Source: Camelus ferus | Lineage: Eukaryota | Direction: 5' to 3' | DNA: 64,000 nt | Assembly (NCBI RefSeq): GCF_009834535.1 | Contig: NC_045696.1 | Coordinates: 63,118,001 to 63,182,000, forward strand | Shown here: positions 1 to 64,000 of the stretch, piece after piece | Numbering within the stretch: the first letter of the stretch is position 1 | Layout: every line of letters begins with the position of its first letter | Program-made: the position numbers and the translations under genes | Notes under the pieces: generated by a model | Seen by the model: only the letters and a program-made list of their open reading frames with translations | Told to the model about the DNA's origin: nothing | Database searches by the model: none

Positions 1-348
1 TTTCACTCTTTTGTGGTTTTGAAATTTTTCAAAATAAAAAATTAGGGCTTGAGGTGTCATAAGAGTAGACAGTTAAGGGCCCAGGAGCCGTTCAGAAGCC
101 CGGATAGAATTGTACCGAAAGACAGTAGAATCAGTTATTACAATTAACAGGACCATGCAGAACTCCTGTCTTTTTTGGCTTTTGGGAAGTGGGGTTATCC
201 AGCTCCCTCCCATATTGGCACATAGGAACTTGGCAGGATGCTGGTTTCTCTCTGAATGGCAAACTGCAGTGAGAACTTACATTTCTCTTTAATTATTTCA
301 ATGCAAATATTCAAGTACTGAATTCGATTTAGTTGGCTCTTTACTTAC

Positions 349-430
349 TTTTTTAACAGAGATAGTGGGGATTGAACTCAGGACCTCGTGCATGCTAAGC
401 ATGCACTCTACTACTGAGCTATACCCACCC
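349..430 (-). mobile_element. tRNA-Ala-derived SINE (camelid Vic-1 type)
   Basis: Reverse complement reads GGGTATAGCTCAGTAGTAGAGTGCATGCTTAGCATGCACGAGGTCCTGAGTTCAATCCCC, with A and B boxes and an A-rich tail. Confidence 0.85.
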
Positions 431-824
431 TGACAGTTGGCTCTTTAAAAGGTGAGCTGCTTTGTTTTAAAGCCCCTTTAAAGAAGGACTTTCCTTGCTG
501 TAACATTTCAACATCTGTCAGTTTGATTAACGCTTGCCCAGCTCCTGAGCATCTTAAAGTGACTTTCGGCAACCAGATGTTATTAATAAGGAACTTGAGG
601 GGGAAAAAGTAAAGAAATCTTCACAAGATCATACAGCGTGTTGACAAGAGTTTTAAATAGAACCCAAGATCCCAGCAGTCCTACCACCTGCTTCTGTCAC
701 GACACCCCAACATGTCCACAATGGGACTGATGAAGATTTGGAAAGGCCAGTATTTCAAAATGCATTCTCTTAGAATTAACTTCTCTGTATTTATAGCGGG
801 TAAATCAAGCTGACAGTAGAGCTC

Positions 825-826
<2 letters not shown>

Positions 827-868
<42 letters not shown>
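827..868. repeat. (TG)21 microsatellite
   Basis: Direct read. Confidence 0.98.
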
Positions 869-869
<1 letters not shown>

Positions 870-2588
870 TTGTTTGAGGAGTAGCCACAAGCCCTTCCTC
901 TGAATAATGCACTTTATGAGAACACTGGCAGGAGGCAATGTGTTCTCACGAGAGAAAAGCTGTTGAGTGAGCTGCAGGTCTGTTCTCCAACCACCCTCTC
1001 CCACCCCACCCCCACCCACGCCATCCCTGCCCCAGGCAGCTGGGATTTATGGCCCGATTGGCTGCCAGCTCCTGCAGGACCGCCCAGCCCGCGGAGGCCC
1101 TTTCCTTCTTCAGGACAATGCCCGTGGAGCTTCTGCCAACAGGAGACGCTTAGGAGCTGTGGAGGGAGGGTGTGTGTTATAGTACTCTTGTTAGTTTTTC
1201 TTTCCGGCAAACTCGGGACCATGGCCAAAAAACATTAGTTTCTGGGCCTCAGAGGAGCCTGATAAAGGAACTGATTCACTTTCTGAATGTGGAGAGCCCT
1301 ATGGAAGGTACTGGGAGAATTGGCGGGGGAGGGGGGGTCCTATTGGCCCGGAGGGAGTTGATTAGAATGCATCATCCCCCGACAGGATGAAGTCCTGGTT
1401 CCCTTCCGACAGACCAGGCGGAGACCAGGCGGAGACCTGCGTCTCTAGCCCACCTCGTATCTGCACTGCAGCACCCCTGCTATTGCCTGCACCCCCAGGC
1501 CGCGCTCTTCCCACCTCCAGGAGCACCTTTGCAGGACTGGTGCCATGGCCTCATCACCAAAAGCAAACTTACCCTCCAAAGCCCAGTTCATGCATTTCTT
1601 GAAAGCCTTCCCGAACATACCCACACACCCAATGTTATACATCATCAAAGCATTTTCAATATGCTCTAACATACATATCACATTTTCACAGCCTGTTAAA
1701 AACCAATATTTTCATCAGTAAATATTTTCCTTACTATGTGCCAGGCACTGAGCTGGGGAGACAGATAAGAACTAAACAACCCTGGCTGCAAGGCGCTCAC
1801 AGCCTGGTAGAAAGACAACACTCATTGCGTTTGAGAGGTGTCCCTAACGGAGGAAAAGGGCAGTTGCCCGGCTGTCCCCACACCTCCACCCCTTGGACCA
1901 GGATGCCCAATCACCTGTGTAGGGAAGACCACCAAGGAGCAGCTTTGAGAGGGAAAATTGCCAGTTTGGTTTTAGACCTGTTCAGTTAAGACATGCAAGT
2001 GAAAATGTCACATAGGCAGTTACATATGTGTCTAAAGTTTGGGATCTCTGACCTGCAGATAGCTCATTCGGGAGGCACGGCAGAGACAGGGATCGTAGTT
2101 AAAGCCCGAAGACAGATGCTCCTGGCACGTGGTGGAGGAGAGAAGAGAGCTCTGTGTCTCCCTCCAGGAGGTGACCTTCCTCTTCACATTTTCTCTGGAC
2201 CATTTTTTGTAGTGCAGCTGAGGCTCTCCCTGGGAAAGATGGTAACAATAATAATTGCCACTGTTGACACGTGCCAGATGCTTTATCTGCAGGGTTTCTA
2301 ATAACCACAGTGACTCTAAGGCAGGTACTCATTCTTAGTTTACAGGTAAGAATACTCATGTGCAGAGAGGGTCAGGGCTTTGTCCCAATCACAGCTGTAC
2401 GGAAGCAGAGTGTGAATTCCACTCCAAGATTTTCCAAAACCCCCATCTGCCCATTGCATTGTCCTAGGAGCCAAAATATCCAGTGTCAAGGAACAGCTCT
2501 CCCCTCAGCTTCTCCACCCCCCACTGAGGGCCATCTCATAAGCTAGTGATCCTCGTAAGACTTTCCCTAGCAGCTTGTGAAAAGCAAT

Positions 2589-3074
2589 TGCAGTTGACTA
2601 AATAATGGCCCCGAAAGATATCAAGTCCTGATCCTTGGAACCTGTAAGTGCTACCTTATATGGAAAAAAGGTCTTTGCAGGTGTGATTAAGTTAAGGATC
2701 TCGAGCCAGGAAGATTATCGTGGATTATCTGAGTAGGCTACAAATGCAATCACAGTGTCTTGATAGAAGGCAGAGGGAGATTTAACACGGAGAAGAGCAG
2801 GAGGCAATGAAGCCAGAGAGGCAGAGACTAATCAGAGTGATGCAGCCATAAGGCAAGGAGCACGGCCGCCACCAGAAGCCCGAAGAGTCAGGACAAGAAA
2901 CAGCTGCTCCGCCAGAGCCCCCCGGGAGAGGCCGCCCTGCCAATGCCTTGATTTCGGTCCAGTGAAACTGCTGTCAGGCTCCTGGCCTCCAGAACTGTCA
3001 GGGAATACATTTCTGTTGTTTTAAATCACTAAATTTTGGATGACTTATCTCAACAGCCCTAGGAAACGAATCCA
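2589..3074 (+). mobile_element. MaLR solo LTR (MLT1-like)
   Basis: TG..CA ends; typical MLT1 blocks 'aataatggccccgaaagatatc', 'gtgattaagttaaggatctcgag', 'ggcctccagaactgt...ttctgttgttttaa'. Confidence 0.75.
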
Positions 3075-3984
3075 TGAAGATGCCAAGAACATACACCCAG
3101 AGAGGTGGACTCGGTAGGTCTGCTTTTTGACAGGCAGCCAGAGTGATTCTGACACCGACAATCCATGGACCACACAACCCCAACTGCTCGGGCAGGGGGC
3201 TTGTAGGACTTACACCCTTAAACTGGGGGTTTGTAGTCTGGAGTCTATTCTGCCATGGAATCCATAGATGAATTTCAGGGGTTCCATAAATTCTTCAAGG
3301 TTATGCAAGAAATTGTGTGGGTGGGCTTACAAGTTTGTGTTCTTCAGGGATAAGATTTTCTTCAGATTCTCAGAGGAGTCACAGAAAAGGTGGAGAATTT
3401 ACTGCTCTAAGAAAAAGACATCAAGGTCTGTCAACCTGGTTCAGGGTAGGTGAGGAGGACTGAGCAATTTTTAAATGAGGCCCACCTCCCCAGGGTTATG
3501 CTGAGGGAGAGGGGAGCTGTAATAAAGACTGAATCAAGCTAAGTAGTGGTATCTTCAAGGCGAAACAAAACTGAGAGTATCAGGCAACCTTAGGGCCTGG
3601 TGAGAGAGTGACACAAGACTGCATGGGGCGTGTCCTCACTTTATTGAGATAATTAGTGGAATAGATTATCTTTAGAGAGATAAACCTTTGGGAGCAATTG
3701 GTAGGCAGTGTCCAGAGGAACCGAAGATCTGGGCAGTACCAGTCAGCATCCACTGGGGATCATGGTAGAGGTGACCATTTGTAAGCACAGAGGACATCCA
3801 CCAAAAAAGCCCTCAAAGAACCAAAAGGCAGAGCTTTCAGACTAGGGGTATTTATTGTTTACAGACTATGAGAAACGTGGGTTACATATATTTTTCCTTT
3901 TAATTTAACCCTTTAATCTTGTCTTAGTTGGCATTCATTTTATATTTCTCCATCTTAATCATTTTATTATTTGAATTTTGGTCC

Positions 3985-4147
3985 CTTTTTTAAAAAACTT
4001 TTTTTTTTGTATTTTTGTTTGTTTGTTTTTTGTCTGGGGGGGGGAATTAGGTTTATTATTTATTTTTAATGGAGGCACAGGGGATTGAACCAAGGACCTC
4101 ATGCATACTAGGCATGCACTCTACCATTGAGCTATATACCCTCTCCC
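3985..4147 (-). mobile_element. Vic-1 type SINE with long T-rich tail
   Basis: Reverse-complement tRNA-Ala-like head at about 4065-4147; tail with the 'aataaacctaattcccccc' motif. Confidence 0.8.
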
Positions 4148-4351
4148 TAATAACATATTTTAATTTTACTTTTATTTAATCAATTTATTGTTTAATATCT
4201 CTTTATTCTACTGCACTGTAAGCTCCTCGAAAGTAGGGACCATATCTGTTTTTCTCAACAATGTGTCCCCAGCTCCCAGCACAATGCCTGACACATAGTG
4301 TTTCATTTCTCCTGTGAGTGGTCATAACTTTTTAAAATGAACAAACCAGTA

Positions 4352-4985
4352 AAATAGCACAGCCACTTTGGAAAACAGTCCAGTAGTTCCTCAAAACCTG
4401 AAACACAGAGGTCACCATGGGACCCAGCAATTCCACTCCTAGGTATATGCCCAAGAAAATTGAAAACCTATGTCCACACAAACACTTGTACACAAATGTT
4501 CATAGCAGCAGTATTCATAATAGCAAAAAAATAAAAACAACCCAAATGTCCATTAACTGATGGATGGATAATTAAAATGTGATACATCGACACAATGGAT
4601 TATTTTTCAGCCATGAAAAGAAATGACATACTGATACATGCTACAACATGGATGAACCTTAAAAACATGCTAAGTGAAAGAAGTTAGTCACAAAAGGTCA
4701 CCTCCTGGATGATTCCATTTATAAGGAATGTCCAGCATAGGCAAATCCGGAGAGACAGAGGTAGATGTGTGGTTGCTCATGGTTGGGAGTGCTTGAGGCG
4801 GATGGAGAGTAATTGCTAATGGGTACTAGATTTGGGGGTAGGTAATGAAGATGTTCTAAAATTAGATAATGGTGGTGGTTGCACAACTCTGGATATACTA
4901 AAAACCTTTGAATTGTACACTTAAAAAGGTGAATTTTGTGCTATATGAATGAGAGCTCAGTAAAACTATTTTTAGATAAAAAAGA
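4352..4985 (+). mobile_element. Old L1M 3' end (ORF2 terminus and 3' UTR)
   Basis: 'agccactttggaaaacagt...gacccagcaattccactcctaggtatatgcccaaga...acatggatgaacctt', ending in an A-rich tail. Confidence 0.85.
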
Positions 4986-5439
4986 AACGATAGTCAAGTC
5001 CTTCTTTAAGAAAAGTTATTAAAATCAACAAGGAAAACTTGAAATTAGTTTGTTTTCAAGAAAAACAGCTCCGTGTACTTGAATTGAATGGCAGTGTGGC
5101 TGGATGGGAGGGGACAGATTGCAAAAATCACGGGGCTCCCTCGCTGCGGGGGGTCGCCGTCTAGGATGACTTCCAGAGCCCAGCTTGGACAGCTGAGCCA
5201 GGGCAGAGGGTGCAGCTACAGCCTCGGAAAAAAGGGTGAGAGAGGATGTAGCGGGGTGCGTTTGATCCCTCCTTCCCGGCCTCCCATTGCACCCTTTGTA
5301 TGGTGCCATTTTAACCATCAGGAACCAGGCCCCGCTCATCTTGGGATCCCCAGGGCCCAAGCGGCTCCCCAGGCGTGAAGTATATACTGTTTGGTTCAGA
5401 AAATGTGGTGGATTAATGAACAAAGTGCCTCACAGAGAG

Positions 5440-6080
5440 CCGGCAGGTCACTGCATTCCGCTCCGACCGCCAGGTTTGGGGAGTGGTGACAGCCAAGGGG
5501 TCCGCGGGAGCCGCGCCGCCGCTGTCCCGGGGCGGGGGCCGCAGTCTTTGTGCAGAGGTTGCTCACGGCTCCCGCCGCTGGGGGGCGGCCTCCCGCCCGC
5601 CGACCCCCGACAATAGCGCGAGGGGTGGGGAGCCGCGCGGGCCCGGAAACTTTTCCCTGGTGTCTTGGTCGCCGCCCGTCCGGGCCCCGGAGCGCCCATC
5701 TCCCGCCAGCGCTCCGTGCGCTCGGCCGGGGCCGCCGCGGCGGGACGCAACCAAAGAAGGGGGCGCGGGGCTGCAGGGCCCGGGGCTGCGGACAGCTCGG
5801 GAGGTCTCCGGTCACGCGGAGGCGCGGGCACGGGACCGGGCGGAGCCGAGCCAGCCATGGAGGAGGCGCCCAGCCCCGCGCCCGAGCCCGCGCTCTGGTA
5901 CTGGGACTACCTGGACCGCTGCTTCGCTCGCCACCGCGTCTGCATCTCCTTCGGCCTGTGGATCTGCGCCTCCTCGTGCTGGATCGCCGCCCACGCGCTG
6001 TAATGGGGACCGAGACCGTGCGGCGCCGGGGAGGGGGCCGGGTCGGCCGCGGGGGGCCAGGGGCGCTGCCGCCTGCTAAC
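5440..6080 (+). promoter_or_regulatory. TMEM44: CpG island / TMEM44 promoter and exon 1
   Basis: Very GC- and CpG-rich, GC boxes (GGGCGG), surrounds the ATG in gccATGG context. Confidence 0.85.
5857..5999 (+). CDS. TMEM44: TMEM44 coding exon 1 (MEEAPSPAPEPALWYWDYLDRCFARHRVCISFGLWICASSCWIAAHAL)
   Basis: Matches the recalled TMEM44 N-terminus; Kozak gccATGG; donor CT|gtaatg, phase 2. Confidence 0.95.
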
Positions 6081-8456
6081 TCCCTCTTGGAAACCTATGG
6101 GGAAGAGGGCAGGAAGGGAGGAGGCAGCACAATTCTAGGATAGGAAGGAACATTTTGCTGTCGACTGAAATCAGATATTTCTTTCCGGATTCCACGCACG
6201 GGGAGGCTGGGCGGGGAGGCAGCAGGAGGATGCTGGGTGGTGCAGAGGACGGGGCCGTGGACTGAAAGCCACCAGACCCGGGTTCTATTGTCAGCCTTTC
6301 CCCATTGACTGGCCGTGTCAGCTGGGCAAGCTATGAAATCCCTGGGCCTCCTTTTCCTCACGTAAACTCCGGCTGGCTGGGAGGATCAAATGCGTTAGTA
6401 CTGGTAAAGCTCTTTAAGCACTATTATTATTGCTCCAGCTCTGCCACCAACGCTTGGCAGCGGGTGAGGACATCCGACAAGTCTCTCGATGTTTCTGGCC
6501 TCAATTTACCCAAAGACCTCATAGCTGGGAAGTAGGGAGGCGATTATCTGACTCTGACCAGACTTTGCGCTGGGCTGTCCAATACCTGGAGTGGTTTGGC
6601 CACGTGGTCACCACAGCCTGGGTTATAAGGGTGAAATCTGCCTAAAGGTGGTCTTCTGCTACCCTGTCCCAGGCTGGGAAGCATGGTGCCGCCCCCGTAC
6701 TCCCTGGCAGGGGAGAAGGACCAGCACCCTGGTGGAGGCTGGCACCAACTCACCTTCATACCCAATAGATGGTCCCCTCAGGTGTTTGATGTTACAGAGA
6801 TTCTGCAGCCCCATGGCCCAGGCCATGGAATGTGGGGGAAAAAAGACACTTAGAAAATTTACTGAGGGCCCAGTACTGTGTTCATTAACTCACTAATCCC
6901 TGCCACAGCCCAATGAGGTAGGGACTGTCACTGACCCATTTAGATGAGGAAGCTGGGGGTTCTGACAGGTTAACTGACTTGCCTGCATGAATGGGAAAAA
7001 CCGAAACTGAACCTACTAGAAAGGGGCAGGCTCGTGAGGTCAACCACCCAATCAGAGGGTGGGGCTAACGAGGCACTTTACTTGCATTATCTCACTTGTC
7101 CCTCAGGCCACCCTCTGAGGCTGTTATTATTAGCTGTCTTACCCATCTGGAAACCAAGGCTGGAGAGGTTTAAGGACATCCCTCGTGAATGCCCACCGTC
7201 CAGTCTGAGAGCAGAGCCTCTGCCTTTTCGCCTTGCCTCAGCTCTGCGTGGGCTGAGTCAGGGTCAGCCCGCGACCCCTGACCACTGAGAGCTGGGAACA
7301 TGGGGACATGGCACAGAGCAGAGCCTCCACACATAAAGCAGAAGGCCCACTGTTACCACCTTTCATCAGAGGCCTCAGTTTCCTTCTCTCTCAAATGGGA
7401 GGGTTAAAATGAATTATTTCTAATTTGGGTCCAACTCAAGAGAGTCTCTACTGTAGTCTTCACTCTGAGGCCTTGAATTGGTTTCCAGAACTCTGGGGCC
7501 CAAATTAAAGGTTGATGTTCCCATTGTGAGCTTTGAGCTTCATCTGGCCAGTGGGGAAATGTTTGGGAGCCCCATAAACTTCCATCCTTATCCACTATTC
7601 CCAAGGGCTATTGTTCAGAACAGGCCCGTCAGTCCTAACAACATGGAGTGAGTATCACTCTGTCAAAGGAAATGAACACCAGAGCTGTGGTTGTGCCTCA
7701 GTTTCTGCAAAGAAATGCAGCAGGGAAACAGAGAGAGCAAAGCATTTCCAAGATCCCATGTGATGCTGATGGAGAGACTTCTGGCCTCTTCCAGGCTGTC
7801 CCGCCTTCCCGTGCTTGTTCCTGGGTGTATATGGGGGTGGGAAGAGGGCAGTAAGGGAGAGAAGCCAGCAGTGGGGGACGCTGAGGGAGTTCAGCCCAAA
7901 GTGCCGTGGCATCTTCGAGGAGTTTTACTCACCCAAGTGTGTGACAAGCACGCACCCCAAGTGAAATCAGGCTGGATGTGCAGGCTGGCAGAAGCCAGGC
8001 CACCTCACTGCACAGGTGGATGAGAAGGATTTCATTTTCATTTCAAAGAAACAAATTGCCTTTTTAATTTAGGCCATTAACTCTGCTCTGCAGTTAAACT
8101 ACAGTGACTGGGCTGCTTTTATAACTGTCCTGTTTCCTTTCAAAAGATAAAAGCTGACAGCTAGTTTGGCAGCATTGAGTGGTAGGTCATGAACTTGAGG
8201 GGGCCAGATTTGTAGGAAGGAAGACATGCCTCATTTCATGAGGTCCTGCCATGGGTCTTTTGGCCAGAGGCTTGGAGTCTTTCCCTCCTTTTCCCATCTG
8301 TACACTAACATCGAAGGTCAAAAACACCTGCTGAACACCTGGGGAAGGAAGTGATTTGTAAGGACACAAAGTCACAGTTGCCCTTTTCAGACACCTGCTT
8401 TGGGAGCCCAAACTCACATCTCCGTGTTCTGGTCACACCCTTGTCTGTCCCCGCAG

Positions 8457-8583
8457 GCTTCTCTATCTGAGATGTGGGAAGAAATCTGGACGGGACCAGT
8501 CAGCGCTGTGTGCCGCATGCTGCCTCCTGACCAGCCTATGTGACACAGTTGGGGCGATTCTGGCCAAACAGCTCACAATCCAG
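8457..8583 (+). CDS. TMEM44: TMEM44 exon 2 (LLYLRCGKKSGRDQSALCAACCLLTSLCDTVGAILAKQLTIQ)
   Basis: ccgcag| acceptor, |gtgtgt donor; 127 nt restores frame; TMEM44 homology. Confidence 0.95.
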
Positions 8584-8728
8584 GTGTGTTGGACCCACAG
8601 GTGACAGTGGCAGGCGAGGCCCATGTTCGCCTCAGGGACTGTGTCCAGGCTGGTCTTTCTGCTTCTCCAGTATCCTCCTGGCTCACTGCTTGCCTCCTTC
8701 AAGTCTTTGCTCAAAAGTCATCTCAGAG

Positions 8729-8832
8729 CAGGGAGGGTAGAGCTCAGTGGTACAGCGTGTGCTTAGCATGCATGAGGTCCTGGGTTCAATCCCCAGCACC
8801 TCCATTAAAACAAATAAATAAAAACCTAATCC
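8729..8832 (+). mobile_element. Vic-1 type SINE in intron 2
   Basis: tRNA-Ala-like head and A-rich tail; degenerate target-site duplication aaagtcatctca / aaagccacctca. Confidence 0.85.
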
Positions 8833-9869
8833 TCCAACCCCATAGAAGACATTTTTTTTAAAGCCACCTCAATAAGATCTCCCTTGATCTCCTGTTTAAA
8901 ACTGTGCCCTACCCCTACCACAGGCACTCCAGACCCCCTGTCTTGCTCTGTCTGTTTTCCCCCTAATACACCATCTACTTTACTATGTTTATCCCTTATT
9001 GTATGTTAATCCCTACGAGAATGTCAGCTCCTTAAGGGCAAAGGTTTTGGGTCTTTTTATACAAATCAACTTACATTTATTCCCTTGTGGTCAGTTGAAA
9101 CCTACACCCCGGTAGACGTGATGTGCTTTCCCATGTACGCATTTGTAACCTCTGACAACTAATTAACAGCATACAAAACTGCCAGGTATCAAGGAAGACC
9201 GTGACTTCCCTCCCCGCAGCCAGCTGTGCTGTGATACCTTCGCTTGGTGCTGGCAGCCTCCTCTTCCCTCCTCTCATTCCGACACAATGCCTGCAGGCCT
9301 GTCTAAGTAATGTAATCTACTGCGGTGGGATTCCCCTGATAGCCTGTGCAGCACCTGGTGACAGGAGTATTCATACTCCCCAGTGTTGTGGCCTGACACC
9401 GATCTATCAGCCCAAAGGCTTTTATTCACTACCGTTTCCCATCCCTCCAAACAGCAGCTGACACACAGAGGGCGTTCAGTAAGAAGGGACTGTTGCTGTT
9501 ACTGTGTGTAGAGCCCAGCTCATGCAGGTGTGTCTGGATCTTTTCCCAGGTGGACATGGGCTTTGGAGCAAGTGAGAAGCCATTTTAAGTTTTTCCAAAG
9601 TCGAGGCCCTCAAATAAATCTGTGTAGAATATCCCATACGAGAACATATCCCAAGGAGGACCCGTGGGCCCCAGGTCACGGGGCTGGTCCTGGCCTGTGC
9701 CACCCGGAGAGACATGAAAGGGGGCAGCCTAGTGTTGGACACAGATTTGGAGAGTTCTAGACCCTGCTTTGAGCATCATCCTATCAGAAACAAATCACCT
9801 TTCGTTTTGGAAGCCCATTCTCAATAGCTGATAGAATATAACGAAGCTCAGCTCAAGTCCAATAGTCAT

Positions 9870-10086
9870 AGCTGGTGTTTATTAAGTATTTAACTATGTA
9901 CTTGCCCCTCAGGGCTTTTTATGTATTAATTCAGTTAATCCTCAAATCATGGGCACTCTCATTATCCCTGTTTCACACACATGGAAACTGAGGCATAGAG
10001 AAGTTAAATAACCTCTCTAGAGTCACCCTCTAGTAAGTAGCAGTGTCAGGATTCAAACTCCAGAACGCGTGCTCTTAAGCACTAAC
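9870..10086 (-). mobile_element. MIR SINE
   Basis: MIR core 'ggaaactgaggcatagagaagttaaataacct...ggattcaaactccag'. Confidence 0.7.
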
Positions 10087-10088
10087 TA

Positions 10089-10303
10089 TAATGGACCTTT
10101 GAACAATATGCGTTTGAACCGTGTGGGTCCACTTAGACGGATTTTTTCCTACAAATACGCACTGCAGCACTATGCGATCCTTGATTGGGTGAATCCAGGG
10201 ATGTGGAACCTCGGATACAGAGGGCTGACTATAAAGTTATCCACAGAATTTCAACAGCAAAGGAGTCGGCACCCCATGCCCTGCGTTGTTCAAGGGTCCA
10301 CTA
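10089..10303. mobile_element. TcMar-Tigger MITE (MER8/Tigger2-like)
   Basis: Terminal inverted repeats taatggacctttgaacaa / ttgttcaagggtccacta, flanked by TA on both sides. Confidence 0.8.
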
Positions 10304-10766
10304 TACTGTCAGCGGCTAGTGCATTTGTGGATGGTTCATTTTACTTCCCCCCCCACCCCCAGTCGCTGGTCAAAGCACTTCCCACGTGTCAGCTCATGTA
10401 ATCTACTCAACAGTGTGGGAGGCACTGTTATTACCCCTGTTTTACAGATGAGGAAACTGAGGCCCGGGGAAGTCCAGTGGCTGGGCCCAAGTTGCATAGC
10501 AGCGGCTATGCTATACAGTGGAAAATGTGGCGGGCCGTGTTCTTGTCCCATCTCTGTGATAACCATCTGCATGATGGGATTGATCACTTAAGCACCCCAT
10601 CTCCTTGTCAGTCAAAGGGAGAAGATAACCCACCCTCTGTTGGGGTGGGAGGTGTCCCTGGGAGCCCTACGTCAGGGGAACACGTGGTGGAGGAGATAGA
10701 AAATGAGAGGTGCTACAGTTGCTGAAAGATGTTTGAACACCCAGACTCTATTTCCTTTGCTCCCAG

Positions 10767-10860
10767 GTCTTCACTGGTGCCTACCTAGCAGCTATTGACC
10801 TGGTGAGCTTTGTGTCCATTCTCTTCCCAGTCTGTGGCTCCAAATTCAAGTCTAATTCAG
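10767..10860 (+). CDS. TMEM44: TMEM44 exon 3 (VFTGAYLAAIDLVSFVSILFPVCGSKFKSNS)
   Basis: tcccag| acceptor, |gtgagt donor; 94 nt; homology. Confidence 0.95.
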
Positions 10861-11979
10861 GTGAGTGAGCTGCCATCTGTTCCTCCCTTCATCCATCCAC
10901 TCATTTCACCCATCAGCGTGCTGAGTGCCTCTCCTTGTCACTCCCAAGCTGGGCCCCTGCCGGGCACAGACGAATGGGCGAGCTCCCTGGCCTCAGCCAG
11001 ACAGGGGAGCCAGGGCCCTAAATGGTAGTTAGCGCTGCATGTGAGGGGCTGTAGGCACACAGTGGGCATCTAGAGGAGGGGAAGGGCTGCACGTGTCAGG
11101 GAAGGATGTGATGTCAGAACTGGGACCACAGGGAAGGGCATTCCAGGTGGAAGAGCAGCACGGGCAAAAGCCAGGAAGAGGGAGGGTGCAGGGCTTTGGG
11201 CGTGAACAGTGATGTCTCAGTGCGCCAGTCCAGAGGCTCCAAGCGAAGCCCCACCACTTCTGGAAATAGATGCCAGGAATGGGCTGGAGCCACCTCAGGC
11301 AGAGCGTGGGCTGGAAGTGACTGAGATGGGATGAGTAGCCTTGAGTCTGTGGGACCAGGACATTCCTGAGAAGAGACAGCAGTGTTCTTGGAGCATCGTC
11401 TGAAAAGTGCTTGCATCAGTGGGTGCTATAAGATGCCCTTTGCTCGATGCTGCCCCAAGGAGGAATGTTCTTGTTAGAATTGTTCAGAGGAGGCTCTGTC
11501 TTCTATTTCAAGGATGCTTCTATTTCAAAGATGATGCTTGTCTACTCCTGGTTTTGGTGCCCCGGCACCCGTGTGCCCACTTATGGGTGCGTTCACTAAG
11601 CTTGTACTGGTTCCGCTCTGTGCAGATGATAGAACTGCCAGGGCACAGTGCCTGCCCTCAGGGGACTCCTGTCTAGGACAGGCGACACTGTACACGCAGA
11701 TGCATGTGATCAAGGATAACATCGCCCTGCCTTGAAACATAAAACACTATGAGAGGCGGAGGAAGGGGAACACTGCCAGTCATCTGAGGGTTGGGGGGGC
11801 GGTGCAGGAGGAACTGGGCACAGCCACAGGCCCTTGCGGGGTGGGGAGGGTCTGGCCTATGGGACAGCGTGGGAGCCTGTCGTGGCCTCAGGGCCGGGGT
11901 CGACCCCAGTTCTTCCCACGCAGCTGTCTGTCGAGTTCCAGATCCCGGGAGACCTGCAGGATCTTGGTGTCTGTTGCAG

Positions 11980-12146
11980 GTCGGAGCTCCCAGGAGAGGA
12001 AGAAGAGGCAGCGGCTGAAGGCCAGCGTATTTGCCCTGGCCCTGCCGCTGAGCCTGGGCCCAGGCTGGGCTCTGTGGACCGCTGTCCCAAAGGCTTCAGG
12101 CCCCATCCGAGGGCCGCAGCGGAGGCTGCTGGGAAGCCTGCTACAG
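11980..12146 (+). CDS. TMEM44: TMEM44 exon 4 (GRSSQERKKRQRLKASVFALALPLSLGPGWALWTAVPKASGPIRGPQRRLLGSLLQ)
   Basis: ttgcag| acceptor, |gtgaga donor; 167 nt; homology. Confidence 0.95.
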
Positions 12147-12337
12147 GTGAGACTGCCCAGGAGGACAGGAGGTGGGGGAATGCAGGTCCCTCTCCTCCCT
12201 ACGGTCCTAGCAAATGCCCTGGGGGGTGGGGGACAGGGTTAGGCCTTGTTGGGAAGAACCTCCTAAAAGCAGAAAAGGAGGGGCCTAGGGTGCGTGAGCA
12301 TCTTCTTGGGGTGCTGAGTGTGTCACTGTCCCCACAG

Positions 12338-12424
12338 GACAATACTGAAATCTTCGGCTACCTGCTGGGCAGTATCGCAGCCTTCGGCTCCTGGGCGTCC
12401 CGGATCCCCCCACTCTCCAGAATC
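12338..12424 (+). CDS. TMEM44: TMEM44 exon 5 (DNTEIFGYLLGSIAAFGSWASRIPPLSRI)
   Basis: ccacag| acceptor, |gtgagg donor; 87 nt; homology. Confidence 0.95.
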
Positions 12425-14225
12425 GTGAGGCTGGGGTTGGGACTGTGGGTCACCCTGGCAGGTCTTAGGGCATCTGGGAGCATCCTCCCAGCTTGAGGCC
12501 ACCGGGGTGGAGAGGTGGCATGTGTGTACGCGTGTTTGTGGGCATGTGTGCATTTGTCTATGTGCGCAGGCAGTGGGCAGCCGGCCCCAGGCCTCAGGGA
12601 AGCCCCGAGGCTCACAGGGAGAGCGCACCTGTGTTCTCTCCATTTCTCTAGCAAATGAAAAGCATACGCCATAGGCACAATACTATGAATTTCTGAGGCA
12701 CCACCCAGCAAGGATTTGCCAGGCGGCCACCAGGCAGTCGTCTTCCCAGCCTCTGTACTGACCTGCTAGACTCACGAGTGCTGGAGAAATTCCTGCCACG
12801 CCTCGGATCACCAAGCCAATTCTAATCTTCAAGCAATTATAGAGCACCTACTGTGTGCCCAGCATCTCAGGCAAACAGAACCCTCTAGGTCCTAGTACCA
12901 ACCCTGAAAAAAGCTTCAGTTTTGAGTCAGTGGGTGCAGGGAAAGTGTGGCAGGGGAGCGAGTGCAGGGGGTTCCCCTAGCTCTGGCTCATCCAGAGCGG
13001 CAGCAAGAGCAAGGCCCAGGGCCAGTGGCCCAGGTCCCAGCCGGGCTCTGCAAGTCACCACCCTTCTCTGGCCATCAGTGTCCTCTGTAAAATGGGGGTG
13101 GGTGGGCTAGAGGACCCTCCCAAAGGCTTCTCACCATAGTGGTGTTGCCTGGGCTGTGTGAGGTGGGAAGCAGTGTCTCCACCTGCAGCCTTTGGGGCCA
13201 GCAGGCCAGGGGCCACCCTCCTTGGTGGGGTGCTGCCTATTCTGGGGGTAGCGGGCCAGAAACAGGGCAGCCTGGGAACAAAACTAGAAAAAATGCTGAG
13301 GGAGATGGAAAAGTCTTTTTGAGAGTTAAAATTAAAATGGAGAAAATCAGACAACACATGCTTTTTCTCTTGAATATTTTCCATTCCTTAGCCAAGGCTT
13401 GTATTCTTTAAATATAGTCATCTAATGAGCAAACTAAGTTATGTATGATATAATTTATATTTATGTATTTAAATATCCATGCAATTGCATATAATTGGAA
13501 ATACATAGTATTTGTGTATTTAGCGTGAGTTTCTACCTGTAAAGGCTACATATATATATATATAAATAGTACATGTTTCCTTTTTAAAAAACCAATACTT
13601 CCATTACTCATTCTCCAAAAATATCTTCTTGGCTTCAAAATTTCCAGAATGTTATGTGTAATTTTCCTGACTTTCCCATCTGTCCTGGTTTACCATTGGT
13701 GGTCGCAGGAAGAGAAGGGTCAGACCTTGGCTCTCCATAATTCAGTCTTCCCCATGCTCTCCCTGCTGACATTCACAAGCCCCTGTCCAGTGCTGGGGAC
13801 CAGGGCACTGAGAGGGTGAGGATCTCAGCCCTGCCCTCAGGAGCCCTCTGTCTGTTGAGCAGACAGATGTGTGAGGAGCTAAGTCATGATCAGGGATAAA
13901 GGCACTCCAATAGAGGGGTATGTCAGGTGTGAGGGACCCAGAAGAGGGAGTTACTTGTTCCCTTTAGGGTAGAGGTAGTAAGGGATGGTTTCCCAGAGCT
14001 GAGTTCAAGCCAGGTTCTGAGGGATGACCAGGCATTCATTGGGCAAAAGAAGCAGCTTGAACAAAAGCTGGAAGCCCAACAGAAGTAGCACCCTTGGGGA
14101 ATAGCCATGGGCAGAGGGCTTGCCCTCCAACCCCCAGGTGCCTGGGTATTAGAATCGGCTCTAAGGGAGCTGGGGTGGGGGGTGACAGTGTCCCTCCCAG
14201 CCCACCCTTTGCTCTCTTTGCCCAG

Positions 14226-14396
14226 TGCCGGGGTAAGACATTTCCCTCCATCCACCTGTGGACCCGGCTCCTGTCAGCACTGGCTGGCCTCCTCTATGCC
14301 TCGGCCATCGTGGCCCATGACCGGCGGCCTGAGTACCTGCTGCGGGCCACGCCCTGGTTCCTGACCTCCCTTGGCCGTGCGGCGCTGGACCTTGCT
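14226..14396 (+). CDS. TMEM44: TMEM44 exon 6 (CRGKTFPSIHLWTRLLSALAGLLYASAIVAHDRRPEYLLRATPWFLTSLGRAALDLA)
   Basis: gcccag| acceptor; U12-like donor |gtatcc; 171 nt; homology. Confidence 0.95.
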
Positions 14397-15837
14397 GTAT
14401 CCACCCCAGACCCGGGGGGCTTGACTGCCTGTGTCTCATCTCCTCCTACCCTGTTGCTAGAAGGAATTCTTCCCCAGTGGCCAGGGTGGTGGTTTAAAGC
14501 CCGGGGCAGGCAGACACAATTGCAATGTGCAATTTTGTGTTTTGTTTCTTTCTTTCTTTTCTTTCTTTTTTTTTTTTTAGTAAGAACTCTCTGTGAAACA
14601 GCAGAGGAGGGTGAGAAGCTTCCTGGCCCCGGGATCAGAAGAGCCACACTCTACTGCTGCTCCCTACCTGGGCTGGTCCCCGCCCTCTGTGAACCTGTTT
14701 TCCTCATCTTTGCCTTGTCTTTCTCACGGGCTGGGAAGGGCTGTGATCATCCACTCTCTGTCCACTTTGGTACTCGAGCCCCCAGTGAGGAAGCAGGGAG
14801 AGGAGCTGACAGTGGCTGCCCTGCGTCAGTGTTTGCTGTTGCCTGATGTGCTGACGCCCCAGTGACCTTGGTGTGAGGACCTCAAGGGCAAGCTAAGCTC
14901 AGACAGGGGCAAGTGGAGATGCCGGCAGTGGGTAATGGGTCTGCTATTAGTGGGAGGGCTGAAAAACCTGTGGATTTAGCATAAATAGTTCAGAAACATT
15001 TTCTCATTTCCTGGTTTTTGTTTATTTTTAGTTTTTTGTTGTTTTTTTCTTTTTTTTTCTTATTTCTTTTCTGTTTGTTTTCTTTGCATGCGTGTGTGTG
15101 TTTTCTCATGTACTATTTGAGTTTTCAAGGGCTGCCGATTCACTGCCACAAGCTTAATGGTTTAAACAACAGGAATTTATTCTCTCAGCTGTGGGGGCCA
15201 GAAGCCCGCAATCCAGGCGGGGCCGTTCTCTCCCCAGGGGTTCTAGGGAGAATCTTTCCTTTCCTCTTCCAGCTTCTGCTGGCTCCCGGTGTCCCTTGGC
15301 TCCTGGCAGCATCATTTTAATTTCTGCCTCCATCTTCACGTGGCCTTCTTCCCTTTGTGTATCTCTGCATGTCTTCTCTTATGAGGTTCCTGTCGTGGGA
15401 CTTACCTTATCCACCCTAATCCTGGAACCTCATTTGAACTAATTATATCAGTAAAGACTTTGTTTCCAAAGGAGGTCCCATTCTGAGGTTCCAGGTGGGC
15501 ATGAATTTTGGGAGGACCCTGGTCAGCCCTCTACATGTCCTGTCCCTGCAAGCCAAGGAAGATGCTTTTCACAGTCCTTTTGTTTAACAGGTATTTACTA
15601 CGTGCTTGTGACAGGCTGCGTCTGGCTGGGTGCTGGGCCCTCAGGGGACAGGAACTAGAGAGAGTCAGATCTGGCTGTGTCCTCAGATGAGCTTGTGTCT
15701 GTTCTGGGACCGACCTTGGCAGGGTGATCCGGGATGGAGGGAGCCAGCCCAGGGTGGAGCCCGTGGGGTGCAGGGGTGAAGGCACCACCCTGTGGCTGAA
15801 GTTCTCTGTTTCCACGGACCTTAACTCCGCTTCTCAG
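14397..15837 (+). other. TMEM44: U12-type (minor spliceosome) GT-AG intron 6
   Basis: 5' splice site GTATCCAC; branch site CCTTAAC at 15819-15825, 10 nt before the terminal AG; only a short pyrimidine run between branch site and AG. Confidence 0.8.
15109..15535 (-). mobile_element. MaLR solo LTR (MLT1-like) inside intron 6
   Basis: 'tttaaacaacaggaatttattctctcag...ttccagcttctg...cttcacgtggccttct...tttccaaaggaggtcccattctgaggt'. Confidence 0.75.
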
Positions 15838-15966
15838 ATCATTTTTCTTTCCTGGGTGATGAAAAGCAAGATGAGGCAGGCCTTGGGATTTGCCTCTGAA
15901 GCCAGAGGGAACCCCGACAGGCAAGCCCTTCTGACCTGTGTGGAGAAGGAGGAAGAAAGCCAGGAG
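15838..15966 (+). CDS. TMEM44: TMEM44 exon 7 (IIFLSWVMKSKMRQALGFASEARGNPDRQALLTCVEKEEESQE); 3' end may instead be 15978
   Basis: tctcag| acceptor; homology ends at ...SQE, followed by GAG|gcaagg (GC donor); a second identical donor lies 12 nt downstream. Confidence 0.85.
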
Positions 15967-16349
15967 GCAAGGACTGAGGCAAGGTCTCAGCTGGACGAGG
16001 GCGGGGCCCACCAGAGCTTGTGTGCGGCGGGGGCGGGGGCAGTGAGCCCTGCCAGAGCCCGGCCCAGGGTCCACTTCTTCAGATGTTCTGGGTTTAACAG
16101 TGTAATCTGACTGAGTTAATGAAACAGATGATCGTGTGAGTGTGACCAAGGTAAAGGGGGTATATATAGCTCCTTGGACCGAAGATCCGAGTTCCTAGGA
16201 AGGGTCTAATAGGAAGTTATTTTCATTTCATTCTAGAAACTGATGAGATTATATTCCAGAAGGAAGCTAAAATATTAAGAGATCCCTGAGTGTTTAGTAC
16301 TCAGAAGGGAGGAAGCAAGCCTTTACCATCTCTTCAGCAGTCTTTACAG

Positions 16350-16735
16350 CAATGGTTCTCTAAGTGTGGTCCCTGGACCAGCATCTCCTGGGAACTTGTT
16401 AGAAATGCAAATACTAGGGCTCTACCCAACTCTACCAAATCTTAAGCTCTGTGTATTTTAATAAGCTTAATAAGTTTTAATTCTGATGCACGATAATGTT
16501 TGAGAGCCGCTGCTTTACACAAGCATTTAGTTAGCACACACAGCAGTGGTTCCGAAACTTTGCCATATTTTAGAATCATCTGGGGTGGCGCTTTTAAACT
16601 CTGTATATCACATCCGTACCAATGAAATCATATTATCTGTGTGGGTAGGGGACAGGGAGTGAGAGCGAAACTTCAAATGTTTTGTTTAAGAAGCCAAGGT
16701 GATTCCACTGTTCAGCAAAGTTTGGGAACCACTCA
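16350..16735. mobile_element. Two adjacent hAT-Charlie MITEs (MER5-like)
   Basis: 'caatggttctctaagtgtggtccctggaccagcatc...tttgagagccgctg' and 'cagtggttccgaaactt...aagtttgggaaccact' with terminal inverted repeats. Confidence 0.7.
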
Positions 16736-16919
16736 CCTATAGTGACCTCAAAGAGACAAATAAAGATACATCTTACAGAAAGCAGAAAGTGAAATGTGCT
16801 ATAAAAGAACAGAAAAAATACTCTAGGGGTTCTTTTGAAGAAAATGAGATCTTGTTTTTAGAAAAACATCTCTTGATTTTAAGAACTCCTCTTTTTGTCT
16901 CCCTGTCTCTGCTTGAAAG

Positions 16920-17024
16920 AATTCGGACTGGATGCCTCTCATTGCACTGCCGCACTGCAAGCCACTCAAGAGGATGGCAGCCATTAGTCGTTACATGGAG
17001 CTGACCATAGAGCCAGTGCAACAG
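16920..17024 (+). CDS. TMEM44: TMEM44 exon 8 (NSDWMPLIALPHCKPLKRMAAISRYMELTIEPVQQ)
   Basis: Pyrimidine tract then gaaag| acceptor; |gtaagt donor; 105 nt; homology. Confidence 0.93.
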
Positions 17025-17689
17025 GTAAGTGGCTGTGGGCCACAGCCAGGTGTCCAGAAGGGTGGAGGTAGTCATGGAAGGCTTTCTGGAGGAGGTGACA
17101 CTTTAGATGCAGTGGGGGCAGAATGAGTCAGGGAAGCATGTAAAAAGAGAAAAGAGCTCTTGAAGGACTTGGGTGGATGGGGGGAGCAGAGGGAAAGGAG
17201 TTCGGGAGATGAAAGGGTGGACACAATGCTGAAGCTGACCATCATCCTGAGGATGATGGGAGTCCAGAGGACATCAGGACTAGAGACTCAGGGGCAGATG
17301 TGTATCTTAGAGACGTCACTCAAGCAGTGTCGGGGGCAGACTAGGGAGAGGAGACTGGAAGTGAGGGGGTCAGTAAGGCGCAGACGTTAAGTCCAGGAAA
17401 GAGGTGATGTGGCCTGAACCAAAGCTGGAGCAATGGGGACAGTGAGGATGTAGGAGTAAGGGAGACCTCAGGCTCCAGAAGACCCCCAGGGTCCAGGCCT
17501 GCACGTGAGGTCCTCAGGAGGAAGAGGTTGGAGAGAAGAGGGAAAGAGGTGACCAGAAGTCCACTCCATGTCCCACACCCCACTAAGGCTGCTCCTGTCA
17601 AGGCTACAGTGATCCCCAGGAGCTAAATCCCATTTCTGTTCTGGTTGAGTTTCAGCTCGTTTGGCCACTAGCTTCTTCTGATTTCTGGG

Positions 17690-18680
17690 GCCCTTCCTGT
17701 TCTGGTTTCTCTGCCACCCTCATAGGTCTTTCTTCCCCATCACTTCTTCTGGCTCCTCCTGCTGAACTCGACTTCCAGGTTGCAGTCCCCCAAGCTCCAC
17801 CCCAGGAGGGCTCCCTCTCTGGTCCCATAGCCCAGTGTGCCAGGTCGTGCTGATTTCCTCAGCCAGCCTGTGTCTCCATCCTTTTCCTCTCCCTCAGTTC
17901 CAGTCTTGGCTGCCCGGCTACCTCTTCATTGTCACCACGTGGCATCACACACATGCTGTGTCCAAAACGGAATCCTGGGTTTCCATGCCCGGACGGGCCC
18001 CTCTGCCCATCTTCCTCTTTTCAGTAAGCAACACAACTGCCCTCAGAGCGGGTCAAATCCAGAATTCTAGTCTTCCCCTCACTATGCGCCACTGTCCATC
18101 CAGTCCATGTGTGAGTCTTGTAGATACTCCTTTGAAAGTATATGCAGCAGCTTCCCAACTGGTTTTCCTCCCACTGCTGTTTTTGTCCCACCCCTCCATC
18201 TGCAGCTAGCAACTGGAGGGTCTCTTACAAATGTAAATGACATCTCGTCCCTCCTCGGTTTAAAACCCTCCTCTGGCCTGCCATTTCATGCAGAATAAAA
18301 TCTAATCTCCTAACACAGACTTGTAAGACCCTCCCAGCCCCGTGCTCGCCCCTCCCTGACTGCCTCCTACTCTCCCCTTCTTCAGTCCTCTGGCTGCACA
18401 GAATTTCTCTCCATTCCTCTGCCTACATGCTCTTCCTCCTGACTTTTTTACGTGGCTGCCTCTTTCTTGTCTTTCAAAATTCAGTTAAAATGTCACCTTC
18501 CCCCACCAGCCATTCAAAAGTAGCCTCCACCCCTCTGCTGTACCGTTTTATTTTATTACCTTTTTAAATGCTCTGCATAGCACTTATCACAGTCGTTTTC
18601 TTTCATTTGTTTTCTGTTTCCTGCTGGGATATAAACTTTGTCTCCTGTTTTGTTTGCCTACATCCTGGTACATCAGGTAG
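17690..18680 (+). mobile_element. L2 LINE fragment
   Basis: Pyrimidine-rich L2-like blocks ('tttaaaaccctcctctggcctgccatttcatgcagaataaaatc', 'aaaatgtcaccttc', 'catagcacttatcac'); boundaries approximate. Confidence 0.6.
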
Positions 18681-21296
18681 GGAGCTTTTGGTACAGGTGT
18701 GTTTGGAACCTGGAGTTCAGTGGTAGCAGCCCCCACTGAACTGTCTGCGGGACATGCCGGTGCTCAGAGAGAGCTGGGCCTGAGAGATAGGTTTTACTCT
18801 TTGTTGTTCCTTGGAAAATAGGCGCAAATACCCTGTAGGTGATGTAAGTGAAGTTCAGAGAGATTCAGAGCATGCTTTCATAACTGAGAGCCCACTTCAG
18901 CCATTAAGCTCCTCTTCCCATGGGAAGGTGGGTTGGTGAGTGGGTGGGTGATGAGAAGCCCTGGGTAAAGCACAGGCGCTGGGCCAGAGCTTTGCACTAG
19001 AAATTTAAAAATCACGGAACTTCTGAAAAATAATAGTTCAAAAGTTGCGTTCACTTGAACCCTTCCAGTACCTGAATCTTGAGTGGCTGCCCACTGGGGA
19101 ACACACTGCTTAAAAGAAAACTGTGCTCCTCCTTCGCTGTCTTCCGCGGAGGCCTGGCAGTACATTTTTGAGCAAGTACTTCCACTTGGCCTCTTCCTTC
19201 TGTGACCACCAGAGGGCGAGAGGTGTCTCCAAGACAGCTTCCCACAGGGAGCTTGGAGCCCCAACGTCCAGCCAGGGACTGAGGCTGGCTCTGGGCTCTA
19301 GGACCACCATTCCCATGGTAGTCTGTTTATTGAGGGCTGACTACTTGCCAGGCTCTGGGTAAATAACAACAGCCAACATTTCCATGATGTTTATTGTACT
19401 GGTCATAGTGCTTAGACTACTAATCTAAGTGCTTTACATACTACTAATCTAAGTGCTTTTCATTTAATCTGAACAGCCAAGTCTCGAGGTATTATTCTCA
19501 TTTTACAGATATGGAAAATGGGGGCACAGAGAGGCTTAAGCAACTTGGTTAAGGGCACACAGTTTGCCGATGGTAGAAGCGGGCAGGATTCAGAGCTTTC
19601 TCCACCTGATTCTGTGCCCTTGACCACAATACTACACAGCTTCTTACCTGGTAAAATGGCTGAGTAAGCATCAAGGAAGCGCTTGACAAATGGTTGTTTT
19701 TTAAATTATTATTAACACAGATCCTTATAACAATCTGAAGTAGATACTATTATTATTTCTATCCTTGTTATTTACTAATCACTAATAATTTTATTATTTT
19801 AAAATGAGGCACACAGAGACAGGGTTAACTCACTTGCCCAAGATCCTATAGTTAGAAAATCACAGAAATAGGTTTCAGACTGAGCCTGTCTGGTTCTGGG
19901 ACCTGAGCTTTCACAGAGAGGACATGCTCTCTATGCTGCCATCTCATGCCTGCTATGTGAGCAAGTTTTCTCTTTTTTTTTCCCCCATGAGGATGTCCCG
20001 ATGGTCATGTGATGCCATGTGCCTTGACACATCCTGTTTGGCCTGCCATCTGGAAGCGGGTGAAAGAGCCAGGGCAGTGCTCACCCGTCCCAGCATCCCC
20101 TCCTGAGCACTGGTCCTAGGAGAGCTTTTCCAGGAGATGCAGATCCAAGCTGAGCCTGAGGGCCCGGGGTGTGCGGTCCCAGGAATCAACAGCTTGGAGC
20201 ACTGGAAAATGCCATTTTATTTGTTGACTCAGGTGTGGTCAGGCCTGGGGAATTTATAGACTTTTTCAGTGTTGCCTGGGAGGCCTCTGCTGCTCCACCT
20301 CTGCCACCTGCCTGCGCTGCCCAGAAAGCTGCCTTCGTCTCCTTGGTGGACTTTCATCCCTTCCAGCCCACTCTCACAGGGAGCTATGCACTTGACGCAT
20401 GCAGGGCTTCAGAGGAAGCAAGACAGGAATTACCACTCCTTCTGTGGGTTAGGAAACTGAGACTCAGGGGGATAAATATTTGACCCAGATCACACGGTTA
20501 GTTGGTGGAAGACATGGGTCCAGAAGGCAGGTTGTCCCCACCATGGTGTGTCTGTGGGATTGACTGCCTGGCTCTGAAACCCCAGCCCAAGGGCTTTGAC
20601 GATCTCCGAGAAAGCCCCTGTGGGAGGAGGCTCTCTTCTGAGATAGATAGGTAGGCAGGTAAACAGATACAGAATCTCACAAGTTGCTTTCTCCCTTAAA
20701 CTTTCCCAACTCACTTCCATATGCTGCTGGTGGATGCGCTGGTTAAGCCTCTGTGGAGTGCACTTTTGGCAACAGCTATCCAAATTACAAGTGCACATAC
20801 CCTCTGATGCAGCAATTCCGCTCCTAGGAATTTATCCTTTAAATACCCTGAAGTTTTGAATGTACAATATAATTTACCGCAGTCAGTATTGATTGTAAAA
20901 GCAAACAGAAGTGCCCTAGACATCCATCAGCAGGGAGATGATTAAATAGATCGTGAACACCTACAGCTACGGGGGGGAAAATATGCTATAGAACTATTTC
21001 TAAGGCATGTTGTTAAGTGAAAAAAAAGCAAGGTACCTAAGCGAGTGTAGAGTGTGCTACCATTTGCGGAAATGGGGGAAATATGCATGCACTTGCTCAT
21101 GAGTTCACAGAACATTAAACTGAGCGCCAGTTGCCTCTGGGGAGAGCTGGGTAGCTGCAGCAGGAGGTGGAGGCGGTGCTACGTGCTACATACACCCCTT
21201 GGTACCTTTTGAATCCTGGAGGATGTGAATGCTCTGACAGTGCAAAAATTAAGCAGCAAACAAGCCCCCGCCTGCCCTTTTCCACACACCTTGCAG

Positions 21297-21455
21297 GCAG
21301 GCTGCAGTGCCACCAGGCTGCCGGGCGACGGACAGACGAGCGCAGGAGTCGCGTCCCTGCAGGAGCCCCCGTCGTACCCTCCGGTTCAGGTCATCCGGGC
21401 CCGCGTCTCCTCCAGCAGCTCCTCCCAGGCCTCCTCCATCAACTCCGACCTCGAG
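21297..21455 (+). CDS. TMEM44: TMEM44 exon 9 (AGCSATRLPGDGQTSAGVASLQEPPSYPPVQVIRARVSSSSSSQASSINSDLE)
   Basis: ttgcag| acceptor, |gtacgg donor; 159 nt; homology. Confidence 0.95.
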
Positions 21456-21744
21456 GTACGGCTGTGTCCGCCGGCGGGTGCTCGGCGTCCGCCTTCACCC
21501 GCACTAGCCGGCGTCCCCGCGGTGGCGGCACCGCTCTCCTCTCACCCGCCCGCGCCGACCTCGCCAACCTCGCCAACCTCGCCACCTCGCGGCCGCTAAG
21601 TAGTAAATAAGCTTCTGCCTGAGGACTTCCCCACGCCGTCCGCCCTAAGAAGAGCTTCCCGCGGTCAAATGAGTCAGGGAAACACTGCGCACTGAATCAC
21701 TTGGCCCAGTCAAGTCTTACAGAAATAAATGCTGAATAACGAAC

Positions 21745-21904
21745 TTTTTAAAAAATTGAAGTGTAGTTGATTTACAATGTGTTAGTTTCAGGTGCACAGC
21801 AAAGTGATTCGGTTATACTTATGTATATCATTTTCAGATTCTTTTCCATTATAGCTCATCATAAGATATTGAATATAGTTCCCTACACTCTACAGTAGGA
21901 CCTT
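21745..21904 (-). mobile_element. 5'-truncated L1 3' end
   Basis: 'aattgaagtgtagttgatttacaatgt...gatattgaatatagttccct'; flanking near-repeat aataacgaactttt / aataacaagctttt. Confidence 0.8.
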
Positions 21905-24529
21905 TAATAACAAGCTTTTTAAGAGTCTCCGAGTTTCCCAAACCCATTTGACCATGGAAGCCTTTCTTTCCCCACGAGGAGCACCAGAATTTTTGGATTT
22001 GTGAACAAAACACCGCCAATGGGTGTAACTCTCTTCCCCACAGCTGTGGCTCTCAACCCTGTTCAGAAGGAAGCTTCCCTTTGTCTATGACGAGTGAGAA
22101 CAAAGTGGTGGACGTGGGGTGTCAGCAAGGGGAGGGTCCTTCTTTCGGGTTCTGTGTTCTCCCACTGTTTTTGGTGTTTAAATGCCCTTTTATGAAGTGA
22201 TTTTAATAGGAGGTAGTATTTGGTGTTGAGGTTTTGGTTTTGGTCTTAATGACTTTTTTTGGCAGTCATCAATCAGCTGTCCTGAGTCTGTCCCGCAAAT
22301 TTGTTCAACTCATAGTGAACCCTGAAATCCAAAGACTCAGAGCTACACGTCTGTGGGGTGGAGTCAGATCCCTCAGTGTCGGGTCCAGGCCGTGCCCACC
22401 TGCCCTAGCCTCGTGCCCCTCCGCTGCTCTCACCCGCAGGCCCACCTCAGCTGTGGACTGTCCCCTCGTCCCCAGGACTCTGGGCCTTTCCCCCTGGGAT
22501 TTTCTCTGGCCCAGTTTCCATGTGTCAGAATCCAACCCAGATGCCTCCTGCCGTGTGAACTTACCCCCCCCCCCCCCGCCAACACACACACAACAGAGGT
22601 TAAAGGCTCCTTCCCTTGGTGCCAGGGTATATGCCTCTCTCACATCCCTTCCGTTGTTTGTCAGGTAGCCTGGTGAACGGTAGGGGCCTGTGTCCCCCAC
22701 CAGACTGTGCACTGGGGCCTGGGCAGCCCTCATCTCGATCTCTCGATCCTGGAGAAAACACAGCTGGTCATTGAGGACTGGGTTTTGAGTGAGGAATTTT
22801 GTACCAGACCAAGGACAATTTAGGGTCCGTGTATCCCTGTGTCATTCATTCGCTGTTGTTTATTTCTTGGATCCGGTCTCAGAATGTGTAGGACACTCAA
22901 GGCCTGTGGCTTGGCTGCCCGGAGTCAGCAGGCTGGGCAGAGTCTAAGGCTAAAGGGAGTGAGGGAGCCTGACGGCAAAGTGTCTTCATGAGGAGAAGGG
23001 ACATTTGAGTTGGTGAGATTGGGGTGGGTTGGGGGGCACATTGGAAGCAACACTCACTCTGTGGAAGCCCTCAACTGGGGGAAGGATTGAACAGTGACCT
23101 TGAAAAATGTAGCAATTTGTCTTCGTGGCTGGTTTGGGCCATTTCTGTGTTTCACAGCCCTTTTTCCTCCTCTGCTCTATTTTCCTTCTTTTTAGACGTT
23201 TATTTTCTTAACTCTATGAATCCAAGGGGACAGGGCCACACTCTCAAATAAGGCAAATGGAAATGAATGCTTTGTACTTGTTAAACAAAGAATGTATTTT
23301 TAGAAGCTCAGCTCCCCGACCCAGCCCCGTAACCATACCCCCCCACCCCAGCACAGTCCTCCTGCTTTGTTCCCTAAAACATCCGTACACTATACAGGAC
23401 AGAGCTACCGAGCCCTGAACAGAAATAACTTAGAATCTCACTAAACATAGACACTGACAGGTCAACGGGCCTGCAAAACTCCCAGTAGAGATTGTTTAAT
23501 GTATGACCAGGCGTCAGTGCTGCTTGTCAGGGATGTGATCCACCAGGCCTTTTGGTAGTCTGTTTTCTTAAAAGTAGTGCATGTTTATTGTAGAAAACTT
23601 GAAAAATGTAAAGAAGAAAATTAAAATTAACCCACAAACCTATCAACCAGCGTCTGCCTCAGGGTGGTGGGATTGCACGGGCTTGACAGCCTCCCCAGGT
23701 TTTCGGAGCAGGATTCCCCAGAGGTCCAGTTCCCGATGGCTGAAGGGAGCAGGAGGGGGTCTTTTATCTGACATGTGTGACATCACACTTCACCTACCTG
23801 TTTGGTCACTCATGCAGCAAACATGTTCTGAGGCAGGGGGATTTGAAAGAAGAAAACATAGGGACATGTGGGCTGGCCCAGGGTGGGAGGTACTTGGTAG
23901 ACAGGTCACAGTCTGACCGTCGCCTGGCTCCTCCAGACCACAGCTCCCAGGGACTGAAGCCTGCAGTTGGAGGCCAGGCCCCCGGCCATCACCTCCTCTG
24001 GTTTGTGATTTCTTTTGCTCCCAGAATTGCACAGTTCAAATGCATCATAACACTGGACTGAAACACCTGGGGCGTCTGTCCCCACTTTCTGGCTACGATG
24101 GGCATCTGTGCTCTCGAGTTGTCTGCGTCTGTTGCCAACCAGCTGGGCTCTGCTTGGCCCATAAGGGAACACCTGCATCCTCCCACTGTGGCGGCCTGGG
24201 AGCCACTGTGTGTCTGGAGTGGGGAGGGGGAGGCAGGAGCCAGGGGCGTGAGAATGGAGCCAAACACCAGATTGCTGTCTGAAGAGGCTCAGGTCCTTGG
24301 CCACTGTGTCCTGCTAATTCTGTGCCTAAGGCTCTTGACAACCAGGACTGCTTGTTCTCTCTCCAAAGCCTGCTTCCAGCACCAGCAGACCAGGACAGAT
24401 TCCCTTGGTTGTTTGTCCTTCTTAAAGCCAAATTATTCTTTTAAGGTTAAAATTAGTTAATAAAAAGAATATATATATGTATATATACACACACACATCT
24501 ACACACTGACTCTAAAAGTACTAATTTTA

Positions 24530-25127
24530 TTTTATTTTTTTAATTGAAGTATATTTGATTTACAACGTTATGCAAGTTTCTGATGTATAACATAATGATT
24601 CAGTTATACATATGTATCCAGATATACATATACATGTATATATATTCTTTTTCATTATAGGTTATTACAAACTATTGGATATAGTTCTCTGTGCTATACA
24701 GTAGGACTTGTTGTTTATCTATTTTATATATAGTAGTTTGTATTTGCTAAGCCAGACTCCCAATTTATCCCTCCCCTCCTTTCGCCTTTGGTGACTGTAA
24801 GTTTGTTTTCTGTCTGTGAGTCTGTTTCTGTTTTGTAAGTAAGTTCATTTGTGTCATTTTTTTAGATTCCACATATAAGTAATATCATATGATATTTGTC
24901 TTTCTCCATCTGACTGACTTCTCTTAGTATGATAATCTCTAGGTACGTCTGTGTTGCTGTAAATGGCATTATTTCATTCTTTTTTTATGGCTGAGTTGTA
25001 TGCTATTGTATATATGTATGTATATACCACATCTTCTTTATCCAGTCATCTGTTGATAGATACCTAAGATGCTTCCATATCTTGGCAATTATAAATTGTG
25101 CTGCTATTGAACATTGGGGTGCATGTA
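24530..25127 (-). mobile_element. 5'-truncated L1 3' end with target-site duplication
   Basis: L1 3' UTR and ORF2-end sequence; flanks tctaaaagtactaatttta (24511) / tctaaaagtgttaatttta (25128). Confidence 0.9.
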
Positions 25128-26390
25128 TCTAAAAGTGTTAATTTTAGAAGAAAATATATGTAAGTACAAAGAAAGAGGCCATAGCATTCCAGTAGGTACC
25201 AAAGGCCAAAAGTGGAGTTCAGGACATAGATTCTGCCTTGCACAGATCTGTGTGCTTCCTAGGGAAGTGGCAGTGAGAGACAGTACATCTCAAAGTATGT
25301 GAGCCATCAGCTGGTTCCCCCCTGGGTGAGGAAAGACTCCCCTGGGCCCCCAAGGGCAACAGGGATGCACAGGAGAGAGAGCACTGACCGGGAGTCGGGT
25401 GGACACAGAGGTTTGTCTGGGTCTCGAGGTCCGGCCAGGTGGCCTGGGTCCTGCACTGGAATTCTTGAGTTTCAGTGTCTCCCTCTGTAAATGGAAATCA
25501 TTAAGACCTGCCCTACCTGTATTACAGAGTGATTATGAGGATCAAACGGGGGTGCTGCCGAGGCTCAGCAAGACTACCAGTGGTGTGAGGTGTAGAGCAG
25601 GGGACAATGAGTGGAAAGTGTGCCAGGGCCCCCACGCTGCCCTGAGAGCCGTTGAACCAGTCGATGCCATTCACTTCTCTGGACTTGCTCTGAAAGTGGA
25701 GCTAATGAGCTCAGGGAGCTAGCGAGGCTCTGACAAGGTCGGAGTGTGGAAGGGCTGCGATGCAGTAGAACATTCCCACAGATGCTCAGCTTCGGACTGG
25801 GCCATCATGAAGGTCCCACTTAGCAAGTGACCCTAAGTGCAGAAGTGTATTGTCGGAGGAGGTAACTGGAGGTTAATTACACTGTCAGTTCTTAGAGGCG
25901 GAAAGGCTTCCATCAGGAAGAGAACAGGGTCAACCATCAGCAAAACGGGCTGCTGCATCTGCCTAAATGTCACTCAGAAAATGTCCTCTGGCCTCTTCTA
26001 CAAGCATGTCCATCACACAGATCCAAGGGAGAGCCTTTTTGCTTCCACCTGGACCAGTGCCAGCGCGCCAGCCTGAGCTCCTGCCTCCATCTCCCCTCCT
26101 TTCATTGCTGTCCTACCCAGGATCTTCTTAACACTCCACCAGCCCCACAGCCTCCCTGCTCTCAGGCTTTCTGTGGCTTCTTCCTGATTAACCTTTTACG
26201 TCCAGACCCCTTATCCTGACCTCCAGGACTCTTCACTGTCTGGCCCTGGGCCGACTCTCCAGGCTTTTCCCAGCACCTCCAACCGGTTCTCTTCTCTGCA
26301 TTCCTTTGTTCATCTCTGTCTTCTCCTCCTGCCCTTCAAGGCCCTGGTTAAATCCTGCTTCCTCCAAGAAGCCTTCCCTGCAATCCTGAG

Positions 26391-26531
26391 TAAGGCTGCT
26401 AGACTTAACAGGGGAAAAATACAGGACTGCCCGTGAGGTTGAATTTCAGATAAACATATCTATACTAGAACATACTTTGTTATCTGAAATTCAGATTTCA
26501 CTAGGTGTCCTGTGTTTTACCTGCAGCCCTG
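26391..26531. mobile_element. Palindromic hAT MITE (MER53-like)
   Basis: 'aaaaatacaggac...tgaatttcagataa...ttatctgaaattca...gtcctgtgtttt' internal inverted symmetry. Confidence 0.65.
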
Positions 26532-27694
26532 CTCCTGAATCAGACCTGGCATGCCCACTTCCAGCCCTTCCCAGGACTACTTCTTCAGTTCTCTGGAGCA
26601 GCATATGAACAACAAAATTTCTTCCCACCAGATCAGGAACATACAGTATTATATGTCAATTATATCTCATGTTTTATTGGGAAAGAAATTAATTTAAAAA
26701 GCAGGAACAGGCGCCAAGGTTGCCAAGGCCTTTCCCACAGGTGGGCCTGGGATTTGACCTAAACACAGTGTTTGTATCCCTTGTGACTGGAGTTCAGCGG
26801 TGCTTGCTCCCAACCCCTGCTGCCCACCATTTTAATACACATGGCTTCTCCATCTCGGCCCTTTTGTCCCAACCTTGGGATGTCCCTGCAGTGAAATAGT
26901 GTCATCTTTATAAAGGAAACCGACCCACTGGGGGTCAGAACTTCTCTCACTGATCCAGTTCACCATGGACCTTGCATACAGCACTTCCCAGCCTGTGTCC
27001 CGTTTTCCCATCTCACACTGCATTTTCCCCACAGCTGCCGGGAAGGAAGAGCGAAGTGGGGAGGTTGTTCTGTTAGAAAGAAAGGGTGGGCATTGAAACC
27101 GTGCTTGATCCAGAGTAAGTGCTATGGAACTGCTGAATTAACTAAAGAAATAGAAAGGAGGAGATTCAGAAGCACAGGGTGTAATGTTGAAAAGCCTGTG
27201 AGGTACTAGGTCAAAAGGAAATCTCCTTAATGAAAGCTAAGACGGAACTGTAGCTGGTGTGTATCTGGCCAGTCTCAAAACTTTATGTTCAGGAGAAACA
27301 AAAGAGCTTTATCATCAGTCCTGAGTCCAGTACCATTTCACCTCCCCAATCTTGGGGAAGTCACTTCTCCCCAGACGTAAGGGGAGGGAGTGAATGATGC
27401 CTGAGGGCCCATCCAGCTCCCAAGCCTGGGAAGTGACCCTGTTTCCTCAATGGCTGAGACACACCTCAAAGTCTTCAGGAACAAAGGAGAAGTTTCCATG
27501 TGCCTGTGGACCGGGGCTACAGGATGCATCTCCGTTCCAAAAGCACAAAAAAGTGTGCCTTTAGAATTGAGGTGTGTTGAAATACTACATGCTGTGGTTC
27601 ACAGAGGTGATGGAATCATGATCCTAAAGACAATCTAAGGATATTTGGAAATGCTCATGATATGTTGAGGAAAAAGCCATTTGCATTATTTGGG

Positions 27695-27726
<32 letters not shown>

Positions 27727-27754
27727 GCGTGCGCGCGCGTGTGTGTGTGTGTAT
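27695..27754. repeat. (GT)n/(GC)n alternating purine-pyrimidine tract
   Basis: Direct read. Confidence 0.95.
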
Positions 27755-28118
27755 CTGTTTCAGAGGACTATTCAATACAGGTAAACAGAGGTTCTCGTTT
27801 AAGGATAGAATTATGGGTGATCTTTATTTTTGTTTTCGAGAAAAATTTCTACGCAAAAATGAATACATTTTCTCTTGAAATGGGGAAAAGACTATAAAAA
27901 TGTTATTTACTTTTACTTTTTGAGGGGATCTAAAGACAGTGTAGTTACAAAGTTTTGGGTTAATTGTACTCCCTAGGCATATTGGTTTAAAAAGTAATTT
28001 AAAAAAAGAAATCTCAGCTATTATTTCCACTAGAGGGCACTCTTCTGAAATTTTAGACTTGATGCTGAAGTTTTTGGAAAGGAAGTTTCGAGGTTTCATT
28101 TCAAATCCAGTTGGCGGA

Positions 28119-28310
28119 CTTTTTTTTTTTTTAATTGAAGTATAGTCAGTTTACAATGTTGTGTCAGTTTCTGGTGTATAGCATAATGCTTCAGTCACAC
28201 ACACACACACACACATACACACATATTCCTTTTCATATTCTTTTTCATTAAAGGTTACACAAGATATTGTATATAGTTCCCTGTGCTATGCGGTATAAAC
28301 TTGTTTACCT
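28119..28310 (-). mobile_element. Short L1 3' end with poly-T tail and internal (CA)n
   Basis: T-run followed by 'aattgaagtatagtcagtttacaatgttgtgtcagtttctggtgtatagc'. Confidence 0.8.
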
Positions 28311-29856
28311 AACCGAGCAGTTAACACTAGTACATTAGAATTAACTAAAGTGCAGACTTTATTTGGATTTGACCAGTTTTTCCTTTAATGTTCTTATTCT
28401 GTTCCAGGATACAATCCAGTATATCACATTGTATTTAGTAATTTTTTTTTCTAACAAAACACTCACTCATTGTGGTAACCACAGATTACCAATTATATTT
28501 TAAATGAACATCTATATTTTCTAAAGAAAGGTGAAGATTAGCATTTTTTTCTGTTATCTCTTTTTTTTAATTCCATTACATTTGCAAAGGTTGTTTAACT
28601 TTTCCGATCTCTATGTTAGCATCAATATTTTTATCTTTTGCAGTGTGTGTGGAACCATCATCTTTAGTAACTTTGTGTCTTCTCCAATTAATTTTTTTTT
28701 CAGTTTATGTTTCCTCCAGCAAGATGGCATTAAAAGATGAATGCTATGGAATTACCACAGTTTGTTAGGTGTAATAATGGCACTGTGCTTAGGAGTTTTT
28801 AAAAGTCATCTACGAGATACATACTGAAGTATTTACAGATGAAATTATTTGCTTTAAAATACTTCAGCACATAAAAACTTGGGAGAATTAGAGCAAATGA
28901 AAGGATGTGTTCATGGAGAGTCATCAGATTATTCTTTTACTTTTGGATATGGCTGAAGAATCTTACAATTAAGAAGTTAATCAAAAGGAAAAGGCGTGGT
29001 ATACAGCTGAAGTCAGTGGTGACTGGAGTTGGCCATGTCTAATATGTCCTATTGCGGAAAGGGGGAAAGAGTTCATTGGTGCCCAGCTGGAAGCACGTGA
29101 CCTGGAGGGGCGGATGGGAGGGGGAGGGAAGAAGGGAAGAACTGGGGAGACAAATGTTGGGCTGCGTTTCAGCTGCCCCCCACCCCATATAATGCCCACC
29201 CTCCTGCAGGGCACCACATCCTGCCCGTGGTGGGGGGTGGGGCAGGGAACGCATGTGAGGGGCACTGAGCGAGGACCCAGCTTTGGCACACCTGCCCTGC
29301 CCTCCTCGCTTCCAGAGTGGGACCTCTGCCCTTTGCCCCAGGGCTACCAGTTGGCCAGGCACTGAGCTTGGGGCACGGCTCTGCCAGCACAGCCTTGGAC
29401 ACCTCTCTGCTCTGCCCACTCCATCCCCACCTCCAGCTCTGGCCCAGAGTGGCACTTGTGTGGGCTCCAGAGCAGAGCCCCATCTCTGGGCTAGCAGTTA
29501 TCAATGGACAAATAGAGGTATTCAGTAAAGATTTTACAATTTTAACTCAGATACACAGCTACACACACACACAGCAGACATTTGCTGAGTGCACTCCACA
29601 CCAGCTGAGTGTACTCCAGGCCCTGAAGGCTCAACGTTGAGTTAAACTGGGGCCCTCAAAAAGCTCAGAAAGACAAAACAAAAGCAAACAAACAGGAGTT
29701 GTTCAAAATGAAAATTTAAAAGAATTGAACAGTAGGGGCTTTGTTTTAGTGTGACAATAATGCCAAATCCTGTGTACTGTTCAGATTGGCAGCTATTCAA
29801 TGTAATAGACATTCACAGAACAGTGTAACAGACACTTGCAGATTCATAGTTCTGTG

Positions 29857-29857
<1 letters not shown>

Positions 29858-29900
<43 letters not shown>
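29858..29900. repeat. (TC)n(AC)n compound microsatellite
   Basis: Direct read. Confidence 0.9.
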
Positions 29901-29904
<4 letters not shown>

Positions 29905-30489
29905 GCATCTCCCAGGCACTGCAGGAGGCACTGGAGGAATGGGAGCAGACGGCGATGCCACACTTCAGGAACCTGAGTCAGACATATTTGAGGCTTGGGG
30001 TGGAACCAGCCATGCAATAAAGGCTGATTAAAAATGAATCTTGGCTGATAGCACATACCCCTTATTTTCAAGTGAGGGTTTCACTTGCGTCTCTCTTTCT
30101 TAGTTTTATGGGTTTGAGCTGACTCATCTCAGCCATGTGGTTAGTAATGGATTTATTATTATTATTATTATTATTATTATGCCTAATAGTAATAATTTCT
30201 AATAATAGTAATTTAAAAATCTGTATAGATAATCATTTTTTCAAGGACCTGTAGCCCTTCATAATTATCACAATTATCCCATTGACCATTTAAGTAAATT
30301 GTCACCGCTTGTAGCTGCTGCCTTTTTGCTTGCTGAAGTCAGCTGTTCCTTTGCCTCCAGACCAGTGGAGGGACTGCCTCCTGGCTCACTGAGCAGACAG
30401 GGGCTGGCGCCAAGCTCTGCTCTGCTCTGTGATGGTGGCAAAATCTATTCAACACTTTTTTTTTTTTAATCTTTCTTTTTATTCTGTAG

Positions 30490-30522
30490 CAGAAGTATTG
30501 GGAAGCCCTAAACCTGGAGCAG
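30490..30522 (+). CDS. TMEM44: TMEM44 exon 10, 33-nt micro-exon (QKYWEALNLEQ)
   Basis: Long T tract, tag|cag acceptor, |gtatga donor; matches recalled human QKYWEALNSEQ. Confidence 0.9.
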
Positions 30523-33045
30523 GTATGAACAGTCATGCTCTCTCTTTATTCCACACGGGACTTCCTGTGGCTTGATTTCAGTTCCTGTTTCTGTGAGCCC
30601 CACTTGGATGGCTGGGCCCATGCCAGATTCCTTTAGGAGAAAAAAAAATGTGAAAATGAAAGGAGAGTCTGAGGGTCAGGGTATTTTCTGGGCTCTCTCA
30701 GTTGAGAGTTCTTTCTGTTTGGTCCAATCCATCATGTAGGGACTCAGAGAAGATGTGTAATCCAGGGGAAAAACGTGGCTTGGAACAAAAGTCTCTGAAG
30801 AAGCAGAAGAAAGGCAGGTTGCTAATGGTAGTGGTGCCGGGAGTGCCCTCGGCAGTTGAGATCAACACTCCCCCGCGTCGTCATTGTGAGACCTTGGCAG
30901 CTGCTGCTCCCTCCATGCTATCCTCGCCTCCACGTGATGAATGAGCACGCTTCACAACAGCCACCTGTGCCTGTCATCTCCAGGACTTTTTTCTACTAAG
31001 GGAGTAGATTATCTTTTGCTCAAATTCTCTGAATGCCTGGATTCCAGCAGTGTTTTTATTACTTAAAATGACATTTTAAAACACATTATTCTGGGAGTTC
31101 AGAAGGAAGAGACAAAATGTTTTCAAAGGCTTAACCCACTTCCAGGAGTGCACCTGATCAAAGTAGCGGGCTGTTGCTGTTTGCCCGGAGCTGAATTGGT
31201 CAGGAGTAGCAAGAATAACTCTTAAGAAGCCATTTTAGGAGCTGAAGCAGTGGTTATGAAATATCAGCTAAGAGTCACCCTAGGAGCTTGTTCAAATGCC
31301 AAGCCTTAGGTCCCAACCCATGCATAGGGTCTAGGGTGGGTCCCCGGCATCAACCTTTTTAATGAGGGCCCTCTGGTGAGGTTGGTCGAGAACCGAGAGA
31401 TCTAGAATGGAGGTCTCAGCTTGAAAACAGAATTCATCCAAAAGTACACTGTCCATGCTCAGAGGACAGAACAGGTCCCCACTCCCACCCTTGGGCATCT
31501 GGGCCACAGAGAATGAGGGGCCAGGGAGCTCTTTCACTTGGGAGATCTGATAACGTCCAGAAGGAATCTGCTTAGAGGTGTGTCCCCCCAAGCCTGCAAC
31601 CACAAACATATGAGAAGTTGGCACTGGGAGTGCCTGGCACAGCCCCAGACAGGTACGTGGGGCTAAGCTGCACCAACCAAATCAGCTTAGTCCCTGGCCT
31701 GCAGGGTTACTGGGTCTTTTAAATGTGATGCTTTTCTTGACGACCAAGTAGTAGAACTTAATTCGGTTATTATCAGTAAATCACTAATCAAATTGCGCTT
31801 GTTCAAAATAAAACTACAATGTGTGTTTTAAAACTGGCAGCATGTGGGCATTATCTGTTAGTGGCCCAGGGAGCCTCTAAGACCTTGTCCTGGCCCTCTA
31901 AGGACTAGACTCTTTGATTCCACTCAGGTTTCAGTGGCTGGTAGAGCATTTTTCTTTGGGTCCATGTCCATGCCTGGCCCTATTTTCTTGCCCAAATAGA
32001 CTGGCCTGGGCTGACACATCCTTCATGTCCTTTGCTTGTTTCCTGGGCCTTTTGTTACTATCAAATGCAACCTTATGACTCAGAATCATCAGTCATAGAA
32101 ACTCAGAAATAAGAGATCGTGTTATCTAGTTGCCAATTCAGCCTCCCAATGTACACATGGAGGAATCAAGATCAAAAGAAAAGCAAGCCAGCTAGTGGCA
32201 GAAGGAGGGCTTAAGCCTGACGCCCCATTTGCCCCTGTGGCTGGAATCACTAAGGATTCCCTTGCTTTTGGCCCACATGCAAAGTCCTCTCTCATCTGTT
32301 AAGAACAACAGGAGGACTTTGCAAACAGCCAATCAATGCTTGTGTGCCCACCTGCCCACTCCTACCCCTGCAAATTTCAATTTCCCATACTTGTCTGACT
32401 CAGAGTGATGAAATATTCACTAGCAGTGACAACTCTGAATTAAGTTTTAAGTGTTTGTTTTTGACAAGTCTGCTAACCTCAGAAGGAAACACCGTGTGGG
32501 GGCAAGGGCAGACCAGTGCCCTGCCCTACGTGAGAGGACAAGGCAGTACCCAGAGACAGGGCATGGCTGTGTGTCGCTTAGCTGCAAACCAGTGGTACAG
32601 ACAGTACAAAGAGAGAAGTGGGTGAGAGCTCAGTGGGGGAAGCAATCCTCTTCTTGGAAGAGGAGGAACTTACCTGAGCCCTGAAGAATGGTTTGAGTTT
32701 GCCTGGTCTTTTCCAGGAACGAGTTAGGCATGGAGGTAGGAGTTCTCAGGATAATGGGAATATGACTCAGTCTCACTAGAGAAGGACTTGGTGAAAACAA
32801 GGGGAAAAAAGAGTGGGAGGGGAAGTAGGTCTGGTCTGTTCAGGGTGGCTGTCCATTAATTCCTTGATTTAAGTTTTACTTGTCCTGTTAGGTCCTAGAA
32901 ACACAGGCCTGGTTAACCTATCTTTATCTGTTTGTTCATCTGGGCCTGGGCCGTGAGAACCAGGATTGGAGCTCTTGTTGGGGGAATCATAAGAGATGAA
33001 AAGGGTCTATTCCATCAAGGTACCTCTTGTATCTTTTCTCCACAG

Positions 33046-33156
33046 TGGGACCCTGAAGATGTAAACCTTGAAAGGAACAAAGATAACATGCAGATGCTCA
33101 GATCCCAGGTGCACAAGTGGTCTGTGAAGCCAGTGGACTTGACCTCTGATGAGTAA
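33046..33156 (+). CDS. TMEM44: TMEM44 exon 11, last coding exon (WDPEDVNLERNKDNMQMLRSQVHKWSVKPVDLTSDE*)
   Basis: ccacag| acceptor; homology to the WDPEDVNLE C-terminus; TAA stop; joined CDS is 1326 nt (441 aa). Confidence 0.95.
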   Translation, partial: WDPEDVNLERNKDNMQMLRSQVHKWSVKPVDLTSDE

Positions 33157-33944
33157 CACTTTCTGGAGACAGCTCAACAGCTCCGAGCTGTCAAGCATTT
33201 GTCAGGATCTGAGCAGGGATCAACCTGCAGTGACACCCATGACTGGAATTTAAGCTTCTGCCGAGGCTGCCCATGAAAATGAGGAACAAGGAGCTGTCAC
33301 AGAGCTTGGCTGGTCGGCACCATGGCTCAGAATGGAGCTAAGACTTGGGGTCCTCTGGACAGGCCCCAAGTTTGTTCTGAAGATTAGAAGTTCACAAACC
33401 ACTCTTGCTTTGAGATACAATCTAAAGGACTTTGGACCTTCTTTTCCCTTTCCCTTTAGATTCGCCTGTACTCTGACTATCTGCTAGGTGCCAGGAACGA
33501 GTTCATCAAACAAACAGCTGATATGTTTGGATCTCCATAAAGCTCTATTCTGCCAGAACTGACTAAGCCTAGGAGAGGACTGGGCCAATGGTCTGGGGGT
33601 CTGGGATGCGATCACAGGTACTGATGGGAACTGACTCCTGCCCTCCAGTCACCCACTTGAGTTTTCTGCTGGAAGTTAGGAGAGGACTGTTTGATGAACC
33701 AGGTGTTTGCAAGATCATTGGTATTGCAAGGGCAAGCAAAGCAAATTGCTCTAGGTACCAGGACTTGCTCCAACCTGGCAAGGTGTGTGCTGGGGCAGGG
33801 TTTGCAGGTGAAGGGGACTATCTGCTTCAGGAGGTACCTGAAAGCACACAAAGGGTAAGAGGCATGATGGGAGGTGTTCAATTTAAGCACTGAAATCCCA
33901 TTTCAGGATTTTTTTGGAGCGAGGGTGGGGGGAACACCTGAATG

Positions 33945-33950
33945 AATAAA
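33945..33950 (+). terminator. TMEM44: Probable TMEM44 polyadenylation signal AATAAA
   Basis: First AATAAA seen after the stop, giving a 3' UTR of about 0.8 kb. Confidence 0.7.
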
Positions 33951-35700
33951 TCCTGATTGAGTGAACTAAAGTATCTCACCATGGAGCACAGAGATATGTC
34001 TGAATCCCAGCACAGCCACAGAAGCCTGCCATGAGAGGATCTGGGGGAAATGTCAAGAAACACAGTCCTGTTCCTGGCTGTCCCCTAGCAGCCTGTGTGA
34101 CTCAGCTGCAGCTGCCCAATTGCTCCTAAGGGGTAGTTCAAGTTGCAGCAGCATGAAAGGGGTGCCTCACGGAAGCAGGTTGGTTTCACAGGTCTCTGCA
34201 GGGATTCCAATCCCCAGTGTGACCTCTGAACTAGAAGTGAACTTAAAGCCACCCTATTTACCCAACTGCTTTGGACCGTGCTTGTCTTGTAATAGAGTTT
34301 GCTAAAGTCAGTTTTGCTCTGTGATCTTAATCACCAAAGCTGTACTTTGAGGGAAGATGAAACTTTGAATTGAGGTGCAGGGGTTGGGAGAGTGTTCTGG
34401 CAGAGGAAACCACACAGGATTAGAAGCAGGGAAGAGAGGAATCTAGCCAAGGAAAGAGGAATCTGATGTGACCAGAATGGGTGTAGGGAGTGGGTGAAGG
34501 GGCTGAAAAGGAACCTGGGAGCTGGTACTTAATTCTGTGGGTGACTGGTAGCTATTGCAAGATCCCAGAGTAGGAAAATGGCATGCCTTAGAGAGACCAC
34601 AGCTGACTGGTGAGTTTTACATCCCTATGGCCACAACTTTTCAGGAAGCAGAAATGTAGTCAAGGATACAGTACAGACTTGGGGAACGTGTTTCATCTGA
34701 TTGGTAACAGCAGGGCAGGAAGAGGGCTCATCTTGGGAAACGCAGAAGGCGTGGTAGTAGGATGACATCCCTGGAGTTCGCCTTTAGCACATTCCCCTCT
34801 CTCCCAAGGGGAGGCTGGCTCATGCTCTGTGGGGCACCCGAAACTGGTTGGCTCCTGATAGAAATGGCCATTCACTCAAGAACATCAAATGATCTTGCTG
34901 ACTTTGAGCAGCACAAACTACTTGAGCTCCAGATGTTGACCATTTCTCTGGACCCCATCGTCCCAGCCTCTTCCTTCACAAACTAGTATTTAGTGTTGTC
35001 CAAGCTTGTCTCAAAATTGAATCCCAAGTCTCTTCATCCAGAGTGAACCTTTAAACTGAGCAATTTTGGAAGCAAAGTGTGGCCTCATTGTTCAATGGGA
35101 ATCTGCCTGTTATGCAAAGCTCTGGAACTCTGGGGCCTTCATGAAGAGGTGCCAATCAAAATGCCTTTCTCCTAGCAGGCATCCTTCTAGCTGCCTTGGG
35201 CCTCCATTGCAGCTTCATCCCTCACTGTTAGTCTGACTAGGAGGATAATGGGAGTTACTTGTCCTGAAGACTCACTGAACAGTGCAAGACGCTGCCTACA
35301 CTGGGGAGAAGCTGGGGAACAAATTGTGTGATCATCTGCCCAATCACCTGGAGATGAAAGATGGTGTAACAGTTGCACCTACTGTCTGCATGGCTTGGAG
35401 CTTGTTACCCAACCTTTGCGAACTCATGGGTAAACTGAGAATAACACCTACTTAGAAAGCTCGTTGTGAAGATTAAGTAAATGAACATATATGAATGCAA
35501 AACACTATGTGACTCAAAGTAGACATTAAAGAGGGATTAGTTTCCTTCCTCCCTACAATTCCTGGCTACATATGCCCTGAAAACCAGTTAGTGACCAAGA
35601 ATCAGATCCACAGATGGAAGGAGCTTCAGAGGACTGAATCCCCTTGACTACAACCCCAGTAAGTGATTATCCAACCAACCAAGTAGTTTAAACTACTCCA

Positions 35701-35757
35701 AAAAAAAAAAAAAAAAAGAAAGAAAGAAAGAAAGAAAGAGAAAGAAAAAGAAGAAAA
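35701..35757. repeat. A-run plus (GAAA)n purine tract
   Basis: Direct read. Confidence 0.9.
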
Positions 35758-36079
35758 GGATTTCACCCATTTTAATCTCCCAAAGAAGCCTGGGTGATTT
35801 AGGGAGAGCTCTATCACTAAGATTTTCTTAAAATCCTCTGTAGATCCTGAAGAACCAATCCCTGTATCTCCCCCAGTACTTCCGTATGATGAAGAGATTT
35901 GTGAGCCAAACTCATATTGTGTTTGTTACAATGGGGTAAGAGCTCCTCCAGAGCAAGGAGAGGAACTGGGCCAAGGAGCACGGCTGGACTCCAGTTTCGA
36001 GGTCTGATTCAGTTTGATCCTTGTCAAGTCATTTCCCTTTCTCATCACATTTTCCTCATCTGTAAAATGAAAGGACTGG

Positions 36080-37242
36080 TTTCTTTTCTTTTTTTCCTTT
36101 TATGAATGTGTCAGTGAATTTTTATTTCCTACATAAGACTGGCATCTTCATAAACTCTCAAGAAAGAAACATTATAATATTATTTCAGATACACTTTAAA
36201 CATAGGTTTCATTGTATAATATATACTTCTCTCTCTTTGGATTTTATTATCCATTTACAATAAAATTCTCCTTCTGTGAAGAACCCAGGCTTTGCTGTAA
36301 TATGACAAGATCACAGCATTTGACATTTAAAATTTTTGCAGTTTCCTTCCAGTACTGAAAATCAAAAAATACGATATATGACTATTTTTTATGGTGACAG
36401 AAAAAGAATTCTGTATCAATCATTAAGAAAAAGAAGAGAGATGTCTTAGGCGTGTTTCAAGACTAATTTTGCAACATTTCCAAGATTCTCTCCACTTCTT
36501 TTTCTGTCCCTTCTTGATCATCCTCCTCTACATCTTCCAACTGTGAGGGTTCTACTCTCTTCCACTTTTGTTTTTTTTCTGACGTTCAAGTCAATACTTT
36601 GGCAGAGAAGGCTCTGCCTTGAAGAACAAGAGATTTGGTGCCATGGTGACTAAAATCTCTTAAAGATGTTTACCAGTCCTGTCCGGTATTATTCCAAAAG
36701 TTATCATCAGGTGAGAGGGACAATCTTAGACAAGACAGAACTTCAAGGAATGGTGCTAAATCAAGTGACTTAGAGCACATCTGATTTGCTTTTACTTTAC
36801 CTAACTCTGAAAGCCAAACGAGGCGCTGGGCATCCAGGACCGCTTCTTTTGGACCGGACACTTCATTCAACAGCGTATTAACTTCAAGTGTCTCAGTTAA
36901 TCTGGAGAACTCAGCATACCCACCCAATTCCATTATAAAATTCCCACTCGCTGTTGGTATCGGTGGCAGAGGGCAGCGCTCTCCTCTTCCTGGTCCTCGG
37001 AGTCTTCAGCTCTGATTGCAGCAGGGCTTAGTCCCTGTCGGGGGTCAGGGGCGCTCCCCCAGTCCTCACCCTCCACTGGGCTCCTCACGACCGTCCTGGT
37101 GGGGCAGTAAGTGGTCTCCTCAAGCTGCAGCGGGGAAGGAGGCCTCTGTTCGCACTGGCAGAATTGAATCCCGGCTCCTACTGGCTATCTCTCCGGGGGA
37201 AAAGCCGCCAAACCGCAGCAGCTTGCCATTCACTAAAACCAT
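36080..37242 (-). pseudogene. Intronless NSMCE4A/EID3-family retro-pseudogene
   Basis: Collinear - strand segments EESAALCHRYQQ, LTETLEVNTLLNEVSGPKEAVLDAQRLVWLSELGKVKANQM, FKAEPSLPKY*LERQKK, PSQLEDVEEDDQEGTEKEVERILEMLQ and IDT/NSFSVTIKN match recalled NSE4A/EID3 motifs; stops and frameshifts; AATAAA (36126-36121) plus A-rich tail (36101-36080). Confidence 0.88.
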
Positions 37243-37321
37243 TGCCTGGGGACTTCCGGGAAGGGAGGAAATGCGCGGCTTGGTGCGTTCGCACTGCGCA
37301 GCCTCCGACTCCGCGAGTCCC

Positions 37322-37412
<91 letters not shown>

Positions 37413-37495
37413 GCGCGCGCGGGTCCCGGCCCCGCCGCCCCGCCGCCTTCGCGCCCAGGCCTCGAGGGAACTGCCGAGGGCGGCTCCTAGTATGC
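37160..37495. promoter_or_regulatory. Second CpG island; probable promoter 5' of the retrocopy
   Basis: CpG-dense; ETS/GABPA site CCGGAAGT (37259-37252, - strand); TGCGCA at 37295; GC boxes after the repeat. Confidence 0.7.
37325..37411. repeat. Pure (CCG)29 / (CGG)29 trinucleotide repeat
   Basis: 87 nt uninterrupted, followed by (CG)n. Confidence 0.97.
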
Positions 37496-39529
37496 GTTTG
37501 ACACCAATGGTTTTTTAAGGTGATAATTATAAGATTATTTTACCGTTCCTGTTGTATTTGAGTTCGTTCAGCATCCTTTGTGGTGTACTGTAAAGCATTC
37601 TCTTCTTTGTTTTAAAACTTATTTAAAATGTTTTTTTTAAATATAGTGCAGTTACACTTTTTTTTTTAAAGTGAACAGATTGTAACAAGGTTTATGAAGG
37701 AAAGCAGCAGTGTCCTGCTTTCACGCATTTTTTTTTTTTTTGAGGCCACCGGCTTTAACTGTTTTTGTTTGTTCTAGGAATTTTCTCCTTTAGGTTTGAT
37801 TTCAAATATGCTTTCCAGCTGTACTTTTCAAAGATTATACTTTTTTTTTCCTTAGCTAGATTATCTGCAACTTGCATTAAGTAGACTAATGAGACAGCAC
37901 AGCTAGGACTGGGCAACTGGTGTATTAAGAACTGTTTGTGAAAACTGTATTTGCATCCTTCGAGTTGCTATGGAATCCGTGCCAGGGCACCTTCGAACGC
38001 CGCTGTTCCTGAGCTAGCTTTCAACTTCTGAGTCCAGCCCCCGCCAGCTGATGTCTGCTTTCAGGGTAATTGGAGAGGCCCACTCCCCTGGTCTGAACTT
38101 GACCTTGACTTTCATCAGGGTGTCCTAGTACTTGGAGCGTCTCCAGTGCAAGTCTGTGGGATTTTCTAAACCGGCAGCTGGAACAAGGGGTCTCCTCCAG
38201 TGCAGCCATTGCAGTCTTTCCCAAAGCAGCCTGATCACGTATGAAAAGAGCTATCCCATAGGGCTTTCCTTCTAACCAGCAATGCACTTTGGAATAAGTA
38301 TGTCCTAAAGCTCTGTGGGTGATATCTATTCAAATAGATCTGGGCAGGGCCTGGGAATCTTTAACAAGCTCAGTTGATTTCTGAGAACACTGCGCTAAGG
38401 AAATTACTTTTAAAGCTGATCTATTTGTATGAGATGTTCTCATAAAACTATTTACAGTAGCACACACAAACACACACAACATGATAAGGACCCAAAACTC
38501 TACTTGTTGGGAAAGATTAAACATTATACTTTTATGAAGAAATACTATTTTGCCATTAAACCTAAAAGATCATAGACCCAGAGACTGAAGAACAGAATGG
38601 AATTACCTGGAAATTATCTAGTTGGTGCCTGAATGGCTTGCTTATTCTCACAACATGAATTGCCAGTTCTAATTTTGTAAGAAAAATCTGCGAGAGACAA
38701 TGTTAAGTAACAAAAGTAGAATACAAGAGAGTGTGTGCCACTGTTAGGAATTGTATTTAAAACATTGTTTACTAATATCAGATGAGTCTTAAAAGTCATG
38801 ATGAGATTTCCTGTGTAGTAAAGGGATTATGTTGGTTCTTGTAGTAGTGGTTTCTTGACTGTGGAAGCAGTTAAATACATTCCCCAATTTAAAAAGATCT
38901 CCCCCTGAATTCCCTTTCCTTACAGGTTTGCAGTATAAATCTCTGGTTCCAAGAGAAACCCCTTGGCTCAAGCGGCTGTAGTTCCAGTTCATTGCCAGTC
39001 ACATTCCCCAAGACCAAAGAAAGGTAAAGGGAGACCAAATAGCAACGACTCCCAAACCAGGGGAAATAGGCAGGACCGAGCCCCTGAGAAGACATGACAT
39101 CCAAGTTGCTATTTAAAAGCAAGGCAGGAAAATTAAAAGGAAAGAATTTTTTTTAAAGAGTTCTTAGTATGAGTAAGAAAAAAGGCATATATATATAAGT
39201 AACTCTGTCAGGGATATATTTATCAATATTATGCTTTTTAATAGTTTTTGGTGCTTTATAAACTTTTTCAATTGATATATCTATTATATAATCAGACAAA
39301 ATAAGCTTAAGAAATTTTATAAAGAAAAGATTATAAATACATACATGTTTCCCTCAAATAACATTCACATAAACATTAGAAAGGGGAAGTTTGTAACTAT
39401 ACTGTGTATTGTGCATGGATTTTTCATCTTGCTCTCTGTGTGTATGTAGAAATTATATTTCCTTTATACTTTTCAGTATTTTATACCTTGTCTGTAATGA
39501 GTATTTCTTTCTTAGGTAAAAACAAAGTG

Positions 39530-40865
39530 ACCCACCATAATAATAATTGATCAGCAAGGACCTCAGTAGTTGCTAAAAGCATGTGAAAGATTATTGGGAA
39601 TAAGATATTAACAGAGCGTCAAAATACCAATGACAAAAATTGAATTAACAAGCTAGGAAGAAAAAAAAAGGGAAATTTTTGGAGCCAGTCTGAGGACTAT
39701 AATCCAGGAAACAGACTCTCAGAAAGTTCTGAGAATGTTCTACCTGTTAGAAGTCAAAGGCACAGTCATATACATTTTCAAGACAAATGATCGTACATCA
39801 GAATGACATACTGATATTTTACGTAAAGGTCACCAAGGTTACACAGTCCAGGTAAGCACGTACAAAGCAAGCCGCAAGTCACCATGACCCCGACAGCGTT
39901 GCGGAAGAATGCTGTTCTTTGAAAAAGTTACATTACTAGCGTCAGAAGAAAGAGGAAAAAAAAAGATCTTTACAGTTGAGCAGGCACTCCCATCTTTGAG
40001 AGGTTCTGGTTAATGTGTAATGCAGATGCACACAGGGAGGGAAGGAGAGGCCCAAATGGACACAGAGAGAGAATTTTATGTTTAAATTTTCTTATCCTGC
40101 CTTAAAATACAAATTTTATTTCATCACACCCACAAATCACTTTGTTGATTACAAATGGAAATGGATGTCTTTACAATGGTGAACTCTGGATGTCACCATG
40201 AGGGGAGTACGAGGCTATCACCTTGGCCAAGTCATCAAAGTCTTGTGACGGGACAAACTGACATCGTGTGCCTCCTGTTGTGATATCCTGATCAGGATAT
40301 GACATCATCTGTGAAATACTCTTGCTGGATATTTTAGTTGGGAATCTATTTTTGAGGAAATAATCAGACAAATCCAAATTGTGGGACATTCTGTAGAACA
40401 ACTACCTTGGATTTTTTTAAAATGTCAATGTTGTGAAAAAGAAAAAACTAAAGGACTGGAGAACTGTACTGGTAAGAACGGCCTAAAGGGAGGTGAGGGA
40501 AGCTATCTGGGATTATTGGGACAATTGAGGATGTTAGAATATGTACAGTGTATTAGCTAACATTATCATTTCATTTTCTTGAGAGTGATAATAGTATTAT
40601 GTTTGTATAGGAGAACACCCTATTCTTAGGGTATATACGCCAACTATTTAGGAGAGAATCATCATGATTTGGCAACTTTAAAATGATCGGACAGGGAAAA
40701 ACAGTTTATATTTTTCAGGTATATACGTATATGGAGAGAAAGAAATAAAACAAATGTGACGAGATGGGAACAACAGATGAATCCAGGTGAAGAATATAAG
40801 CATATTCATTATATTATTCTTGCAACTTTTCTGTAGGTTTGACGTTTTTCAGAGGAAAAGTTGAG
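39530..40865 (+). mobile_element. Old L1MC-like 3' region, interrupted by an LTR
   Basis: 'aatcagacaaatccaaattgtgggacattct', 'ttcttgcaacttttctgtaggtttga'; split at 39631-40128. Confidence 0.65.
39631..40128. mobile_element. Probable solo ERV LTR nested in L1MC
   Basis: TG...CA termini; 4-bp near target-site duplication ccaa/ccca; host L1 sequence rejoins across it. Confidence 0.6.
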
Positions 40866-43800
40866 AGAGAAAGTACAGGAGTGAAGACTCACAGTCAGCT
40901 TTACCAAGAGGTGGGTCTCCATCACCCTTGCCTGGAGAGGACCCTGAAATCCGGGGGCTTTGTGAAAGGAAACAGCTGGATTGCTAGGGACTGTTTTTCA
41001 AGCCGCTTCCCTGAGCAGCTGGCTTGTGAGCCGGCTAATTGTGGGCCGATGTCAGGCCACAAAGGGTGGACAGATTCCAGGTTGTCTGGTACTGAGAGAA
41101 AAATAGGCCCTCTATCTTAGACAGCCCTGATAAGGCGCCTCCATGGATATGAGTAATGGTCAGACCCAGGGGATGAACCGTGGCTGAGAAAGCTGGACAA
41201 TGGAGAGCCGGGAGCACCGTGACAAGGAAATTCTTCCCCTGAATTGCCTTTTCCTATTGAGATAAGATAGTCCTCAATAAAGCGCCAGGCTCAGAAGTGC
41301 TGCCACCAGTCCCAGTGGGAGCGGCCGGCACTCAGCCCTGAGCTGCAGCACGTGAGTGCCTGGTGCTGTCAGCACCTGGGTGGTGTCTCAAGGACTTAGT
41401 CTGCCCTGTCGCATAAGGGGCAAGGTCAGTGAACTCAGGCCCAGATGACCTGGTAGCCGGTCCTGATCCCACCACTCAGCAGCTCTGAGACTGATCCTGT
41501 TATTCTCGTTCACAAAACAGATGTTTAGTTCCCTCCTACCTGACTTACTGATGGGCTGCGAAAACTGAAAACATCCCACGAAAGGGTTCTTCAACTCCCA
41601 AAGGCCATCGAGATTTCAGTTTTTATCATTACTTCCTAGGCAAGAAGAAATTCATTTTGTAGCTTTCCCTCTTTCCAGGCCCAACTCAACCTGGATGTCT
41701 TTGAGGCCCTGAGTACATTTCTGTTACGAGGTTGTATGAGTAAAACCCCTCAACCTTCTGAGGAGATAGGATGGAGATGTTTTGAGATGCTCCACTTTCT
41801 CCTGAACAGCCAGAGGGTGGCTGAGGATGTTCCCCCTTTGATATATCCTAGCCGGAAAATAGATCCCCGCAAGCAAGCGGTGACTTACCCACGCTGTCCC
41901 GAGTCAGTGAGTCAGTGCTCCGGCTGAGTGAGCTGCCAGAGTGCTGCGAGGAAGGGGAATCAGGGCCTTGACTCAGTCCGGGATGTCTGTCTTGGCGTCT
42001 CAGGGGTGGTAGAGCAGAGCCGACAGAGTGGAAAGGGAGCAGTGCCTTTGGCTGGTCTTCAGAAGGAGAGGATTGAGCTAGTGGGTATGTGCTACAGAGC
42101 AGGAGTGTAACTCCGTGCAAGGGAGAACTTTCCTTTGGCCCTGTCCCAGCTGCAGTGATTGCAGGGGGTTCCCTGGTACTAAAGTTATTCCACACAGCTC
42201 CATCACCCCTCCCCTAAGCTGTTTTGGGGAAGACATACCATTGACCACAGTTGGATCAGATGATGTTCCAGGGCTCTTCCAGCCTTAAGAATCTGAGCTC
42301 CTTTTGTCTAGCAGTGACTCTAGATTAACCCATCTGCTTCCTAGTCATGTGACCTTGGACATGTTTATTTGCTTTTTGATCCTTAGTTTCCTCAGATGTA
42401 AAATTAGATTATTAACACCTACCCTACTTATCTCACAGGGGTGTTACAAGCATGAGCACAGATAAGAAATGATGCCTGGAGAAACTGAAACATTCTCCCC
42501 TGTCTCTCAGTCCTCTGCCCACAGTTCCTGGGTGACCAGGTGAGTGCCTGGATCCCATGGGTCAGAGCAAAGGTCACAAGTTCTCAAGGGGTCAGCACTA
42601 AATCAGATTTCACTGGCCATCCTCTGTCCCTAGTTTGCCCTTTGCCCTTTCTGGCTTCTTCATCTGTCTTTACACGCCTGTCTTCCTTTGCCTTATGCTC
42701 ATTCTACTAGCGCTTACTGAGAGTTACTATGTCCCTGACACTCTGCTGGGCCAGAGAGCTTGGAAATAACACTGGTCCTGCCAGCGTTTCTTGCTTGGTG
42801 GGAGGAGAACACAAGGGAGGGAAAAGGTTGGCTGTGCTCTGGGGGAGGTTGGTGCTGGGGCTCACAGGGTGCAGGCCTTTGGGGACAGGGAGGCTGGGGA
42901 GGGCAGGTTGGACAGGGGAAGTCTTCACCAAGAATAAGAGGTTTGAGCCTGACTTTAAGCAGATAATTTTCCAAGTAAAGAAAGCAAGGGGGCGGCTTAA
43001 ACAAAGAGCTCGTGGATGTGAGTCCTGGGCCATGTGTTCTTGGCTTCTCTGTCCCCGTGCTGAACCAGCTCCTTCCCTCTGGTTGGCTCCCACAGGCAGC
43101 TTCCTTCTAAGCAGAAGGATTTGGAAACTGGGAATAGTTCCTGGAAACACTGCTGCCTCGTGGTTGGGGGCTGTGAAATATTACTACGAATAAAGGCAGT
43201 AATTCTCAGTGCTGTGTGCCAGGATCAACTGGGGTTAGTTTAGGGTTTTGTTTTAAATTCACATTTCCGGGCCCCATCCTTCATGTCCTTTCATTCAGTA
43301 AATCTGGGATGGGACCCCTGAAGTTGGTGTGGTTGGCTTTCACAAAATTGAAAGTAGAAATATCGTCCCATCTTTGTTTTTCTAGTTCCTCACTAAAGAT
43401 TGCACTTGCTTTATTGCCGGAAGCTCAGTATCCCCCAGTCAAGAGTCCCACCTAGCTTCAATTTTCTGGGAACCCTAAAAGCTTGGAAGTTCCAAAAAGG
43501 GAAGGAGCTGTGGTAGGATTAGGTGGGATGAGTCCGGCCTCTGTTTCCAGAGGGGAGAGGGTGGATGGTGAGCAGTCCACTGCTTATCTTCCTGGCGTCT
43601 CACTTTCCTCATCTGTGAAATGGGAATAAAAACAGTTCCCACCTCATCAGATAGTAGTGAAGGCTAAAAGAACACAGAGAACACATGAGCACGTAGTAAG
43701 CGCCCAGGAAACAATGGCTATTGTTATAGAGGCAGCAAGGCCTGCCCGGGAGTTAGGGGTGTGGGCTCTGGAGCCAGACAGCCTGGTTCACAGCCTGCCA

Positions 43801-46800
43801 GCTACTCTCCCTATAAGCTCTGTGCCTCAGTTTCCTTTTCTGTACAAAAGAGGTGACAATAACTCCCTCACAGCACTGTTATTAAATGAATGAATAGATG
43901 GATGCTGGGCAAACCACACCAAAGAAATACTAGCATGTATCAGGACTTCTGCTGTGACCTCTTGCTGCCTGGTAGTGTCACTGTTAGAATCTGGTCCTAC
44001 CCCCTCCCCATCCTCAGCTGGTGCCCACCGGTGCACCCAGCAGCTTTTCTGGTCCAGCGCTGGCCCTGGGAGAAAGGGCCATTGCCTACCTCCTTTCCTA
44101 ACCATATCCAGGGGAGACATGGTCTCCTAATACAGCAGTTCACCGACGTAGCCTCCTCCCAGGTCACCAGCTGGCCCGCGATGCTGAGTCAGACCCACTT
44201 CCAGCCCCACCATCTGGTGGAGCCAGAATCTCCTCTCCCACCTTCTTCCCAGTAGAGATCCACACTAGGGTTCAAGCTTACTTTTACTTTGGGGCCTAAA
44301 GCATCTGAGTACATCCCTTACCCCAGGGAGGCCTCTCTTTTAAAGGAAGCTACCAGGGTAAGCCATGGGGTCCCCATACCCCACTTTGTTCAGAAGGCTG
44401 TCTGTCTTCTGTTGCACTAAGCAGTTGGCCCTCATTAGAGAGTTAGCCAGGAGATTACCAGGTGCCAACACATACCCATCTGGTGGCACCACTGCTAGGG
44501 TTTCTAAAGCACTTTTTTGCTTGTTAGAGAAGAGAGGAGAAATCCCACACATCTAATCTCTGCTTGGAAAACACATTATATGTAAATTAGAAAAAAAAAA
44601 ACCCACGCATTATTCTAACATGCAGCGAGTATAGAATCACTAAAGTAAGAAGACGGAGACTTGTGGTTATTAAAACTCACCTGTGCCAGTAGGAGGGAGG
44701 CTGTGGGCTTATTCCTTGGAGGCTGCCATGCCTCAGAACATTTTGATCCTACAATATCGGAGCTAAACCTGTCCCTAGAGATCAGCTGGCTCAATGAGTC
44801 CCAAACTCAGTGTGCAGCAGAATCACTGGGGTGGTCTGCCTATTATACAGATTCTCAAGTCTTGCTGATTCTGGAGGAGTGGAGAGGAATCCCAAATCCT
44901 AGTGAGATGCCACAGGAAGGGACCCTTGAGGAGGGTGCAGGCAAAGCAGGTTGCCCACACAGTGATCCCTAAGCAGGGGGTTATGAGAGGCAAAGGGCTT
45001 CTCAGGGAGGCTCAGACAGGAGGGACTTGTCATCAGTGCAGTTCTCAAAGTCAGAGCTCACATCTCTTGCCAAATAACACACCCCCTATCTGCCTATGGA
45101 GGCAAATTTCCAGTGGAAGAAAATGTATGACCCAGGTGAGAATCCCAATATCAGAACCCTCCGTGGGAGCGGAGGTGAACCCTTGGGAATGCAAGGCGGG
45201 AACACAATTGCTACTAGTGGTCAGCGAGGAAAGCCTTGGGCTCCGATGACCTCATGGCTCTTTTCTGTCGCCGGTGACTGGACACACCCTTCCCCTCTGC
45301 CCACCTCCACCCACAGGCATATCAGACAGATGACCACATGAGCACAGGGGAAAAGTGTTCCCCATCGATAACACACATTCTCACGTGCCCCTGCTGCCAC
45401 CGCCTCATCTCTCAAATGCCCCGAGACATCGGGCTACGCAAGCCAGGGTGAAGTCAGCGGGAGCGCTCTCTCCCTGGAGGCTCAGGAAGTTTGGAGAAGT
45501 TGTATAAAGGCAAAAGCCTGATGGTGCCTTGAATTTTTTGTGTGAAACCTTTAGCTCTGACAGCTCAAGTCACATCTGCCCCCTGGCTCCCTGTGCCAGT
45601 TTTTGTTTTTCTGAGGAGCACTCATTGTAAGAGGTAAAAGAATATTTTACCCTATTTCCCCGGAGGGGTCAGCAAGGCAGCCTGTCCAGCCATGGAGCAG
45701 GCAATTGCTGAAACAAACTAGGCTCAGATGCTGTGGACTCCAAAGCCCACCCCTCCGAAGGCATCTCTCCCCTGCTCTCTGCATTCCAGCAGTGACCCCA
45801 GGGTGTGTCTCCTTACCCCCTGAGAATGCAGTTAGTGATAGAGAACTCAAATCAAAGGGCCAGAGCCTCCTGGTATCGCCATTCCCATCAACATGCCAGA
45901 GGATCACCCAAAAATGTCCTTTTCCCACCCTGTCAAGCTCTCAAACCTCTGACCGCTCCCCAAGCTTCCCCGGCCTCCTCCTTGGCTAAATATTTGGGAG
46001 CTGAAACAATAGCCTTACTGGAGCACTGGGGGGCAGTTACTGGAAAGTCATGTGATTATCCGAATTGCACCAATTTGTCAAAGACCATTTTCCTTTCACT
46101 CAGCACCTCCCCCATGATAAGATAGGGTCCCCAGAGCACAATAATCCTTTCCTGAGATACAATGTAGAGGCTCCTGGGAAAAGAAACAAAAGGGAGGCTA
46201 ATTTTGGCTTTTCTGGGACTAAAGAAAAGCCGGCAGGCAGGCCCCATCCAGCTCAAGGAAACCAGGGTGGGCCTGGTTGCAATGCTCCGGGGTATCTGCT
46301 GGGGTCCCCGGGGGATTTGGAGAACAATGCAAGGGGGAAGGGCGATGGGAACAGAGCCCTGGCCTTGGACATGGTGGTGACCAAAGCCTTGTCCAGGCTC
46401 TGAAGAGGTCTCTAAAATGACAGCCCATGGCTTCAGACTTGAATTTTTTAAAACTGTAAACTCCTCACCACTCCTCCCCAGCTAAATTATTAAGGAAAAA
46501 GATTTGGACGCCGCAGTGGTCTTCATGCTCTCCAGGGCTCTGTGAAGCCCCTACAGTTGTAGACAAATGTTGGTAATCATCCCACTTTTTTCCGGGGCAA
46601 GAGTCCTTGGCGTTCCTCTGGTTCTCAGGGATCTGCCATCCAAAAAATGATGTGCCCCTCTAGGCAGGGGCTCCCTGCCCAGGCAGAGCTTCTGTTCTTT
46701 GTGGCAATGCTGGTCGAATTTCCATGCACATTAGAATTAGCTGGGTGTCTAGTTAAAATGTAGATTCTGATTCCTTAGGAGCCTGTGTTTCTGACGAGCT

Positions 46801-47563
46801 CTAGCTGGTGTGCAGAGGCTGCTGGTCCCAGGACCACAGTTTCTTTTTTTGATGGCAAGCAGTGATTCTCTCACCCAAGCCTGGATCATGGTCCCAGTCT
46901 TCTAATGGATCTCTAGTCTCCCCTTCCCTAGGGCCACGGGACCTCAATGCACATTTCTAGTCATATTCTTCCCCTCCTTAAAATCTTCTGTGTGCTCCCC
47001 CACCTCTATGTTAAATGAAGACATGTCAGAATCCATCAGCAAGGTGTCATCTTCCTATATTTTCTCTCATTGTATCACTTCTTGGGTATAATTCCATCCG
47101 TGCTAGATTCCAAAAGAGCAAGGACTTGGGAGGTAGGGGGTCAGACCAATGTCTGAATCCTGTTCCTGCCATTGGTAGCTTGCTGACCATCTGAATTCCA
47201 GTTTCTTCATATGTAGAATGGGAATGAAAATACCTACCTCATTGAGTTATCATTAGGAGCAAATTAGATCATGTACATAAAAACATTTAGCACAGTGCCC
47301 GCACAGCAAATGCTCAACAGCGGTAGCTGTTGTGACTTAATCATAATGTGCCCAGCGTTTCGTTTGTCACGTGATTCCCTGCTTGGGTTATTCTCCCAGT
47401 TCCCCTTCTGTGCCCATATCAAATGCCACCTCTTCCTTAAGTCCTTCCTGACCCTTTCTAATCACCATTCAATCCTTCACCTCAATTGTAATACTGTGGG
47501 TGATTTCTTTCTGCCTACAGCAAATCCCCACCTGGTTTTGGGCACATATTAATAACAGTCTCT

Positions 47564-47666
47564 GGGGAGTGGGAGAGGGTATAGCTCAGTGGTAGAGTGC
47601 GTGCTTAGCATGCGCGAGATCCTGAGTTCGATCCCCAGTACCTCCATTAAAAATAAATAAATAATA
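47564..47666 (+). mobile_element. Vic-1 type SINE with well-preserved tRNA-Ala(AGC) head
   Basis: GAGGGTATAGCTCAGTGGTAGAGTGCGTGCTTAGCATGCGCGAGATCCTGAGTTCGATCCCCAGTACCTCCA plus (TAAA)n tail. Confidence 0.9.
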
Positions 47667-48882
47667 GTAACTAGTAAAGTTTTATGAAGCTGAATTACTT
47701 TCACATTTCTTTTTCTTGTGTATGTACAATACCTGTAATACACCTTATGTAATACACCTTATTATGTAATAGCTACAGTGAATATATATAGTATGTATTA
47801 TCCTATAATTGGAGAGGTTTGCTTATTTCTTTTTCCCCCTGATTAGTTTAATCCTCAGTAATATTTATTACTTCTGCCCTGACAAGTTGCAGATCTCAAG
47901 AGAGTATGGGGTCAGCATGGGCATTACCTTATACTGGATTCAGTTCACTCAACAGATATTTATGGGCATCTTCAGTGAACCAGGCACCATAAGTGACTGT
48001 AGTGAAGATCACTGCATTTCCTTGGCAACAACACAAGTGCAGGTAGCCCTCCTTATAGAGGCGTTGGCTCTGGAACAGCTTCTGCCACCCAGGAGAGAAG
48101 AGGGTCTATGCTGCGGCCTTCCTCTGTAAGTCCCTTGTATGCCCTCGGGGAGCCCATAACTGCCAGGGATGCTCCACTGTAGATTTAGGCAAGGATCCCT
48201 TGAAGCTATTTCCCAACTCCAAAGTGGTTTGGGCTAATTCTCTGAAAAATCATTTCTTTTGAGTATTTGTATGCCCATCCAAGCTCCAATTCCCTAATTA
48301 TAAAGGCCCTCATTTAAACAATCTTTACAGTTTACAAAGGTCTTTCACATACACTAATGAGATTGTTCTTTGTCATAATCCTGAGAGGTAAGCAGGGCAG
48401 GCTTCTAGGTTCCTGTTCTGAAGCTGAGGTGCCAAAAACTCAGAGGAATTAAGAAATTGACCCAAGGTCTTGGAGCAAGTAAATGAAACACCCAAAACCC
48501 ATATTCAGACCTGCTGACTATAGAGCCAGAAATTCCGACTAGGACAGGATCCTGGGTCTCTTAGCTAGGAAAAGATGAAGGAGGATAGCAAAACAACCCC
48601 TCTGCTACTTACTCTCAGTGCATTTCCTGAAAGGGAGGTCTTGCGGTTGTGGGAGTGTGGGAGATCCAGGTTTGGAGGGACGGTAGCCCTTCCAAGTGTC
48701 AATTACCAGGAGAGGAAGCCTGAACTTAGCAGACAGACCTTAGACTGCTTCCTGGCTTTTCTCCCTTGCTCTGAACTTTACAGATCACTGTCAGGACTGA
48801 TGGAACCTCCTGGTCTGCTGGGAAAGAGGATGGTCTTGGCCACATGGGCCCAGGCAGGGAGGCAACCGATAGACATCCCTCT

Positions 48883-49531
48883 TGAAACTAAGCAGGACCC
48901 TGTGGGGCCCTCCTCGGCACAAAAGCCTCATCATGTCCCCCATTTCTTGTCTGTAGCAAAAGGTTTTAGTCTCCTAGGCCTTCCCTGAATTCAAAAGACC
49001 AGGCACAAACAGTTAGTAATTAGGGAAGTAAAAGAATGCAGGAATAAAGGAAAAGTAGTCAAACAAGAAAGGTAGTGGCAATAGTGCAAAGATAAAGCAG
49101 AGTCTGAGTTCTCCTCAAGGGAAATTCAGAACAATCTGCCACATATCTTTGAGTTGTTGTGCAGGATCTAAGACATACCCTGCACCCCACCCCCCCACCT
49201 GGTGGAAGATGGCGTCTTCATGCTGAGTATACAGACCCCAGACTGGTTGGAACCAGAAGGTTGATTAAGATTCCCCAAACATCACCCTGTTACCTTACCA
49301 CCAACCAATCAGAAAAAAGTCATGTCTTCTGCAGCCTTTACTCCAAATAATCCTTTAAAAATCCTTCCCTGAAAGCCACTGGGAAGTTTGGGTCTTTTGA
49401 ATATTAGGCACCCATACTCCTTGCTTGGCACCCTGCAAATAAATGCTGTGTATTCCTTCACCCCAACCCGGTATCAGTAAACTGGCTTTGCTGCGCAATG
49501 GGTGAGCGACACCAAGTTTGGTTTGGTGACA
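48883..49531 (+). mobile_element. ERV1-class solo LTR (about 650 bp)
   Basis: TGAAAC...GTGACA termini; 4-bp near target-site duplication ctct/cttt; CCAAT; AATAAA at 49438; U5-like end. Confidence 0.75.
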
Positions 49532-51518
49532 CTTTCAGAACTCAAATGAGTGAAAGCGGGAACAGATTTTCTTAGTAGATGTGACTTTCTGTGACCACTT
49601 ACCATCAGTTGTCCCTCAACTTTTAGCAAAGCTGTATTTAGCTGGGAATTAGGGGTCTTCTGTGCAACTTGAGAGCAGTGCCTGTGATTAGTGAGCTCGC
49701 TAAGGAGAAGGTGACTTTCAGTCACTCTCGGTGTGTGGTCCCCAACTGCCCTCCCCGTGTGGATGAGGATGCCCCTCCAAGGCTATCTTCAGGACTGGGG
49801 ATGATTTTTATCGAGGAAATCCAAGACGTTCCATAGATGGGGAAGGGAGAGGTTTTCAGAAATCACTTCTAGGTTCTTTTCAAGGATTAAGGGTTACAAG
49901 CTTTGAGGTCCAGGCCTGGCTCTGCTGCCAACTAACAGGGTGTCCAGGTCAGCACCGAACCTGAGCTGCTTTCCTTTGAAAGCTGCAAATCATTTGAAAA
50001 CACATTCAAATCACCTGGGGAACTTTTAAAAAAATACCTAAACAGGGTCCCACCCTCAGATTTTTTTTTTATTCAATTGGTCTGACTGAGGCTGGGGGAG
50101 TGGTATTTTTTACAGTTTCCTCCAAGTGATCTATTATGTGGTGAAGGTGAAGAGATGAGGTGGGTTAATTTCTGAGCTGCCCAGAAGAGCTAGGCAAGAA
50201 CTCAGGTGTCCATTTGTCCCACAGTCCACGATGCACCATGTGGCCACTCCAGCCTCTAGACGCAAGGCCATGAAAGATCAGAGCAGACAGTGCTATACAG
50301 AGGCCCCCGGTCAGGTAGGTCCCCTGGGGAGTCATGTGTTCCAGGTACACAGCAAGGCAGAGCAATCAGTGTTCAGGCATCTAGCCCCTAAGCCAGTGGC
50401 CCTGTCTGTTGCCACAGGGCTCTGAAAGAAGCCAGTGGAATTACTGGAAAGCAAATAACACTTTTGCCCATAGTTCTCCCCATAAGCCTTTTACCTAGTG
50501 GTGTTTTGGAGTTCGGGAATATCTCCCCATTTCTCCTGCACTTAATGACTTAGTGGTCCAAGTCCTGGAGAAGTGGGTTATAATCATCCACAGATGAAAA
50601 AACTATAGATGGAAAGGTTGAGCCTTGCCCTGGTCACCCAGCACAACAGCAGAGGCTGCGTAACGGAAACAGAAGCCCTTGTTGTCCTGGAGGAAAAATC
50701 CCTTCCTTTTCACCATGACTTAGCTTTTCAGAAGCAGCAAGTCTTGGCTACAGCAGCTCCGGGCGGATCAGGGGCACACCTGCCGGAGGTGTCCCAGCAA
50801 GGAGAGAGAGCACACCCCAGGCAACACTCCTCTAGTGGGACTGCTCTGCAGCTGTGGTTTTGGCACTTCAGTATCTCTCATGTGTTTATCAAGCCCTTTC
50901 ACATTTTGTCCACCGGTTTTCCCTGTGCTTGTGTTCAGGCACGAGCAATCTTGACTGTCCCCAGAGGTCCCCTCTGCATCATTCCATCCGGAAAGGCAAA
51001 ATGATAGGAAAGCTTCCACCAGGGGGTGGAGGAGGTGATGAGAAGGAAAAGCGTTAGGCTTTCAGTTGTTCTGTGGTCAGTAGAGCAGCTGCTGAGTTGG
51101 TCCTGCGTGAAACCACACTGTGTCAAAGTGGAAACTCTGCCGGCTCCTACAGAGTGCTGCCCATTACCACACATACATATTTATGGCGTTCTGTTTACCA
51201 AGAGTGAGAAGACTGTTGTCATCTAAATCCACTTGCCATGTAGATTTCTTTTTAGCTTGCTTGGTGAAGAATCATTGCTGAAGCCCTTCTGTTGTTTCAC
51301 TATCTTTCCACCCAACCACTTTGGGCTCCGCATGCCTCTTTATTAACAGGCAAAGAAGGGGGTTACTGTCCTGGGCAAAGGATGTGAATGTTCCTAAAGA
51401 AACCTGATACATAAAGGCATATTGTCTATCAGTTCTTCTTATAAGAAATTGAAAAAAGAAGTCAACATATTTCATTTTCCTTGGAACTTCCCAAATTCCA
51501 AGCTAGATATTTGAGGGA

Positions 51519-51886
51519 AGTGATGGTCTTTTTAATGCGTCAACTTGGCTAGACTGTAGTCCCCAATTATTCAGTCAAACACTGATTTAGATATTGCTGT
51601 GAAGGGTTTGTAAATGTGATTAAAGTCCTTAATCAGTTGACTTTAAGTAAGGGAGATTAACCTAAATAATCTATTGGCTCAATCCATTGGAAGATCTTAA
51701 GAACTTCTTCCGTGGAGAATCCACCTGAGAGTTCAGCCTGTCTTTCCAGGTGGTCTCCCCTGTGGATTTCTGACTTACCTAGCCAGCACCCACAATTGCA
51801 TAAGCCAATTCCTTGTAATTAATCTCTTAGTATATTGATAATATTTCTCCTACTTGTTCTTCCCTGGTTGAATCCTGACTGATAGA
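51519..51886 (+). mobile_element. ERVL LTR (MLT2-like)
   Basis: 'gtgatggtctttttaatgcgtcaacttggctag...aatcagttgactttaagtaagggagatt...gaatcctgactgata'. Confidence 0.75.
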
Positions 51887-52147
51887 GACATTAGAAACCC
51901 TCTCTTTAAAGCCCCTCCCATTTCCCACCTTCCCATTCAATGGAGAAACCTAAGAATTAGGCAAGGCCATGTGGGCTATTTTTCTCAAGTTAATGGGAGT
52001 GCACATTGTAATGAACACATAGGATTGGGAAGGCCACAGGACCTTTGTTCCTCTACCAAGTGAAAGACTTAAGGTATATTGACAAAAGGAATGTGAAGTA
52101 CTTACATAGCCCCAATGAAGCTTAACTGATCTTTTCGTTTCTTTCTG

Positions 52148-52430
52148 TTTTTTTTAATTGAGATATAATTGATATATGACATTGTGTAAGTTTAAGTTGT
52201 GCAGGTGTTGCTTTGATGCATTTGTTGCAATATGACTAACATCATAGTGTTAGCTAACACCTCTATCAGGTCACATAATTATTATTTCCCTTTGTAGAAC
52301 AGTGGAGATCTAGTCTCTTAGCAACTTTGAAGTTTATAATACAGTGTTGTTGACCGTAACCACTATGTTGTGCATAGATCTCCATGACATATTTATTTCT
52401 ACTAGTTGCAAGTTTGTAATCCTTGACGTG
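52148..52430 (-). mobile_element. L1 3' end
   Basis: T-run followed by 'aattgagatataattgatatatgacattgtgtaag...ctcttagcaactttgaagtttataataca'. Confidence 0.75.
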
Positions 52431-55400
52431 CAAGATGTATCTGATTTTTTTTCTAATATATTTGGGGGATAGTAAACTGCACTTGAAAAAGGGAATCCCC
52501 TTTGTTCTGAATGTTCTTTGTTTCCATTGTTGGATCTCAGAACCACCTCTTCTCCACTCCCAGTGGCAGAAAGTGGAGAGCGGAGAAAGAGATGCTGGAG
52601 GCTATACAATTTAGACCCAGGATGGGACTTGGACCTGGAGGTTTCTGACTAAGAGTGTTGGTAACTCAAGAAAATGGAGTAGGGAGATGCAGGGACTCCA
52701 GGGAGCTTTTAAAAGTAGGGGAGTTCTGGAATATGAGGAGGGAAAGAAGGGCCGATGTCAGGAAAGGAAGGGACATCCACATGGCTGTTGGTCAGGGCAG
52801 TAAGACTCCAGACTTTTGTTCAGGGCAAAAGGACAAAGTTTGAGAAAAGAGACTCAATGCCTGACTCCCCATACTCCTGATGCAATACTCATCACATTCA
52901 TCCCTGGAGCTTTGAGTAAAGGACTTCTTACCCTTGTTTGGATTCTGAGGTCTAAAATAGGAATTGGGGAGCTCCCTTCTCCAAGACCAGTGTCGGGAAT
53001 TAGAAACACCTTCACTGAAGCTGTGAATAGCGCAGTAAAGGGGACGAAATTACAGTGCCTTTCTCATTGCCCTTTTACTAAGTGACTCAGAGTGTAGAAC
53101 ATTGGGTGGAAGTTACAGAGTGTCAGATTGCATTTCTGGTAAAAAAATAAACACCTTTCAGTGTTCTTTCGACTAAAGGAAAATGAGCTGCCTTGGAAGG
53201 AGGTGAGCTGCTTGCCCCTGGAGGTGTCTGTAGATACGGGTGACCACCTAGTAGGGGTGGTGTGGGAGGGGTCCAAGCAGAGGATTCTGTTGAATTATAT
53301 TCAACAGTATAATTCTACGGTTATTGAAAGATGTAGATACTGAAATAACTTTAATACTGTTTGCGAGCAGGGCCATGAGATATTCTTTTCTAATCTCAGA
53401 GTTAGAACTCATCACAGAGGGTCAGAGGTGGACAGAATCTTTAAAATCATCTTGTCTAACTTCCCTCCTCTCCCCACTTTTATATAAATAAAAAACTTAA
53501 GGCCCAGAGAGAAACGACTAACTCAAGGTCACACAGCTAAAAATTGGAAGATCTGGGCTAGAACTTGTAGGCCTGTTTCATCTCTCAACATCTTTGCTGG
53601 TCTCATTTTCGCATCTGCCCAGCAATATCTGGAAACTGACTAGGAGAAAAATAATGGAAACAATTAAACCTTGACAAATGTCAGCTTCTTCAGTTATTGG
53701 TTAAACACAAAGAAATACATGCAACTCAACTGCCGAAACTCCTTGATAACATCAAGGAAAAGGAGTCATTTCACATAAATCTCAGAGATGATGTCATCTA
53801 AACATACAAGCAGTGAGTGGAAGTTCCAATTCATTATGAAGGAAATGATTCTTATAAATAGTTTTGATCTAGAGATACTGTTTGGCGTCTTCAAATCATA
53901 GATTCTTGAAATAGGAAGACCTAGCAGAGAGGTCATCTGATCCAGGGCATCCGGAGCTTGCAAATACTAGGCAGGGTTCATGCCTTTCTCAACTCCGTTG
54001 CATGGTACCTTGTACCAGCCACTACTTCAGTATTTTGGACATTAAAGGAGACCCAATTTTTTCTTCCAATCTGAAAATAGTTTTCTTTTTCTAATAAAAC
54101 TAACACGCTCATTGTAAAGTTTCAAGTAATACAGAGAAGTATAAAAAAACTTACCAGAAATCTCACCACCTAGAGATAACTGTTATTAGCATTTTGATGT
54201 TATTTAATTATTTTTCCATGCACATGTATTTACACTTTCGTATTCATAGTTTTGTAAAATTGGGACCAAGTATAAGCGCAGTGTGCAGTATTGTCACATT
54301 CTTTTCAATTAACTAACTGTATAGATCTACATTTTTACCTTAATGAGTCGTGATAAATCTTAATATGGTGAGCCAGGCCCTGACTGATGGATTAGTTGTT
54401 CCCAGTTTTGGGTTTTTTATTTTAACTGACTTGGGGGTTTTATTTATTTCCTACTTCAGGGAGAGAGGTCGTCTTGGCCACCCTTGGGAGGGTGAATCAT
54501 CTCTGGAAACTAAAAGTAGCTTGCTCCTCCAAAGTGGTGATGGGGGTGATTGTAGGGCTGAGGCTTCCCGGAAAGTGAGTGTGTGAGGGAGAGGCACTGC
54601 TGTCTCCCCTGGGAAAGGGCGTTTCAAGCAGCCTTTGGTTTGCTGGAGAGGCTGCCTCACTTCATGGGGAGGCCTCTAGGAGTGGTCAGTGACTGGAATG
54701 CACCTGACGTCACTGACTTCCAGGTCAGCTTGCAAACCTGCCCCTGCAATGCCTGCAGCAATGGCCAGAATTGAGGACTAAACAAGCCTCTGGTCCAGGA
54801 CTCAGCTCACCCAGGCCAGCTGCTGCTCTGTGACTAGGGCTTCACTCCTGGAACAAGAGACATAGCCACCTAATTTCTTGGTTACTAGGTGAAGCCAAAG
54901 CTTCATTCACTTCTGGGCTTTGGGTATAGATTACTCTTCCCCTCACACTTATAGTATGAGATACCACTGTCAATTAATTCCCATGGATGCTGTATGAGAT
55001 GGGGGTTGCGGGGAGGGGGTGGGGTTCTAGGATCCATACACACTCTGGGGACAGAATGGGCTACAAAAGTACCACCACCACCACCTCCAGCTGAGGAAGA
55101 GAGAAGATGACAGTGCAATAATATGCACTTTTCTACATATGTTTTTATGTATTTATCCAATTACCTTCTTAATATAAACTCCTCTAAGTTGCTGGGTTTG
55201 TGGGAAAATGCAAAACAAATCTTGCAGTGATGCTGGGTGGCGCCTGGGAAGGACCAGCTGGCCAACTGCTGAGAACCTTCTCAGGGCAGCAACATATTAC
55301 AGAGATAGCCACTGTCCGGGGTCTGGCTTTGAAGGTTCAGAAACTTGATCCCATCAGGGCCCAAAAGTTAGTTGGTCTCAGAAAGCTGACTCATTCAGAG

Positions 55401-55682
55401 GAGACTGGAGAGGATAAAGGAGAATGCCAAATAATTTATAATGAGATGTATAAATGCCAGGTGAGGCGGGCTTTTGGGTCAGCCTGAGCAGCCTGTTCTT
55501 TCTCGCTGTAGGAAGTCAGTGTGGGAAGCCAAATCACAATCAAAGGCTGACGGTGGCCCTAGAATGGAGGAAGGAGCGTTAGTTTGGTGTGATCTGAATG
55601 GTGATCTGATGTGTCCACTTCCCTACTAAGGTGAAGGTGACATACACTCCTTGGGTGATGGCTGTTGCAAAGGAAAGTCAGA

Positions 55683-55830
55683 TGAGTTATAAGTACAGAA
55701 ACTGCTCTGTGGCTAAGGTGACCCCAAGCCATTCTCCTTACAGACTCCCATCTTCTAGTGAGTTATAAGTACAGAAACTGCTCTGTGGCTAAGGTGACCC
55801 CAAGCCATTCTCCTTACAGACTCCCATCTT
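55683..55830. repeat. Perfect 72-bp direct duplication with a CTAG spacer
   Basis: 55683-55754 is identical to 55759-55830. Confidence 0.97.
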
Positions 55831-55832
55831 TT

Positions 55833-56322
55833 GGAGAGATGATAACTGAAAATTTCCCCAACTTGGGAAAGGAAACAGTCACCCAAGTCCAGGAAATGCA
55901 GAGAGTCTCACATAGGATCAACCCAAACAGGAACACAGCAAGGCACATAGTAAGCAAATTGACAAAAATTAAGGATAAGGAGAAAACATAAGCAAGAGAA
56001 AAGCAACAAATAACATACAAGGGAACTCCCGTAAGGTTATCAGCTGATTTTTCAGCAGAAACTCTACAGGCCAGAAGTGGGTGGCACAACATACTTAAAG
56101 TGATGAAAGGGGAAAACTGACAGGCAAGAATACTCTATTCAGCAAGGCTCTCGTTCAGATTTGATGGAGAAATCAAAAGCTTCACAGATAAACAAAAGCT
56201 AAAAGAATTCAGCACCACCAAACCAGCTTTACAACAAATGTTAAAGGAACTTCTCTAGTCATCAAACCGTAAGAAAAGAGAACAAAAAGAAGAAAGAGAA
56301 GGAAAAAAAAAAGACCTACAAA
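55833..56322 (+). mobile_element. Internal L1 fragment: ORF1 C-terminal half and inter-ORF spacer
   Basis: EMITENFPNLGKETVTQVQEMQRVSHRINPNRNTARHIVSKLTKIKDKEK; 'tcagctgatttttcagcagaaactctacaggccagaag'. Confidence 0.9.
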
Positions 56323-56856
56323 AGATTGCTTTGGCAGTTCAGGGTCTTTTATGTTTCCATGTAAATTTTGGAATTGTTTGTTCTAGTTCTGTGAAGAATG
56401 TTGTGAGTGTTTTGACAGGGGTTGCATTCGATCTGTAGATTGCTTTGGGTAGTACAGCCATCTTGATAATGTTGATTCTTCCGATCCAAGAGAACAAGAT
56501 ATCTTTCCATTTCTTTGTATCATCTTCAATTTCATTCATTAGTGTTTTACAGTTTTCAGAGTATAGGTAACCTCCTTGGTTAAATTTATTTCTAGGTATT
56601 TTTTTGTTTTTGATACAATGGAAATGTTTATGCCAGTTACAAAATTCTGGTTTTTGAAGTGAAAGAAAAGTGAATGAAGGGCCGCAAATGGCAAGATATC
56701 CTTCTTTCTCATGGGTGAGTTGTATTCCATTATGTACATTTGCTGCATCTTCTTCATCCATTCATCTATTGATGCGCACTTAGGATGCTTCCATATCTTG
56801 GCTATTATAAGTAATGTTGCTGTTAATAGTGGGATGTATGTATCTTTTTGAATTAA
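56323..56856 (-). mobile_element. L1 ORF2 fragments in the opposite orientation
   Basis: [44 protein letters not shown] is L1 ORF2; a second piece at about 56685-56856 comes from the ORF2 end. Confidence 0.9.
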
Positions 56857-57279
56857 TTCTTATTTTGTGGTTGGCTTTATTCCTTTGATAAGTTTAAAAA
56901 GCTAAAGTTCTAAACATTCTTAGAAACAATGGACAGTTCATATACGTAAATTTAAAAAATACATGCAGTATATTGTGTGTATGTATTTACATGCAATGTA
57001 TTTTATATATGCAGTCAAATTGTTAACAATTCTACCTAGTGAAACTGAAAACTGAAAAAAAGAGGAAAAATTCCATGTTCAGTTTACACCAAGAAATAAA
57101 GACTGAAAAATATATATTAAAAACATTAAATTTTATTCTAAATGATGTGGGAAGCCACCAAAGGGTCAAACTCACCTTTTATAAGGAGTCTGGTTACTGA
57201 GTAGTGAATTACTTGATTATTCTAATGTGTCAAAATTGAGCCACTGAACATCAGGAAAGGGCTCTTGGAGCTCAAGACT

Positions 57280-57438
57280 CCTGCTATACGAAAGGTGGAC
57301 TGTGGACCAGAACTGCATCACCTGGAGCTTGTTAGACATGAATAGCCTTGGACCCCATCCCAGACCTCCTGAAGTGGAATCTGCATTTCACAAGATGCCC
57401 CCAGTGATCTATGTCCACATGGAGGTGTGAGAAGCACC
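57280..57438. mobile_element. MER5-like hAT MITE
   Basis: 'gcatcacctggagcttgttagacatg...cagacctcctgaagtggaatctgcatttcacaagat'. Confidence 0.65.
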
Positions 57439-58471
57439 CGCCTAGTCCAACCTCCTCATTTTATAAGTGATAAAACCTAGTGACTTGCTTACAATCACAT
57501 GGTTGAGTTCATAACAGGGCTCAGGCTGGGGCCTAGGTCTCCTGATTCTGGCAAGCCCACTTTGCATGGCCTCCCATGGTCATGAGGATAATAAATCATA
57601 ATATCCATTCATTCAGTCAATAATTCACCCACTCACTCACCACTAAGGCATCATCCCATAATCATATACAATCATCGCAAATAAAGATTTTTAACCTTTA
57701 AGAGCTCAAGAGCAAGAGAAATTGATGGCTAGGCTAATCAAACTTAATTGACCACCTACAGTGATTTAAAAAAAAAACAACCTACTGTGAGTAATATAGG
57801 CCTCAGCTATAATATTTTTCTCTGCCCACCTCTTTGTCTGCTGAGATTGGCTGGAAATGCCCAGGATGTTTAGGTGTGGTATCCCCTGAAATGTTTGTTT
57901 CTTCCTCCAGAAGGGTGGGAAAAAGCATCAATTTCATTGTCTTCTCAGCAGAAAAATCCCCTATGGCCTGAAGTAATTAAAAAAAATCTCTACGTGAGTA
58001 CCACCCCAGGATCTTGGAGATTAGGCATAGAAACCCAGGTCATGTCCCAAAAGGGAAGAGTCAAAATAGGAAGGATTCTATTTTAAGGGATTGATAGGGT
58101 GAATGGCTGGAAGTTTCTACAATGGGAAAAAAGGGCATGTTATCATCTCTTGTCATTGCTATTATTGTTGTTGTTATCAAAAACTTGTAAATAGAGCTCT
58201 TAAATTATTGTCTCTTTTAAACAATATAGGAGATAATGGAGACTTCTAAGTGTATTTGCAAACCCAAAGGGAATATTGCTACTTGCTAGCAGCCTTGCTA
58301 TCAGAAAATTGGACCAGTAATGACTGTTGCAATCCAGGCAATTCCAGGGGCAGGCCTAGGTGTGTTGCTTGAGGACTGAAGAGGGTCTAAGGGCCCTTAA
58401 AGAAACGGTGCTGGCAGACTGGGCAGGGCACTTCAAAGGGAAGAAGACCCATTCTCTAGGAGGCTATTTGA

Positions 58472-59034
58472 TTTTTTAATTTTACATTAAAATCTATTTT
58501 TATTTTTAATTGAAATGTAGTCAGTTTACAATGTTGTGTTAGTTTCTGGTGTACAGCATAGTGATTCAGTTATACACTATATATATGTATGTTTATATTT
58601 GTTTTCATACTTTTTTCCATTAGAGATTATTACAAGATATTGAATATAGTTCCCTATGCTATATGGTAGGACCTTATTGTTCATCTATTTTATATATAGT
58701 AATTAGTATCCGCAAATCCCAAAGTCCCAATTTATCCCTTCCCACCCCTATTCCCCTCTGGTAACCCTAAGTTTGTTTTCTATGTCTGTGAGTCCATTCT
58801 GTCGTAAATAAGTTCTCTTGTGTCATTTTTGTTTTTAGATTCCACATATGTGGTATCATTTGATATTTGTCTTTGTCTGACTTACTTCACTTAGTATGAT
58901 AATCTCTAGATCCATCCATGTTGCTGCAAGTAGCATTATCTCATTCTTTTTTATGGCTGAGTAGTATTCTGTAACATATATTTACCACGTCTTCTTTATT
59001 CAATCATCTGTCTGTGGACATTTAGGTTGCTTAA
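58472..59034 (-). mobile_element. 5'-truncated L1 with 12-bp target-site duplication
   Basis: GAGGCTATTTGA at 58460-58471 and 59035-59046; L1 3' UTR sequence between. Confidence 0.92.
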
Positions 59035-61750
59035 GAGGCTATTTGAGCTGATGAAGTGGTAGGTGGCAGGAGAGAGGGTGAAGGAAGGAGGGGAGGGGTA
59101 GATGGGAGACATTTCGGAATTAAACACCTCCTCCACTCCTCATCTCTGCGTTCAGCATGCCAGAAGGCTCATTTATTTCTCACTCCTACAGTATGATATG
59201 GGGGCGGTAGGGGGTGGTGCTCCCACATAGCTGTCTTCTAGAGACAGAGGCATCCTGGCTGGGCCCATCTGGTAACTGCACCATCTTGGAATCCTTTGTT
59301 TCCAGCCAGATGGGCAGAAGGGAAAGTAAAGTATTTCTTCACTACTGTGAACTAGCGATGACCTATAATTTTCACTAGCTTCTGTGGGTGAGGATTAGTC
59401 ATACGTCTGCCTAGACAGCAGGGGCTGGGAAACCTCCTTTAGCCTGTGGGCCCAGGAAGTGAGCCTGGCTAGGGAACACAGTCAACTCTGGGCTGCAGGG
59501 CTGACTCACAGGAGCAGGGGCACCTGTGCCGCTCACACCTTGTGTGACTTTCATAGGCTGGCCCACTGGCAGGGGGCTGCCCTGTTAGGAGGGAGGAGCT
59601 GTTGGTGACCCCAGTAGAAGGGAGTTTCCTTTGGTGCCTCCTCACCCCAAATCACATCCTGCTGCCCTGTCTGGGCTGTCCCTGGTGCGGGTTGGCTGGG
59701 AAGTGACCAAGGCAATTCCTCTTGTAAATGGCAGAGCCCTGTACTTTGTGTGTATTGTGGTCAGGCTTTTCCAGGCTGTACACCTGTAATGCTCCTTCCA
59801 ACACTGGGATTTGATGAATATTCAGGAGCTTTGGGTTCTCACCCTGCCTCTACAAATACTTTATCCTCTGATCTCAGCGGAGCCCTTTCTGGGTCTTCAT
59901 GTCCCTAACTGCAAAGGGGGAGCGTTGGCCTGGATGACAATGTTCTTTCTGGGACTGAGAGTCTACTTCCTCTTAGGGACTAGCTGGAATCAGCCCACTT
60001 CTACCTCTCCTTAGCCCTTGGAATGGAATGAGGAGTTCTGGCTGTGTCTTTGGCCCCACCTGATCCTGCCCCAAATTGCTTAACAAACCCAGGGACTATT
60101 GCAGCTGAACAGCTGCTGGCATTCTGTTGCTGGCAACTATCCCAAAAAAACAATGGGTAGAGGGAGAGACCCAAGGGTGTGTGTGCCAGGGCCAGAGGTC
60201 AGATTTCAAGGCAGCAAAACGTTCTGCCTGCTGCGACCTTTGTGAGATCCAGGTTGTGAGCAAGGCCTAGAGCACCCCTAGATGTGAGATCATGTACAAC
60301 AGTCAGGGTCCCAGCAGGCAACAGGTGCCTACTCAAAAGTGTTTAACGGCAGTTGGGGAGGAGAAGAAGAGCTTAATGAAGGGACTGTGTACAAAGGTGT
60401 ATCCAGAGTTAAGGGGCCAATACAGAATAGTGAGGCCCCTTGGGACTGGATCAGGCCTGAAGGGCAAGGGGAGGAGATGGTGTGGCTGGAAACTGTGGGA
60501 GCTAGAGTCATGGGACAGGGGCCTTCCGACAGAAGCCAGGGCCACAGACGCATGTGATTGCTGCCAGAAGCGCAGTAAAGCAGGCAGGAAGGCAGTGGCA
60601 TGGAGTGGGGAATATGTCAACCTGGGATCTCTTCCCAGTGCCTTCCATTGGCCCCACCCAATAAGAAGCCAAAGGGATAGGGAGCCTAGTGATGCAGTTA
60701 TAGAGGACACAGAGGGCAAAGAGCAGGGCTGGGAAGGGATGGTGGAGGCATGTGGAAAAGAACCAGGGCCCAAATCTCAGGTCTTACCCGGTCTTTCCCC
60801 CATTCTCCGTGGGAAGACTTTGAATGGCTTGGACCTGGTGGTACACTCCCACTGAAGTCCCCAGCCATGTGGGTGACAATAGGAATAATGAAGATGGTGA
60901 CGTTATATTGTTTATATAACCAGATTCTCCCGCAATGATATCTGGTTACCTGGAGCATCTTGGACAGCATCTGAAGGAGCCAGGGTGAATTCTTGGCATC
61001 TTTCCTTTGAGATTGCTTTTAGATACAGATTTGGACCCTGTTCTGCCTTTTTCCTGAGTGGTAACACTAGCTTTCTGTCAGTCCTTTGAGAGTTAGAAGA
61101 CTGGGATAAATTTAGACCAGAGAGTTATTGTACCAGAGCCAATATTTTAAACACTTGATTTTTTACATGACCTTGACCTCTGTGCCTTGTATAACCACTT
61201 ATTTCTTGTCCTCGGCTTGACCAGCTTCTCATTCTCTCGCCCCCATGCACATGTGTCTCTCCGTGCCCCTGGCAGCTCTGAAGAGTTGGTGTGGTCAGTG
61301 AGACTGGATGTTGGGCTGTGCTCAGTTCCCACTCCATCAGATACCATCACTGTCAAAACAAAGTCAGCTATGTGAAAGCCCTCACCATTCCCCCTGCCTC
61401 CTTCTGGAATGCACTGTTCTGACTCCACGTAAAAAGCAGCCATTTATAAGCATGAGTTGGTACAGAAAACAAGACACAAAACCACAAAAGTGAATATGAC
61501 ATGGCATAGCATGAAACCGGAGCTGTAAACAGGGAGACAGAGATGAAATCATAAACAAGATGCCTTTTCAAGATTAATACCCATGAGATATGAGGGCCAA
61601 AAAATTGGACCTCAGGTATTTCTTTTACTTTTCTGCATATCCACACTCACTATGGAATTACTATCAATAGCTGACTTGCTTCTGGCATTTAAAAAACTCT
61701 TTAAACAAATGTGACCATGCCTTTTAGCATTACTGAAAAAGAAAAAAGAA

Positions 61751-61880
61751 GGGAGGAGGGTATAGTTCAGTGGTAGAGTGCTTGCCTAGCACGCACAAAG
61801 TCCTATGTTCAACCTCCAGTACCTCCACTTAAAAAATAAGTAAATAAATAAACCTAATCACCCCCCAAAAAAGGAAAATA
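61751..61880 (+). mobile_element. Vic-1 type SINE
   Basis: tRNA-Ala-like head plus 'aaataaataaacctaatcacccccc' tail. Confidence 0.85.
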
Positions 61881-62259
61881 TATATATATATTTCTTACCC
61901 TGCAATAAAAAACTCTTTAATAGGTCATGAAATTAATTTTTAATAGAGTATGGACAGCGTTTTTCAAAACAGTGAAATAGAGTGAAAACCATCATAAGCA
62001 TCAGAGTGTATTGCACAGAGCAAAGTGTTGGATAATGCAGGCAGGCAAACGTGTGCTGGGTGTGAATGTAGGATGCGCTCTGCCCTGGGCCTCCGTGTTG
62101 AGAGTTGGCTGGGTGTCAGGGCACTTGGGCACTGGTTCCAGCACAGCTCTTAAATCTTCCAAGTGGCCTCCTCTAGACAGCTGTCCTCTCTGACCTTGGT
62201 ATCTTTATATGAAAGTGATACATTTGGACCGAATGAACCATAAGAGCCTTTCAATCTCC

Positions 62260-63220
62260 CAATTTAACACGTATCTATTGAGTACTTACTAGATGCTAAG
62301 TATTGGGGGTTTAGCAGCAAGATCTTGCCCTCCCTGAGTTTGTATTTTGGTGGTGGGGGGGGTGATGTCATACAATAAACAAACAAATGAATAGATAAAA
62401 TGCTGGGTGGTGATAAGTGCAAAGAAGAAAGATAAAGCAAGATAAGGGAGCTATAGAACAATGAAGGGAGGGGATGCTGTTTTAGATGAAGTGGGCGGAC
62501 GAGGCCACTCTGATAAGGTAGAGACCTTAAGAAAGTGAAAGGATCAAGGCACACAGATATCTGGGGAAAGAATAGATTCTGCCCAGACTGAAAAGTGCTT
62601 GCCTTGTTCCAGGAAGAGGCCAGAGTGGCTGGAGCAGAGTGAGCCAGGGGTAGGGGCAGGGGAGCATCAGAGGGAGGGGCACAGGGCCAGTGAACATGAA
62701 GCCTGGAGAGGGTGTGACCTGATCTGACTTATATTGTAAAAGGACGCCTATAGATTGTAGGAGGTTAGTTAAGAAGCTTCTAGAATACTCCAGAAGCAAG
62801 ATAATGATGTCTGGTTCTAGGATGGTAGAGAGTGGAGGTGAGAGGGATTCTGAAAATATTTTAGAGGTAAAGCAAGTAGAATTTGCCAATGGTTTATATA
62901 AGATGTGAGGGACAAAGAGGAATATACAGTGACTTCAACATTTGAGACCTGAGCTGCTGGAAATGAAGAGTTGTGATTTACAGAGATAATGAAGAAGATG
63001 AGAGAAAAAGGTTTGAGGAAGAGAGGTGAGGAGGGAGATGCTTATGAGAAGTCAGAAATACAAATCTGGAGAGAGGCCTTTGGGAGTAATCAGCACAAGA
63101 TGATATAGAAAGTCACAGGGCTTGGATCGGTGACCTAGGGAGGAGTCGAACAGAGATTACAAGAAGCCCCGGGCCCCTCCTACATAGAGACCCAGAGGAT
63201 GAGAAAGGACCAGCAAACTT
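62260..63220 (-). mobile_element. L2 LINE fragment
   Basis: Starts 'atttaacacgtatctattgagtacttactagatgctaag'; purine-rich L2 blocks; boundaries approximate. Confidence 0.7.
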
Positions 63221-63787
63221 GATTTGACCCTGTGACTCCTTCCAGAAGAGGTTGCTCAATGAGGAGAGGCAAGTCTGGAAAATGTGAATTTTGTTTTGAA
63301 ATAATGAGTATGACTTTCCTATCAATCATTGCCAAACCCATCATTCCTGATTGCAACAAACATAACATCTTGCGCCAACCTAGGTAGAGGACTGCTGGCA
63401 GGGTAAATGGAAATATGTATCAATGGACTCGGATTTTCTTCCAGTTTCTTGGTGTTATGAAAAAACTAGGTGAATTAGAGCTTATTTGCTTTCAGCAAAT
63501 GATTCCCAGCTGGAAGACATTGATTTCCAGGGCTTCCCCAGCAGCCCCCAAGCTTTGCAGGGAGGCTGCAAGACTGGGTTTCCCCATCTTGGCTCCAGTC
63601 AATGCCACAAAGATTAATTGCAGTACCAAGTTGTGAACTCTCCTGAGAATTCCTCTCTTTCCCTGAAGGCCAGAGAGACCTGCCTCGTGATGGAAGCTTC
63701 AGCACATGCTGTTTCAGTGCTTTCTCAGGCTGCAGAAAAAATTTGAAGAGAATCAAATGTAACCCTTGATTCATTAAAATGTGTCCT

Positions 63788-63891
63788 GGGGGAGGGGTGG
63801 TGGTGTGGGGTATAGCTCAGTGGTAGAGTGCATGCTTAGCATGCATGAGGTCCTGAGTTCAATCCCCCGTACCACCATTAGAAAAAAAAAA
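63788..63891 (+). mobile_element. Vic-1 type SINE
   Basis: GGGGTATAGCTCAGTGGTAGAGTGCATGCTTAGCATGCATGAGGTCCTGAGTTCAATCCCC plus poly-A. Confidence 0.9.
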
Positions 63892-64000
63892 GTCCTCTGG
63901 AAAAAGGATTCCAAAATGTAATGTTCATCAAAACATGTGGGACTGCAGGGTGTGTCTTTCTGTTAGTGCTGGATTTCGACTGGAATTTCTGTGGGCCATT

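Follow-up and report, generated by a model that had tools for sequence, protein, structure and literature searches.

Up to the non-placental mammals Nse4 is a single-copy gene, and placentals have up to 5 NSE4/EID copies; in these animals the NSE4/EID and NSE3/MAGE families expanded together (both points as given in PMC3335016). NSMCE4A and EID3 are treated as the two mammalian Nse4 paralogues in PMC11431564, and a full-text literature search returned nothing on NSMCE4A, EID3 or NSE4 pseudogenes. The locus described here lies on the minus strand of a 64-kb stretch of camelid DNA (the window; C1:63118001-63182000 of a 2.09-Gb assembly, with positions below counted from the first letter of the window), and very probably arose long ago as a processed retrocopy of the mRNA for NSMCE4A, the SMC5/6 kleisin subunit.

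The relatives of the locus within the same genome offer the closest comparison. NSMCE4A itself lies on contig C11, where 10 coding exons could be assembled into an intact 385-aa protein, of which 362 of the 385 residues are identical to cetacean NSMCE4A. EID3 (NSMCE4B), like the locus, derives from NSMCE4A and has no introns. Its 3'UTR, too, aligns with the spliced last exon of the parent and has an A-run at the same aligned end point; by 3'UTR distance the two are about equally old, and they fall in the same tree group (support 95/87). Unlike the locus, EID3 is intact (370 aa, on contig C12; 99% identical to Camelus dromedarius EID3), lies far above threshold for both Pfam domains (56.9 bits with PF15412) and is conserved in dozens of mammals, whereas the locus resides on a different contig, is broken in every species in which it was seen and forms a clade of its own (100/99). 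The genome also contains two ordinary processed pseudogenes of NSMCE4A (contig C1 at 40.00 Mb and contig C21 at 2.33 Mb). They have the same parent as the locus and are likewise intronless and disabled, but at the nucleotide level they are still 73% (751 nt) and 71% (326 nt) identical to that parent. The locus is only 61% identical at the nucleotide level over 569 aligned columns, which implies that it is much older, and unlike these pseudogenes it has orthologues in another mammalian order. It also keeps remnants of both kleisin ends, which EID1, EID2 and EID2B lack according to PMC3335016.

Read from 5' to 3' on the minus strand, the locus and its direct surroundings comprise the following features (codon numbers refer to NSMCE4A):

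37250..37520, no strand assigned: small CpG island, GC 0.80, CpG observed/expected 1.33
37323-37447, inside the CpG island: (CGC)41 triplet array, making up almost half of the island
37035..37249, minus strand: GC-rich stretch in the position expected for the 5'UTR and first 65 codons of the parent, homology not demonstrable
36936..37007, minus strand: block A, EDSEDQEEESAALCHRYQQRVGIL, about codons 66-97, i.e. an acidic stretch and the start of the LC..YR helix
36935-36933, minus strand: TAA stop after block A (GIL-stop-WNW)
36670..36900, minus strand: block B and linker, LTETLE-VN...LVWLSELGKVKANQM at 36900-36778, corresponding to the Nse3/MAGE-binding region
36573..36665, minus strand: block C, L-stop-EILVTMAPNLLFFKAEPSLPKY-stop-LERQKK, in a frame that differs from that of block B and with two stops
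36545..36574, minus strand: short block KTKVEESRTL in a third frame, with the 5'-side frame change within an A-run
36412..36549, minus strand: block D, PSQLEDVEEDDQEGTEKEVERILEMLQN-stop-S-stop-NTPKTSLFFFLMIDT, covering the conserved EATEKEVERILGLLQ helix and the beginning of Nse4_C, with two stops
36366..36410, minus strand: block E, NSFSVTIKNSHISYF, about codons 297-312 of Nse4_C
36288..36375, minus strand: C-terminal remnant, IVFFDFQYWKETAK and then F-stop-MSNAVILSYYSKA, in two frames, about codons 351-380
36102..36287, minus strand: 3'UTR of the retrocopy, collinear with the spliced parent 3'UTR (exon 10 tail and non-coding last exon)
36259..36264, plus strand: AATAAA inside the retrocopy 3'UTR
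36126-36121, minus strand: AATAAA poly(A) signal of the retrocopy
36081..36101, minus strand: A-rich run left over from the poly(A) tail, immediately beyond the end point of the parent mRNA

An earlier note, made from the letters of the window, had described a decayed, intronless NSMCE4A/EID-like gene by means of five translated blocks (A to E), and reverse-strand translation of 37300-36300 returned all five where they had been placed. Taken over the whole of 37007-36288, the reverse-strand frames contain eight collinear blocks of NSE4-family protein. Block B is part of a 111-aa open frame (37005-36673), in which it is followed by a shortened linker that terminates at a TAA. Block C, given before as FKAEPSLPKY-stop-LERQKK with its end at 36573, has a TGA within KY-stop-LER where the parent has the arginine codon CGA, in agreement with the TGA aligned to Arg in the earlier note. 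After block E, which ends at about codon 312, some 38 codons of Nse4_C are gone, as the next block starts at about codon 351. That next block, i.e. the C-terminal remnant, reached a score of 38 in a frameshift-aware alignment, against 19.8 +/- 3.3 for shuffled sequence, and 0 of 30 shuffles attained 38; a wider first test for remaining Nse4_C below 36369 had given a score not above that of the shuffles, whereas this narrower test of the C-terminus did. The copy thus extends 3' of the blocks recognized before, as it includes the C-terminal remnant (taken there at 36392-36291), the 3'UTR, the poly(A) signal and the A-rich tail down to about 36081. The degree of disruption had been put at about five frameshifts and several stops; the disruption is real but the count was too low, since the camelid locus has at least seven frame changes and six stops (namely, the one after GIL, those in L-stop-EIL and KY-stop-LER, the two after LQN, and the one in F-stop-MS). 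With these at least seven frame changes and six in-frame stops, and with about 38 Nse4_C codons missing, the camelid locus is now unable to encode a kleisin.

The identity of the locus was assessed by searches at the protein level. All 12 NSMCE4A proteins used as tblastn queries match 36903-36403 with E-values from 9e-17 to 4e-14, and 4 of 4 EID3 proteins match the same interval with E-values from 5e-11 to 3e-8. The EID3 protein of the same genome, searched against the whole 64-kb window, hits 36900-36403 (E 4e-11, tblastn), and a genome-wide search with EID3 recovers the locus as well. In a phmmer search of the PDB, the sole chain matched by the 111-aa open piece was that of EID3 (9lwi_D, E 3e-4). 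For the comparison over the full length we wrote a frameshift-aware protein-to-DNA alignment, which places NSMCE4A codons 28-312 on 37182-36363 with 109 of 307 positions identical; the corresponding figures are 103/295 with opossum NSMCE4A as the guide and 77/204 with EID3. The reference motifs given in the earlier note agree with the actual NSMCE4A (P0110) and own-genome EID3 sequences, and the collinear tblastn matches (E down to 9e-17) bear out the proposed NSE4/EID identity. The two Pfam models that had been put forward for the same purpose did not: Nse4-Nse3_bdg (PF15412) gave 12.7 bits (E 0.14) on the 111-aa piece, below its curated cut-off of 23 and as the only match of any kind among the eight stop-free camelid pieces, whereas Nse4_C (PF08743, cut-off 26 bits) matched none of these eight pieces, and the window is absent from the 3 places listed in a whole-genome scan with PF08743. 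That the similarity reflects chance or low complexity, and that no true NSE4 relic is present, would be in line with these sub-threshold domain scores and with the insignificance of the N-terminal part, but we consider it practically out of the question, given E-values down to 9e-17, eight blocks in collinear order, a 3'UTR homology that spans a splice junction (see below) and orthologues in other mammals that carry features specific to the locus. Chance similarity was therefore rejected on the tblastn matches and the 3'UTR homology. The locus belongs to the NSE4/EID family, in a decayed and intronless form.

The retro-origin follows from the 3' end in particular. The 3'UTR of the parent contains an intron, whose canonical donor lies 12 nt past the stop and whose canonical acceptor follows some 925 nt further on, and the blocks of the locus run uninterrupted across the exon junctions of the parent, including this one. 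Positions 36253-36099 match NSMCE4A genomic DNA 947-1107 nt past the stop (67%, E 6e-11, blastn) and the EID3 3'UTR 57-226 nt past its stop (64%, E 1e-9, blastn). From where the coding similarity ends to where the last exon begins there are 34 nt in the locus and 40 nt in the spliced mRNA, and in a three-way alignment EID3 has its A-run at the same point as the A-rich tail of the locus. The claim that the copy is intronless consequently holds and can be extended, in that the 3'UTR intron of the parent is missing too, and a poly(A) signal and a tail are found. Its collinearity across the 3'UTR intron, its AATAAA and its A-rich tail mark the locus as the processed retrocopy of an NSE4 mRNA that had been spliced and polyadenylated. 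What this shows is that such an NSMCE4A transcript was reverse-transcribed and then inserted, which placed the copy tail to tail with, and just 3' of, a neighbour gene on the plus strand.

The 5' end is not defined, which counts among the points against this reading, since nothing upstream of about 37035 is significantly parent-like. At the age of the copy, a target-site duplication would be expected to have eroded. At the protein level the comparison of that region with the parent scored 33, against 32 +/- 4.7 for shuffles (14 of 30 were as good), and at the nucleotide level the comparison of the 5'UTR/exon 1 region scored 12, against 12.1 +/- 1.7 (122 of 200 were as good). The earlier note had called the N-terminus unrelated, which these scores neither support nor contradict. 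The stretch does contain an ATG (37242-37240) and, at 37259-37252, CCGGAAGT, both on the minus strand. Matches between the (CGC)n array and the promoter of the parent were obtained by blastn in both orientations and were discarded as compositional. The CpG island to which the earlier note had pointed at this end is indeed there; nearly half of it consists of the (CGC)41 array, which makes it in part a microsatellite. By itself the island is no proof of past function. Exon 1 of NSMCE4A is similarly CpG-rich, and the island of the locus may therefore be inherited from it.

Outside the camelids, a word-index search with the 111-aa piece returned one longer protein, namely a 208-aa 'hypothetical protein, partial' of Diceros bicornis minor (P0001), which is 81% identical over the best block in that search and 58% identical in tblastn (E 3e-36), and which retains part of the Nse4_C that is missing from the camelid. 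Its Pfam scores are sub-threshold (12.7 bits with PF15412 and 14.7 bits with PF08743), and on five orthologue fragments the Pfam matches were sub-threshold or irrelevant. When P0001 was used as the query in a full HMMER scan of 1.84 billion representatives, 13 matches were obtained: the query itself, nine NSE4A/EID3 proteins and three short ORFs with locus-specific features. A profile search gave 35 matches, six of them from the locus (including the window's own ORF) and the other 29, owing to the length filter, being non-mammalian NSE4A. The ORFs that carry locus-specific features are P0129/P0132, P0130, P0131 and P0134. Some of these are open where the camelid is not: P0132, from another mammal, has blocks A and B in a single open frame; P0131 reads LQNYSG at the place of the two stops in block D; the rhinoceros model (KFEESRAMP) and P0131 (KVEERRAIP) both continue into the next block without a shift; and the rhinoceros model retains RDGLARMRLDKNKLPVIEPLNEESE where the camelid lost its codons after block E. 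The orthologues seen are nevertheless ORFs of 51-97 aa (P0132 being the one of 97 aa) or the 208-aa patched model, and no intact orthologue was found in the three large protein searches. Broken orthologues are present in the black rhinoceros, as a gene model, and in two or more further mammals.

For the phylogenetic analysis a tree was made of 45 proteins over 358 columns, for which the program warns of long branches. The five locus sequences form one clade (support 100/99; stem length 1.12), and cluster with NSMCE4A and EID3 of eutherians (95/87), separately from the NSE4A of marsupials, birds, reptiles, amphibians and fish. The tree thereby upholds the earlier suggestion of a separate family lineage beside NSMCE4A and EID3. 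Within the group, the maximum-likelihood tree joins NSMCE4A and EID3 to the exclusion of the locus (93/82). Two alternatives survived AU tests, namely a locus-EID3 clade (p 0.25) and a position of the locus outside every therian sequence, which would mean an origin before the marsupial split (p 0.32), so that both the parent and the age have to be read as best estimates. The 3'UTR branch lengths (149 columns) are 0.29 for the locus, 0.26 for the parent and 0.20 for EID3, close to a three-way split. On the basis of the tree and these 3'UTR distances, the locus is probably about as old as EID3 and dates from the eutherian stem. The insertion would accordingly fall at about the time at which EID3 arose, most likely on the eutherian stem, for which the evidence is partial, and in any case before the split of camelids and rhinoceroses.

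The locus could also have been copied from EID3, either as an mRNA retrocopy or by DNA duplication, and not directly from NSMCE4A. The surviving AU alternative allows for this, the states FK.EPS, NSFS and the RLE-type are common to the locus and EID3, and so are several 3'UTR states and an 8-nt segment that are absent from the parent. These similarities are open to other explanations, however, because the shared protein states occur in non-eutherian NSE4A as well and are therefore ancestral, and in the 3'UTR the lineage of the parent may have changed the shared states afterwards. Moreover, the locus has the opossum-like states MLSS and KANQ at positions where NSMCE4A and EID3 share others, NSMCE4A queries outscore EID3 queries in tblastn, and the locus is identical to NSE4A of any tetrapod at 79-84 of 213 columns but to EID3 at 68-71 of 213. 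Together with the preference of the maximum-likelihood tree for NSMCE4A with EID3, and the locus outside, this makes an EID3 origin unlikely in our view. The locus represents a sixth lineage of the placental NSE4/EID burst, about as old as EID3 or older, and it therefore dates the start of the retrocopying of the SMC5/6 kleisin. It also provides a natural comparison, in which one retrocopy (EID3) survived and the other died.

The earlier note had gone further, in that it took the copy for one that was once functional and not dead on arrival. In its full form this would imply a working, fast-evolving sixth NSE4/EID gene in early placentals, with a frame that stayed open over tens of millions of years before several lineages lost the gene independently, an option that we rate as serious, although at slightly under an even chance. 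One argument for it is the pattern of shared deletions. Relative to NSE4 there are five, each present in at least two species and all multiples of three: 4 codons in CRQ(IRHQ)YR, 1 codon in LE-VN, 2 codons in CSK--SLD, about 16 codons in the linker and 4 codons in AP...PK, where the camelid and P0131 have 15 residues and opossum has 19. If no more than about a third of neutral indels are multiples of three, the finding of 5 in-frame deletions out of 5 has a p of <=0.004, or about 0.03 if two unseen frameshifts are allowed. How many separate events the linker loss represents varies with the alignment, which counts against the argument. A second argument is that the overlapping frames of P0132, the camelid, the rhinoceros model and P0130/P0131 place no frameshift or stop on the stem within parent codons 66-225 and 243-280. 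Under steady build-up we would estimate about 3 to 4 stem lesions in these codons, since the camelid path carries about 14 lesions and the stem makes up about half of its length; yet one frame change (LERQKK/KVEE) may be common to the camelid and the rhinoceros, as judged from the protein only, an indication to which we give no weight. Similarly, at least six camelid lesions are bridged by the open frame of another species, namely the stop that follows GIL, the frame change separating blocks A and B, those at 36686-36648 and near 36550, the pair of stops behind LQN and the loss of 38 codons. Also the CpG island that is still found at the 5' end can be counted in favour of a coding phase.

The substitution patterns point both ways. 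Over 123 codons the locus branch has lengths of 0.35, 0.26 and 0.49 at codon positions 1, 2 and 3, with a mean of 0.37, which is close to the 0.29 of the 3'UTR. That position 2 is the shortest (0.26, versus 0.49 at position 3) is what a coding phase would yield, but the excess at position 3 can equally reflect the decay of the GC-rich third positions of the parent, and a protein-guided alignment biases positions 1 and 2 toward matching. Taken together, the codon-position and 3'UTR branch lengths fit mostly neutral decay. In columns that are invariant between NSE4A and EID3 we counted 10 stem changes against 27 lineage-specific ones, and in variable columns 17 against 64 (odds ratio 1.4, Fisher p 0.49). 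The invariant columns thus changed on the stem as often, relative to later change, as the variable ones, which argues against a coding phase, as it means that the canonical kleisin residues were under no extra constraint on the stem. To this should be added that an intact orthologue is absent from the 13 HMMER matches and from the other large protein searches, all orthologues being a fragment or a patched model. Open-frame length as such (111 aa for the camelid and 97 aa for P0132) was dropped as evidence of constraint, because at about 14 lesions per 300 codons frames of that length are not rare by chance. Preserved motifs and diverged linkers, the argument of the earlier note, are to be expected for a neutral copy as well, considering that the linkers of the parent drift too.

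The assertion of a formerly functional gene is therefore favoured by the in-frame shared deletions and the bridged lesions, and opposed by the absence of an intact orthologue from the three large protein searches, by the unprotected invariant residues and by branch lengths that fit mostly neutral decay. For the history of the locus we would lean, though not by much, towards mostly neutral decay over a long phase as a working protein, and the odds of a coding phase of any kind are, in our judgement, somewhat worse than even. A more specific scenario, which we offer tentatively and hold to be less probable than the coding phase itself, is that placentals once had a third full-length NSE4 kleisin paralogue, which was retrocopied at or before the origin of EID3, stayed open through five in-frame deletions while it diverged rapidly from the canonical kleisin residues, was lost independently in several orders, and would survive as a transcribed non-coding locus with its own CpG-island/triplet-repeat promoter, convergent with its neighbour. 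If there was a coding phase, the locus constitutes a case of the birth and death of a kleisin paralogue. If there was none, the locus amounts to an ordinary processed pseudogene of unusual age, and its main use is in annotation, as the locus has been called as a protein in the rhinoceros assembly.

With respect to present activity, 20 of the 24 listed sequencing runs hold at least half of the sampled words from 36200-37300 in a run index, and the two runs on record as RNA hold 0.91 and 0.84 of them, figures that are derived from the run index only. The locus is probably transcribed as non-coding RNA. Such a transcript would be its remaining product, probably starting in the CpG-rich (CGC)41 region, for which the CpG island may be the promoter, and ending at the inherited AATAAA.

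The plus-strand neighbour had been named TMEM44 in the earlier note. Pfam gave no match on 6 plus-strand ORFs, and an Atlas search returned PQ-loop-like leads only, at 0.86, and no usable match for the first exon, so that the name was not confirmed by these searches. The plus-strand AATAAA within the 3'UTR of the retrocopy may be the poly(A) signal of this neighbour, in which case the 3' ends of the two may overlap.

The state of NSMCE4A codons ~219-232 differs across the family in the protein alignment, where eutherian NSMCE4A reads SIQGE.P and the marsupial, bird and reptile NSE4A sequences carry F(K/T).DPP at the corresponding position, the F residues being absent from the bird row. Both FKSEPS in EID3, the intact intronless paralogue, and FKAEPS in the window locus are nearer to this non-eutherian form than to SIQGE.P; the parent was therefore altered at this stretch once both copies had arisen. 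NSMCE4A in the window's genome (contig C11, ~9.149 Mb; L014/L015) has a 3'UTR intron of ~925 nt that begins 12 nt past the stop codon, and its last exon is wholly non-coding.

Besides the window locus, the genome contains three disabled NSE4-like copies:

L006, C1:40001173-40001400, 73% identity to NSMCE4A mRNA, 751 nt
L005, C21:2325561-2325848, 71% identity to NSMCE4A mRNA, 326 nt
L003, C3:115027955-115028191, weak match to the C-terminal domain Nse4_C only, 6 stops

The identities of the first two to the mRNA indicate that they are processed pseudogenes younger than the window retrocopy.

The following features lie at or near the two ends of the retrocopy (window coordinates):

37323-37447, (CGC)41 triplet array, 87% matches, within a 270-bp CpG island
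37259-37252, ETS-like CCGGAAGT, immediately upstream of an ATG
36259-36264, plus strand, AATAAA inside the retrocopy 3'UTR (36081-36287 with the A-rich tail, minus strand)

Triplet arrays of such length are frequently polymorphic. Because the AATAAA lies on the plus strand within the retrocopy 3'UTR, the convergent 3' ends of the retrocopy and its plus-strand neighbour, a candidate TMEM44, may overlap. For this neighbour, a CpG island within 5000-6100 (GC 0.65) includes the ORF part 5860-6003, which could well be the first coding exon, and further plus-strand exons follow downstream. In the stretch 11750-12500, the plus-strand ORF at 11753-12496 is assigned PQ-loop-like features by the Atlas at a fairly high score. 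A purine-rich tandem array of AAAAAAAG-like units (period 8-12) occupies 35700-35757, ~330 nt past the retrocopy tail.
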